Source: Octopus sinensis (Eukaryota). Taken from it: a DNA stretch of 64,000 nt. Below are positions 1 to 64,000 of the stretch, one piece after another. The notes below the pieces were generated by a model, which saw nothing but the letters and a program-made list of their open reading frames with translations, had not been told where the DNA came from and did not search any database. The translations under genes were made by a program, and so were the position numbers. The stretch lies in assembly GCF_006345805.1 (NCBI RefSeq), contig NC_042999.1, forward strand, positions 45,012,001-45,076,000, written 5' to 3'. How positions within the stretch are numbered: position 1 is the first letter of the stretch; every line of letters starts with the position of its first letter.

Positions 1-318
1 AGGTTGCTCAACCTCCTGGAAATCCAGATACTACAACCACCGGTCCTCGCTGAAACACAGACATAAGGCTAACAGCACCTCCCTTTCTAAAAAATTTGGG
101 AATTAAAAGACAAATGCATAGGCTTCAAACTCAGGTGGTCCATCATCGGATCAGCTGCACCTTATTTAAATAATAGAGCAGGATGCCAACTATGTTGTGT
201 AGAACTCCTGAACATCTTGAAATTCAAAGACAAACACAATCTTATTAACAAAAGGTCAGAGTTCAAACCATCCTGTATACACAAACTTATTAATACTTTC
301 AAATACTACAAAGCTTAG
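1..318 (+). mobile_element. Penelope-like element (PLE) ORF C-terminus, GIY-YIG endonuclease region, one frameshift
   Basis: Manual translation: GCSTSWKSRYYNHRSSLKHRHKANSTSLSK, -1 slip in an A-run near 90, then KIWELKDK...WSII...GCQLC...LINKRSEFKPSCIH...KA* (TAG 316-318). Matches the NH.SS / ST.LSK.IW.LK / C.LC / NKRSE..C.H pattern of PLE C-termini. Confidence 0.7.
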
Positions 319-329
319 GTTATTATACC

Positions 330-2150
330 AACTCCCCCATGCAATTTCCTCCCACCCGGTGCAACCTGTCGGCTCCAGCACATCCCGCTTTCCTATATGT
401 GCGTGTATATGCGTATATGTGCGCGTATATATATGTATGTGCACATATGTGTACGTATATGTATATATATATATATGTGCGTGTGTGTGTGTGTGTGGGT
501 GTGTGTATGTGCATATATGTTTCCCTGCATTTTCCTCCTATATATACAAATTTTGTCTCCCATATATGTCTTCTTTTCCCTACATATTTCTTCTCCTACA
601 CCCATATCCTTCCTATATAGTCTCTTTATTTCCCTATATCTATACTCTTTCACATTTCTAACTCGGATGTTGAACGCACACCGCCAAACTCCACTTCCCA
701 CCCTTCCAATTTTCAGTTCCCCCCGCCCGCCCCTACGTGGGCACCTTTAACACACACCTCTAACTTTCAACCACCTTCATCTCATGTTAAACTTTACCAA
801 ATTATATTTTTATTTTATTTTATTTTATTTTTATTTTTACTTTTATTTTTACTTTTATTCTACTTCGCTTTATTCTCATTTTTATTTTCATCCCTTATCT
901 TAATTCTTATAATTTTTATAATTTTTATATTTCATTTCTAACTTTTACATTGTATTTCTTATTTTATACTGGATTTCTTACTTTTATTTCTAATTTTTAC
1001 CCTTACCCTCATTCTTACCCCTAACTTATCGCTTTATATCTCTATATATGTCTATTTTTTTTGCTTATCCCTTATTTACTTACCTATGGATCCACTTTAT
1101 GATTATACGAACGTCCGTGTACGTATGTATCCGTATACATACATGTACATATGTACGAGTAAACATCTACGTCTGGATGTACATACCCCGTATTTCTTTT
1201 TTTACATGTTTTCTTATATTCATATGTTTACACCTATTTGTATACATCTTTTAATATCTTATAGCTATACCCATAGGCGCGTATGTCTCTGTGTGTGTAT
1301 GTAAGTGTATATGTGCACGCACATATGGACACACAGCCGTGTGTGCATGCATGTGTAGACGTGAGTGCGTGATTCTTTACATACGTTCTTATATACATCC
1401 TTTAATATCTTATATCTAAACCTGGAAGCGTGGGCATATGTGTATGTGTATGTAAGGATGGGCGCACGTATGTACATATGGGTGTGTACACGTATAATGT
1501 CCGTGTATACATGCGGATATTCTGTTGTATGTATGTATATGTACGCGCGTGCGTGTGGGTGTGTGTGTGTTTATGTACATGTTTACACGTGAGTGCGTGT
1601 GTATGCTTATAGGCTTGGAGGCGTATATGTACGCGTGTATATGGGTGTATGTATCCATGATGGTGTGTATGTACGAGATGACCAATTAATTCAAAGAACT
1701 AGATTAAACGCTCAACAGCTCTGATTTACAACACATTAGGTCCCCAGACGACACTGTTGATTTATTGACACCCAAAACTTCTACAACTAAATTTTATCAA
1801 TCTCCTGACCACCATGTTTGGTCCGAAACTTCTATACATCCCTTATTTTTATATTTTTTTTTACATTTTTATCATGTTTATTCCTATTTTTATTTTTTTA
1901 CTTTTTACTTTTATTTCTATTTCTATTTTTACTTTATAACCTTATGCCTTTACATTTATTTATATTTCTTTATATTTCTTTATATTCTTTATACCCCCTT
2001 TACATCTCCTTATATCCCTTTATATCTTTATACTCTACATTTTTATATTTTTGTATACTTACACTTTTTATACATTTTTTATCCCTCGTCCTGAATTCTC
2101 GCCCCTCCATCTTCACGTCTATATATGTATTTATTTATTTACATTACTTC
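330..2150. repeat. Degenerate (TA/TG/CA)n and T-rich low-complexity tract, probably the 3' region of the PLE
   Basis: Imperfect dinucleotide runs and TTTTA-rich blocks directly follow the PLE stop codon; all ORFs here are repeat translations. Confidence 0.55.
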
Positions 2151-2674
2151 AACATCCAAATTTCCTCATTCTACATTGAGAGAAGAAAGAGATGGACGCT
2201 TCAATTCTATGCTGCTGCCGCATTATGTCGTACACGAATGAGAGGATTTGCATCCCCAACCAAGAATTTTTGATGTAACACATGTCCTTGTGGAAGCTGT
2301 TGTGCGCGGCTGAAGAAGGCCACAGACATACATTATGCATTGTTATAAATCTGTCTAATAAAGGCCCGAAACATATGTACCGCTGAATCCTTCGCATCAT
2401 GTTTTTATTTTGATCAATTTATATATAGATATATATATATATATATGTGACAATTATTTGGTAGCCATAATGAACTCTGAGTTTCAGATGTTGGGGCGGA
2501 AACCCATGCCACCATCTCTTATCCGGCCGGCAGCGTGAGTTTCTGCCTTGACATTTGAAACTCAGAGTTTTATCATGGCTACCGAATAATTGTCACATCA
2601 TATTTACAGATAAATTCCTCTATTTACATAATATCAAGGTCTCTTTCATTCTTTTGTTGTCTTACCATTTCTAT

Positions 2675-2710
<36 letters not shown>

Positions 2711-2764
2711 CCACATACATATATGCATGTGTGTGTGTGTGTGCACGCATGTAGGGAAGAGATG

Positions 2765-2980
2765 TCTTTGTATCTGTGTTTGTCCCCCACCACTGCTTGA
2801 CAATTGGTGCTGGTGTGTTAATGTCTCTGTAATTTAGCAGTTATGCAAAAGAGACTGACAGAATAAGTGCTAGGGCTCTAAAGCAATAAATCATGGGGTC
2901 AATTTGTTTGACTAAATCCCTTCAAGGTGGTGCCTCAGCACGGCCATGGTGAAATGACTGAAACAAGTAAAAGAAAAGAT
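2765..2980 (+). mobile_element. SINE family A, 3' half (diverged)
   Basis: TGTGTTTGTCCCC...GCTTGACAA...AATAAGT...AATGACTGAAACAAGTAAAAG, homologous to many copies in the window. Confidence 0.7.
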
Positions 2981-2994
2981 AAAAGATATGTGTG

Positions 2995-2999
2995 TGTGA

Positions 3000-3041
<42 letters not shown>

Positions 3042-3063
3042 GTATATATTATATATATAAATA

Positions 3064-3131
<68 letters not shown>
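2995..3131. repeat. (TA)n microsatellite
   Basis: Direct inspection. Confidence 0.95.
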
Positions 3132-3132
<1 letters not shown>

Positions 3133-3817
3133 AAACTCAACTTGTGTGTCTGTGTGTGTATCTGTGTGTGTGTCTGTGTGTTTAACTTCCCAGCACATCT
3201 CCTCCTAGCCAACAAATCGTAGAACCACCAAAAATGGGTCACTTAAAGTTTAGGCAAAGGAAAATTGAACTGCACTATTTCTGTTCCGAAATTCATCTCA
3301 CAAGGGCAAAAATCGATAATGTGTTTGTTTAGGCCTTATCCCATGCATTGAATTGTGAACTTTACTCAGTCAGCTGTTTGACGTGAACTGTGTTCACCAC
3401 GCGTGCAAGCATGCGTAAATTGCATAAAAAATAAAAGATATATATATAAAGCTGAAGTTGTCTGTGTGTGGCAGGTTTGATAGCCTTTAACTAACACTAT
3501 CTCCTCCAAGACCCTGCGGTGCAAGTTGACCAAAATTGAGAGTATGATAGAAGAAAGCTTGCTCTTCATTCTGTAGAAGAAAAAATTCAAATCGGAGCAT
3601 GTGTGCACCAAAAATTATCTACATCAAAAAGGTGCTTTTCTTTCTATGGAAATCCCTATTTTTTATGATTTTTTGACTGCTGTGTTGCCATTTTTCGGTG
3701 TATTTAAACCAGTAAAATGTTCACTTAAAGAGAATAACAAGCTACATAATGCAAAATTTTTAATTTTCAAAAATTCCAATTCTAAAGGGTCAAAACAAAA
3801 GTGAGCAATACTGCTAG

Positions 3818-3818
<1 letters not shown>
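3130..3818 (+). mobile_element. Possible non-autonomous Helitron-type element(s)
   Basis: Two similar starts (TATATAAAACTCAACTTGTGTGTCTG about 3125; TATATAAAGCTGAAGTTGTCTGTGTG about 3452) and a CTAG end at 3814-3817 followed by T inside (TA)n. No clear subterminal hairpin. Confidence 0.35.
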
Positions 3819-3851
<33 letters not shown>

Positions 3852-3863
3852 ATATATATATGT

Positions 3864-3923
<60 letters not shown>

Positions 3924-3925
3924 TA

Positions 3926-4225
3926 AAGGCACATGGCTTAGTGGTTACGATATTCAGCTCATGATCATAAGGTCATGAGTTCAATTCCTGGTGACGTGTT
4001 GTGTCCTTGAGCAAGACACTTTATTTTCACATTGCTCCAGTCCACTCAGCTGGCAAAAATGAGTAGCACCTGTATTTCAAAGGGCCAGCCTTGTCACACT
4101 CTGTGTCATGCTAAATCTCACTGAGAACTACGTTAAAGGGTACACATGTCCGTGGAGTGCTCTGTCACTTGCACATTAATTTCATGAACAAACTGTTCTG
4201 TTGATTGTATCAGCTGGGACCCTTA
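3926..4225 (+). mobile_element. tRNA-derived SINE family C
   Basis: A-box TGGCTTAGTGG, B-box GAGTTCAATTCC, central TGTGTCCTTGAGCAAGACACTT...CCACTCAGCTG...ATGAGTA domain; an antisense homologue lies at 39701-40010. Confidence 0.8.
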
Positions 4226-4258
4226 TTGTTGTATATATATATATTGTCTGAATTTTAT

Positions 4259-4558
4259 CACGTGATCACATGACCGACCAGACCATCAGATGTTGCTATA
4301 CATCGCTGGTCACAATGCGTTCGCATTGTTTTAGCCTTCGAATGACGCCACCCCGCTGGCTAAGCGAGCAGGCCAACAGAAGAAAGAGAGAAAGAGTGGT
4401 GAAAGAGTACAGCAGGGATCACCACCCCCTGCCAGAGCCTCGTGGAGCTTTTAGATGTTTTCGCTCAATAAACACACACAACGCCGATCTGGGAATCGAA
4501 ATCGCGGTCCTACAACTGCGAGTGCGCTGCCCTAAGCACTGGGCCATTGCGCCTCCAC
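4259..4558 (-). mobile_element. tRNA-derived SINE family E
   Basis: Reverse complement begins GGAGGCGCAATGGCCCAGTGCTTAGGGCAG...TTTCGATTCCC (A/B boxes), is CpG-rich and ends ...GGTCATGTGATCACGTGA. Confidence 0.7.
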
Positions 4559-4569
4559 CTGAATTTTAT

Positions 4570-5100
4570 AGAATTAAGTATCCATCACGGCTGGTCTTAT
4601 CAATTGGTTTCATGCAAAAAATACAATGGAGTGTTAGGCAACAAGCCAATTATATAAATATGCACATCAGAGGTAGCCAACATGGAAGGGAATATGGCAA
4701 CTACTTGCCACTGCTGAAAGTGGAGTATGATGTGTGTGTGGGGTTTGTTTATATCTGGGTGTATAATTTGCACGAGGGGTATATGCTAGGGATGGTGGGG
4801 AGTAGTTAACTGCAGGGTGTTTGCCTTATATGGGTGTGTGTATCTGTACATGGGTGCATTGGTGTGTGTCTTGGTCAAGCTCTTTATGCCAGGACCAAGG
4901 GCATTGGTGGAAGATCATTTGTGGAAGGTTGAAGCAGGGAACCCATGGTTACAGTCATGGTGGGTCACGCAAGTATGATAGAAGGGACTTTCTTTCATAC
5001 GAACTAAGATTATACGTTTCACTCCTGCTATTGAGGTAAATATCCGGGCATTGAGTGCCTTTTAAAATCGGCCCCTTCTCAGCTATAATCTGCACTTCCT
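4570..5100 (-). mobile_element. Possible degraded retroelement 3' end (PLE-like)
   Basis: Weak KRIIL.RMKES.F motif reminiscent of GIY-YIG C-termini; multiple stops. Confidence 0.2.
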
Positions 5101-5124
5101 ACTACTATTGAAGTATGGCTTGCA

Positions 5125-5342
5125 TTCTTTTATTCTCTTACTTGTTTCAGTCATTTGACTGTGGCCATGCTGGAGCACTGCCTTCTAGTCGAAGAAATCA
5201 ACCCCAGGACTTATTCTTTGTAAGCCTAGTACTTATTCTATTGGACTCATTTGCCGAACTGCTAAGTTACAGGGATGTAAACACACCAGCATCAGTTGTC
5301 AAGTGATGGTGATGGGGGACAAACAGACACAGAGATACACAC

Positions 5343-5381
<39 letters not shown>

Positions 5382-5485
5382 ACACACACACACACACATA
5401 CACACACACACATATGTATATGATGGGCTTCTTTCAGTTTCCATCTACCAAATCCATTCAGAAGGCTTCTTACCACACAGCCATG
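5125..5485 (-). mobile_element. SINE family A (internally deleted)
   Basis: TTTTACTTGTTTCAGTCATTTGACTGTGGCCATGCTGGAGCAC...(CA)n...CTTCTTTCAGTTTCC...ACCACACAGCCA. Confidence 0.85.
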
Positions 5486-5540
5486 CTTAATTAAAACAGT
5501 TTCTCTCAGCCCCATGTGACTTAAAGTTTTGTGGGCCTCT

Positions 5541-5615
5541 AACAGAAGCTCATTTCTTTCAGGCTTCAGATTTCTGATTTGGTGATCTAAAGCCTGAAAG
5601 AGACAAGCTTCTGTT
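5541..5615 (-). ncRNA. 75-nt hairpin, candidate pre-miRNA or editing substrate
   Basis: 31-bp arms (5541-5571 / 5585-5615), 13-nt loop, four non-Watson-Crick positions, three of which are G-U wobbles on the minus strand. The structure is certain; function is not. Confidence 0.35.
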
Positions 5616-6243
5616 TGAAATGATACACGTAACTCCTATTAAATGTGCTAAGTGCCCTTTTCTTTCATTTTTCCACTCACTTGTATATGTGTGTGTGTTT
5701 GGGTGTTGGTGATTGTTCTCCAACAACAGCAAGCTTCAAGGGTTGTCATTTTCATATGAATATATCATCTGCTGGCTTGGCACCTTCGAAGACATATGAA
5801 ATAAGGGAAACCTTACTTAAAAATAGATAAGAGTTAGTGACAGGAATAATCTATCCATCTAAACTATGGTTGCATGGAAAAAAATTACGATAGGCGTACA
5901 AATGAACATATATATCATATTATGTTGTATTATATAACAAACACTGGTGTATCATTGCAACTGTTATCTTTGGATTCACTTGTGCTTACACTGCTATATT
6001 CTTGATAATTAAATACTGTTAATTCCCTTTGTGTCTTTTCTAGAGGCAGTTGAACTTTATGTGTTCACAAGGGATTTTCCAGTCTGAATAAGACAACATT
6101 TGGAGAGCCTCTGTGTGCCTGTGTGTGTGTGTGTGTACTTACAAGCAATAGTTAGCTGCTAGAGACCTGACTTTGTACCATAGGGTTAATTTAAATTTTC
6201 ATCTGTATATTTAACCTTTTCTTTGTACTAGTAAATCAAGAAG

Positions 6244-6690
6244 GGCATGGATACATTGAAACTCCGACGTTTGGCAACTGACTTGGCTGACACCCATAAA
6301 ATTATTAACCATCTTACTAACAATAACTCTGAGCATCTTTTCAAACTTCACCTATCTAACACCCATGAACATGTTTACAAAGTCAGAAAACAGCACAGCT
6401 CCCATGACTTTCGGAAACATTTTTTCACGCTAAGAGTTGCTGAAGTATGGATCAAACTGCCGGCATCAGTTGTTAGTTGTCGGAGCATTGCATCCTTCAA
6501 AACTTCCATGCTTCCTGAGATTCGCCAACACTACACCTGATTTTCTCCCCTCCGTACACATGCAAGCATCTATCTGTCTCATACACTGTTCACTTTCCAG
6601 ACATTTGTACATTACTGCATATACTTTATATGCACTTTTGACAAGATGTAGTACACCTGAGCACTGTATACAATAATTTCATTATTATTA
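6244..6690 (+). mobile_element. CR1/L2-type LINE 3' fragment
   Basis: L.LRRL..DL..THKII...LFKL...H.YKVRKQHS..DFRKHFFTLRV..VW.KLP.SVV...S..SFK, then a 3' UTR and an (ATT)n tail. Confidence 0.75.
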
Positions 6691-6708
6691 TTATTTTATT
6701 TATTATAC

Positions 6709-7033
6709 TAGTGGTTCGCAACCATTTTTTACGTGTGGGCCCCTTTGTTTGCTATTTTATTCTGGTGGACCCCACACCCATTCGATGTTTAAAATCTAGT
6801 TTTTTAGATACTTCTCTCAAAATTCCTATTTTGTTTCTCACACATTAACTTGCGTAGGTTGAACTATGTGAAATGTTACAGAAAGAAACCTTGTTGTTTC
6901 TTGCAATACATACATTTAAATCAAAACTTCTCATGGACCTTTAAAATAGCCCAACTTATTATTTTGCTAGTGTGGACCCCCAAAATCTTATATGGATCCC
7001 AGAGGTCATATGAACTCTGGTTGAGAAGCACTG
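6709..7033. mobile_element. hAT-type MITE
   Basis: Imperfect TIRs TAGTGGTTCGCAACC / GGTTGAGAAGCACTG; no intact TSD. Confidence 0.55.
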
Positions 7034-7217
7034 TGCTATGTGGTTGTTAGGCCTGCTAGAAATAGCTGTAAAATCTACATCAAATCACACCCAGTTGTCT
7101 TCAAAGAGAAAAGATACACTGGGAAATATAGTCCTAGATAGACTTTTCCTAGGTTTCATCATATGTTTCTTCATTCATCAAAGCTTAACTTTATCACATT
7201 CTCTTTCTCCTCTCTAG

Positions 7218-7330
7218 GTTTTCTGGATATCGTACAACAGCTATATTTTACGATTCCCTATCGTTCTTTATTTATTAAAAATCCCAAGCCAACAAAATTT
7301 TATCTCAGAAAAAGAAAAGAATATATCTAA
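7218..7330 (+). CDS. Putative terminal coding exon (phase 1): (G)FLDIVQQLYFTIPYRSLFIKNPKPTKFYLRKRKEYI*; gene not recognised
   Basis: Branch-like CTTAAC about 7184, pyrimidine tract TTCTCTTTCTCCTCTCTAG (AG 7216-7217), open frame to TAA 7328-7330, ATTAAA at 7347-7352. No upstream exon identified. Confidence 0.4.
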
Positions 7331-7707
7331 AAATTTAATATGCTTTATTAAAAGACATGTTTATTTCTCATCAAATTTTATTTGGCAGCTGTTGAAACAT
7401 ACACACGTATCACAAAGTGGTTAGTGCAGTGGAAAACAAGTATCAACAACTGGGGTTAAACAACAAATAACTTAGATAACTTAAGATATGTTTTGGTCAA
7501 AGATTGGCCCAGGTCATACTTTTATCATGGCAGAACCGTTAGTGTGTCAAACAAAATGCTTAGCAGCATTTCGCCCATCTTTACATTCTGAGTTCAAATT
7601 CTGCCAAAGTCACTTTGTATTTCATCCTTTCAGGGTTAATAAAACAAGTATTGGTTGAACACTGGGGTTGATGTAATCAACTGGCCCTAAATTTTAGGCT
7701 TTGTGCT

Positions 7708-8095
7708 AGGAGTGGCTGTGTGGTAAGTAGCTTGCTAACCAACCACATGGTTCGGGGTTCAGTCCCACTGCGTGGCATCTTGGGCAAGTGTCTTCTGCTA
7801 TGGCCTCGGGCCGACCAATGCCTTGTGAGTGGATTTGGTAGACGGAAACTGAATGAAGCCTGTCGTATATATGTATATATATATATATATATATGTTTGT
7901 CCCCCTAGCATTGCTTGACAACTGATGCTGGTGTGTTTACGTCCCCGTCACTTAGAGGTTCGGCAAAAGAGACCGATAGAATAAGTACTAAGCTTACAAA
8001 GAATAAGTCCTGGGGTCGATTTGTTCAACTAAAGGCGGTGCTCCAGCATGACCACAGTCAAATGACTGAAAGAAGTAAAAGAGAAAAGAGAGTAA
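7708..8095 (+). mobile_element. SINE family A, full length
   Basis: tRNA-like head AGGAGTGGCTGTGTGGTAAG...GGTTCAGTCCC, then TTGGGCAAGTGTCTT, an internal (TA)n and an AAAAGAG tail. Confidence 0.9.
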
Positions 8096-8224
8096 AGCGG
8101 TAGATAAATGTACAGAGAAATTCTAATAAAAAAAGAGCAACCTTCCAACATATTTTATTGCAAAGACTTTTGAATCAAGTGAATGAGTTTAAAAACAGTT
8201 ATATTAAAAGAATTGAAAAAGCGA

Positions 8225-8510
8225 ATTTGGTAGACGGAAACTGAAAGAAGCCTGTTGTATATATGTATATATATATGTGTGTGTGTGTATGTGTTTGTGT
8301 GTCTGTGTTTGTCCCCCTAGCATTGCTTGACAACCGATGCTGGTATGTTTACATCCCCGTCACTTAGAGGTTCGGCAAAAGAGACCGATAGAATAAGTAC
8401 TGGGCTTACAAAGAATAAGTCCCGGGGTCAATTTGCTCGACTAAAGGTGGTGCTCCAGCATGGCCACAGTCAAATGACTGAAACAAGTAAAAGAGTAAAA
8501 GAGTAAAGAG
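8225..8510 (+). mobile_element. SINE family A, 5'-truncated
   Basis: Homologous to the 3' part of 7708-8095. Confidence 0.85.
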
Positions 8511-9094
8511 TATAGCAGAGAAAATTATAGTCTGGTTTATAGTCCATAACCAGGAGTACATTGACTTTCCTTTAACATATTACATTAACGTGTTAACCAC
8601 CACATGTACCGCTGGTGGCTCATCACAAACTTCACACAACTACCAGTAACAGGCCATGGCTGTTAATGTGTTATGACAAAAATCTTCGTAAAAATTTATG
8701 AATTATTTCCATTCACTCCCTCACATAGGAATTTCTCTTTTTCGAGTGGAAAGAGTACTTGCTATCCAGCTTAGAAGTTCATGGTTTGGGACATTTCTCT
8801 GACACTGCTACTGTGTATATGGTCAGAGATAAAACTGGTACCTTGGAATCCCTTGACTAAGGTATCTTTGGTCTGATGAGTAACTAGTGGAATACTTCTC
8901 ATTGAATAATTATTACTTCTGAGGTTCTGCTAACTAGGAAACATATGTTTGCCTGGATTGAAACATATGTTGCCTGGATTTTACCAGTTCCGTTTCCTAA
9001 ATTTGGATTTTTATTTGCATACATAGCAACCCTGGTTACTAACTGTGAACTATAAAAATCACTTTTTGCAGCTTATTTTTTATTCTTTCTTTCT

Positions 9095-9530
9095 TTCTTT
9101 TTATTCTTTTATTTGTTTCAGTAATTTGACTGTGGCCATGCTGGAGCACCACCTTTAGTCGAGCAAATCGACCCCGGGACTTATTCTTTTGTAAGCCTAG
9201 TAGTTATTCTATTGGTCTCTCTTGCCGAACCACTAAGTGATGGGAAAGTAAACACACCAGCATCAGTTGTCAAGCGATGTTGGGTGAACAAATAGTGGCA
9301 CACAAACATACACACACACACACATACACACACATATACGACGGGCTTCTTTCAGTTTCTGTCTACCAAATCCACTCACAAAGCTTTGGTCGGCCCGAGG
9401 CTATAGTAGAAGACACTTGCCCATAGTACCACTTCTTTCAGTTTCTATCTTCTAAATCCAGTCACAAGCCTTTGGTTGGTCTGGGCTATAGTAGGAGACA
9501 CTTTGTTTCCAAAATTGCCATTCCATAAAC
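9095..9530 (-). mobile_element. SINE family A with partial internal duplication
   Basis: Antisense homology to 7708-8095; CTTCTTTCAGTTTCT block repeated. Confidence 0.8.
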
Positions 9531-10330
9531 TTAAAACCATGTGGTTGGGATGCAAATTTCTTAAGCACACAACCATGCTTGAAACTCTAATACATTATGG
9601 TATTCCAAAATTAAATGTTGACACAACTTTACCAAACCTTATTGATTTTCATGTAAGGTCTATTATTATTATTCCTCTGGTGTTTCCATGTTAAAATCAC
9701 TGAGCCACAGGATGTAGAGCTTATGAGGGATGCAAAGTTAACATTACCAATGTCCATTCTGTGTCTAGGCATAGAATAAACATTCACACATGTGTACGTA
9801 CACACACACACACACACACACAAACACACATACACACAAACACATACAAACACACACATAAAATCACTTACACACACATACATGCACTTATACACATACA
9901 GGCAGGCACATACAGTCATGCATGCATACATCCATACATGCATTCAGCAGTCTTCTGTACAGTTTCCATTGATCAGTTTCACATACAAGGCATCTTGTTA
10001 GCCCAAAGCTGTCACAGATAACACTAGAGCAAGATGAAATGCAGAGGGATAGAACCCTAAACCATTTAGTTATGAAGCGAATTTTGTTATCGGTCATCCA
10101 TCTTTCATCTTTTACTTTTTACTTCTATCAATCATTTAACTGCAGCGCCACCTTCAGGAGGTTTAGTCAAACTAATCGACCCCAGGAATTTTTTTCCTAA
10201 GCCTAGTACTTATTCTATCAATCTCTTTTGTTAGACAGTTAAGTTACATGGATGTAAATACACCAACTTCAGTTGTCAAGCAGAGATGGGGGTACAAACA
10301 CAGACAAAGACACACACTCATATATATAGG

Positions 10331-10487
10331 TGCAGGAGTGGCTGTGTGGTAAGTAGCTTGCTTACCAACCACATGGTTCCTGGGTTCAGTCCCACTGCGT
10401 GGCACCTTGGGCAAGTGTCTTCTACTATAGCCATGGACCGACCAAAGCTTTGTGAGTGAATTTGGTAGACGGAAGCTGAAAGAAGCC

Positions 10488-10541
<54 letters not shown>

Positions 10542-10995
10542 TGTTGTATTTAGGAATGGTCATTTTGCCAGTTTAGCCAATAAAAACACACGCACTATAT
10601 ATTTGGTGTTACTTTGCTTCAGTGCAAGTGTGTGTGTCTGTGTGTGTGTGTTGTAGAATCTGCCATTGAAAACATGATTGGAATTCTGTTTTTAAATAGT
10701 TAACTGTTAAAACTTATAGTCCTTATTTATTATTATATATCGTAATTTTATTTATTTACAACATGTATTCATATATATATGTATGTATGTATGTATATGT
10801 TTGTGCATCTGTGTTTGTCCCCTCCCAACATCGCTTGACAACCGATGCTGGTGTGTTTACATCCCCGTAACTTAGTGGTTTGGTAAGAGAGATCAATAGA
10901 ATAAGTACTAGGCTTACAACCGATTTGCTCAACTAAAGGCGGTGCTCCAGCATGGCCGCAGTCAAATGACTGAAACAAATAAAATGAAAGAAAAG
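10331..10995 (+). mobile_element. SINE family A with a ~230-bp insert in its internal microsatellite
   Basis: Head 10331-10495, foreign sequence about 10545-10765, tail 10790-10995. Confidence 0.8.
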
Positions 10996-11425
10996 AATTC
11001 ATGTGATGGTCTTCTTTCAGTTTCCATGTGCCAAATCCACTCACAAGGCTCTGGTCAGCCCAAGTAGACACTTGTCCAAGGTGCCACTCAGTGGGATTGA
11101 ACCCAGAACCATGATGTTGGGAAGCAAGCTTCTTATCACATAACCATGCCTCATGCCCACGCCCACGCCATAGCAATATTTTATATTCAGCATTTTATAT
11201 TTAAAATTTATACAGGTCATTCTTTGCAACTGTTGCTGTCTGATGGCAAATCTTCTATTGATATTGATGCCTTGTATTATGTACAAGGAAGTTTTGTTGT
11301 AAATAAAATAAAATTACGATATATAATAATAAATAAGGACTATAAATTTTAACAGTTAACTATTTAAAAATAGAATTCCAATCATGTTTTCAATGGCAGA
11401 TTCTACAACACACACACACTTGCAC
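10622..11425. repeat. Dispersed inverted repeat of non-SINE sequence (arms 10622-10762 / 11296-11425)
   Basis: Arms align nearly perfectly apart from (TG)n length, two substitutions and a 1-nt indel. Confidence 0.9.
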
Positions 11426-12289
11426 GTAGTGTTCAAAAATTGAAAGTAAATTTTATTTTCCATGACCTTTTAACTAAAGATTTGTAGTGTGTACTTATAT
11501 ATTGGTGTTAATTGTTATTACTTTTATTTTGTCATAAAATCTGTTTTTGAAAGAAAGAGAGTGAGATAAAGGGGGGAAAAATGTGAAAGGAAAAATTAAT
11601 GAAAAGAAAAATCCATATAACTGCTCGGAAAATATCGCTAAACGGCTTGTAATTTACAGTGTTTAAGGTCAAAAAATTCTTCAGAATTCAGCGTGTATAG
11701 AAACCCAAGAGAAACAGAAATGTCAATTTGAATGTTATTTTGTAAAGTCTGTAATAATGATACAACAATGTGATATTTTCAAAACAGTCCATAAATATCA
11801 TTCATGTGATAGAAGAGAAAAATGGCACGGAGATAAACTGTCGTCACATTGTTAGAGAATTTTGACTCAGATGACTGCTCAACTATAAGCACAATAAAGG
11901 TGATACCACCTACTCCTACCAAATAGGTCAGCTTCATTTGGAATACGTTAATATGTTTGAAAAAACACGACAAGATGGTTTATAGTTTTCTTTCTCAGTT
12001 TGAAATCTTCAAAATTTTGGTAATATTAAGTGATTTTTATAGTTTTGTACTGGTTTCATTCCATTATTAATGCCAGACTGTGTTTCTGGTGAAGTTTGCT
12101 TCTCAACCACATGGTTTCAGGTTCAGTCCCACTATGTGGCATCTTGGGCAAGTGTCTCAGGCCAATCAAAACTTTGAGTGGACTTGCATTTTTCTCCTTA
12201 TTTTTCAGGCTTTTATAGCAATAAAACTGCGTACCACTGTCAAATTGCTGGTTATTGTTTTTGAAATATATTCAACTTTGCAATTGTCT

Positions 12290-13110
12290 TTCTAAACCCT
12301 CTCCTCTTCTTCCTCCCTCTCCTGCTTCCTTCTCCCTCTCCTGCTACCCCTCCCTCTCCTGCTTCCTCTTCCCTTTCCTGCTTCCTCCTCCCTCTCCTGC
12401 TTCCTCCTCCCTCTCCTGCTTCCTCTTCCCTCTCCTCTTCCATCTTTTCTTCCTCCTCCCTCTCCTCTTCCATCTTTACTTCCTCCTCCCTCTCCTCTTC
12501 CTTCTCCCTCTCCTCTTCCTTCTCCCTCTCCTCTTCATTCTCCCTCTCCTCTTCCTTCTCCCTCTCCTCTTCCTTCTCCTCTCCTCTTCCTCCTCCCTTT
12601 CCTCCTCCCTTTCCTCCTCCCTTTCCTCCTCCCTTTCCTCCTCCCTTTCCTCCTCCCTTTCCTCCTCCCTTTCCTCCTCCCTTTCCTCCTCTCTTTCCCC
12701 TACTTTCCTACTCCTTCTATTCCACCACCACCTGCTCCTTCTCCCCCTCCATTACAACCATCTCAACCCTCTCCCTCTCCACTATCTCCACCCTTTCCCC
12801 TACCTTCCTACTCCTTCTCTTCCACCACCACCTGCTCCTTCTCCCCCTCCATTACCACCATCTCAACCCTCTCCCTCTCCACTATCTCCACCCTTTCCTC
12901 CTTCCTTTCTTCCTCCCTTTCCTCCTCTCTTTCCTCCTCCCTTTCCTCCTCCCTTTCCTCCTCTCTTTCCTCCTCCATTTCTTCCTCCTTTTCCACCTCC
13001 CTCTCTTCCTTCCTTTCCTCCTCCCTTTCTCCCTCTCTTTCCACCTCCCTCTCTTTCCTCCCTCCTCTCTTCCTCCTCCATCTCTTCCCCCTCCCTTCCT
13101 CCTCCTCCTC
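12290..13110. repeat. ~820-bp polypyrimidine/polypurine tract (CT-rich trinucleotide-like repeats)
   Basis: Almost only C/T on the + strand; internal ~100-bp duplication at about 12720 and 12820. The 292-aa ORF is an artefact. Confidence 0.95.
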
Positions 13111-13111
13111 C

Positions 13112-13480
13112 TTTTGTAGGGCTGTATGTTTAACGACACTCACAAACAAACCTGTTTTTATTGCACTTTGTATTTTCTGTGTTGCTCTTTGGATGAAAAA
13201 TAATGACATTTACACACCAGGAGAGACATACAGATGGAATCTATAACAATTTATATATATCAATCTGTGGCTGGGTCATCCTCCTCCTCCTCCTCCTTTT
13301 GTAGGGCTGTATGTTTAACGACACTCACAAACAAACCTGTTTTTATTGCACTTTGTATTTTCTGTGTTGCTCTTTGGATGAAAAATAATGACATTTACAC
13401 ACCAGGAGAGACATACAGATGGAATCTATAACAATTTATATATATCAATCTGTGGCTGGGTCATCCTCCTCCTCCTCATC
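13112..13480. repeat. Tandem duplication, 185-bp period, apparently identical copies
   Basis: TTTTGTAGGGCTGTATG... begins at 13112 and again at 13297; both copies are bounded by (TCC)n. Confidence 0.9.
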
Positions 13481-13855
13481 ATCGTCATTTAACTATCATT
13501 TTCCATGCTGGCAATGGGTTGGACAGTTTGACCAGGGCTGGCAAGCTGAGGGGCTGTACCAGTCTCCAGTCTGATTTGGCATGGTTCCTATAGCTGGATG
13601 CCCTTCCTATCATCACCCATTCTGAGAATGTAATGAGTGCTCTTATGTTCTACCAGCACAGGTGCCTGTTGTATGATACCACTATCTGCCACAACTATGA
13701 TTTCATTTGGCTTGATGGGTCTTCCACTCAAGCATGGCATATTGCCAAAGGTCTCAGTCATTTGTTATCACCTCCGTGAGGCCCAATGTTTGAAGGGTGC
13801 TTTTTATGTGCCACTGGCATGAGTTCTAGTTACACAACACTAGCATCAGCTACAT
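13478..13855 (-). mobile_element. Family D short retroelement (RTE-like GGAAGGGCATCCAGCT motif, (GAT)n tail)
   Basis: CATCATCGTCATTTAAC...GCTGGATGCCCTTCCT on the + strand. Confidence 0.7.
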
Positions 13856-13856
13856 T

Positions 13857-14395
13857 AAGGCGGTGAGATGGCAGAAACGTTAGCACGCTGGGCGTAATGC
13901 TTAGCGGTATTTCGTCTGCCGCTACATTCTGAGTTCAAATTTCGCTGAGGTACATTTTGCCTTTCATCCTTTTGGGGTCGATTAAATAAGTACCAGTTAC
14001 GCACTGGAGTCGATATAATCGACTTAATCCATTTGTTTGTCCTTGTTTGTCTCCTCTGTGTTTAGCCCCTTCTGAGCAGTAAAGAAATAGGTATTTCATC
14101 TGCCGCTACATTCTGAGTTCAAATTCTGTCGTGGTCGACTTTGCCTTTCATCATTTTGGGATCGATTAAATAAGTACGAGTTATACACTGGGGGTCGATA
14201 TATACGACTTAATCCATTTGTCTGTCCATGTGTTATATTGCACGTTCAGATGACCTCTACTCAACTCCTCGACATCTAGATTTCTCCCTCTATATCTACG
14301 TATTGGGCTAGCCTACCTCATTGTCTGGGGATGTCGACACAACACCTTGTTTGCCCCATCTGTGTGTAGCCCCTTGTGGGCAGTAAAGAAATAAG
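13857..14395 (+). mobile_element. SINE family B head-to-tail dimer, second unit split by a mini-LTR
   Basis: TGGCAGAAACGTTAG A-box, GAGTTCAAAT B-box, GCCTTTCATCCTTT.GGGTCGAT.AAATAAGTACCAG central domain; junction AAAGAAATAGGTATTTC at 14081-14097. Confidence 0.85.
14231..14344. mobile_element. 114-bp solo-LTR-like unit
   Basis: TGTT...AACA ends, flanked by CCATG / CCTTG (5-bp TSD, one mismatch), interrupting a SINE B; its 3' part is homologous to 40869-41016. Confidence 0.55.
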
Positions 14396-15049
14396 CACCA
14401 GCTACATTGCCTCCATGAGGCTCAATGCCTGAAAGGTGCTCTTTATGTGCCACTGGCACAGGTGTAAGTTACATGACATCAGCATTAGCCATGACTTCTA
14501 TTTCACTTGGCTTGATGGGTCTTCTACTCAAGCACAGCATATTGGCAAAGGTCTCAGTCATTAGCCATTACCTCTGTGAGGCCCAATGTTTTTCCTGGTT
14601 CTACCTCTTTCAAAGATTCCCTTTCAGAGTTAGTGATCGGCACTTCTTTACACAGTTGTGCTTGTCCATACGCATCACATGAGAATATCAGTGCAGTCGT
14701 CTCTCTCTCTTGCACACCACATCGCAAGTGGAAAATAGTCGCACTATATTCATGACAGAAAACTTTGTGTCTTCTAAACTGCCATGAGAATGGAGACATC
14801 AAATTGCTGCCTTAATATTCTGTGAGCAGCTACCTCACATTTGGAGTTACAGTCAAAAGCCACCATTATCTAGGACTCAATGGGAAAGTTCTAGAAAGCC
14901 AAATCACACAATGGCTTGATGCTGATTGGTCAGTTAATCGGTTGATCACATGAAACAACTGTAGCTTAGCCATTATGTCTACTTGGCTATCTGGTGATTT
15001 GGTTTTGAATCTGCCACAGTTTTATGTGGTTAAACAAAACTCAGTAAAA

Positions 15050-15399
15050 TGATAGTAGAATTAGAAGAAAACACACATACACATATACACACATATACAC
15101 TATCTGCACATACACATATCCATACATACACATACAAATATATATACACTAATCTTCACACATATGTGAACATACACACACATTCACTCATACATGTGCA
15201 CACACATACATGCATATACAAGTACACATATGAAAGCATACATGCACTTTTAGACATACACATACATGTACACACATTTACACACACACGCACACAGACA
15301 TACACATGTCTCCACTACACACAAACATGCACATACACAGATACACACACATACACACAGACACACACACACAAATGCTTATACACGTACACATACATG

Positions 15400-15433
<34 letters not shown>

Positions 15434-15470
15434 ACACACACACACACACACATGCACATGCGTATATGCT
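15050..15470. repeat. Degenerate (CA/TA)n tract
   Basis: Direct inspection. Confidence 0.9.
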
Positions 15471-15737
15471 TGTAGAAAATTAGTTTCAATCAATTTACAA
15501 TCACCATGGGAATATGCTTCACATTTTTTCTCCCATGTGTTTTCAAGGCATATGGTTCTTTTCACAACCTGGCAATTCTGAAATCAGTTACAGAATATTG
15601 GCAACAACCCTGCAAAAATAGTGGTAACGATGAATATTAGCATATCAAAGTAATTGCAAAATACATTCATTATCGAACACTTTTGTTATTTGAATATTTT
15701 TCTCATTGAATATACCTACCCTTTTTTTAAAATATAA

Positions 15738-15739
<2 letters not shown>

Positions 15740-15774
<35 letters not shown>

Positions 15775-16007
15775 TGTGTGTATAAACACACACACACACA
15801 TAAAATTATATCTTTATATTAAATCTATATTAAATCTATATCTATCTATTTACTATCTATCTATCTATCTGTTTGTCTGTCTGTCTATCTATCTGTATGT
15901 GTGTGTGTGTATATATATATATACATAAGTATATCACACAACACACATCTTTCTCGCTCTCTCTCTATATATATATCAAATAATGTAATATAATGTGTGT
16001 GTGTATT

Positions 16008-16065
<58 letters not shown>

Positions 16066-16106
16066 TAGATGGATAGATAAATAGATAGATAGATAGATAG
16101 AAAGAT

Positions 16107-16146
<40 letters not shown>

Positions 16147-16222
16147 TGATAGATAGACCCAAAATCTTCATTTTTTTGTTTTGCTTTATGTGTGTGTATG
16201 TGTGTGTGTGTATATATGCATG

Positions 16223-16258
<36 letters not shown>

Positions 16259-16270
16259 CATATACACACA
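15740..16270. repeat. Compound (TG)n/(TA)n/(GATA)n microsatellites
   Basis: Direct inspection. Confidence 0.9.
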
Positions 16271-16894
16271 TATTTGTGTGTATATATCCCAAAATATCAT
16301 TTATTTATGTCTGCCTTATAGCGATAGATATATCTGAAATTAAATTTTAAAATAATCTATAATGAGAACAGCAAATCAATGAATGATTATTAAAACAAAG
16401 TAGTTTTATATTATAAAAAAAAATAAATGCAATAAAATAGTATATTTTTAATTTAAGAACAGCAAGCCAATGATATAAATAAATAATTAAAGAACATGTA
16501 AAGTAATAAGAATATATACTATCATCATAAGTATCATGAATGTTGATAACCATTTCAATTATTACGAGTGTGTGTAGTTGGTCCTTCAAGCATTTGTCTA
16601 GACATGCATAGTGCCACAGCTTTCAACCAATCAATGACAACTATCCGAAATGCCTACATTCAGATTTGCCTTTTGATTTTGTAAGCTGGTGTGGATCAAA
16701 TAAAAGGTGTAATTTCTCTTGGAAATTCACAGAGAATTTGAGTGCAGTGTGTCGCATTGTTACTCTGAGCAAAATTCCTCTTCTGTGTATTCTTATCAGA
16801 ACAATATTGTCATTATGCTTTTCTTTTAAGCATTTGTCTGTTGTACATTTTACATTTCTTGTGAGAACTGTCTCCCTTCCTACAAAAGAATCCA

Positions 16895-17400
16895 TTTATG
16901 TGTGTGTGTGTTAAGATGTTTGCTTCCTAACCATATGGTTCTGGGTTTAGTTCCACTACATAGCACCTTGGCTAGAAGTCTTCTACTGCAGTTCCAGGCC
17001 AACTGAGACATGGTAAGTGAATTAGGTAGATGTAAATTGAAAGAAGCCCATTATATATATATTTAAGCATTGTGAGTGGATTTGGTTGACAGAAACTGAA
17101 AGAAGCCCATCACATATATATATATATATTCTTTTACTCTTTTACTTGTTTCAGTCATTTGACTGCGGCCATGCTGGTGCACCACCTTTAATCGAGCAAC
17201 TCGACCCCGGGACTTATTCTTTGTAAGCCCACTACTTATTCTATCGGTTTCTTTTTGCTGAACCGCTAACTGACGGGAACATAAACACACCAGCATCGGT
17301 TGTCAAGCAATGCTAGGGGGACAAACACAGACACACATACATATATATATATACATATATACGACGGGCTTCTTTCAGTTTCCGTCTACCAAATCCACTC
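16895..17400. mobile_element. Two partial SINE A copies in opposite orientation
   Basis: Plus-strand head 16895-17115; antisense body 17128-17400. Confidence 0.75.
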
Positions 17401-18104
17401 ACATATTATATATAAATAATTAAGATTCAGTTGAATAAGGTACTTAAGTTGATGCACATTATCTAGTGATTGAAAACAAGGGGTCAAAGGTAAAGAAAAT
17501 ACAATAAATCGTTCTATAACAGATAAGGTTATTTAAATATATAAATATATAAAAAAATTTACCAATTATGAAAAGTCATAAAGGATGTAATGATATAAAG
17601 AGATATAACAGCATAAACATATGGCATACACATATATTTTCTTTGCCTTTGATCCCTTATTTTCAGTCAATAGGTAATGTGTACCTCCTTCCCTGATATA
17701 TTCTGAATGTAAGTTAGGCTTATTGTTTGAATGGTTTTATTATGACCACCTGTATGTTCTGCTGGGATGAATTATTATGAAATTTTTTATATATAAGTAA
17801 TCTTCTTCTTTAGTGCTTAAATTGGTCTATTTATCCTTATTATCTTACTTAGTCCTTATATCCCCTTCCTATATTAAAATTTTTTACTTATATTATACTA
17901 AATATAATAATACATAGATTTTGCTATATTTTGCTTATATCTATCTCTTTCTTCTGTACTCCTAATGTCCATCAAGATCTCACTGTAGTGCCCTATATTT
18001 TCAATTGTAGGCCCCTTTAGCTGATAATAATGAAAGAGTTTATGTCTCCTTGACCTACCTATTTTTCTGGACATTTACCACTATCTAAATGACTTCCTCT
18101 GAGA

Positions 18105-18525
18105 TTTACTCTTTTACGCTTTTACTTGTTTCAGTCATTTGACTGCGGCCATGCTGGAGCACCGTCTTTAGTCAAGCAAATCGGCCCCAGGACTTATTCT
18201 TTGTAAGCCTTGTACTTATTCTACCAGTCTCTTTTGCCAAACCACTAAGTTACGGGGACATGAACACACCAGCATTGGTTGTCAAGCGATGTTAGGGGAA
18301 CAAACACAGACACACAAACATATACACAAACATACATATATACATACATACATATATATATACGACGAGCTTCTTTCAGTTTCCATCTACTAAATCCACT
18401 CACAAGGCTTTGGTCGGCCCGAGGCTATAGTAGAAGACATTTGCCCAAGGTGCCATGCAGTGGGAATGAACCCAGAATCATGTGGTTGGTAAGCAAGCTA
18501 CTTAGCTCACAGCCACTCCTACTCC
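18105..18525 (-). mobile_element. SINE family A, full length
   Basis: Antisense homology to 7708-8095. Confidence 0.9.
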
Positions 18526-18554
18526 TATGATTAATTCTATTAACAATTTGCATT

Positions 18555-18770
18555 AGTTTGCCCGAAAGGACTGCAAAACAGATTCTTCAAGCAGAGCCAA
18601 CTGACAGGAGACCTAGGAGCAAACCACAAGTGAAATGGTTGAACAATACCCATTGTCTCTATTGGCCACACTTGGGAATCAAGCAGAGAAATTTAATGAT
18701 GGTTGCTTCTGACAAGACCCTATGGCACTTGATAACTTTCCTAAAACCCTCTTAGGAATAGTGGTTGGTG
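18555..18770 (+). mobile_element. RTE-clade LINE ORF C-terminal remnant
   Basis: PERTAKQILQAEPTDRRPRSKPQVKW...VASDK..W resembles the RTE G.RPRGRP..RW.D...A.DR..WR terminus. Confidence 0.6.
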
Positions 18771-18904
18771 TAAATGAACAGAAAGAATTTGCATTAAATT
18801 ACTAAAATTTAAATTTATTTAACCTCCTCTCACCAGGATAATGTCAACATGGTGACACGAATGTAAAATTCGAACAATTTTTTTTTAAATTTCAGAACAC
18901 AGTT

Positions 18905-19300
18905 ACTCTTTTACTTGTTTCAGTCATTTGACTGTGGCCATGCTGGGGCACCACCTTTAGTCGTGGAAATCAATCGCAGGACTTATTCTTTGTAAGCCTT
19001 GTACTTATTCTATTGGTCTCTTTTGCCGAATTGTTAAGTTACGGGGATGTAAAAACCAACATCGGTTGTCATTCGATGTTGGTGGGGGGACAAATACAGA
19101 CACACAAACACACACACATATATATACATATACATACATACAACTGGCTTCTTTCAGTTTCTGTCTACCAAATCCACTCACAAGGCTTTGGTCGGTCCAA
19201 GGCTATAGTAGAAGACACTTGCCCAAGGTGCCATGCAGTGGGACTGAACATAGAACCATGTGGTTGGTAAGCAAGCTACATACCACACAGCCACTACTGC
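18905..19300 (-). mobile_element. SINE family A, full length
   Basis: Antisense homology to 7708-8095. Confidence 0.9.
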
Positions 19301-19404
19301 GCCTTACTAAATATTTGTTCCATGGTCACTTATTTTACCACCAATGTTTGAAATAGTAGCAGAATATAATGAAGAATTTTGTGCTCTGCTCTTTCAACTA
19401 TTCA

Positions 19405-19660
19405 TATCATCATCATCATCATCATCATCATCATCGTCATCCTTTAACATCCACCTTCCATGCTGGCATGGGTTTGACGGTTTAACAGGAGCTGGCTAGG
19501 CAGAGGACTGCACCAGACTTCTGTGTCTCTTTTAGCATGGTTTTTTTATGACTGGATGCCCTTCCTAACACCAACCACCCAGCAGTGGACTGAGTACTTT
19601 TTAATGTGGCACAAGCACAGGCGGGGTAAGTTTTGGCATAGTTTTTACGGCTGGATACCC
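19405..19660 (-). mobile_element. Family D element
   Basis: (CAT)n, TTTAACATCCACCTTCCATGCTGGCATGGG..., CTGGATGCCCTTCCTAAC. Confidence 0.7.
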
Positions 19661-20065
19661 TTCCAAATGCCAACTACTATACCGTGTGGACTAGATGCTT
19701 TTTATGTGGCACCAGCACCTCTATTTTTATTTTTATCTGTTTCTTTTATTTGACTGTGGCCATGCTGGGGCACCATTTTGAATAACTTTTAGTACCCTTC
19801 CAAACACCAACTACTATACCGTGTGGACTAGATGCTTTTTATGTGGCACCAGCACCTCTATTTTTATTTTTATCTGTTTCTTTTATTTGACTGTGGCCAT
19901 GCTGGGGCACCATTTTGAATAACTTTTAGTACCCTTCCAAACACCAACTACTATACCGTGTGGACTAGATGCTTTTTATGTGGCACCAGCACCTCTATTT
20001 TAATTTTTATGTTTCTTTTATTTGACTGTGGCCATGCTGGGGCACCATTTTGAATAACTTTTAGT
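19659..20065. repeat. Three tandem 137-bp units spanning a family D / SINE A junction
   Basis: CCTTCCAAA starts at 19659, 19796 and 19933. Confidence 0.9.
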
Positions 20066-20231
20066 CAAATGAATTGATCCCAGTATTTATTTTTTTAAAG
20101 CCTTGTACTTATTCTATCATTCCCTTTTTACTGAACCACTAAGTTATGGGGATGTAAGCAAATAAACACCAGTGGCCAAGTGGTGATGGGGACAAGCACA
20201 GACACAACTCTCCCCACATACACACACACAT

Positions 20232-20281
<50 letters not shown>

Positions 20282-20400
20282 ACACACACACAATGGACTT
20301 CCTTCAGTTTCCATTTACCAAATCCACTCACAAAGCTTTGGCTGGCCTGAGGCTATAGTAGAAGACACCCAAGGTGTCACATAGTGGGACTGAACCTGCC
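20060..20400 (-). mobile_element. SINE family A (diverged)
   Basis: Antisense homology with an internal (CA)n. Confidence 0.75.
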
Positions 20401-20520
20401 TGAAAAGCAATCTTCTTTGAGGGACAACACTGGATGAAATGCTCATTTATAATAGATTTTAAAAGGGACTTGTTAATTACAATGATTATGAGGAAAAAAT
20501 AGTAAATAAACTCATTTTTG

Positions 20521-20700
20521 TTGTGTCTGGGGAGAGTCATTTTCTTTTTGTGTCTTATAACGTAACACACTCACCGGTAAAATTTCCACTTATTTCTTAT
20601 TTTTATTTTCCTAAAATTTTCATTGCGTCTTGCAACCTTTTTACCGGTGAGTGTGTTACATTATAAGGTACAAAAAGAAAATGACTCTCCCCAAACACAA
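20521..20700. repeat. Inverted repeat, 60-bp arms with 60-bp spacer (MITE-like core)
   Basis: 20521-20580 versus reverse complement of 20641-20700: about 4 mismatches. Confidence 0.85.
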
Positions 20701-21429
20701 CAGAATATGCTTCAACACACGAACTCATATAAAGAATCTTGCAAACCAAATCCAAGAACGAAATATAAACTCATTTTGCTTACCAGAAACCCATGCTAGC
20801 ATGGAGAACGGACGTTAAACGACGATGATGATGATGATGATGAAACTTTTAAAAATAACTGCTGAATATTATCTCAACTACCTGAGATCAATTTACACAA
20901 AATATTTACCAATTCTGCATTGAACTGATCCTTAAAATTTTTAAATACAGAAAGGACTTGTCAGGATAACACAGTCCTAGATACATTATGCCTGAAAAAA
21001 AAAAAAAAAAAAAATTGGGGATGGTTATGTTTGGAACATTTGCTTTATCAGACCTGTCTTGGAGCTAAATAATAACCTGTTTTGCCTGGCAAATTTCTCT
21101 GTAACATTCTCTACTTTCTTTAAAACGGAGACAATATGTTGTGAATCATAAAAATTTTGTTGCAACATGTCTCACAATAATGATGGGATTTCAGCCATGA
21201 ATAGAATACTAATTGAATGGTTCGTTCGATTGGTTATTGTAATTCAAGCAGAGCTGACTGGTGCTTCCATACAGTAGCAACAATGGTAATTCTTGAGGTA
21301 TTAATTTGTTTGTTTAAATCAGGGGTATGGGGAATTGCAAATACATAACAATCTGTGGGACAACAATATATGTGCTGAGAAAAATAATGAAGCTTCAATT
21401 TTACAAGTTTATAATACCATTCTCCTTTT

Positions 21430-21875
21430 CCTTTGTTTTCATCAGTGGACTGTGGCCATGCTGGGGCACTGCTCTGAAGTGTTTAATCAAACAAACCGAA
21501 GCAGAAATTTACTCTTTACTCTTACTCTTTTACTTGTTTCAGTCAATTGACTGTGGCCATGCTGGAGCACCGCCATTAGTTGAGCAAATCGACCCCAGGA
21601 CTTATTCTTTGTAAGCCTGGTACTTATTCTATCGGTCTCTTTTGCCGAACCACTAAGTTACAGGGACGTAAACCCACCAGCATCGGTTGTTAAGCGATGT
21701 TGGGGGCACAAAAACAGACACACAAACACACACACACACACACACACACATACACACATATAAATATATACGACAGGCTTCTTTCAGTTTCCTTCTCTTT
21801 ACTGATCTGCAGAGTTATGGTGGATGTAAACAAACCAACAATGGTTGTCAAGCAGTGTGAGGGATAAATGCAAAG

Positions 21876-21912
<37 letters not shown>

Positions 21913-22070
21913 AATACACAATAGGCTTCCACACAGTTTCCACCAGCCAAATTTGCTTACAAGGCATTGGTTGGGTTGGTGTAAGGCATTGGTTGGGTTG
22001 GTGTTACGGTTGAAGACACTTGCTCAAGGTGCAGTGGAGCTGGTTGACAGCTGAAACCAAATTCACATGG
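21430..22070 (-). mobile_element. Stacked SINE A copies
   Basis: Tail motif at 21430 and 21500; bodies 21500-21790 and 21790-22070. Confidence 0.75.
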
Positions 22071-22930
22071 TTGCAAAGCAATGCTATTCTGGGTTTGAAG
22101 TTAATCCTATTTTTTTGTTTTTTATATGGGTTTAGAAACTTTGTAAGTAGAGACTTTTGAAGTTGAATGCAGAAATAATTTGACCTATAGATAAGGGGAA
22201 TCCCATTTTCTATTTTGCTTTTTACAGCTTAGTCAAAGAGGGGAAAGGAAGTACCCACGGCCCTTTATTATTTTTATGTCTCCTAAGACAGGTGTAAAGG
22301 AGAGAAGAAAATGCCCTCAAACTGGAGATCTGGCATGAATACTTACAACAGATAGAACTCTGCTACTGGCATTTAAAGACCAGGTAGTGGTGTCAACTCA
22401 GTTGATGGATTAATTCTAACACCTACAAATTCAGAATACAGAGTAACAGAGACACAAATACCACACGGCATCTTGTCTGATGTTCTGACATTTCCACAAA
22501 TCTACTGCTTCGGACTAATATTTTATTTTATTGACTTTGAAAGGATGAAAGGATGAAAGGTGGCACTGACTTCAACATGATTTGAACTCAGAGTGCCAAG
22601 ATCAAGAACAAATGTCACAAAGCATTTTGTTTTACCCCCTACTGTCAAACAACTCAGCCAGTTTATTACCTCCCTGGTCTAAGCTGAAACTAGTAAAACT
22701 CCAATTTCTTACTGTTATTTCTGTATATGTGTAGGCATGGCTGTTAGGCAAGGGTGTAGCTGTTTGATAAGAAGTTTGTTTCCCAATCACGTGGTTCCAG
22801 GTTCAATCCCACTGCATGGCAACTTTGGCAAGTGTCTTCTACTATAGCCATGGGCTGACCAAAGCCTTATGAGTGGATTTGGTAGATGGAAACTGAAAGA
22901 AGTTAGTTGTATAAATATATATATATGTTT

Positions 22931-23465
22931 CTTTATTAGCCACACAAGGCCGAACACAGAGGGGACAAATTACAAAGTAGAGCTTTTCTTTTTGGGGAGA
23001 AAAATAAGGGGAGGGGGTAGGTTTCTATCAAAAGGGATTGAAAAAAAAAGGAAAAAAACGATCAATAGGGATTGTGTATCACAGAAATGTCATGATGTAA
23101 AGTGTAAAGGGGGAAACAGATAAGGTTTATCTGTGGAAAGAAAAGCCTACGGAAAAGACCACGGTAACTTTGGTCAATAATTTCACATGTTAACATATTT
23201 ATTTGCAAGTAACTAACTGTCTGTTTTAAATTTTTCCGGATTCATAGGATTATGCTGAAGGTGGCTTCGTCATTCATAGTGCCATCCTTGCTACATTCAC
23301 CCATCTTTTTTTGAAACATTCGCTAGACAAGACTTGTCTCTCTACTCTCACTTTCCTTTTCAAGTGATACTTGAAGAAGTTGATGAGAGATTGACCAGAG
23401 AGGAAAGTGTTTATCTCTAATCCTTTCAGACGCGTCCACCAGATACATTCTTTCGCCATAGCCAC
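22931..23465 (-). mobile_element. L1/Tx1-type LINE 3' end (ORF2 C-terminus plus 3' UTR)
   Basis: AKECIWWTRLKGL...FLSGQSLINFFKYHLKRKVRVERQVLS..CF.KRWVNVARMAL* resembles Tx1-clade ORF2 ends; AATAAA near the terminus (22932-22937 antisense). The clade call is from recall. Confidence 0.55.
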
Positions 23466-23789
23466 AAGTATGATGAAAATAGCTCTTCCTTCCCGTGTGT
23501 CTGTGTGTTTTTGTACCTTTGTTTGTCCTCCTGCTACAATTTGAGAACTGGTGTTGGTGTGTTTATGCCCATGTACTTAGCAGTTCGGTAAAAAAGACCG
23601 ATAGCATAAGTACCAGGCTTTAAAAACAAACAATAAGTACTGGAGTTGATTTGTTTGATTAAAAATGGTTCAAGGCAGTGCTCCAGCATGGCCATAGTGT
23701 ACTGACTGAAATAAGTCAGTACACTGTGATAAAAAAGATAAAAAGATAAAAAGACTGAAAAAAGATAAAAATTTGGGTCTTAAGTGGCA

Positions 23790-24720
23790 GTCATTTGCCT
23801 GTCAGACAAAATGCTTAATGGTGTTTCTTCCGGCTCTTTATGTTCCAAGTTCAAAGGTTGACTTTGTCCCTCATCCTTTTGAGATTGATAAAAGTAAACT
23901 TATCAATTGATCATTGAAGATTGATGTAATTGACTTAACAACTGCCTCTAATATTGGTTTTAAATTTTGGCATAAGGCCAGCAATTTTGAGGGAAGAGGG
24001 ATAGTTGATTTTATCGACCCCAGTATTTAACTGGTACTTATTTTATCAACCCCCGAAAGGATTATGGGGCAAGGTCAACCTTGGTGGAATTTGAACTCAG
24101 TATGTAAAGATGGGCAAAATGTCATGAAGCATTTTACCTGGCTTGCCAATGATTCGTATTTCTTTATTGCCCACAAGGGGCTAAACATAGAGGGGACAAA
24201 CAAGGACAGACAAAGGGATTAAGTCGATTACATCGACCTCCGGTGCATAACTGGTACTTAATTTATCGACCCCCGAAAGGATGAAAGGCAAAGTTGAACT
24301 CAGCGGAATTTGAACTCAGAACGTAACAGAAAATGAAATACCTATTTCTTTACTACCCACAAGGGGCTAAACACAGAGAGGACAGACAAGGACAGATAAA
24401 TGGATTAAGTTAATTATATCGACTCCAGTGCATAACTGGTACTTAATTTATCGACCCCGAAAGAATGAAAGGCAAAATCGACCTTGGCGGAATTTCAACT
24501 CAGAACGTAGCGGCAGACGAAATACTGCTAAGCATTTCGCTCGGCTTGCTAATATTTTTACCAGCTCGCCGCCTTCGCCTCCCCCAATACTGATTTCAAA
24601 TTTTGCCACAAGGCCAGCAATTTCAAGGGAAGGGTGAAGTCGATTGTATCGACCCCCAGTGCTCAACTGGTACTTATTTTTTAACCCCAAAAGGATGACA
24701 GGCAAAGTTGACCTCAGTGG
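23790..24720. mobile_element. Cluster of at least six SINE B units, mostly antisense
   Basis: Repeated AACTGGTACTT.ATTT.ATCGACCCC.AAAGGATGAAAGGCAA motifs; multimer junction at 24335-24348. Confidence 0.85.
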
Positions 24721-26853
24721 AATCTGATTTATTTTACTGAATTTTTCTTCCTGTTCTTTGCAATCCTTTAATATTTAATAATATCTATCTGGTAAGATTT
24801 AAATTAATTTTCTTCTTTGAAAGGATTAATTAATTTTCCCCATGATTATGAGCTTAAGATGCTGAACTTAGAGACTATTATTTGGATGGACAGTGTTTTA
24901 ATTGTTACTTACAGCTATTTTATTGCACTCTGAGGCAACAGTTGTTTGATTGTTTGATTCTGTCTAGTTGATAATAACTTCTACTTCACAGTTGGATGGT
25001 TAGTGTAAAAATAAATTGCTCCATTATTCTATTGCTCCAGTAGTATGTATGAGTCTAAATTTAATAACTCCCATTTCATTTATGCAAGCAAGGAACTGAA
25101 TGTAATACAATAAAGAAAAAAAAAATATACCAAAAATATTCACCCTTAGGATTGACAGAGTAATTCCAAGATTGATTAGATGCACAACTAGCAATCCAAA
25201 ATGCCAATGTCTCCTGTTTATATTACTATGTTAATTCATCATTCTTTAAATACTGGGTATTCAAGTTATTGATTCGGCTTCTGGTTAAAATTCAGAAGAA
25301 CGGCAGATATGAATAATTTTCAAATAATTGACATATTTAGATTTATATAAAATATATAGTTTTTTTATTATTAATTATCCCAGTTGCCTTCAGTGTGCTT
25401 TTTAAACCTTTGGGTCCTTTGTTCATTTAATATTTATCTAGTTTTAAGGTATTTAAGTACAAAGGTCCATATTGAAATGAAATATCCTGATGTAAACTGT
25501 ATCTTGAAATTATTTATTCTATTTATTTATTTATTTTTATATTTCAGTTTCCAATATATCTCTGTCAATTAAGGAAAGTTTCTGTTTAAATGATAGATGC
25601 TCTGTCTCATTGAATATGTTTATAATCATTCCCAACTAGAGATGTAAGCAAATCAAAAGCTTATTTTTTTTTTTTTTTGTAATATCAATACCTTTACATC
25701 ATAGAAATTTCAAAAATAGATGACTATTTTTTTTCAAATATCTGTGGCCATTTTCAAATGAACATACGGAAAGATTCTTATATATGTTGCCAACTGAATA
25801 AATATTGTGAACAAAGAATTGTTTTATAATCATATTTCTTAACAAGAATAGACTGTTGATGTATATCAGTTAATTTTGAAAGTAATCAATATATGTAACT
25901 TTTTATTTGTTTGTCGGCATTGTTTAGCTATTGTTTTAGAATACAACAGAATACAAATGTTTACCTACAGAAATTTTCACATTAACATTAATATAACAAT
26001 GTGAGATTTCAGTCAAGATTTTAATTTAAATATGAACACTTCAAAGCAGACAATTTGGGGTAGGTTGGTATGGAAAGAGTTAAGGGGAGTCAATGCAGAC
26101 AAAATGCGTTTTAACTAAAAAATAATTTTCTGAGCAGTGTTTATTAAAAAAAAAAAAAAAAAGAAGTTTTCTGAATTAAGATCAACAAATGAAATGCAAA
26201 TAATTATAAACAGATTTAATTAGCATTGATAACTATCAATTGGAATGAAGTTATGTCTGTGCATCAAATGGATAAATTAAACTTTAATGCTTTTATTTTC
26301 AGGTCAGTGACATACAGACAACCCTAAACTGCATGCATCTAAGCCCAGTGACCTCATTTTCATGACTGGCATAAATTTCTCATCTAAATCCTCATCAAAT
26401 ATGAATAAAGTGTTGTAAGCTAATGAACTTCTCATTATTTCTACTTCTACAAATTACACAGTCATTAATCACTTTTCTTCTGGTTCCTAACTCCAGCGAA
26501 AACCAAGATACTCCCCCACCCCCCAAATAACAAAACAAAGATGTGATTGAATAAGTTAAAAATTTGACTCAAATGAAGGTTGGTGTCAGTGATGGATTAT
26601 TACAAACTTACAAATACAGAACAGTCTTTTTTTTTTTTTATTATCCACTTGATCGCTGCTATACTTATAAAATGGATGACTTCCATAGTATGAGAAATTA
26701 CTATGTATATAGGTACAGGCTTGGTTGTATGGTTAAGAAGTTTGCTTATTTGCCATATTGTTTCACCTTAGGCAAGTTTTTCTACTATAATCCATGACCG
26801 ATCAATGCCTTATGAATGGAATTGGTAGGCAAAGCAAAGTGAAGTAGATGTAA

Positions 26854-26884
<31 letters not shown>

Positions 26885-27548
26885 TTGATGTTGATGTTGA
26901 TGATGATGTTGATGATGATGTTGATGATGATGATGATGATGATGATGACCCATAATATGAGAAACTTTTGTTTAGACTATGATGGATGCTTATAAAACAA
27001 TACTTATTGACCTTTGAAGAAAGTTAACAATTCTATCTGTTATAATCTTTACTCAACATTTTCAAGGCTTAGTTCCTTGCAGAAAAGAAAATCAACGGCA
27101 AAAAGAAAAAAGAAACAAAAGAAAAAAAAAATTTCGATATCCTGTAAAAGGTATTTCTGAAATTTAGCTCAAGAAAGAAAAGGTTGAGACTATTCAACTA
27201 TTTATGTTTATGTTTTCATAGCTTCATTTTATATTATTTGTGAATAGTAAGGTTTCCTGTGTGTTAGTTACTGGTTCCCTGCACTTATGATGCTGAAAAT
27301 GACAAGCAAGTGTTTGAAACTTAAGTGGTATAAATAACACAAGGTATTTTTGCTTCAAAGCATTGGTTTATTAGATTTCTCATTGATGTTTACACTTTTG
27401 CCACTATACACTGTTGGAAAAATCCCTGATCTATGTACAAAAAAGCATATACACAGACAAAGAAGCAAACAAAAAAACCAACACACACACACACACACAC
27501 ACACACATTTTCTCAATAAGTTTTCATAAGTCAAAAACACACAGGCAC

Positions 27549-27823
27549 CTGTACATGAGGTAATAGAGTGAACACATCATTAATATTTAGTCTCATAACA
27601 GTAAATTCCTGTCACTGAATGGTTTCATGTTAAAAAACCTTCTTAGTATGGAAAGGTAATTCAACATCCAGTTTATGAGTCTCAGAGATTTTTCATCCTT
27701 GACTTTCGTTCTATGTTTTTTACAACTTCTCTGCCATGCATAAATTGGATGTGTGGTGTTTTTAGATCTCCAGTACAAAAGAGTTTAAGATACATACTCT
27801 TCTATTCAACCATATCAGCTGAC
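27549..27823 (-). pseudogene. Possible decayed exon
   Basis: SADMVE*KSMYLKLFCTGDLKTPHIQFMHGREVVKNIERK, frameshift, THKLDVELPFHTKKVF*HETIQ*QEFTVMRLNINDVFTLLPHVQ, then a CAG|GT donor at 27548-27547. Acceptor is weak. Confidence 0.25.
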
Positions 27824-27939
27824 TGTTAAATCACCCCTTTTATACTTATAAGTTTCTTTGAGACGAAACTTAGATAATATGAAACTGGGTTGTTATGAGA
27901 CTAGATTTATCATGCTTAATAAATCATATATATATATAT

Positions 27940-28290
27940 ATTCTTTTACTTGTTTCAGCCATTTGACTTCAGTCATGCTGGAGCAATACCTTTAGTCAAA
28001 CAAATCCACCCCAAAACTTATTCTTTGTAAGCCTAGTACTTATTCTATCAGTCTCTTTTACTGAACTGCACTAACATCAGTTGTCAAGTGACAGTCGGGG
28101 GACAAATGCAGACATAGAAATACATACATATATATATATGACAGGTTTCTTTCAGTTTCTGTCTGTCTGTCTACCAAAAACCCTCACAAGGCTTTGGTCA
28201 GCCTGTGGTTATAGTAGAAAACACTTGCTGAAGGTGCCACACAGTGGACCAAACCCAGAACCATGGGTTTGGGAATCACACAGCCACTCC
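27940..28290 (-). mobile_element. SINE family A (internally deleted)
   Basis: Antisense homology. Confidence 0.8.
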
Positions 28291-28304
28291 TGCACCTATA
28301 TATC

Positions 28305-28870
28305 ATCATCATTTAACGTCTGTGTTCCATGCAAGCATGGGTCAGATGGTACTACAAAAGCCGACCAGGCCAAAGCCTGCACCCGACTTCTGTGACTGTT
28401 TTTGGCAAGATTTTTATAGCTGGATGCCATTCTTAACACCAACCACTCAGCAGAGTGGACTTAGTGCTTTTTACATGGCACATGCACAGGCACAGTGAGT
28501 AGTGTTTTTTACATGACATAAGCATAGGCAAGGTCAGTTTTGGTAAGGTTTTTACAGCTGGATGCTCTTCCAAACACCAACCACTTCACAGTGTGGACTG
28601 GGTGCATTTAAGTGGCACCTGCACTGACAGGGTCACCAAGTACTTGCAAGACAAAAACTTTTAAATGGGGAGAAGGCATTGGAAAAGGTGATGATGAAAA
28701 GGTTAAAGTGAGACAGATATAGGTGTCTTGCTGTAGAGGAACTACAAGGTTACCTGGCCGGAGAGAGAAAGATCAGGAATGAAGACAGAAACAGGTGTGC
28801 TACTGCAAAGAAAATACATGGATGTCCAACCCGAGAGAAGTGCAGGAGAAGGAAAGAGAGAAAGAGTATG
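28305..28870 (-). mobile_element. Family D element, longer form
   Basis: CATCATTTAACGTC..., repeated GCTGGATGC..TTC..AACACCAACCAC blocks. Confidence 0.6.
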
Positions 28871-28876
28871 TATGTT

Positions 28877-28910
<34 letters not shown>

Positions 28911-28915
<5 letters not shown>

Positions 28916-29128
28916 ATCCCTCACCATATTACAGTTCACCTATTGTGGTTTATTATTTAAGCTTATGTTGATTCCTCTGTGGTGTTGGGTGTTGTTTTGC
29001 ATTTATGATAAAATGAAAATATGCAAATTATTAAAAAAATACTGTACAGTAGTGTTTCTACTTCATGAATTTTCACCTATTGTGGGGGATTTTGGAACAT
29101 AACAACCGCAATAGTTGAGGTATTACTA
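28911..29128. mobile_element. Tigger/pogo-type MITE
   Basis: TIRs TAGTAATCCCTCACCATATTACAGTT / AACCGCAATAGTTGAGGTATTACTA, TA flanks. Confidence 0.6.
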
Positions 29129-29129
29129 T

Positions 29130-29485
<356 letters not shown>

Positions 29486-29935
29486 GTATGTGTCTGATAA
29501 ATTCTACTCGCTTGATATTTATTAACCGGAAACTAGAAGATACTGTCCAAGATGTAACACAGCAGGATTGAACCAAGGGTCACATGATTTTAAAGCAAGC
29601 TTCTTAACCAGAGCCATATCTACACCTATTTGCAGGAAAATATATAGCACATAAAAAGAAAATATTGTATGAAGTTTCACTGAATTAGAAAATATCTGAA
29701 AGAAAATTAACATGTTTTAGTGAGAATATGGTAGATAGGAATCTGAAGAGCTTGTCTTCAATAATATTGCAGTGTTAATGATAATAAAGATAGTTCTTAA
29801 TAATAGTTTGCAAAATTTTATCAAGTGACCAAAAAATGACTGCGAACTTTGCTATTTATTAAAAATACTACCTTATATTTCAATTCATGCTTCAAACATT
29901 ACATCAATAACAGAATAGAAGTAAATATTAATAAC

Positions 29936-30823
29936 CTGTTCATGACCAGAGTTTGATTTTATGAGGAATTTCACAACACAAAGGAACAAGTATGGTTTCT
30001 GCAGGCTTGTCAAACCGACTTTCATCCAACTTATATTGAGGTCTTTTCTTGCTGGCTTGGAATGCTTGTGATATTTCTCTGAATAAAATGTATCACCATG
30101 TCTTCAAAAGGCTAAAAGTTCATTGCCTTTTTGCTTATGTATATTTTATGCAACTCCCAGGCATTTATTCATTGATACATCAATCAAGCAGATAATAAGA
30201 CAAGATTACCATTTTTTTTTACCTTTGAATAGCAATCTTATATTTTGATGTTCTCATCCTTTTGCTCTGTTCCCATGTATCCATTATCAACTTTTAAGAG
30301 ATGTGGTTGTGCTGTATAAGAATTGTGACTTTTAGGTAGTGATGAATAGTTATGAAGCTTGGAAGACAGATTGAACTGCTGCTGCTGCTGTGTTTGGTCA
30401 CACTTTTACTGTATTATTCTTTTTCCATCTGCACACTGGTATTTCATTGTATGCATTCATTGAAATACCAAATGAAACTCTTTCTTCTTTTTTTTCCTCA
30501 ATCCACTCTCTTTTCCTTTGGAGCAAACAGTTCTCATTGCTTTGACTAATTTTGCCTTCAATGCTGGTGAAAACCATTATCAATGCAGAAATATGATTTA
30601 GGAAAGTGTTCTAGAAAGATTTCAGTAAATTTGCAAAGAAGTATCTTTCTCTAATCCAAAACTGACCTCTTATTTTTATTCCAGTCACAAGGTTCTTTCT
30701 TGGTATGCATAAATGCTTCTCTGTCTCTACAACATTGCATTTCTTTATGTATGAAATGGGAGGAGAGTATGTTTGTGATTCTATTTTATCCAAAATTTTT
30801 TCTCATACACAAATGCTAATGAC
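29936..30823 (-). pseudogene. Putative decayed exon pair (30823-30223 and 30111-29936) separated by a 111-nt GT-AG intron
   Basis: Acceptor CTACATTTAG; one frame has only two internal stops in about 140 codons, then a polyQ frame ends in phase 0 at AAG|GTAAAA; the next exon after CTTTTAG reads PFEDMVIHF, frameshift, REISQAFQASKKRPQYKLDESRFDKPAETILVPLCCEIPHKIKLWS*T, then CAG|GT. Confidence 0.35.
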
Positions 30824-32723
30824 CTAAATGTAGGGCATTGATATTTATAAACATGTTACAGAAAGACATTTGATCTATTGAATGTTCACCTTACAACACT
30901 GATCTCTCATCCTGGCCTGTAATGTTTTTTGATCGGAATAAACATGAAAGAGTAATAATTTGAAACCTTTGAGATACTGAAATAATTACCCGAGTGAAGA
31001 GGTTGCATACAAATTCTGAAATCAAAGGTTTAAGCAATTTTGGTAACTTCCTATAGCAAACATATAACTTCAGTAGTCATAAACAATATTGTTTACATTT
31101 TACTGATGGACTTTTAAAATAAACCCATGTGGAAAATATTCCTTTTAAATTAAAAGATCATTTCCTATGAATATTTTTGAAGGTGGTCTATGTAAAAAGA
31201 TGAAAGGCATAAATGAGTTAAAAAGGTGTTAAATGTTCTCACTATCCATTTGTTTCAACATATTTTTCTTCATATTTATTAAACAAATTTATTTAATATT
31301 TCTAGAGAAACATTATTAAATTATGCACTTTTTAATCACCTTAGCACATTATCTGTTAGAACTATTGAATAATTAACTAAGTGACAAGATTGCAAGTGAA
31401 TTTTATTTCCCTGCTCTAAACACAACATTCTTAATCAATGGATTTACATGAATACAATGTACAGCTTAAGTTTTAAATATTTGTGTCCCAAAATTAAGTA
31501 AGCACCATGGTAAACTTTGCAAACCAATTCATAGCTAATATGCTGTTGTTTTTAGTGTTTGTTTTTTGGTTTTTGTCGTGCTGGATTGAAGCTTTTATAA
31601 CTCAGAGAATAATGTCTCCCTGGAAGCAATAAAATCTGCACAAACAAGTTTTTTCAATAATGTTATTGTTGTGTTCTATTTGAAGCAATTATGATGAAAA
31701 TATGTCTTTTATTATATTCCATAACTTTTATTGCAAAATATTGTTTTGCCATTTTTTTTTTCTTTTTCGATATCCATATCTTTGTAGAATTTTGGTGCCA
31801 CCAAATATTTCTAACTTTCCTTTAATCTCAAGAGATAAATCAAAGGCACATTTAACTGACACAGCTGAAATAAATGTGATAAATTGCAGACACCTTGTTG
31901 CCAACAAAATTTACTCTTCAAGTGCTTGGCTTCTTCGGTAGATGTCTATTCCATAATGTTATGATAAAAACAGAAATCAGAAAAAAAAAAAAAAAACAAA
32001 ACAAAACAAATAGAATTCATTTAAATTCTTGAAAATATTGTAATTGCAGAAAACAAGAGTAAGCAGCAGGACAAATGGAGCGTATTCTTTGTTCTGATTG
32101 GATGTAATTTAAATTTCAAATTTATATATATATATACTTTTGTTTCTTTTCAATGATTCCTGTTTAATGCTTCTTCTGATTTTTCCATGCATGTGTATGC
32201 ATGTATGTGAGTGTGTATGTGAGTGTGTATGGGTGTGCATGCGTAAGAGACATTATATTAACAACAACATTTAGCATATTATATGATGCTTAGTTAATAA
32301 CAGGCATGCAAAAACAAACATACAAACAAACAAACGAACAAAAACCGATGTTTTGTGATGGCAGTCATATACACAATATATGGAATTCGTCATTGTGACT
32401 TGTTTTATTTTGTGTTTTTTTTGTTTGTCAGAGCGTGCATGTGTTATTTCCTGTGTTTGATATTGATTAAACAAATACACTCAGATGATTCTAGGTGATA
32501 GTTCAATGAAAATAATATTATGTTTAGAAACCAAAATTCCTTTGTCAAAGTTCCGGTGTTCTTATCCTGACAGGATGAGCTGTCAGCTAATATTTTTTTT
32601 TTCCTTCTTGTAGTTTATAACAAATGTGAAAAATAGATAAGTGGAAACAGCCTAAAAGAAACAATTGGACGAAACCACAACAGGTGCAGCAGCAGCAGCA
32701 GCATCAGCAGCATCAACAGCAGC

Positions 32724-32767
<44 letters not shown>

Positions 32768-32938
32768 ATCTTTCTGCCATTCCACAAGGCCTGCAATGTT
32801 TTCGATGGAGCGGTGCTAATCAATTATATCAACCCTACTCCTGCATAACTGTTACCTATTTTACCAACACCAAAACGATAAAAGATGGTCTCAATCTCCA
32901 GTATTCAAAAGTAATAATAATAATAATAATAATGATAA

Positions 32939-32969
<31 letters not shown>

Positions 32970-32974
32970 AATAA

Positions 32975-33806
32975 GAGAGCGAAGGTTTCATCCTGGCTGC
33001 TCAAGATCAAAGCCTATTAACCCGGAACTACCAGGCCAATGTGATGAAAAATGGAGCAGACCCAAAATGCCGATTCTGCAACGACATGATTGAAACAGTG
33101 GACCACCTAATCTCTGGATGTAAAGTCTTAGCACCAGTGGAGTATAAATTAAGACATGACAGAGTTGGCCAATATCTCCACTGGCTAATAAGTCGGCATT
33201 ACAATATCAAAACTGCCGACAAGTGGTATAATCACCACCCTGAGGCTGTAACTGAAGGAGAAAATGTAACCATTCTGTGGGACTTTTCAGTACATACAGA
33301 CCGAACCATCAAGGCCAATAAACCAGATATTGTTGTGAAAGACCAAAACAATAAAGTTTGCTTATTGATCGACATGAGCATCCCCTGTGATCATAATATC
33401 TCAGCGAAAGAGTTTGACAAGCTCAGAAAATATAAAGACCTACTCATTGAAATTGAGAAAATGTGGCATCTCAAGGCGGTTACAATACCAGTGATCGTAG
33501 GAGCACTAGGAATGATCAAGAAGGGAACTGAAAATTAGATGAGAATGATCCCTGGCTTACCATCCCTGCAAGAAGTGCAAAAGATTGTCTTAACTGGTAC
33601 ATCACACGTATTGAGAAGAGCATTGTCGATGTGAGAACTGTTGCTGCTCATGTATTTTAATTTAACTTAAAAAAAAAAAAAAAAAATGAACGAACTACTG
33701 AGTTTGGTTTAATGGCCTACCAATGTATACTATGAGTTTCTTTGCCCTAGGAGTCGGGAAGACACTCGGCAAGAAATGGAAGCAAATTTGAAAGAAGAAA
33801 AAAAAA
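32975..33806 (+). mobile_element. R4/Dong-clade non-LTR retrotransposon, 5'-truncated (CCHC finger plus restriction-like endonuclease)
   Basis: AAQDQSL..., CRFC...ET.DHL.SGC, RHD, ILWD...TD....NKPDIVV, IDMSIP, K..KY.DL; premature TAG at 33536-33538; (TAA)n on both sides. Confidence 0.9.
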
Positions 33807-34080
33807 GTAATAATAATAATAATAATAATGACGACGACAACAACAACAATAATAGTTTAGAACTTTGGTAACTGGCCAGCAATTTCTGCTGAGGGAATAA
33901 GTCAAAAACATCAATTCCAGAACTCAATGGGTACTTATTTTATCAACCCTGAAAGAATGAAAGGCAAAGTCAACCTTGGTAGAGTCTGAACACAGAATGT
34001 AAAGACAGATGAAATGCCACTCAGCATGGTGACAATTCTGCCAACTTACAACCTTAGTAAAAATAAGAATAATATTAATG

Positions 34081-34175
<95 letters not shown>

Positions 34176-34177
<2 letters not shown>

Positions 34178-35941
34178 ACGCTCTCTCCACTCCTTTTCTG
34201 CTTGGCACTGTCACCTCTATCTGATATGCTAAATAGAACTGGATGCGGATATAAATGTTACGGCAAAACGATCAGCCACCTTTTATATATGGATGACCTA
34301 AAACTATACGCTGCAAATGACAAACAGCTGGAAACACTATTAAAGACAGTTCATGGATTTACCAAAGAAATAGATATGAAATTTGGATTAGAAAAATGCG
34401 CCAAAGTAACCATGAAAAGAGGAAAACTAGTTAAGAGTAACAACATCACACTAGATAAAACCAATGAAATAAAAGAATTAGACCAAAGCCAAACTTACAA
34501 ATACTTAGGAATCCATGAACTAGATAAGACACAACACACACAAATGAAAGAGAAAATAAAAAAAGAATATTATAGACGAGTTAGATCAATACTAAAAACA
34601 GAGCTCAATGCTAAAAACAAGATAATAGGTATCAACACTTTAGCTGTCCCAGTTATAAGTTACAGCTACAATATCCTTAACTGGACACGAAATGAACTGT
34701 CCAAAATAGATATGAAAACAAGAAAAATACTGACAGGATCTAGGATGCATCACCCAAAATCTGACATAGAAAGACTATATATACAACGTATAGAAGGTGG
34801 TAGAGGCCTTATACAGCTGGAAAACTACTATAAAATAACCACCATAGGACTGCAAAAATACCTACTTCAGAAGGAAGGAAAACTGATCCAGATAGCAGCA
34901 AAACACGAGCAAAACAAAAAACTGTTCTCAGTATTTAAGGAAGCTGACAAATACAAACAAGAAATCATACCACCTAATAAACACAAAGAAGAAGAAGAAG
35001 ATGATGAAGAAACAACAAAAGCTATAAAACAAATGAAATCCAAACTAAAAATAGAACAGCAACGAGCCATGATAAAACGATGGCAAGAAAAACCCCTTCA
35101 TGGTAAATACTGCACTAAACTAAACGCAAAAGAAATAGACAAAGAAAAATCCCAGCAATGGTTGAGAAGCTCAGGACTCAAAGCAGAAACAGAGGGATTT
35201 TTAATTGCAGCACAAGACCAAAGCCTCCCCACCAGAAATTACCAAAAACATGTAATGAAAAGAAATATTACAAGTAACTGCAGAATATGTGGAGATGGAC
35301 AAGAAACAATAAATCATATTATCTCTAGCTGCCCAGTCCTGGCTAAGAAGGAATATATTCACAGACATGACAGAGTTGGAACCTACATACATTGGAAGCT
35401 ATGCCAACATTATGGAATAACAACAGAAAAAAAATGGTATAGGCACACACCAGAAAAGGTCACAGAAAACGAGAAAGCAACCATACTCTGGGATATGCCG
35501 ATACACACAGATAGAGAAATTAAGGCCAACAGACTAGATATAGTTGTCAGAGATCATGAGAAAAAAAAATGCTTTCTAATTGATGTATCAATACCGGCAG
35601 ATGACAACGTGTCTCTAAAAGAAATGGAGAAACTCTCAAAATACAAAGACCTGGAAATAGAGGTAACTAGAATGTGGAACCTGAAAACAGAAACAATTCC
35701 TATCATAGTAGGTGCATTAGGCATGATAAAAAATATTCAGACAAATACATAACAAAAACACCAGGACTTACAAACACATATAACATACAGAAAATTGCAC
35801 TACTAGGCACTGCACACATCCTACGCAGAACACTTTCCATACAATAACCATCAGAGCATCACAACAAATCACAGCACATACCCAAGGCACACAGAGCTGC
35901 GCTCGGTAGTGAAGTGAAAGCACGCTATAAAAATAAAACTA

Positions 35942-35945
<4 letters not shown>
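34176..35945 (+). mobile_element. R4/Dong-clade non-LTR retrotransposon, 5'-truncated (RT C-half plus CCHC plus RLE)
   Basis: TLSPLLFCLAL..., HLLYMDDLKLY, YKYLG, CRIC...ETINHI.SSC, RHD, NRLDIVV (canonical PD changed to LD); frameshift near 35735; begins and ends in (TAA)n. Confidence 0.93.
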
Positions 35946-35975
<30 letters not shown>

Positions 35976-36194
35976 TAATAAGGATAATGATAATAATAAT
36001 AATAATAAAATAATAAGGATAATGATAATAATAATAATAATAATTATAATAATAATAATAAATCTAAGTGAATTCTGAATACAACAAATTTCGGAATTAG
36101 ACATACAAGTAACAAGCACAGAAAAATCTAAGTGCATGAAAACCCGTGCTAAAACTGCTGCTGCTGCTGCTGCTGCTGCACCACCACCACCACC

Positions 36195-36246
<52 letters not shown>

Positions 36247-36269
36247 TGATGATTGCCCTGATGCAGTAC

Positions 36270-36720
36270 CAGGCAGTGGTTCTCATAGATTCTGATCTTA
36301 ACTGATTGGAAGTGTTATCATGTACATTCAATACCACAGTGCTTGTCAGTCACTTGACCTTAACCAATGAAGTATGTCCCTTAGTGGCTGATGATATGAC
36401 CATCTCTGATCATAAGCACAAGTAGTAGGGGAGCATCATAGTCATGTGTTGAGAGGGATTCTTCAAGAAGAATTCATGGGTGTTTTGTTCATCATCCTTA
36501 AACAAACCTTATTCAGGGATTTTTTTGAATGGGATGGGCTACTCAAACTCAAGAAAATTCTAACTGGGCCCTACCTGCTAGGACATGCACTATTTGTCTT
36601 GATATAAGGTCAGCATGTCACGCACAAATGGTTGTGAAGCATGTGCCTGGTTTACCCTTATCAGACGGATAGTTATGATAAGCTTCGTATATTGTACTCC
36701 AGTGTCACTTAATAACATGC
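36270..36720. mobile_element. Unclassified interspersed repeat (tentative)
   Basis: GC-richer block bounded by trinucleotide microsatellites; only one copy in the window. Confidence 0.25.
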
Positions 36721-37225
36721 ATTGCTCTCTCACTCAATAATAATAATAAAGATGATGATGATAATAATTATCCTTCCTACTATAGGCGCAAGGTCTGAAA
36801 TTTTGTGGGAGAGAACTAGTTAATTATATTGTACCCCAAAAGGACAAAAGGTAAAGTTAACCTCAGTAGAATGTTTGAACTCAGAATGTAGAGACAAATG
36901 AAATGCTGCTAAGTATTTCATCCAACATGCTAGTGGTTCTGCCAACTTGCCCCTTTAATAATGATGATAATAATCCTTTCTACTAGAGGCATAATTTTGT
37001 GGTGATGCCGGTGGTGGGTGCTAGTCAATGACATTGACTCCAGCATCCATATGGTACTTATTTCATCAACCCCCTCAGAACATAAAGCTGGAAGAAAACC
37101 CACAATGTATTTTTGCTGGAATGGTAACAATTCTGTCCGCTCACCACCTTAATAATAATACTAATGATAATAGTAATAATAATCATAATGATGAGGATAA
37201 TAATAATAATAATAATAATAATGAC

Positions 37226-37273
<48 letters not shown>

Positions 37274-37330
37274 AATAATAATAATGATCATAATAATAAC
37301 GATAAGAATAATAATAATAGTTATAATGAT

Positions 37331-38965
37331 GCTTTCCTCATTAACAACTACATCTTCCTTGATTAACAAAAAAATGATGTAAATGATGGTTTTATGGATT
37401 CTGGATCAACTGTTAATTGACAAAATGATTCTTGACGATCGTCACAACAAAAAGAAAAAAGAAACATCTCTCAGTGGCGCTGAGAGACCACAAGAAGGCT
37501 TTTGATGGTCTTCCTCACAGCTGGATAAAAGAATGCTGGGAGATGTTCAAAATCTCACCAGTAATCAGGAAGTTTGCATCTCACACCATGAAGCGCTGAA
37601 AAACAACATTAATTCTCAACACTGACACTACAAATATAAACATTGGACAACTCGATATTAATTGTGGAATCTTTCAAGGAGACTCATTATCTCCTTTGTT
37701 ATTCTGTTCAGCACTGTTTCCTCTAAGTAAACACCTGAATGGAACAAAATGTAGAAACAGGGAATATGAAAAAAAACAAAACCCGGTTAATCATCTCTTC
37801 TCTACGGAAGATTTGAAACTGTTCACAAAAAATGTTCAGCAGTTGCAAGCTCTCTTACCTGCAGTCAAACATGTAGTGATAACATCAAATGGAATTTGAA
37901 CCTGGCAAATGCACCTAGGCTGCATTTACCAAGGGAAGACTATCAAACACATTCAGCATCACTATAGATAGAGACACCGAGATGAAAGAATTAGAACCTA
38001 AGGACAGTTTTAACTAGGAGTAGATAAAGGAGATGGGATTAAACTCTCACTAATGAAAGGAAATATAAGGAAGGAGTTCTATAGAAGAGTAAGAATCATT
38101 CTGAAAACTGAGCTGAATACCAAAAGCAAGATTGAGACCATAAACACACTGGCCATGCCTGTAATCCCCTACAGCTTCAATTTTATAAATTAATCCCTCT
38201 TTAAGGTCAACAAAGCTGGTATCAAAATATGAAGGCTGATGACAATGCATCATAGCCGTCACTCCAAAGCAAACACAAATTGAATATATCTCCTGAGAAA
38301 AGAAGTTGGTTGGGGGTTGATACAATCTCAGCTCTCATTAAAAATTGCAACCATAGGACTTTCTGCTTATCTGCAACAAGCAAACGACAGGACGTTAAAG
38401 CTGGTTTTGAGGCTTGAAGATATCAAAACGTTGTATGAGGGGACAAAAATACAAAAATATACCTCTAAGAAATGCATCTAGATAAACCAGTACCTGAAGA
38501 AAATGTGTCCCCAACAGACAAGGCAAAACAAATAAAACTGTAGTTAAACAAACTAGGCTGAAATATATTAAGGAGAAATGTGAGCAAAGGCCACTGCATG
38601 GCAAGTACCTGAATAGAATCAGGGACCCTGATGTTGATCAAACTCTTACTCATCAGTGGCTCTAATGCACTTGTATTCAACCAGAAATGAAGGGGTATAT
38701 CATTGCTGCTCAGGAGAAGTCCCTTCCATCTAGGAATTATCAAAATTATGTCCTGAAACATGAAAGCAGCTCATCATACTGTATATGCAGAGTGCACCTA
38801 GAGACAATTCACCACATAATCTCTGGATGCAGCAATATGGCACCAACAGAATACTTGCAAAGGCATGACAAGGCAGTTCAGTACATACACTGGCCAATAT
38901 ACTGCACACATAACCTCCCTCCCAAACATGATTGGTGGGAACACAAGTCAAAGGCAATCCTAGCT
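37331..38965 (+). mobile_element. Older degraded R4/Dong-clade copy
   Basis: KKAFDGLPHSWIKE, GIFQGDSLSPLLFC, HLF...DLK, GYIIAAQEKSLP.RNYQ, CIC...ETIHHIISGC, RHD; many stops and frameshifts; follows (AAT/GAT)n. Confidence 0.85.
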
Positions 38966-39700
38966 TCAGAGTTCTTACTGTTGGTTTCTTCTTCAATTTT
39001 TACACCTGTTGACGGTGTTAATGCCAAGATAGGCAAACCAGTCAGATTTCTGAGAATTGTCATTTACCATGACCTGAAGCTCTCTGTACAGGTTTCTAAA
39101 CATAGGCCAGTGTATAAATTTATTCTTCTTTACAGCTTCCTTTACTTTGTGATGGCTTGAAGATGGTTGGTGTTGTATCATTTACATTTAATATAACACC
39201 TGATGCAAGGTGGCAGACTGGCAGAAACATAAGCATGCTGGGAAAAATGCTTGACAGCATTTTGTCTGTTCTTGTGTTCTGAGTTCAAATTCTGCCAAGG
39301 TTGACGTTGCCTTTCATCCTTTTGGGGGTCGATAAAATAAGTACCAGTTGTACATGGGGGAGCGGATGGGGGGATCAATTTAATCGACTGCATCCCCTCC
39401 TCCAAAATTGCTGGCTTTGATGCAGATGCAGATGGTACAGCTGTTAAAACCTCAGTCAGCACTGCCGTAAACATTAAGCCTAAAATGAATTCCATTCTTA
39501 AACTACCATTATTACACAAGCTTATGAGAAAGCCTCTATGTAGTCGTCCAGTCTGTAAGAAATAGCAACAAAATTCTCTTATTTATCAACATAATCTCAA
39601 AATACCTTTAAAAGATTGGATAGTCAAGGCTGGAAGGCTGTTTAATCATAGGTCTTCTCAGTCAATATTGATCTGGATAAACATTAAAATATTAACTGGC

Positions 39701-40010
39701 ACATCGTCAGTTATGACGATGAGGGTTCCAGTTGATCTGATCAATGGAACAGCCTGCTCATGAAATTATTGTTCAAGTGGCTGAGTACTTCACAGATGCA
39801 CATATCCTTCACGCAGTTCTCAGGGAGATTCAGTGTGACAGAAAATGTGATAAAGCCGACCCTTTGAATTACTGGTACAACTCATTTTTGACAGCTGAGT
39901 TGACAGGAGCAATGTGAAATAAAGTGTCTTGCTCAAGGACACAATGTGTTGCTTGGAATTGAACTCATGATTGTAAGACCATGACCGAATGCCCTAACCA
40001 CTAAGCCATA
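39701..40010 (-). mobile_element. SINE family C
   Basis: Antisense homologue of 3926-4225. Confidence 0.8.
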
Positions 40011-40459
40011 ATGTTAACAAGAATAAAAACAACCTACTGTACATGCAAGATATTCATTGTTATATTTTTTCATATCTTTTACTGGTTTCACTTATTGTAT
40101 TAAGGTTATGTTGAATCACTGCCTGGAAGCATTTTATTATGATATATTGTCTCGAGTGCTTCATCTGGTACTAGAGAAAATGCCATAAGGAATGAAAAGA
40201 AAATCTATGCATGGTGTTAAAGAACGTGTAGCTTGGCTGAAACTAAGAACCACAAAACATTTTTGTTTTATGCACTGGTTTCCTTCAACCATACTTCTCC
40301 TCTTCTCTTCCTTATATTGATACCTATCTCTCTCTCTCTCTCAGTGTCTATCTTTCTCTTTCTGTCTCTCTACTCTTGATGAAGTTTGTTATCTATGTAT
40401 AAGGTGATAATCCGAGTTTTAAGTGTATTAATTTTGAAACTAAACAGTAATCTATACTT

Positions 40460-40815
40460 TTTTACTCTTTTACTCTTTTACTTGTTTCAGTCATTTGACT
40501 GTGGCCATGCTGGAGCACTGCCTTTAGTCGAGCAAATCGACCCTGGGACTTATTCTTTGTAAGCCCAGTACTTATTCTATCGGTCTCTTTTGCCGAACCG
40601 CTAAGTGACGGGGACGTAAACACACCAGCATCGGTTATCAAGCAATGCTAGGGGGACAAACACAGACACACAAACACATATATATATACATATATACGAC
40701 AGGCTTCTTTCAGTTTCCGTCTACCAAATCCACTCACAAGGCATTGGTCGGCCCGGGGCTATAGCAGAAGACACTTGCCCAAGATGCCATGCAGTGGGAC
40801 TGAACCTGGAACCGT
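40460..40815 (-). mobile_element. SINE family A, young and CpG-retaining, head truncated
   Basis: Close antisense match to 7708-8510. Confidence 0.9.
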
Positions 40816-40868
40816 ATAAATATTATTATATTGTGAATTCAATATATTCATTTTATTATCAATTCTTA

Positions 40869-41016
40869 TGTCACATGTTCGGATTCATCTACTACTCTGT
40901 TCTAGTCTGCTACTCTCCTCTGTTCTACTCTGCTGTGTTCCTGACGTTTAGGCTTCTCCTTCTATATCTACGTTTTGGGCTAGCCTACTTCATCGTCTGG
41001 GGGCGTCCACACAACA
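40869..41016. mobile_element. 148-bp solo-LTR-like unit
   Basis: TGTCA...ACAACA ends; last ~55 bp homologous to 14231-14344; no clear TSD. Confidence 0.45.
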
Positions 41017-41122
41017 TCACTATCAATATTTATGTTTATAAAATGTATTTTTATGTTGTAATGAAACAAGTGTTACAACAGAATTAAAAATAATACTATA
41101 AATTCCAGTCTTTGTTTATATA

Positions 41123-42236
41123 TGAGGTGCTTTCAAAAAAGTATCTGAATTTATTTTTTCCTTCCAAAACTAATGCCACGTGGATAAAATCCTCAGAGTA
41201 GGAGGTGACGCCACCCTTCCTGCACATACCTGAAAATTTTTGTGCTGGTAGGTTGTGTCAGTTCTTGGCTGTTATGCCTGGAGTACAGACGTGTAGTGCA
41301 CATTTGTCGGATTTTCATTTTTACCAAATCCATCAACTTTTGCCAATAGCTTGGTGATACTCAAGCCCAAACCATCCAGAAGATTCAACAGGCTTTTGGC
41401 GATGTTGCCATGAGTAAAACTCAGATCAAGGAGTTGTACAACTGCTTCAAACATGGTTGCACCTTAGTGGAGAGTGAGACACACTTAGACAGACCATCCA
41501 CAAATCTAAAGAAGGAGCTGATTGAGAAGGTTCAGGTAATAGCCATGAAAGGCTACTGTGTAACAATCCAGGAAATTGCTCATGAAGTGGGAATTAGCAC
41601 AGGAACAGTGCTTATTTTAACCCTTTTGTTACTGTATTTCTGTTGAGATGCTCTGTGTTTCTTTCAGCTACTTTAAATATATAACAAAGAATTTAGTAAA
41701 ATAACTTAGTTATCATTCAGCTAGTGTTAGGAACATAAATTGTGACTAAGGAATGGTGGAAGATTTTAATTCAAAACTTATGGAAACAAGACATTTGTAC
41801 TCAGAGCCAGAGCCAGTTTCAGCCGGGTTGGTAACGAAAGGGTTAACGGGATATTTGTGCTTGCAGAGAGTGAAATTCATCCTCAAGGCGCTTGTGGAGC
41901 AGTAGAAGCAACTCCATGTAGAAATCACTCAAAACATGCTGAACTGTGCAAACCACAACCCAGACTTTATGAAGACCATCCTCACTGGTGATAAGACATG
42001 GATTTATGGTCTCTGCTCAATGTGCTCGTTCATCTTGCATGAAAAAAATCCAATGAGTGTGCACTAAACCTGTGTACTCTAGGTGCAACAGCCAGGAATT
42101 GATGTGGCCTACTAGTATGAAAATTTTCACACATGCACAGGAAGAATGATGTCACCTTCCAACCAAAGGATTTTGCCATGCAGCATTAATTTTAGTGAGG
42201 AAAAAGCAAAGCTGGATACTCTTTGAATGCACCTCG
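41123..42236 (+). mobile_element. Mariner-family transposon, internally deleted
   Basis: TIRs TGAGGTGCTTTCAAAAAAGTATC / GATACTCTTTGAATGCACCTCG with TA TSDs; transposase remnants LGDTQAQTIQKIQQAFG..AMSKTQIKE, RPST, ILTGDKTWIYG. Confidence 0.9.
41621..41842. mobile_element. piggyBac-type MITE nested in the mariner
   Basis: TTAA|CCCTTTTGTTAC ... GTAACGAAAGGG|TTAA. Confidence 0.85.
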
Positions 42237-42809
42237 TATATATGAGAATTCTGTTTGATTTATGCAAGAATGGATGATGATGATGATGATGTGATATGCG
42301 TGTGTGTGCGTACACGTCTAGCAGGCTTCTACACAGTTTTGTTTCCCAAATTTTCCTCATAAAACTTTGGTCAATTCAGAGCAATGACAGACATAAAGCA
42401 CTCGTTCAAAACTCCATGTAGTGATATTGAATCTTAAAGCCTGTGATTGTAAGGGGAATTTCTTAGCCATAGGATCAGACTTCCACTTATAAATCAACTA
42501 TGCTCCTACAATGTTCATTACATGTTAATAATTGAGAAAAACTTATTGTTTTAGTAGAAACAAAAGCAGTGAGATGACAGAACTTTTAGCACATCTAAAC
42601 ATAATACTTAATGACATTTCTTCCAATTCTTTATGTTCACTGTTCAAATTCTTCCAAGGCTGACTTTACTTGTTGTCCTTTCAGTGTTGATGAAATAATT
42701 ACTACCTTGAGAACTGGGGTCAATGTAAAGGATTAACCCTCATCCCTAAATTGCTTGCCTCATGCCCAAATTTTCAAACCATTATTTTAAGAACAAACTC
42801 TAAGATTAA

Positions 42810-43519
42810 CCCTTTAGCATTCAGATTGGCATTAGGAAGGGCATCTAGCTGTAGAAACCAAATCAGACTGGAACCTGGTGCAGCAGTCCAGCTTACTAAT
42901 TTCAGCCAAACCGTCTAACCCATGCCAGCAAGGATAGCAGATGCTAAATGATGATGATGTTGATGATTACTCTGTCAAATGTAATGGCTATGTGTTCATA
43001 TCATTTTAAATTCTGAGACCCCCTTCAGTCACGATACAAACCATGGGATTGCACCTCAAAAGTTTCCCTCCCAGGCACAAGTCCGGGCAAGGTTGTTTAT
43101 GGAAGGCCAGCAGTCGCCCATGCATACCCGCCTCCTCTCTCCACACCACCAGCGTTATCCAAGGGAAAGGCAAGGGCTGATACAGCTTGGCACCTGTGAC
43201 GTTGCAACTCATTTCTACAGCTGAGTGAACTGGAGCAACGTGAAATAAAGTGTCTTGCTCAAGGACACAACATGCAGCCCAGTCCGGGATTCGAACTTAC
43301 AACCTCACGATCGTAAACTTGACACTCTAACCATTGAGCCAAGCACCTTCATTTTAATTTAATTTAATTTAATTTAATTTAATTTTAAATTAATCATGCA
43401 TTATTTCCCAAATTTGAGATGACACTGTAGGGTAGGTGTGAAAAGCCAGATCTGACCAGCTTGAAGATAAAACAGGTAGAATATTTTGGCTGGATTTGGC
43501 CAGTTTAAATGTTAAAGAG
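42810..43519. mobile_element. piggyBac-type MITE carrying a nested family D fragment and a SINE
   Basis: TTAA|CCCTTTAGCATT ... AATGTTAAAGAG|TTAA; D fragment about 42826-42965. Confidence 0.65.
43012..43348 (-). mobile_element. SINE with a family C head and central domain but a different tail
   Basis: CAGCTGAGTGAACTGGAGCAACGTGAAATAAAGTGTCTTGCTCAAGGACACAAC shared with 39701-40010; the remainder is unrelated. Confidence 0.75.
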
Positions 43520-44053
43520 TTAATGTTTGAATGTATTCATGTGATTTTTCTTATACAAAGCCAGATTGTCATGCTCACATACACACAAATGCATGCATAC
43601 AAAGCAAATAAAGAAAAGAGCTGAATGTAGTTGCATATATTGGGTACTGGCCATATTTACTCAACTTGGGAATATAGCCAATGCTCATGATTGATTATAA
43701 GAATCTGAAATGGCATGAACCACCACCCCCATGTATACACACGTGTGCACACACATACACACATGCTAATGCATGCACACACACACACACACATCCATGC
43801 TCACACAAATTTAAAAACAATGCCAAAGTAACAAGATCAACAATGCTTTCTCAATCGGAGCCAAACAGCAGCAAAATTGTAAGAAAGGAGTAAACCATAG
43901 CCTATATCATCATATCTTGCGAGTAATTATGACCAGGTAGCATGTTCTAAAGCTTTAGTAATTGTTTTATGCACCTGTATAGTCATGAACTTACATAGAA
44001 ATCCTTTCGGTTCATCCACCCTTGATTCAATAGAACATAGAAATATGACTGAA

Positions 44054-44565
44054 AAGGCGGCAAGCTGGCAGAAACATTAGCACACTGGGTGAAATGCTTA
44101 GCGGTATTTCGTCTGTTTCATTCTGAGTTCAAATTCCGCTGAGGCCGACTTTGCCTTTCATCCTTTCGAGGTCGATTAAATAAGTACCAGTTACGCACTG
44201 GGGTATTTATAATCGATTTAATCCATTTGTCTGTCCTTATTTGTCCTCTCTGTGTTTAGCCCCTTGTGGGTAGTAAAGAAATAGGTATTTCGTCTGCCGT
44301 TACGTTCTGAGTTCAAATTCCACCGAGGTTGACTTTGCCTTTGATCCTTTCGGGGTTGATTAAATAAGTACCAGTTACGCACTGGGGTCGATATAATCGA
44401 CTTAATCCGTTTGTGTGTCCTTGTTTGTCCTCTCTGTGTTTAGCCCCTTGTGGGCAGTAAAGAAATAGGTATTTCGTCTGCTGTTACGTTCTGAGTTCAA
44501 ATTCCGCCGAGGTCGACTTTGCATTTCATCCTTTCAGGGTCGATAAAGTAAGTACCAGTTACTAA
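44054..44565 (+). mobile_element. SINE family B trimer
   Basis: GGTATTTCGTCTG at 44103, 44284 and 44468; units 2 and 3 lack the A-box. Confidence 0.9.
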
Positions 44566-45449
44566 CATATCCATGCATGGTCTTCTGCTCATACATGCTC
44601 ATCCTTCATCTGATGATATGTTGCAGTAGAGCCATGTGACTTCTTTGGGCATGTATTTAAGGGTATCAGATAAGGAATGTTGCACAGGAAGTTGCCTTCC
44701 AAGTCTTGTGATGTTATCAGCCTCATGTATCCAAACTTGCTCAAGGGATGCATTTCGACACTTAGTGGTTATGCATGTATGTACATATGTATGTATGCAT
44801 GTATGTATGTATGTATGAATGTGGGTAGATATGTATGTATGTGGGTAGATAGGTAGGTAGGTAGGTAGACTGCTAGAATCATGATCATAAGGAATACCTC
44901 TACTAAATATAATGGTCAGCGAGAGAAATGAAAATTACTGTCAGCAGCTGTGAGACAACACCCTACAATTCTCTCTAGCTCTAATTCTGTTCTCTTACAA
45001 CATCATTCTATCTCTCTCTGTAATTACTACTAAACAATGAAGAGGACACAAACACAAACTTTATTTCGCATGCTTTTGGATGTATCAAAACCTGCCCGTC
45101 GAGGAAAGGTATTTGTAACGTAACGGTAAATAAATACTTTCTTAAAACTTCATGGATTCTTCATCATTCACATCCTACAGTATGCAATTATAACAACAAT
45201 TTCTTATCATCACAATTGCTGACTTCGACACATCATAATAATGTTTACCAAACCAATTTCTGCCGTTACAGCTGGTGACCCTCGACTTCAACTAAAAACT
45301 TTATCGTTACATTTGTATGTATGTATGTATGTAAGTGTGTGTGTATTTATGTATGCATGCATGCATGTATCTATGTAGCATGTTTGCATGTATGCATGTT
45401 TACATGAATATATGTGTGTATTTGTAAATCTGCTTGTATGCATATGAAT

Positions 45450-45880
45450 TACTCTTTTACTCTTTTAATTGTTTCAGTCATTTGACTGCGGCCATGCTGG
45501 AGCACCACCTTTAGCTAAAACGAATTGACCCCTGGACTTATTCTTTGTAAGCCTAGTACTTATTCTATTGGTCTCTTTTGCCGAACTGCTAAGTTATGGG
45601 GACGTAAATTCACCACCATCGGTTGTCAAACAATGTTGGGGGGACAAACACAGACACACAAACATACACACACACACAGACACACACAGACACACACAGA
45701 CACACACTCACACATACACAGACAGATACACACACACACACATATATATATACGACGAACTTCTTTCAATTTACGTCTACCAAATTCACTCACAAGTCTT
45801 TATAGTTGAAAATATTTGCCCAAGGTGCCACGCAGTGGGACTGAACTCAGAACCATGTGGTTGGTAAGCAAGCTACTTAC
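45450..45880 (-). mobile_element. SINE family A flanked by ~90-bp direct repeats
   Basis: Flanks about 45358-45449 and 45882-45969. Confidence 0.85.
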
Positions 45881-47063
45881 CAGCATGCATGTATGTAGTA
45901 TGTTTGCATGTATGTATGTTTACATGTATATATGTGTGTATTTGTAAATCTGTTTGTACTTGTATGAATGTTTACATCCTGTGTATCTTTATGTGATATC
46001 ATTTGAGCAAAGCAATGACGTCACATTTACATTCCCTGTTAACAAAATGCACAGGTATGCAGTGCTTTTGACTAGTAGCATACCCATGGAATAAAAAAAA
46101 ATCCCCTACATGGAAAACAGTTGAAGGTTGGGGAAATGGTGAGAGGAAGAACACCCAGTTGTTAAAATACTGTCACAAAAAGTTTTTGTCCAACCCATGC
46201 CAGCATAGAAAAATAGGTATAAAAACACGCAAGCAAATGAATGTGGAGGTACATAAGTAAACATCACATGATTTCTTGTTCACAACTCTACTGATACGGC
46301 CTTCTTTTCACTGCAATTAAATCAATGTTAATGATAAATAATGAATCATTTCATTTGATTTGACGAGAATTATTCTGTTGAGTAATTATACATGATAGCT
46401 GCAACGTTTATGTGACAGCTATATTCTTATGCTAGCTAATAAGTTCATGCTTAATTGATGCTGTAACAAGCCAATTCTAGGTCACAGTTATGATGTAAGT
46501 ACTGGCTTGGGTGCAGTTACATTGTAAGAGTATAGCTGTGAAATATGGGCAATAAATGTTGTAGATCTATAGAAGGTGTTTCAGATGCATTAGTATTAGG
46601 TGACTTAAGAGAAGCTGAGCTGATTTAAATAATAAAAAAAGCAATCACTGAATAACCTTTGAAATTGGTTGATTCATGCAGGAGATAGGCATTTATTGCT
46701 ACAGGTTTATGATTTGAACAGATAATTCATGCAAGATAGATAAAGTTTTGTGAGTGTGCTGGTGGTGGATGAAATAGTTGTGATGGTGTTGATGTTTGTA
46801 GGTAAGTCAGTTAACTGTTGTTATAGGTGGAGGAGAATCTTTTTATCATTTTAATAATAAAAAAATTAGTGTTTTGAAAGCATTAAAAATTCAGGTCTTC
46901 TTTTTTGTAGGATTCTTCGTGGCATACTATGCATACACATAAACACGCAAAAACTCTTTGATATAGATTGATAGATGGATAGACAGGAGTATAAAAAAAT
47001 GAAAGGAAAGGCCTCTCATCATGTTTTGGGAAGCCTCTATTTATCTGTATAAAGAGTTCACTG

Positions 47064-47545
47064 AGAATATCTATTTCTTTACTACTCACAAGGGGCTAAA
47101 CACAGAGAGGACAAACAAGGACAGACAAATGGATTAAGTCGATTATATCGACCCCAGTGCATAACTGGTACTTAATTTATCGACCCCGAAAGGATGAAAG
47201 GCAAATTCGACCTTGGCAGAATTTGAACTCAGAATGAAACAGCAGACGAAATATGGCTACGCATTTCGCCCGGCATGCTAACATTTCTGCCAGCTCCAGA
47301 ATACCTATTTCTATTTCTTTATTACCCACAAGGGGCTAAACACAGAGGGGACAAACAAGGACAGACATAGGTATTAAGTCGATTACATCGACCCCAGTGC
47401 ATAACTGGTACTTAATTTATCGACCCCGAAAGGATGAAAGGCAAATTCGACCTTGGCAGAATTTGAACTCAGAACGAAACAGCAGACGAAATACGGCTAC
47501 GCATTTCGCCCGGCATGCTAATGTTTCTGCCAGCTCCAGAATACC
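47064..47545 (-). mobile_element. SINE family B tandem pair of full units separated by a TSD-like AGAATA(C/T)C
   Basis: Period about 240; the short motif occurs at 47064, 47298 and 47537. Confidence 0.85.
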
Positions 47546-48428
47546 AACACTTAAAATTTCAAGGAAGTGAGAAAATTATTCCTGATATTTGTCAATAAAT
47601 AAGTTCATTCTCATTGGCTGGTTTTAATCAGACGGTGGAATTATTTGCTGTTTACTGCTACTGGATGGTAATAGGGTTGGTATTTTGTAAATGATAAAAT
47701 GTGGGAAGACAGGAAAATTCCTTCTTGTTCAAGTTAGAGAGTCTCATCAACCCCAGTGCGAAACCTCGGCAGAATTTGAACTCAGAATATAACGGCAGAC
47801 GAAATACCACTAAGCTTTTCGGACGGTGTGATAACGATTCTGTTAGCTCGCCACCCTTAGAGAGTCCAATATTAATAGCAAGAGATTTGAAGAATTATGA
47901 AAGAAAGGTTTGTGGAGGTATCAGTAAGGGTTCATGGAAAATATTAGTAACTAATGACAAACCTATGATTGGCAGTATGACAACAGTTCAAATCTTATAT
48001 GGCACAGTCCAAACCATAAGTCACCAACTAGTTTTCTTCCTTAGATTCAAAGATTTTCATCATAGTATGGAGGATTTAAGAAGAAATGAAGCTTGCTGGA
48101 TGAAAGGCAGAACTGGTACACTTGAAATTTGAGCTCATGATGTAAGGAGTTGGCACAAATACTGCAAGGCATTTAATCTGGTGTTAGCCAATTAGCTAGC
48201 CTGTAAAATAATGATTTCAAATTTTGGCACAAGGCCAGCAATTTCAAGGGAGAGGGCAAGACGGTCACATCAACCCCAGTGTTCAGCTGGTACTTATTTT
48301 ACCAACTCCAAATGGATGAAAGGCAAAGCTGACCTCAGCAGAATTTGAACTCAGAATGTAAAGACAGTTGAAATGTCACTATGCATTTTGTCTGGCATGT
48401 TAATGATTCTACTGGCTTGCTGCCTTCT

Positions 48429-48518
<90 letters not shown>

Positions 48519-50048
48519 CAGCAGCAGCAGTAGCAGAAGCAGCAGCAGCAGTAGTAGTAGTAGTAGTAGCTATAGTTGCTTCTAATTTAGGCACAAGGTC
48601 AGCAGTCTTGAGAAGAGAGGTTGGTCGATTACATTGACCACACTGGTACTTTATTTTTTATAAAATAAAGTACTAGTCTAGTACTGGATTTGATGTAATC
48701 ACCTGTTGCCTCTTTCCCCAACAGCAGCAGCAGTGGAGGTGCAATGGTTCAGCTCTCCACCCGTTAAAAGCCACCGTTTACGGAATGAGGATAATAATGT
48801 AGCTTTCACACCCGTGCAACCGCCAGTCTATCGCGTGTGGTGGGTGGATCTTCAAGTTGCCACATGCATTCTTAGTAGCTTAGAGTAGGCTCGAATTAGA
48901 GATTATTCTTTGTGGCTAATGGCATGAGTCCTGATTGGAAGAAGAAGAAGAAGAAGAAGAAGAAGACAGCAGCAGCAGCAACTACAACAACCATCATTGC
49001 TTTATTAACCACAGGGTCCCAAAAGGATACAGAAAAGTAAAGTATGGAGAAAGGTTAACTGAGGTGTTTACAAAGGAAGCAAGGGAGGTGGGGGAGTGGT
49101 GGGCAAATTATACAAAGACAAAGGGAGAAGTGAACACTGTTACACAATATGTAAATTTTAAGGTGGAGATATAAAAGCTCAGAAATAACCAAAAATGTAC
49201 ATTGAAATTTATAATAAACAAAACAAGATATAGTCAAAGAACATGAAACATGAAAGGTTACTGTTTAGGTTAGTTTAGTGGATCCTGTATCTCAGCCTGC
49301 CATTGACTGAATTATCTTGTGTATCTAAAAGTACCGGTCAGCATTTTTTGAGCTGCCTGTGTTGAAAAATATCAGCATCTTCAGGGTAAGATTATTTCAG
49401 TTTGTTATCATGTCTTAGCTTTGTTTTTACTAACAATCTGTCTTTTGTATCTTGCCAATATTCCAAACCTAACTATGTCTGCTTTATTTCTACATCATTG
49501 GAATATCTATGGCACCACAGATATAAGATTTATTTGTTAGTTGTTGCTTTGATTTTCGAAGGACAATGAATCTTGAATTTTGTCATCTTTTTCATCTTCT
49601 TTGTTGTTTTTCTGAAGAAGTCATCTTTGTTGTGTTTGTCTAAGTTGTTTCCCCTCCCCCTCATTATAGCTGATTTTTTCTTCTTTGAGACTTTGTTCTG
49701 TTTCCTTTTATGTTTCCTTCAACAGTCTGTGCCCTTTCATCAGTAATCATTGCCTCTTCCTCAACACACAATGAGGGTGAGGTGCTACTAGTCACTACTA
49801 TAGAGAATGGAGTGTTTGCTTGCTTGTTTTTAAGACTGTGCATAGAGCAACTTTGCTTGCCATTCCCAGAGTTTTGATTGATGGTGCTTTGGAAACTAAG
49901 ACTTGCTGGTCTTGATGCTGCCTCTGATGGCTTTCATTACCATTTTTTTTTTCGTTTTCTTGGAAACTCTTTCTAGTTCTTCAGGGCAAAAGACACTGAA
50001 ATACTTTTTAGTATGACAAATGATGTACTTAGGCTTTTTGTTCTACAT

Positions 50049-50402
50049 CAGCGGTTCTCAACTGGGATCCATATGGCCCTTGGGGATTCATATAAGATTT
50101 TCGCAGGGTCCATGAAACAAAATAGAAAATTGGGTATCCACAATAGTATTTTAAGGGCCCCTGAAAAAATGTTGTCATTCATGTATGTATTGGTATGTAT
50201 TGCAAGCAACTGTTAATTTTTCTTTCTCTAACATTTTACATAGTTCAACAAACACACAAGTTAATGTGGGAAAAACAAAATAGGAATTTTGAAAGAAGTT
50301 TCTATAATACTAGCTTTTAGCAGTGAATGGCCATGGGACAGTCCACCAGAATAAAATAGTAATCCAAGAGATCCATAGATAGAAAATGGTTGAGAATCCT
50401 TG
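50049..50402. mobile_element. hAT-type MITE
   Basis: TIRs CAGCGGTTCTCAAC / GTTGAGAATCCTTG; 8-bp TSD TTCTACAT / CTCTACAT. Confidence 0.85.
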
Positions 50403-50559
50403 CTCTACATCATCAAACCCATGTCATTTGTATTAGTATATTCAGTAGAGCGCAATCCTAGTATGACTTTGTGGACTTAGGTGGTCTTTAGGACTTGCAA
50501 ATCCATTTTGATGTCTCCTGACCATACACTTCTCGCATTAGCTTGGCTCTAACTTCTTG

Positions 50560-50835
50560 TGCATATTCATCATTTAATGTCCATTTTCCATACTGGTATA
50601 GGTAGGATGGTTCAACAAAATCAAACATGCTGCATAGCTGTGTCAGACCCAAATGTCAGCATTGGCACGTTTTCTACAGTTGAATGCCCATCCTAACACT
50701 AACCATTTCATTGTGTGTACTAGGTTCTTTTTCCATGACACCAACACTTATAAGGCCACCAATCAACTTGCAAGACAAAGAAAAGAAAAGGAAAATATTG
50801 ACAGCCAGCAATGGGTGTACATTGTTTTTCCAATA
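50560..50835 (-). mobile_element. Family D element nested in the gag-like ORF
   Basis: CATCATTTAATGTCCATTTTCCAT..., TGAATGCCCATCCTAACAC. Confidence 0.6.
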
Positions 50836-51311
50836 TCTCTTATCATCATCATCATTATATTTATTTGACCATGTACAAGGGCATATGTATAGACAAAGGT
50901 TTTGTTTTGAAATTGTAGCACATAGTGCCATAACTTACCCCCTTATTGGTTGAGAGAATTTCTTCAGAAACATCTTGAAGTGCTTGTTGTAGTTCTTGTG
51001 AAGATAAATTCAACCAAGCTCCATGTTTTCTAAATTGCAGATATACATATTTTCCTTTGCTCTCTTTTGAATTAGAATTACTGTTTGGCTTCACAAATTT
51101 CTCCAAACCATTGTTTCTTGGAATTGTGTTAAGTCTAAAAATTCTTTAAGTTCTGTTTGTTGTGCAATTGAAGCAGCAATTAGCTTTTGTAGCTTTTCAT
51201 ATAAGCAAATGCTTGCCTCCATGAAAGTGTCACCATTACTGTTATTGTAACTATCACTATCTTCAAAATTACCTCTTTGAGTGTTTGGAATATTTTTTAT
51301 CCATTAATCAT

Positions 51312-51555
51312 TAAGTTCCCGACCTGTTTCCTCTTTTCATTGTTTTTGCAAGCCTTATTATTATGTATCCCCATCTAATAGCGTTATCGTTGTCTTTCGT
51401 CTCAAATGCTAGCTGAAGCATAAAAACTTTCACTCAAAAAACTTATTCACACCACCGCAAAGCATTTCATCTCATCCTGTCTTCTTTCTGCCGCCTAAAA
51501 CCTCATCTCCAATTCTCTCTCTCGCTATGTGGTGTCGGTTCTCCCTCTGTTTTCA

Positions 51556-51592
<37 letters not shown>

Positions 51593-51920
51593 CTATCTAT
51601 CTCTCTCTCTCTCTCTCTCTCTCGGTATATATCTCACCTTCACTCGCTTCCGCAGGATGAAAAATCATCAGCTAAGTTCCCGACCTGTTTCCTTTTCATT
51701 GTTTTTGCAAGCCTTATTATTATTGTATCCCCATCTAATAGCGTTATCGTTGTCTTTCGTCTCAAATGCTAGCTGAAGCATAAAAACTTTCACTCACAAA
51801 AACTTATTCACACCACCGCAAAGCATTTCATCTCAATCCTGTCTTCTTTCTGCCGCCTAAAACCTCATCTCCAATTCTCTCTCTCGCTATGTGGTGTCGG
51901 TTCTCCCTCTGTTTTCACTG

Positions 51921-51952
<32 letters not shown>

Positions 51953-52210
51953 TCTCTCTCTCGGTATATATCTCACTTCACTCGCTTCCGCAGGATGAAA
52001 AAACATCAGCTAAGTTCCCGACCTGTTTCCTCTTTTCATTGTTTTTGCAAGCCTTATTATTATGTATCCCCATCTAATAGCATTATCGTTGTCTTTCGTC
52101 TCAAATGCTAGCTGAAGCATAAAAACTTTCACTCACAAAAACTTATTCACACACCGCAAAGCATTTCATCTCAATCCTGTCTTCTTTCTGCCGCCTAAAA
52201 CCTCATCTCC
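51312..52210. repeat. Tandem array of ~340-360-bp monomers (two full, one partial), each with an internal (CT)n
   Basis: TAAGTTCCCGACCTG at 51312, 51673 and 52011. Confidence 0.95.
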
Positions 52211-52469
52211 CAATGCGCGGTGCGCCCGCCCTCCCACCCCCACCACCAATACCGGATATCTCTATATTTTGCTCCATCTATACCGGATGTCGCTTCTCCC
52301 ACCACCATTATAGGTGTCTACTCTTCGAACCCCCCTCTTCAATACGCTATTTCACCATGCATTACCCCTCTCTCGATATCCTACATTCTGCTTGCCTAGA
52401 ACCTGTCATCATTTCTCTGAACCACCCCTCCCCACTGGTGCTCCCCTATATTTCTGCACCCCCCCCCAC

Positions 52470-52720
52470 ACATAAAAAGCACCATCCGAACGTGGCCGAT
52501 GCCAGACCCCTCTGGCACCTGTGCAGGTGGCACGTAAAAAGCACCCACTACACTCGCGGAGTGGTTGGCGTTAGGAAGGGCATCCAGCTGTAGAAACACT
52601 GCCAGACTAGACTGGAGCCTGGGGCAGTCCCGAGTTCCCCAGACCCCGGTCGAAACCGTCCAACCCGTGCTAGCGCGGAAAACGGACGTTAAACGATGAT
52701 GATGATGATGATGATGATTT
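52470..52720 (+). mobile_element. Family D element, young
   Basis: GTGGTTGGCGTTAGGAAGGGCATCCAGCTGTAGAAAC...AACGGACGTTAAAC(GAT)n. Confidence 0.85.
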
Positions 52721-53029
52721 TATTCTTATTTTGTTCATTCAATTGTGTATTTTGTTTTTGTGTAATTTTCTTCTTTGTGGATGCAATGTTCTGTTGTGTT
52801 TGTGTTTGAGGGGTACTTTGAAACTGAAAATATTGTGCCAGTAAATAAATGAGAAAAGGTCAGCAAAAACAAACCTTTTCCTTTCTTTCTACCCCCAGGT
52901 AAGGCAGGTAAGATTTCCACAGGTAATTATAATCCTTTATTGCAAGTACTCCGTAGAAAATTTTGTTTGGTAATAATACAAATAACGTTTATCTTTGGAG
53001 TGAAGATAAACACATGTGTATGCTTTGAG

Positions 53030-53033
53030 AACC

Positions 53034-53089
<56 letters not shown>

Positions 53090-53381
53090 TGATAATAATA
53101 ATGCAATAAAGAAGAATAAAATCAACAGCAACATATAATTCACACATTAGCTGCAAAAACAAACAATGTCAGCGGGACCTGGATACATGCCTGATTACAA
53201 ATCAAAATATTCTTTTAGTCTATAAGATATACTATCTCCTGTAAATACAGATATAAGAGAAAAGTTGTTTGCTTAGTACTTAGTAGTAGTAGTAGTAGTA
53301 GTAGTTTTATATATATATAAATGCACACACACACACACATATGTACATATGTATGTGTGTGTTTCTCTCTCTCTCTCTCTT

Positions 53382-53416
<35 letters not shown>

Positions 53417-53483
53417 ATGTATGTATATATATATACACACATACACACACACACATATATATGGATATATATACATATGTACA

Positions 53484-53523
<40 letters not shown>

Positions 53524-54110
53524 CATATTCATACATACACACTTGCATATATATATATATATATATATATGTACTTACATACATACACACTCACACATAT
53601 GCATGTATTATAAATGCATGTGTAATGTAATTATAAAGTTCCGGCTGTTAATTTGACTCTAATCTTTTGGATAAAAATTCAAAAGCTGTCATCATCACTA
53701 CCATCATTCTCACTGCTGATAAATAACCACCAGCACCGACATCACCAGCAGCAGTAACAACACCATCGGTACCACCACATTCGTCATCGTCGTCATCGTT
53801 GTCCTCCTCCTCATCATCATCATCTTTTACAATGTCATTCTATTGCTCCTCCACCTTATCATCACCACCACTATCATCACCAGCACCACCACCACCACCA
53901 CCACCACTCTCACCACCATCAACCCCCCTCCACACCACCACCACTCTCACCACCATCAACCCCCCTCCACACCACCACCACAGCCGCCACCGCCATCACC
54001 GCCGCTGCCGCCACCACCACCACCACCACAGCTGCCACCACCACCACTGTCGCTGCCACCACCACCACCACCACCACCACACTCCTCCTCCTCCTTGTTA
54101 GTCCTGTTAC
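53030..54110. repeat. (AAT)n, (TA/CA)n and (CAC/CAT)n microsatellite block
   Basis: Direct inspection; the His/Pro/Thr-rich ORFs are artefacts. Confidence 0.9.
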
Positions 54111-54466
54111 CACTAATATCGATATTTATCTTATCACCTATGATAAAATAGTGCCAGAGCTTTCAGTCATATTATCCTCACAACCGTCATCATCATCAAT
54201 AACATAACCACCAACATTTCCGTGATATCATTAAAGAGTGTTGTTATGTTATGTTACTTGCACAGCTTCACCATCACAGCTACTACCAACATTACGTCAG
54301 GAACAAGGGAGATAGGACAAAAACTAAAGTATCAAAGTGTTTCCGGTCTTGTTAGTTTATATTCATGTTCTATAGGACATTGGTGAGTGATGTATTAATG
54401 GGAGTAATGATTTACTATGATTTACCATGATTTACTATCATTGTTGTTAGACCTTGCTCAGTTTTA

Positions 54467-55090
54467 GAGGGTGTTCAGGTTAAATTTGATGATTTTTTAT
54501 GTCTCTTGTTTTCAAGAACTGATTGAAGTAGAAGGAGTGTGAACAAAAGACGAGGAGTTCCCGTTCCTTCCTTGTCTACCATGTGATGTCCCATGTATCA
54601 TGCAAACCAAGTTCTCTCAAACTGTGATGGTCTTTATGTATGTCACCAGTGGGGGTGGGGGGTGGAGGGCGATATTATGCTGCCCCACATCTTTGAACAG
54701 GGCCTTAGACTCAATTCAGACAGCTATATGAACCTGTTGTGATCAAACCCTAGTTGGAGAGGGTTGCTATTGGAAGGCCATATGTATGGCAGCAGGATTT
54801 AGGTCCTTGCCATATCTCTAGAAAGAATCAGAAATGGTTGATGGAGAATTTCTGACTTCACCTACCCCTAATTTCTGGCCTTCTAATTCCTCCAATATAA
54901 TCCCAATTGTCTACTATGAGTGAGGTATATTTGAGAAAGACACCAACAGTTCTGCTTGCAACAACAAGGCTGGTTGTGAAAATCAAGGATGTGTTCAAAG
55001 ATCTTCCTAGGGACACAGCAAGGAATGCACATGCCACCTTCCGGAGCTCTCTTAAAGCTGTGCTAGAAGCTGAAGGTAGCTACCCTGAGA
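54467..55090 (+). mobile_element. Tc1-like (IS630-Tc1-mariner) transposase remnant
   Basis: PHIFEQGLRLNSDSY, YVWQQD.GPCH.SR..QKWL, FWPSNS...NP, FRSSLKAVLEAEG; multiple lesions. Confidence 0.75.
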
Positions 55091-55656
55091 AAACTGTTAT
55101 CCCCCAGACATAATCTAGTTGATATTTTCGATTTAAAAAAACTAAAAAAACTTTTATATTTGAACAGAATATTGTTTGCTTTTCCTTTTTTATAAACTGT
55201 CAAATTTAGCATGAACGTTCTGTATAAGCTTCTTTTGACAGTCATATCTTATGAGATAATGATTGCACACCTGGAAAGTCTTAGTTTGGTCTGTGTCAGT
55301 ACAGCGTAGTAGAAACAATACTGGAATGTACCCTCTCTAAAGTGCAGGCTGGGGCAAGGCTATGTAGCAGGGAATCAGTCTCAGTCTTCAATACAAAATT
55401 GTAGATATGGGTGTGTGGTTAAGAAGCTTGCTTTCCAGCTGTATGGTTTTTGAGTTCAATCCCATTACAGAATGCCTAGGACAAGTATTTTCTACTGTAG
55501 CTTCAGGCAGATCAAAGCCTTCTGAATGAATATTGTAGAAGGAAAAAAGCCCACCATATGTGCATGTGTGTGTGTATGTGTTTGTGTATACACGTGCATG
55601 TATATGTATGAATATGTCTGTGTGTGTGTGTGTGTGTATGTGTGTGTGTGTGTATG

Positions 55657-55689
<33 letters not shown>

Positions 55690-55705
55690 TATATATACAT
55701 ACATG

Positions 55706-55945
55706 CAGTAGAACCTCAGTTTTTGAACAACTCTGATCATGAATAAATTGTACTTTATCTCCTGTCTTTCTCATATTCATTTAATACAGTAGTACCTCGG
55801 TTTATGAATGCCTCTGATCACGAATAAATTGTGCTTTATATTTTTATATTTATAATTTTTATATTTATATTTATATCTATCTCTCTATATATATAAAGCA
55901 TGATTCATTCACGATCAGAGTTGTTCAAAAACTGAGGTACTACTG
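55706..55945. mobile_element. Tigger/pogo-type MITE with a duplicated left TIR
   Basis: CAGTAG(A/T)ACCTC at 55706 and 55787; right TIR ...AAAAACTGAGGTACTACTG ends at 55945. Confidence 0.75.
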
Positions 55946-55977
55946 TGTACATAACAGTATATATCATCATCATCATC

Positions 55978-56040
<63 letters not shown>

Positions 56041-56681
56041 ATATACGTATGTATGTATGTATGTATGTATGTATGTATGTATAAAGTGTTTGAAGTGGTG
56101 TACAGATATATATTGAGAAAAAAGAGGCAGTCAGAATGTTGGATAATCCTTTATTAGAGCTTTCATTCATTTTCCGAACTCGTCAAGACAAAATCATTGT
56201 CTTGACGAGTTTATAAATGAAATGAAAGTGCAAATATAGGATTATCCAACATTCTCACTGCCTCCTTTTTTCTCAAGATATATATATATATATATATATT
56301 GTGGGTGTGCAGGTGTGTGTTTGTGTGTATCCTTGTTTTGATATCATTTGGTAGTTACCAACAAGTTTTGTTTGTTTCTAGTCTCCTGTGAAGAACATGG
56401 GAAATATTATTACCTTGCATGGAAACAGGTGAGGGTTGATGATAGGAAGGGCATCTGGCCATAGACAATACATCTCAACAAATTTCATGTGAATCATGCA
56501 AGCATGGAAAAGTTGATGTTAAAATGATGATGTTGCTGATGCTGATGATGACGACGATGATGATGACAACGACGATGATGATATTTAGAAACAAATTTAA
56601 GTCTTCAAATACCATCGGTACCACTAGCACCACCAGCTACCACCAACACTACTAGTACAACCAGATCCAATGCCATCATTG

Positions 56682-56714
<33 letters not shown>

Positions 56715-57139
56715 ACAAATCCAGTTTGTTGTTTTGGTTGTAGAACAAAACTTAAAGTAACTAAGATACTGTTTCTTTTTTCTTTTTTTTTTTTTGTGTG
56801 TGTGTGAGTTATAAAATCATAATCTTTGTTTAAGCCATGCTAATCATGACAATCTATAACAAAAGACAAATTCTAACAAAGTTATTTTAATCAAGCAGTG
56901 ATTCACTAATTGTTGCGCTGTTGTTTCTCTGGGAAACCACCATCAGCATGATTCAATAACAACAATGATGACGACGACGATGACAATAACAATGACAATA
57001 GCAACAACAACAATGACGAAATCCCCTCCAAAAACATACATTACACTTGACATTATATTCTCTGTTTGAAAGAACTGACAGAATAACCAAAATATAAGAT
57101 GTATCTTTCTTCTGATAAATGATAGCATTTATCTTTTTT

Positions 57140-57530
57140 TATCTTCTACTTCTTTCAATCATTGGACTGCAGCCATGTTGGAGCACTTCTTTGAAGAGTT
57201 TTAGTTGACCAAATTGATGCCAGGACTTATTTTTTGTTTAAGTCTGGTAATTGTTCAATTTTCTCTCTTTTGTAAAACCACTAAGATATGGGGATGTAAA
57301 CTAACCAACGCTGGTTGTCTAGGAGTGGGGAACACGCACAAAGACACACGCACGCGTGCACACACACACACACACACATACACAATGGGCTTCCACGTAG
57401 TTTCCAACAATCAAATTCACTCACAAAGCATTGGGTCAGCCCAAAGCTATAATAGAAGACACTTGCCTGAGGTACTGTGCTGTGGGACTGAACCCAAAAT
57501 CATATGGTTGCAAAGTGAGTACAGTCGTAC
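57140..57530 (-). mobile_element. SINE family A (diverged)
   Basis: Antisense homology. Confidence 0.7.
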
Positions 57531-57627
57531 CCACCTCTCTCTCTCTCTCTCACCCCATCCATCTATCCGTCCGTCTGTCTGTTTGCCTGCCTGTCTGTCT
57601 GTCTGTCTGTCTGCCTGCCTGCCTGCC

Positions 57628-57697
<70 letters not shown>

Positions 57698-59270
57698 CTA
57701 CCTATACAGAGCCATTTGAAAAATCTACAAACTAACCAGTTGGAGCATAAGCCAGCAAGAATACAGAGGTCAGATTTGGAACCAGAGGTCATGAAGACGG
57801 TTTGCCAGAAGAGGTAGCAGCATTTTGATTAAATTGAAACGATGCAGGTGCTATCACACAGCTTTTTCATTTATAGCTGACAGCCTTGTAATACTAAAGA
57901 CAGCCAGACAACAGAATTAATGATACTGAATATAGCAGCTTGTCACACAATGCTTTCACTTCACCAGATCTCGATGTAACAGAAACACCATCCAACAAAT
58001 TACCAGCACCAAACAGTCAAAGAATTCTTCTTCAAATTTAGCTAACCTCCATTTGGTGTGTATTTAGCCAAATGCAACAGTTCAATTCTGACAGTTATGT
58101 GATAAAGTATAATTTGTTTTATACTGTTTCTATGGCTAAATTATCTTTGTGAACAATGTATTCCTTTCTGTGTTAAGACAGTTACTATATTGTAAGAACT
58201 ATTAAGTTAATTTCTTGCTTCCAAACTGCATGAAGTGCTGATTCAAGTCTCATTAGACCTTTTGTATATAATATTTTTGACCACGTTCGCTTGTTTTTGA
58301 CCTCTCCATTGGTTTTAGCCATACTTTCTTTATGTAGTTTCAGCATAATAAAAATCAGTCATTTTTATTATCTTGGTTTGGACATTTATCTATAAAATTA
58401 CCACAGGTGTATGCATCAAGAAAAAGACAAGACTCAATTCTGTTTAATGCCAGTCACATCACACAAGTTGCTAGACTGAAGTTGAAGACAATATCAAATT
58501 GCCTTAAGAAGTCTATCTCCTGATTTTAGGTGGTTAAACAAACTTCAATACTTAGTTGGTACTGGTTCTCTTTTTTAACTCTAGAAAAATGAAAGACATT
58601 ATTATTAATGTTATTATTTTTAATGCTGTTGTTTTATGTTGTGAGTTCAAATATTGGCATGGTTGACTTTAGGGTTGATAAAATAAGTACCAGTCAAGTA
58701 CTTGGGTTAATGTAGTCAACTCCCCAAAATTACAGGTCCTGTGCCTATAATCCTTTCTACTATAGGCACAAGGCCTGAAACTTTGGGGGAGGGAGCTAGC
58801 TGATTTCATTGACTCTAGTATGTAACTGGTACTTATTTTATTGATCCTGGAAGAATGAAAGGCAAAGTTAACCTCAGTAGAAATTGAACTCAAAACATAA
58901 AGATGGATGAAATACCACTAAGCATTTTGCCTGGCATGCTAACGATTCTGCCAGTTTGCCACCTTTTCCTTACAATTGAAAGCATTATTATTAATGTTGT
59001 TTTATGTTCAGAGTTCAAATATTACTGAAGTTAACTTTGCTTTCCATATTTTTGGAGTCAATATAATAAAGTACCATTTGAGTACCAGTGTAAATTTATT
59101 TGGCTTACCTTCTCCCCTAAAATTGCTAGCCTTGTGCCAAAATTGGAAAGAATAATTGATGTTGTTGTTTGCCTGTTTTACTTAATTTATGTTACTTCCC
59201 TTAGTATAATGCAAAAGAAAAGTAGGTAGGAACATACAATTGTATTATATGGGTAATTGTATTATATGGG

Positions 59271-59505
59271 AAGGCGGCAAGCTGGCAGAAACGTTAGCAC
59301 GCTGGGCGAAATGCGTAGCCGTATTTCGTCTGCCGTTACGTTCTAGGTTCAAATTCCGCCAAGGTCGACTTTGCCTTTCATCCTTTCGGGGGTCGATAAT
59401 TTAAGTACCAGTTACGCACTGGGGTCGATGTAATCGACTTAATCCATTTGTCTGTCCTTGTTTGTCCCCTCTGTGTTTAGCCCCTTGTGGGTAGTAAAGA
59501 AATAT
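59271..59505 (+). mobile_element. SINE family B, full-length young monomer
   Basis: AAGGCGGCAAGCTGGCAGAAACGTTAGC...GGTTCAAATTCC...GTAGTAAAGAAATA; CpG-rich. Confidence 0.9.
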
Positions 59506-60406
59506 ATATGGGTAAAAGCAAGGCAGTGAGCTGGCAGAGTCATTAGCATGCAGGGTGAAATGCATTATGGTATTTCACCCATTTTTACATTCTGAGTTCA
59601 AGTACTGGGACTAATTCAATCAGTTTATACCAATCTCTCTGAATTTAAAATCTTGTTACTATGTTCCATAAAGAGCATAGGTCCAGTTTCCTAGTTTCTC
59701 TGATGTACACATCCCTCCCAGGGTGGGAAGCTTGTCTGTCCCAGGATTACTCATTTTTACCAGCTGAGTGGAGTGAAGAAATGTGAAATGAAGTGTTTTG
59801 CTCAAGAACACAATGCACTGCCCAATCCAGGTATCGGAACCACAATCTTATGATCATGAATGTAACACCCTCACCACTAAGCCATGCACCTCCAAAAATC
59901 AAAGTCAGGGAGTATAGTATACTATACAATAAGCAGTTGAGGGTCAAAATCCTTAGAGTGTCAAACAAAATGCCTTGCATCATTTGTTCCTGTTCTAAGG
60001 TAATGGTTAGACAGAATCTTTAGAGCACCAGAAAATATCTTGTTGTATTTCTTCTAGATCTTTGTGCTCTGAGTACCAATCCCCGAGGTCAAATTTGCCT
60101 TTCATCCCTTCAAGGTTGATAAAATAAAGTATGAGTCAAGTTTTGGGGTCATTGCTATCAACTAACCCCCAACTCTTAAAATTGTTGGTCTTGTGCCTAA
60201 ATCAGAAAATATTATTTGCTCTAGCCCTTTAGATTTCATTCATGATTTACCTATATAATAATGGTTTCAAATTTGGGCACAAGGTCAGCAATTACAGAGG
60301 AGGGAGCAAGTCGATTACATCAACCCCAGTGCTCAACTGGTACTAATTTTACATTATTTACATTATTTACATTTGACGGATATTTGTCCTCATCTTGTTA
60401 GTTGGT

Positions 60407-60452
60407 AACACAATGTTTCAGCTGATATACTCTCCAGCCTTCTTCAGGTGTC
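60407..60452 (-). ncRNA. Second hammerhead copy with a mutated stem III (GAAACATT)
   Basis: Reverse complement reads GACACCTGAAGAAGGCTGGAGAGTATATCAGCTGAAACATTGTGTT. Confidence 0.5.
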
Positions 60453-60762
60453 TTGGAGAAATTTTGAACTTGGGTTCTCATTCCTAAGGTATTTTTCGAT
60501 GTTGTTGTTATTATTATTATTATTATTGTTATTGTTCAGAATCAAACTCAGAATCATTGGGTTAGTAGCCTGCGCTCTTAACCACTACGCCATATGCCCG
60601 TGGGCATAGTGGTTAAGAGCATGGGCTACTAACCCCAAGATTTCGAATTCGATTTCAAGCAGTGACTTAAACAATAACAACAACAACAACAACAACAACA
60701 ATAATAATAATAACATCGAAAAATACCTAAGGAATGAGAACCCAGGTTCAAAATTTCCTCAA

Positions 60763-60808
60763 GACACCTGAAGAAGGCTGGAGGGTATATCAGCTGAAAC
60801 GTTGTGTT
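60763..60808 (+). ncRNA. Minimal type I hammerhead ribozyme motif (PLE-like)
   Basis: GACAC-CTGAAGA-A-GGCTG(10 nt)CAGCT-GAAAC-GTT-GTGTT: stem I GACAC/GTGTT, stem II 5 bp, palindromic ACGT stem III, predicted cleavage after GUU (60803). Confidence 0.6.
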
Positions 60809-61289
60809 ACCAACAAACGAGATGAGGAAAAATAGCCATCGAATGTAAATAATGTAAATAATGGAAATAATGTACATAATTCCTCATCTCTTAAATATAG
60901 AACTGGTACTAATTTTATCAACCCTGAAGGGATGAAAAGCAAAAGCATACATGCATACATACATACAGTCATGGGTATGTAACATACTGCCTAAATACCA
61001 ATCTTCAAAAATTAGGCTTCTCAACACCAGAAAGGAGAAAGCTGATTTGAAGACTACAAATCCAAGCCATCACTGTGAGCATATCTAGATCTGAAAGTAT
61101 ATGCATGTGTAGATATACATAAAACAAAACATAAAAATCTGCATGTATACATACATACATACATACATACATGCATACGTACATATGTAGATACATGCAT
61201 ACATGCATATGTACATATATTCTCACACAAACACATACAACTCTATCTTCATATGTAACAGTTCATATATATATATATATATATATCTT

Positions 61290-62350
61290 TTACTCTTTTA
61301 CTTGTTTCAGTCGTTTGACTGCAGCCATGCTGGAGCACCGCCTTTAATCGATAACTCGACCTCGGGACTTATTCTTTTGTAAGCCCAGTACTTATTCTAT
61401 CAGTCGCTTTTGCTGAACTGCTAAGTTACGGGGACATAAACACACCAGCATCGGTTGTCAAGCAATGCTAGGGGGACAAACACAGACACACAAACACACA
61501 CACGTATATATATATATATATACATTTATTACACACATGTGAGTGAGAACACTTTGAGATATTTTTGGTATCTAACATATGTCAGATACTGTGAGTGCTG
61601 CTTCTGATTGGTCAATCCATGCTGATGACCCGAGGTCACGGTGACGGCGCTATTTTTGTCATTCATAAGTTACAACTAAACTTCATTCATTACTTTCACG
61701 AGCAGGTAGAATGTAGCCATGTAATTAAACAAACATACTATCTTTTTTATACCAGATATCACTTAAAGTCAAAGATTCAATCTGTGTTATGTATTTCTTG
61801 AACGTGAACTTGAATGTTAACAAAATTTTAAACAGTCATCAGTTATCAGTCATTTCACCTGAAAACTTAGCGCTATAAAGTCAGACTATCTTCCTGCGGC
61901 ATGACATCTTTTACAGTTACACATTGTGACGTCACTGACGTGAAATCAAGCTGTATTCATGCGCGCTTCAACACGATGTGAAGAATTTAGTTATTGGGTT
62001 AATAAAATATGGTCGTTTATTCGTGTGTAATAAATAAAATACCAAACTCATTCCCTATGGATACCGTATTTATTACAATGAGTGGCTTGTAAACGTATCT
62101 AACTCGCTTTCGCTCATTAGATACGTTTACAAGCCACTCGTTGTAATAAATACGGTATCCATAGGGAACTCGTTTGGTATTCTCTATATATACGACGGGC
62201 TTCTTTCAGTTTCCGTCTACCAAATCCACTCACAAGGCTTTGGTCGGCCCGAGGCTATAGTAGAAGACACTTGCCCAAGGTGCCACACAGTGGGACTGAA
62301 CCCGGAACCATGTGGTTGGTAAACAAGCTACTTACCACACAGCCACTCCT
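61290..62350 (-). mobile_element. SINE family A split by a ~680-bp insertion in its internal (TA)n
   Basis: Tail and body 61290-61505; head 62190-62350. Confidence 0.75.
62038..62181. repeat. Palindrome with 65-bp arms and a 14-nt loop at the end of a CpG-containing insert (about 61560-62185)
   Basis: 62038-62102 versus 62117-62181: 4 mismatches; loop CTCGCTTTCGCTCA. Confidence 0.9.
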
Positions 62351-62412
62351 GTATATATGTATGTATGTATGCATGTATGTATGTATGTATGTATATATAT
62401 ATATATATATAT

Positions 62413-62850
62413 ATACTAAGCAATAAGGGTTTAGCAACGAGTTGCCTTACCACATACCGAATTTAGAAATAGCAGTCAAAGGGTTATAGCTATTTCTTCT
62501 ACTAAAAAGGGAGATCTCAGTAAAAACAGCATTTGGAAGGCAGACACAAACAGGTAAGAGAGAATGAATTGACTGCAATCTATCATACATTTTTTTAGTT
62601 ATCCACGGACGTACGTTTCGAAATCAAGTTTTAAGGAAAGCTCGAAACGTACGTCCGTGGATAACTAAAAAAATGTATGATAGATTGCAGTCAATTCATT
62701 CTCTCTTACCTGTTTGTGTCTGCCTTCCAAATGCTGTTTTTACTGAGATCTCCCTTTTTAGTAGAAGAAATAGCTATAACCCTTTGACTGCTATTTCTAA
62801 ATTCGGTATGTGGTAAGGCAACTCGTTGCTAAACCCTTATTGCTTAGTAT
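62413..62850. repeat. Perfect 209-bp inverted repeat with a 20-nt spacer (PLE-like fold-back)
   Basis: 62413-62621 / 62642-62850, no mismatch found by eye; inner ends read TCGAAACGTACGTCCGTGG. Confidence 0.95.
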
Positions 62851-62945
62851 TACTTAAATTTTCCTCGAATGAGGCTTTTACATGCCGAAGACTACTTGGT
62901 GTAATTGATAATTTTTCCAAATTAATTAATTTCACCCTTCATTAT

Positions 62946-62976
<31 letters not shown>

Positions 62977-63019
62977 TATATATATAATGTTTATAAGTAT
63001 GTATGTATTTATATACATA

Positions 63020-63245
63020 TATCATCATCATCATCATCATCATCATTTAGCATCCGTTCTCCATGCTAGCATGGGTTGGACGGTTCAACTGGGGTCTGTG
63101 AAGCTGGAAGGCTTCATCAGGCCCAGTCAGATCTGGCAGTGTTTCTACGGCTCGATGCCCTTCCTAACGCCAACCACTCCGTGAGTGTAGTGGGTGCTTT
63201 TTACATGCCACCCGCACAGTTGCCAGACAGAGCTGGCAAACGGCC
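63020..63245 (-). mobile_element. Family D element
   Basis: Antisense homologue of 52470-52720. Confidence 0.85.
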
Positions 63246-63902
63246 ATATATATACATTTATTTGTGTATGTGTGTGTATATATATAGACACGTGTGTACA
63301 CATATATACATACACAAATATACATATACTTATATATATATATGTATATATGTGTGTGTATATGTAATTATACACATGCACATGCACACATGCATATGTG
63401 TGTGTATATGTAATTATACACATGCACACACACATATGCATATGTGTGCTTATACATGTGTATTTATATACATGTAAAATGCACAGACACACATTTACGC
63501 ACACATGCACATATGCACACACTTATTTTATTTTAAAAAAATATTACTGAAATATCAACGCAGTTTCTTGAGGAAAGTTATTAGAATGAACTCACATGTA
63601 TGAAATTTAAGATGTTTGGTGTATTCCCATGATAGCCCAAAAAACTAAATGGAAAACTTGAGCTTAAAAAAGTCGTTTTTGCACGTGTTGTTTGCAAACT
63701 GTCTTTAAAAAGAAAACGAAATAAACGTTTTTTTTTCTTAATAATTTGCATGTTATATGACAAAAATAATATCAAACAGAAGATATTTCAAGAAAAATGG
63801 GCTCAGATTGCTTACTTAATGATCAGAAATGTGTTAGTGGGAATACTGGAATTAAACGCATTTCAGTTTTAATATATCTAAAAATACTCTTTTCTTACAT
63901 AG

Positions 63903-64000
63903 GTGCAGGAGTGGCTGTGTGGTAAGTAGCTTGCTTACCAACCACATGGTTCCGGGTTCAGTCCCACTGCGTGGCACCTTGGGCAAGTGTCTTCTACTAT
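63903..64000 (+). mobile_element. SINE family A head, running off the window
   Basis: AGGAGTGGCTGTGTGGTAAGTAGCTTGC...GGTTCAGTCCCACTGCGTGGCACCTTGGGCAAG. Confidence 0.9.

What the first reader, a model, noticed from the sequence alone, without database searches (positions are those of the whole stretch)
60335..60916. Two SINE copies inserted head-to-head in one event (single 16-bp TSD)
Seen: the minus and plus copies of family F meet at their tRNA heads (2-nt spacer, 60600-60601) with tails outward, and the whole 550-bp palindrome is flanked by one duplicated 16-mer of the host SINE B. Ordinary twin priming inverts part of one RNA and does not give two head-plus-tail copies. Inference: either both target nicks primed on separate RNAs, which hammerhead-mediated dimerisation could co-deliver, or a PLE-style fold-back copied the unit. 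It also makes a divergent Pol III promoter pair and a ~250-bp dsRNA/cruciform.
Basis: partly seen in the sequence, partly recalled or inferred. Interest (0 to 1): 0.7.

Follow-up and report, generated by a model that had tools for sequence, protein, structure and literature searches.

The report
Head-to-head retroposon pair, one insertion
Two copies of a short tRNA-headed retroposon sit head-to-head inside an older repeat and share one 17-bp target duplication, an arrangement already described as the usual insertion footprint of Penelope-like retroelements, so this is a clear example of a known process rather than a new one.

Summary
A minus-strand copy (60352-60599) and a plus-strand copy (60602-60900) of one short element meet at their tRNA-like 5' ends. 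The pair is flanked by a perfect 17-nt (not 16-nt) direct repeat. Joining the flanks rebuilds an uninterrupted copy of the host SINE.

The arms are not identical: 92% in the 3' body and about 80% in the head. The right arm has a 37-nt 3' extension that the left arm lacks, and it lacks 7 nt at its 5' end. The right arm is the only match in the 64-kb window to a minimal hammerhead descriptor (0 matches in 100 shuffles). Rfam reports no hammerhead.

Four features together match the published insertion signature of Penelope-like elements (PLEs): head-to-head inverted copies, a single TSD, a 30-40-bp "tail" on one end only, and a minimal hammerhead. A purified PLE protein nicks and extends both DNA strands from two RT start sites.

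Best reading (about 0.55): one PLE-type event primed on both strands. Fold-back copying, a LINE enzyme, or two separate insertions are not excluded. No other family-F copy and no PLE could be retrieved, so the enzyme assignment is inferred. I rate it a new member of a known kind, of modest interest.

The parts
60335..60351 (.). Left copy of the 17-bp target-site duplication AACTGGTACTAATTTTA. Its last 4 nt (TTTA) could equally be read as the complement of the tail repeat, a possible priming microhomology.
60352..60599 (-). Left arm: a family-F copy of 248 nt on the minus strand. It is full length at the 5' end (tRNA position 1) and has the short 3' end of 2.4 nine-nt repeats.
60538..60599 (-). 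tRNA-derived head of the left arm. The A box TGGCGTAGTGG at element positions 8-18 (60582-60592) matches TRGCNNAGTGG exactly. A B-box-like AGTTTGATTCT lies at positions 52-62 (60538-60548). A CTACTAA loop lies at positions 32-38.
   Evidence: sequence read. ARAGORN and Rfam do not call a tRNA.
60502..60536 (-). Internal (AAC)n(AAT)n microsatellite of the left arm.
60407..60452 (-). Decayed copy of the minimal hammerhead motif. It is the same as in the right arm except for a loop-II change and a CG-to-CA change at position 16.2, which breaks the palindromic helix III.
60600..60601 (.). GT at the centre of the inverted junction, flanked by the palindrome TATGCCC / GGGCATA.
60602..60900 (+). Right arm: a family-F copy of 299 nt on the plus strand. 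It lacks 7 nt at or near the 5' end and carries the long 3' end.
60602..60669 (+). tRNA-derived head of the right arm. The A-box-like GGGCATAGTGG (10/11) lies at 60602-60612 and the B-box-like AATTCGATTTC at 60646-60656. A-to-B spacing is 44 nt, as in the left arm.
60670..60713 (+). Internal (AAC)n(AAT)n microsatellite of the right arm. Its block lengths differ from those of the left arm.
60763..60808 (+). Minimal type-I hammerhead motif. Order of parts: helix I GACAC/GUGUU (5 bp), core CUGAAGA, one unpaired A, helix II of 6 bp (two G-U pairs), GAAA, palindromic ACGU in place of helix III, then U17. The predicted cut is after 60803.
   Evidence: the only match in 64 kb on both strands, and 0 matches in 100 dinucleotide shuffles. 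Not found by Rfam.
60842..60877 (+). Four tandem 9-nt units (AATGTAAAT-like) forming the 3' repeat tail. The left arm has 2.4 units (60352-60373).
   Evidence: (family D4)
60864..60900 (+). 37-nt 3' extension present only on the right arm. It consists of two more degenerate 9-mers plus the unique sequence AATTCCTCATCTCTTAAATATAG.
   Evidence: unique in the window
60901..60917 (.). Right copy of the 17-bp target-site duplication. It contains the first TTTT downstream of the right arm, a possible Pol III stop.
60257..60334 (-). Left part of the interrupted host SINE (family B, antisense on the plus strand). It continues at 60918 to about 60945.

Best explanation
One retrotransposition event inserted two copies of a short tRNA-headed, non-coding retroposon (family F) into an older SINE.

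Shown by the sequence:
- The target was opened by nicks 17 bp apart.
- In the product, each arm's antisense (cDNA) strand is continuous with the 3' end of one TSD copy.
- The tails point outward and the heads meet in the middle.
- One arm starts 37 nt further 3' on the template than the other.
- Each arm carries a minimal hammerhead motif, intact in one arm and decayed in the other.

Inferred:
- Both 3'-OH ends primed reverse transcription of F RNA, one at a proximal and one at a distal start site.
- Both cDNAs ran to the RNA 5' end, or to within 7 nt of it, and were joined there.
- The enzyme was that of a Penelope-like element, and F is its non-autonomous passenger.

Whether one RNA was copied twice or two RNAs were used is not resolved. 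The insert is probably neutral today. If transcribed through, it would form a long imperfect hairpin.
For: Structure, TSD and exact empty site.

Both arms span the same sequence from the tRNA head to the repeat tail.

The one-sided extension is 37 nt. This is within the 30-40-bp (31 bp in rotifers) optional 'tail' found at one end of PLE insertions (PMC8557442, PMC3846280). That tail corresponds to the interval between two RT start sites (PMC11167929).

The same work shows that the PLE protein cleaves and extends both top and bottom strands and is predicted to be a dimer.

In PLEs the head-to-head arrangement is the one 'most frequently observed', with the whole unit flanked by one TSD and palindromes at the inverted junction (PMC3846280). 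Here the junction is TATGCCC-GT-GGGCATA.

The minimal hammerhead motif is found once in 128 kb searched and 0 times in 100 shuffles. It has the PLE-type traits of an unpaired nucleotide after A9, a long helix II, a short helix I and a palindromic 15.2-16.2 (PMC4209133).

Dual minimal hammerheads on opposite strands 100-700 bp apart are reported in S. mansoni (PMC4209133).

Fold-back starting from the left arm is excluded, because no inverted copy of the left flank follows the right tail.

Active PLE families exist in octopus genomes (PMC13282606). That the window comes from an octopus is only my recollection of its SINE content.
Against: - No PLE reading frame or PLE 3' end is present in the window. 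Only LINE RT/zf-RVT and mariner fragments were found.
- No other family-F copy could be obtained, so it is unknown whether the 37 nt is a family-wide 'tail'.
- Rfam covariance models give no hammerhead even at E<=10.
- The motif has G-U rather than the conserved G10.1-C11.1 pair, and the two arms show no compensatory changes.
- The monomer MFE fold is not the hammerhead.
- A 3' end made of 9-nt tandem repeats is also what LINE-dependent SINEs carry.
- The TSD of 17 bp is longer than the 8-10 bp reported for rotifer PLEs (PMC3846280).
- There is no direct partial tandem (pLTR).
- The arms differ by indels in the head, which neither proves nor excludes two templates.
Confidence: 0.55

Rival explanations
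1. Single priming followed by fold-back. One cDNA was made from the right-hand nick, including the 37-nt extension. At the RNA 5' end its own 3' end snapped back and copied the cDNA, giving the second arm. That arm was then joined to the left target end by TAAA/TTTA microhomology before reaching the end of the template.
For: The centre is a small palindrome with a 2-nt loop. Arkhipova et al. read such junction palindromes in PLEs as signs of self-priming (PMC3846280). Fold-back would automatically make both arms end at the same 5' position. Most arm differences are transitions, several at CpG sites, compatible with decay from identical arms.
Against: It needs premature termination 37 nt short of the template end. 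The arms differ by a complex indel of about 13 nt and by differently built microsatellites. The left arm begins exactly at tRNA position 1 with correct A-box and B-box positions, so the shared end is a real RNA 5' end and needs no fold-back to explain it. In vitro, the PLE protein primes on both strands (PMC11167929).
Confidence: 0.2
2. The same two-sided priming, carried out by a LINE reverse transcriptase (twin priming on a second RNA or a second pass). Family F would be an ordinary LINE-dependent SINE, and the hammerhead-like motif would be fortuitous or inactive.
For: The 3' end is a 9-nt tandem repeat of variable copy number, as in many LINE-dependent SINEs (own knowledge). LINE RT fragments are in the window. 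The left nick site TAATTTT/A is T-rich. Rfam finds no hammerhead.
Against: No similarity exists between the F tail and any LINE fragment in the window. The hammerhead descriptor match is not expected by chance. [quoted passage not shown] Twin priming gives non-overlapping parts of one RNA, not two complete copies. The one-sided 30-40-nt extension is described as PLE-specific (PMC8557442).
Confidence: 0.15
3. Two independent insertions. The second family-F copy landed, inverted, exactly at the 5' end of the first without making its own target duplication.
For: The arms are 8% (body) to about 20% (head) diverged and differ by indels. PLE endonucleases can home to their own sequences (PMC11167929). 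Nested SINE insertions are common in this window.
Against: Neither arm has its own TSD. The second insertion would have to hit a window of 1-8 bp, in the opposite orientation, and leave both copies of the first TSD outermost. The reported self-targeting is to the tail region, not the 5' head.
Confidence: 0.08
4. The 550-bp palindrome is a DNA element (MITE or foldback transposon) that moves as a unit, like the other hairpin-shaped elements in this window.
For: At least four MITE-like palindromes lie in the same window: 20516-20705, 56106-56283, 62030-62189 and 62413-62850.
Against: The inverted repeat abuts the TSD on one side only, with 37 unpaired nt on the other. A 17-bp TSD is outside the 2-11 bp range of known DNA transposon superfamilies (own knowledge). 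Each arm has SINE anatomy: a tRNA-like head with A and B boxes at positions 8 and 52, a microsatellite, a body and a repeat tail.
Confidence: 0.02

Closest known systems
Insertion architecture of Penelope-like elements (inverted pLTR pairs with a one-sided 'tail'); Arkhipova et al. 2013 PMC3846280, Craig et al. 2021 PMC8557442, Frangieh et al. 2024 PMC11167929
   Same: An inverted copy lies adjacent at the 5' end (head-to-head). The whole unit is flanked by a single TSD. There is a small palindrome at the inverted junction. A 30-40-bp extension sits at the 3' end of only one arm (37 nt here). A hammerhead motif lies a few tens of nt upstream of the 3' ends. The target is AT-rich (13/17 A/T).
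   Different: There is no RT/GIY-YIG reading frame and no direct partial tandem (pLTR). Both arms are complete short units with a tRNA-like Pol III head, not 5'-truncated copies of a long element. The TSD is 17 bp, against 8-10 bp in the rotifer examples. No sequence link to an autonomous PLE could be tested.
Sm-alpha / Sj-alpha SINE-like retroposons of Schistosoma (tRNA-derived, carrying a type-I hammerhead); PMC2770079, PMC8490949
   Same: A short non-coding retroposon with a tRNA-derived 5' part and a hammerhead motif in the body.
   Different: Sm-alpha carries a canonical hammerhead that Rfam-type searches find in thousands of copies. Family F has only a minimal, helix-III-less motif that Rfam misses. 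The host phylum differs.
Minimal hammerheads of metazoan PLEs (Cervera & de la Pena 2014, PMC4209133)
   Same: Core CUGANGA...GAAA. One unpaired nucleotide between A9 and 10.1. Helix II longer than usual (6 bp). Helix I of 4-5 bp. Palindromic 15.2-16.2 with no loop 3. Pairs of motifs on opposite strands 100-700 bp apart.
   Different: The 10.1-11.1 pair is G-U instead of the conserved G-C. Only two copies are available, so there is no covariation evidence. Activity is untested.
L1 twin priming (Ostertag & Kazazian 2001, cited in PMC13141329)
   Same: Both ends of a staggered break prime cDNA synthesis. The product has an inverted and a direct segment under one TSD.
   Different: Twin priming yields two different, non-overlapping parts of one RNA. 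Here both arms contain the same complete sequence.

Membership tests
tRNA-derived SINE | Internal Pol III promoter: A and B boxes at tRNA-like positions | tested here: met
   In the left arm the A box TGGCGTAGTGG at positions 8-18 matches the consensus exactly, and the B-box-like sequence at 52-62 matches 8/11. The right arm has 10/11 and 8/11 with the same 44-nt spacing. ARAGORN and Rfam call no tRNA.
tRNA-derived SINE | Short, non-coding, flanked by a target-site duplication | tested here: met
   The arms are 248 and 299 nt. The only ORFs are short chance ORFs with no homologue. The TSD is 17 bp.
tRNA-derived SINE | Many dispersed copies in the genome | not testable with these tools
   Only these two arms are in the window. 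Nothing was found in the reachable collections.
tRNA-derived SINE | 3' end shared with an autonomous partner element | not testable with these tools
   No match to the LINE fragments in the window. No PLE is available for comparison.
PLE-type insertion | Inverted copy adjacent at the 5' end, with the whole unit under one TSD | tested here: met
   definition from PMC3846280 and PMC8557442
PLE-type insertion | Optional 30-40-bp tail at the 3' end of one arm only | tested here: met
   The 37-nt extension at 60864-60900 is absent from the left arm. Whether it recurs in other copies is untested.
PLE-type insertion | Hammerhead motif in the terminal repeat | tested here: inconclusive
   The minimal-HHR descriptor matches once, with 0 matches in 100 shuffles. 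There is no Rfam hit and the 10.1-11.1 pair is G-U.
PLE-type insertion | Direct partial tandem (pseudo-LTR) | tested here: not met
   No direct repeat of the unit is present.
PLE-type insertion | Telomerase-like RT plus GIY-YIG endonuclease partner sharing the terminal sequence | not testable with these tools
   The Pfam scan of window ORFs found only RVT_1/zf-RVT of LINE type and a mariner HTH.
Hammerhead ribozyme (type I) | Conserved core C3-A9, G12-A14, A15.1-U16.1 and H17, with helices I and II | tested here: met
   Right arm 60763-60808. The left arm is broken at position 16.2.
Hammerhead ribozyme (type I) | Match to the Rfam covariance models; stable helix III | tested here: not met
   No hit at E<=10. 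Helix III is replaced by the palindrome ACGU.
Hammerhead ribozyme (type I) | Self-cleavage | not testable with these tools
   This needs an in vitro transcription and cleavage assay.
L1-type twin priming | Inverted and direct segments are different parts of one RNA | tested here: not met
   The arms align over their whole length.
MITE / foldback DNA transposon | Terminal inverted repeats abut a short TSD on both sides | tested here: not met
   There are 37 unpaired nt between the right arm's repeat and the TSD, and the TSD is 17 bp.

The most novel reading that the evidence does not exclude
Family F is a Pol III-transcribed tRNA-SINE that parasitises Penelope-like elements in a cephalopod. Complete head-to-head dimers would be its regular insertion product, because a dimeric PLE particle carries two F RNAs, possibly held by the palindromic hammerhead region, and primes on both target strands at once. 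That would make F a natural reporter of the still unresolved PLE integration mechanism.
Probability: 0.25. Interest if true: 0.55.

Novelty: new member of a known kind. Interest (0 to 1): 0.35.

Why it matters
PLE integration is the least understood retrotransposition mechanism in animals. Two-sided priming has been shown only in vitro for one lizard element.

A short Pol III-driven passenger whose two arms are both complete gives a clean genomic read-out of three things: both priming sites (17 bp apart), both RT start sites (37 nt apart), and the 5' joining step.

If family F proves to be PLE-dependent genome-wide, it would add a mollusc counterpart to the schistosome Sm-alpha elements. It would also help classify part of the large pool of 'unclassified SINEs' reported for octopus genomes (PMC13282606).

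Locally, the insert creates a potential hairpin of about 250 bp (-326 kcal/mol). This could serve as a dsRNA substrate if the region is transcribed. It has no demonstrated function.

Tried and rejected
1. Rfam on the whole window at gathering thresholds, and on 60300-60950 and 60520-60685 at E<=10. No hammerhead and no tRNA were found. The only hits were sub-threshold miRNA-precursor models, which reflect the central hairpin. ARAGORN found no tRNA.

2. Search for further family-F copies:
- BLAST of the arms, and of heads and tails separately, within the window found none beyond microsatellite hits.
- A protein-space search with the two longest F-derived ORFs found no candidate.
- Exact and gapped DNA patterns in the metagenome, viral and prokaryote genome collections gave 0 hits.

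3. Reaching same-species contigs through the 516-aa LINE ORF. The best homologues were only 55-57% identical over the full length, or 70% over 64% of the query. The one contig fetched (L001, GCA_024449705.1) is 75% identical at the DNA level, so it is another species.

4. Supplement of the O. vulgaris repeat paper. No sequence library is held.

5. MITE reading. Rejected on the TSD length and the asymmetric ends.

6. Assembly artefact. Rejected because the arms are 8-20% diverged.

7. The 17-mer as a chance repeat or as two different host-SINE copies. Rejected because of the shared private variant and the gap-free empty site.

8. Covariation support for the hammerhead from the two arms. There is none: the differences are in loops or break pairs.

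9. Literature search for head-to-head SINE dimers made by LINE twin priming. Nothing relevant was found.

Full report
WHAT IS THERE

Reading 59900-61400 and the repeat scan confirm an imperfect palindrome. BLAST of the window against its reverse strand reports a self-palindrome at 60348-60867, 79% identical over 541 columns.

- The left arm (60352-60599) is on the minus strand.
- The right arm (60602-60900) is on the plus strand.
- They meet at ATGCCC-GT-GGGCAT.

THE DUPLICATION IS A REAL TARGET-SITE DUPLICATION

Joining the left flank through 60351 to the right flank from 60918 gives a sequence that aligns across the junction, without gaps, to about twenty other copies of the host SINE ('B') in the window. 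In a multiple alignment, the left flank plus repeat and the repeat plus right flank overlap exactly in the 17-mer. Both copies carry ACTAATTTT, where six other B copies have ACTTATTTT or ACTTAATTT. Nothing was lost from the target.

ANATOMY OF THE UNIT (FAMILY F)

- The left arm starts with GGGCATA. It has an exact A box (TGGCGTAGTGG, positions 8-18), a CTACTAA loop at positions 32-38 and a B-box-like AGTTTGATTCT at positions 52-62, which is tRNA numbering.
- The right arm has the A-box-like GGGCATAGTGG at its very start and the same 44-nt A-to-B spacing. It therefore lacks 7 nt. This can be described either as a 5' truncation with GT(G) filler or as a 7-nt internal deletion; the two are indistinguishable.
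- Neither ARAGORN nor Rfam calls a tRNA, so the head is a decayed tRNA derivative.
- Behind the head come an (AAC)n(AAT)n microsatellite, a 150-nt body, and AATGTAAAT-like 9-nt repeats.
- There is no TTTT on the sense strand of either arm. The first one after the right arm lies in the TSD.
- There are no other F copies in the window.

THE ARMS COMPARED

- Body: 150 aligned nt with 8 transitions and 4 transversions, K2P 0.085. Four of the differences are CpG decay.
- Head: about 80% identity, mostly explained by independent CpG decay (for example GCGCAGGC versus GCATGGGC), plus a complex indel of about 13 nt after the B box.
- Microsatellite: the same block order but different block lengths.
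- 3' end: the left arm stops after 2.4 nine-mers, directly at the TSD. TTTA/TAAA is a possible 4-nt priming microhomology there. The right arm continues for 37 nt (60864-60900): two more degenerate 9-mers and then AATTCCTCATCTCTTAAATATAG, which is unique in the window.

THE HAMMERHEAD CLAIM

Rfam finds no hammerhead, at gathering thresholds or at E<=10. I wrote a minimal type-I descriptor with these parts:
- helix I of at least 4 bp
- CUGANGA
- 0 or 1 unpaired nt
- helix II of at least 4 bp
- GAAA
- a 15.2-16.2 pair with an optional palindromic loop
- U16.1 and H17

It matches once in the 64-kb window on both strands, at 60763-60808 in the right arm, and never in 100 dinucleotide-preserving shuffles. 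The match has a 5-bp helix I, one unpaired A after A9, a 6-bp helix II and ACGU in place of helix III. The left arm has the same motif, broken by a CG-to-CA change at position 16.2.

These traits are the ones listed for the minimal hammerheads of metazoan Penelope-like elements (PMC4209133). The exception is that 10.1-11.1 is G-U rather than G-C.

Further limits on the claim:
- The monomer does not fold into the hammerhead as its MFE structure, which is expected for motifs thought to act as dimers.
- The self-complementary stretch is only AACGUU (-5.7 kcal/mol).
- There is no covariation evidence from two copies.
- The descriptor was written after I had seen the sequence, although it follows the published one.

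HOW THE PAIR AROSE

Strand polarity is informative. In each arm, the antisense (cDNA) strand is continuous with the 3' end of a TSD copy. This is what results if both 3'-OH ends of a 17-bp staggered break were extended by reverse transcription.

Classical twin priming is excluded, because the arms are the same sequence and not two parts of one RNA.

A MITE is excluded by the 17-bp TSD and the one-sided 37-nt gap between the inverted repeat and the TSD.

An assembly artefact is excluded by the divergence between the arms.

Two independent insertions would need a TSD-less hit within a few bp of the first copy's 5' end.

Fold-back from the left arm is excluded, because no inverted left flank follows the right tail. 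Fold-back from the right arm needs termination 37 nt early.

COMPARISON WITH WHAT IS KNOWN

The combination seen here is the published signature of PLE insertions.
- Craig et al. [quoted passage not shown]
- Arkhipova et al. 2013 (PMC3846280): an inverted pLTR completes the insert, flanked by one TSD. [quoted passage not shown] Head-to-head is the most frequent arrangement. There are palindromes at the junction. pLTR sequences suffice for mobilisation in trans.
- Frangieh et al. 2024 (PMC11167929): the purified protein cleaves and extends both strands, unlike R2 and L1. It starts reverse transcription at two internal sites, and the interval between them is the tail. It is predicted to be a dimer. 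The hammerhead lies tens of nt upstream of the start sites. Here the predicted cut at 60803 is 60 and 97 nt upstream of the two 3' ends.
- Cervera & de la Pena 2014: already noted dual minimal hammerheads 100-700 bp apart on opposite strands.
- tRNA-derived SINE-like elements with hammerheads are known from schistosomes as Sm-alpha and Sj-alpha (PMC2770079).
- Octopus vulgaris has 30 recently active Penelope families (PMC13282606). That the window comes from an octopus is my recollection of its SINE sequences and was not verified.

VERDICT

The single-event reading is the best one. The mechanism is most likely PLE-type two-sided target-primed reverse transcription of a non-autonomous tRNA-headed element (confidence about 0.55). 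Fold-back (0.2), a LINE enzyme (0.15) and two events (0.08) are alternatives.

The weak points:
- No second F locus and no PLE could be retrieved.
- There is no Rfam support for the ribozyme.
- The 9-mer repeat tail would also suit a LINE partner.

If the arms were identical at birth, and if the octopus calibration of PMC13282606 applies (JC 0.09 at about 25 My), the insertion is roughly 10-15 My old. This is only an order-of-magnitude estimate.

CONSEQUENCES

A transcript through 60340-60910 would fold into a hairpin of about 250 bp (-326 kcal/mol; shuffles -115 +/- 6; z = -33). The two heads form a divergent pair of decayed Pol III promoters whose transcripts would both be sense F and therefore not complementary to each other. 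No function is indicated.

Noticed in passing
window 62413-62850: A 438-bp hairpin-shaped element with 209-nt arms that are 100% complementary and a 20-nt loop. It sits next to a (TA)n run with TA-type flanks. It is either a very young MITE-like element or an assembly fold-back. The perfect identity contrasts with the 76-90% arm identity of the other palindromes in the window.
   Followed up: partly
window 20516-20705, 56106-56283, 62030-62189: Three further short MITE-like palindromes of 160-190 bp with 76-90% arm identity. Two are embedded in or next to TA microsatellites. They have no tRNA boxes.
   Followed up: partly
window 58640-58960 and 60060-60945: The host SINE family B occurs twice as tail-to-tail inverted pairs. 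The spacers are about 13 nt and about 40-55 nt. The second pair is the one that received the family-F insertion.
   Followed up: partly
window 24157-24525, 44103-44562, 47070-47545: Family-B-containing units form short head-to-tail tandem arrays. The periods are 186, 184 and 240 nt, with 2-2.5 copies at 86-95% identity.
   Followed up: no
window 32975-39157: Fragments of LINE reading frames (RVT_1 plus zf-RVT), the longest being 516 aa at 34202-35752. The best database relatives are only 55-57% identical over the full length and come from corals, fish, shrimp and metagenomes. A 368-aa protein from assembly GCA_024449705.1 is 70% identical over 64% of the query.
   Followed up: partly
window 41350-41643: An ORF fragment with a weak match to the Mos1-type transposase HTH domain (HTH_48, E = 2.4e-4, below the Pfam cut-off). 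It is probably a mariner relic.
   Followed up: no
window 13097-13477, 19656-20065, 51312-52210: Young long-period tandem duplications: period 185 nt with 2.1 copies at 100% identity, period 137 nt with 3.0 copies at 98%, and period 339 nt with 2.6 copies at 93%.
   Followed up: no
window 60540-60654: The centre of the palindrome draws weak hits to several miRNA-precursor covariance models (for example MIR9677, 35 bits against a gathering score of 90). These are generic hairpin matches and not evidence of a miRNA.
   Followed up: yes
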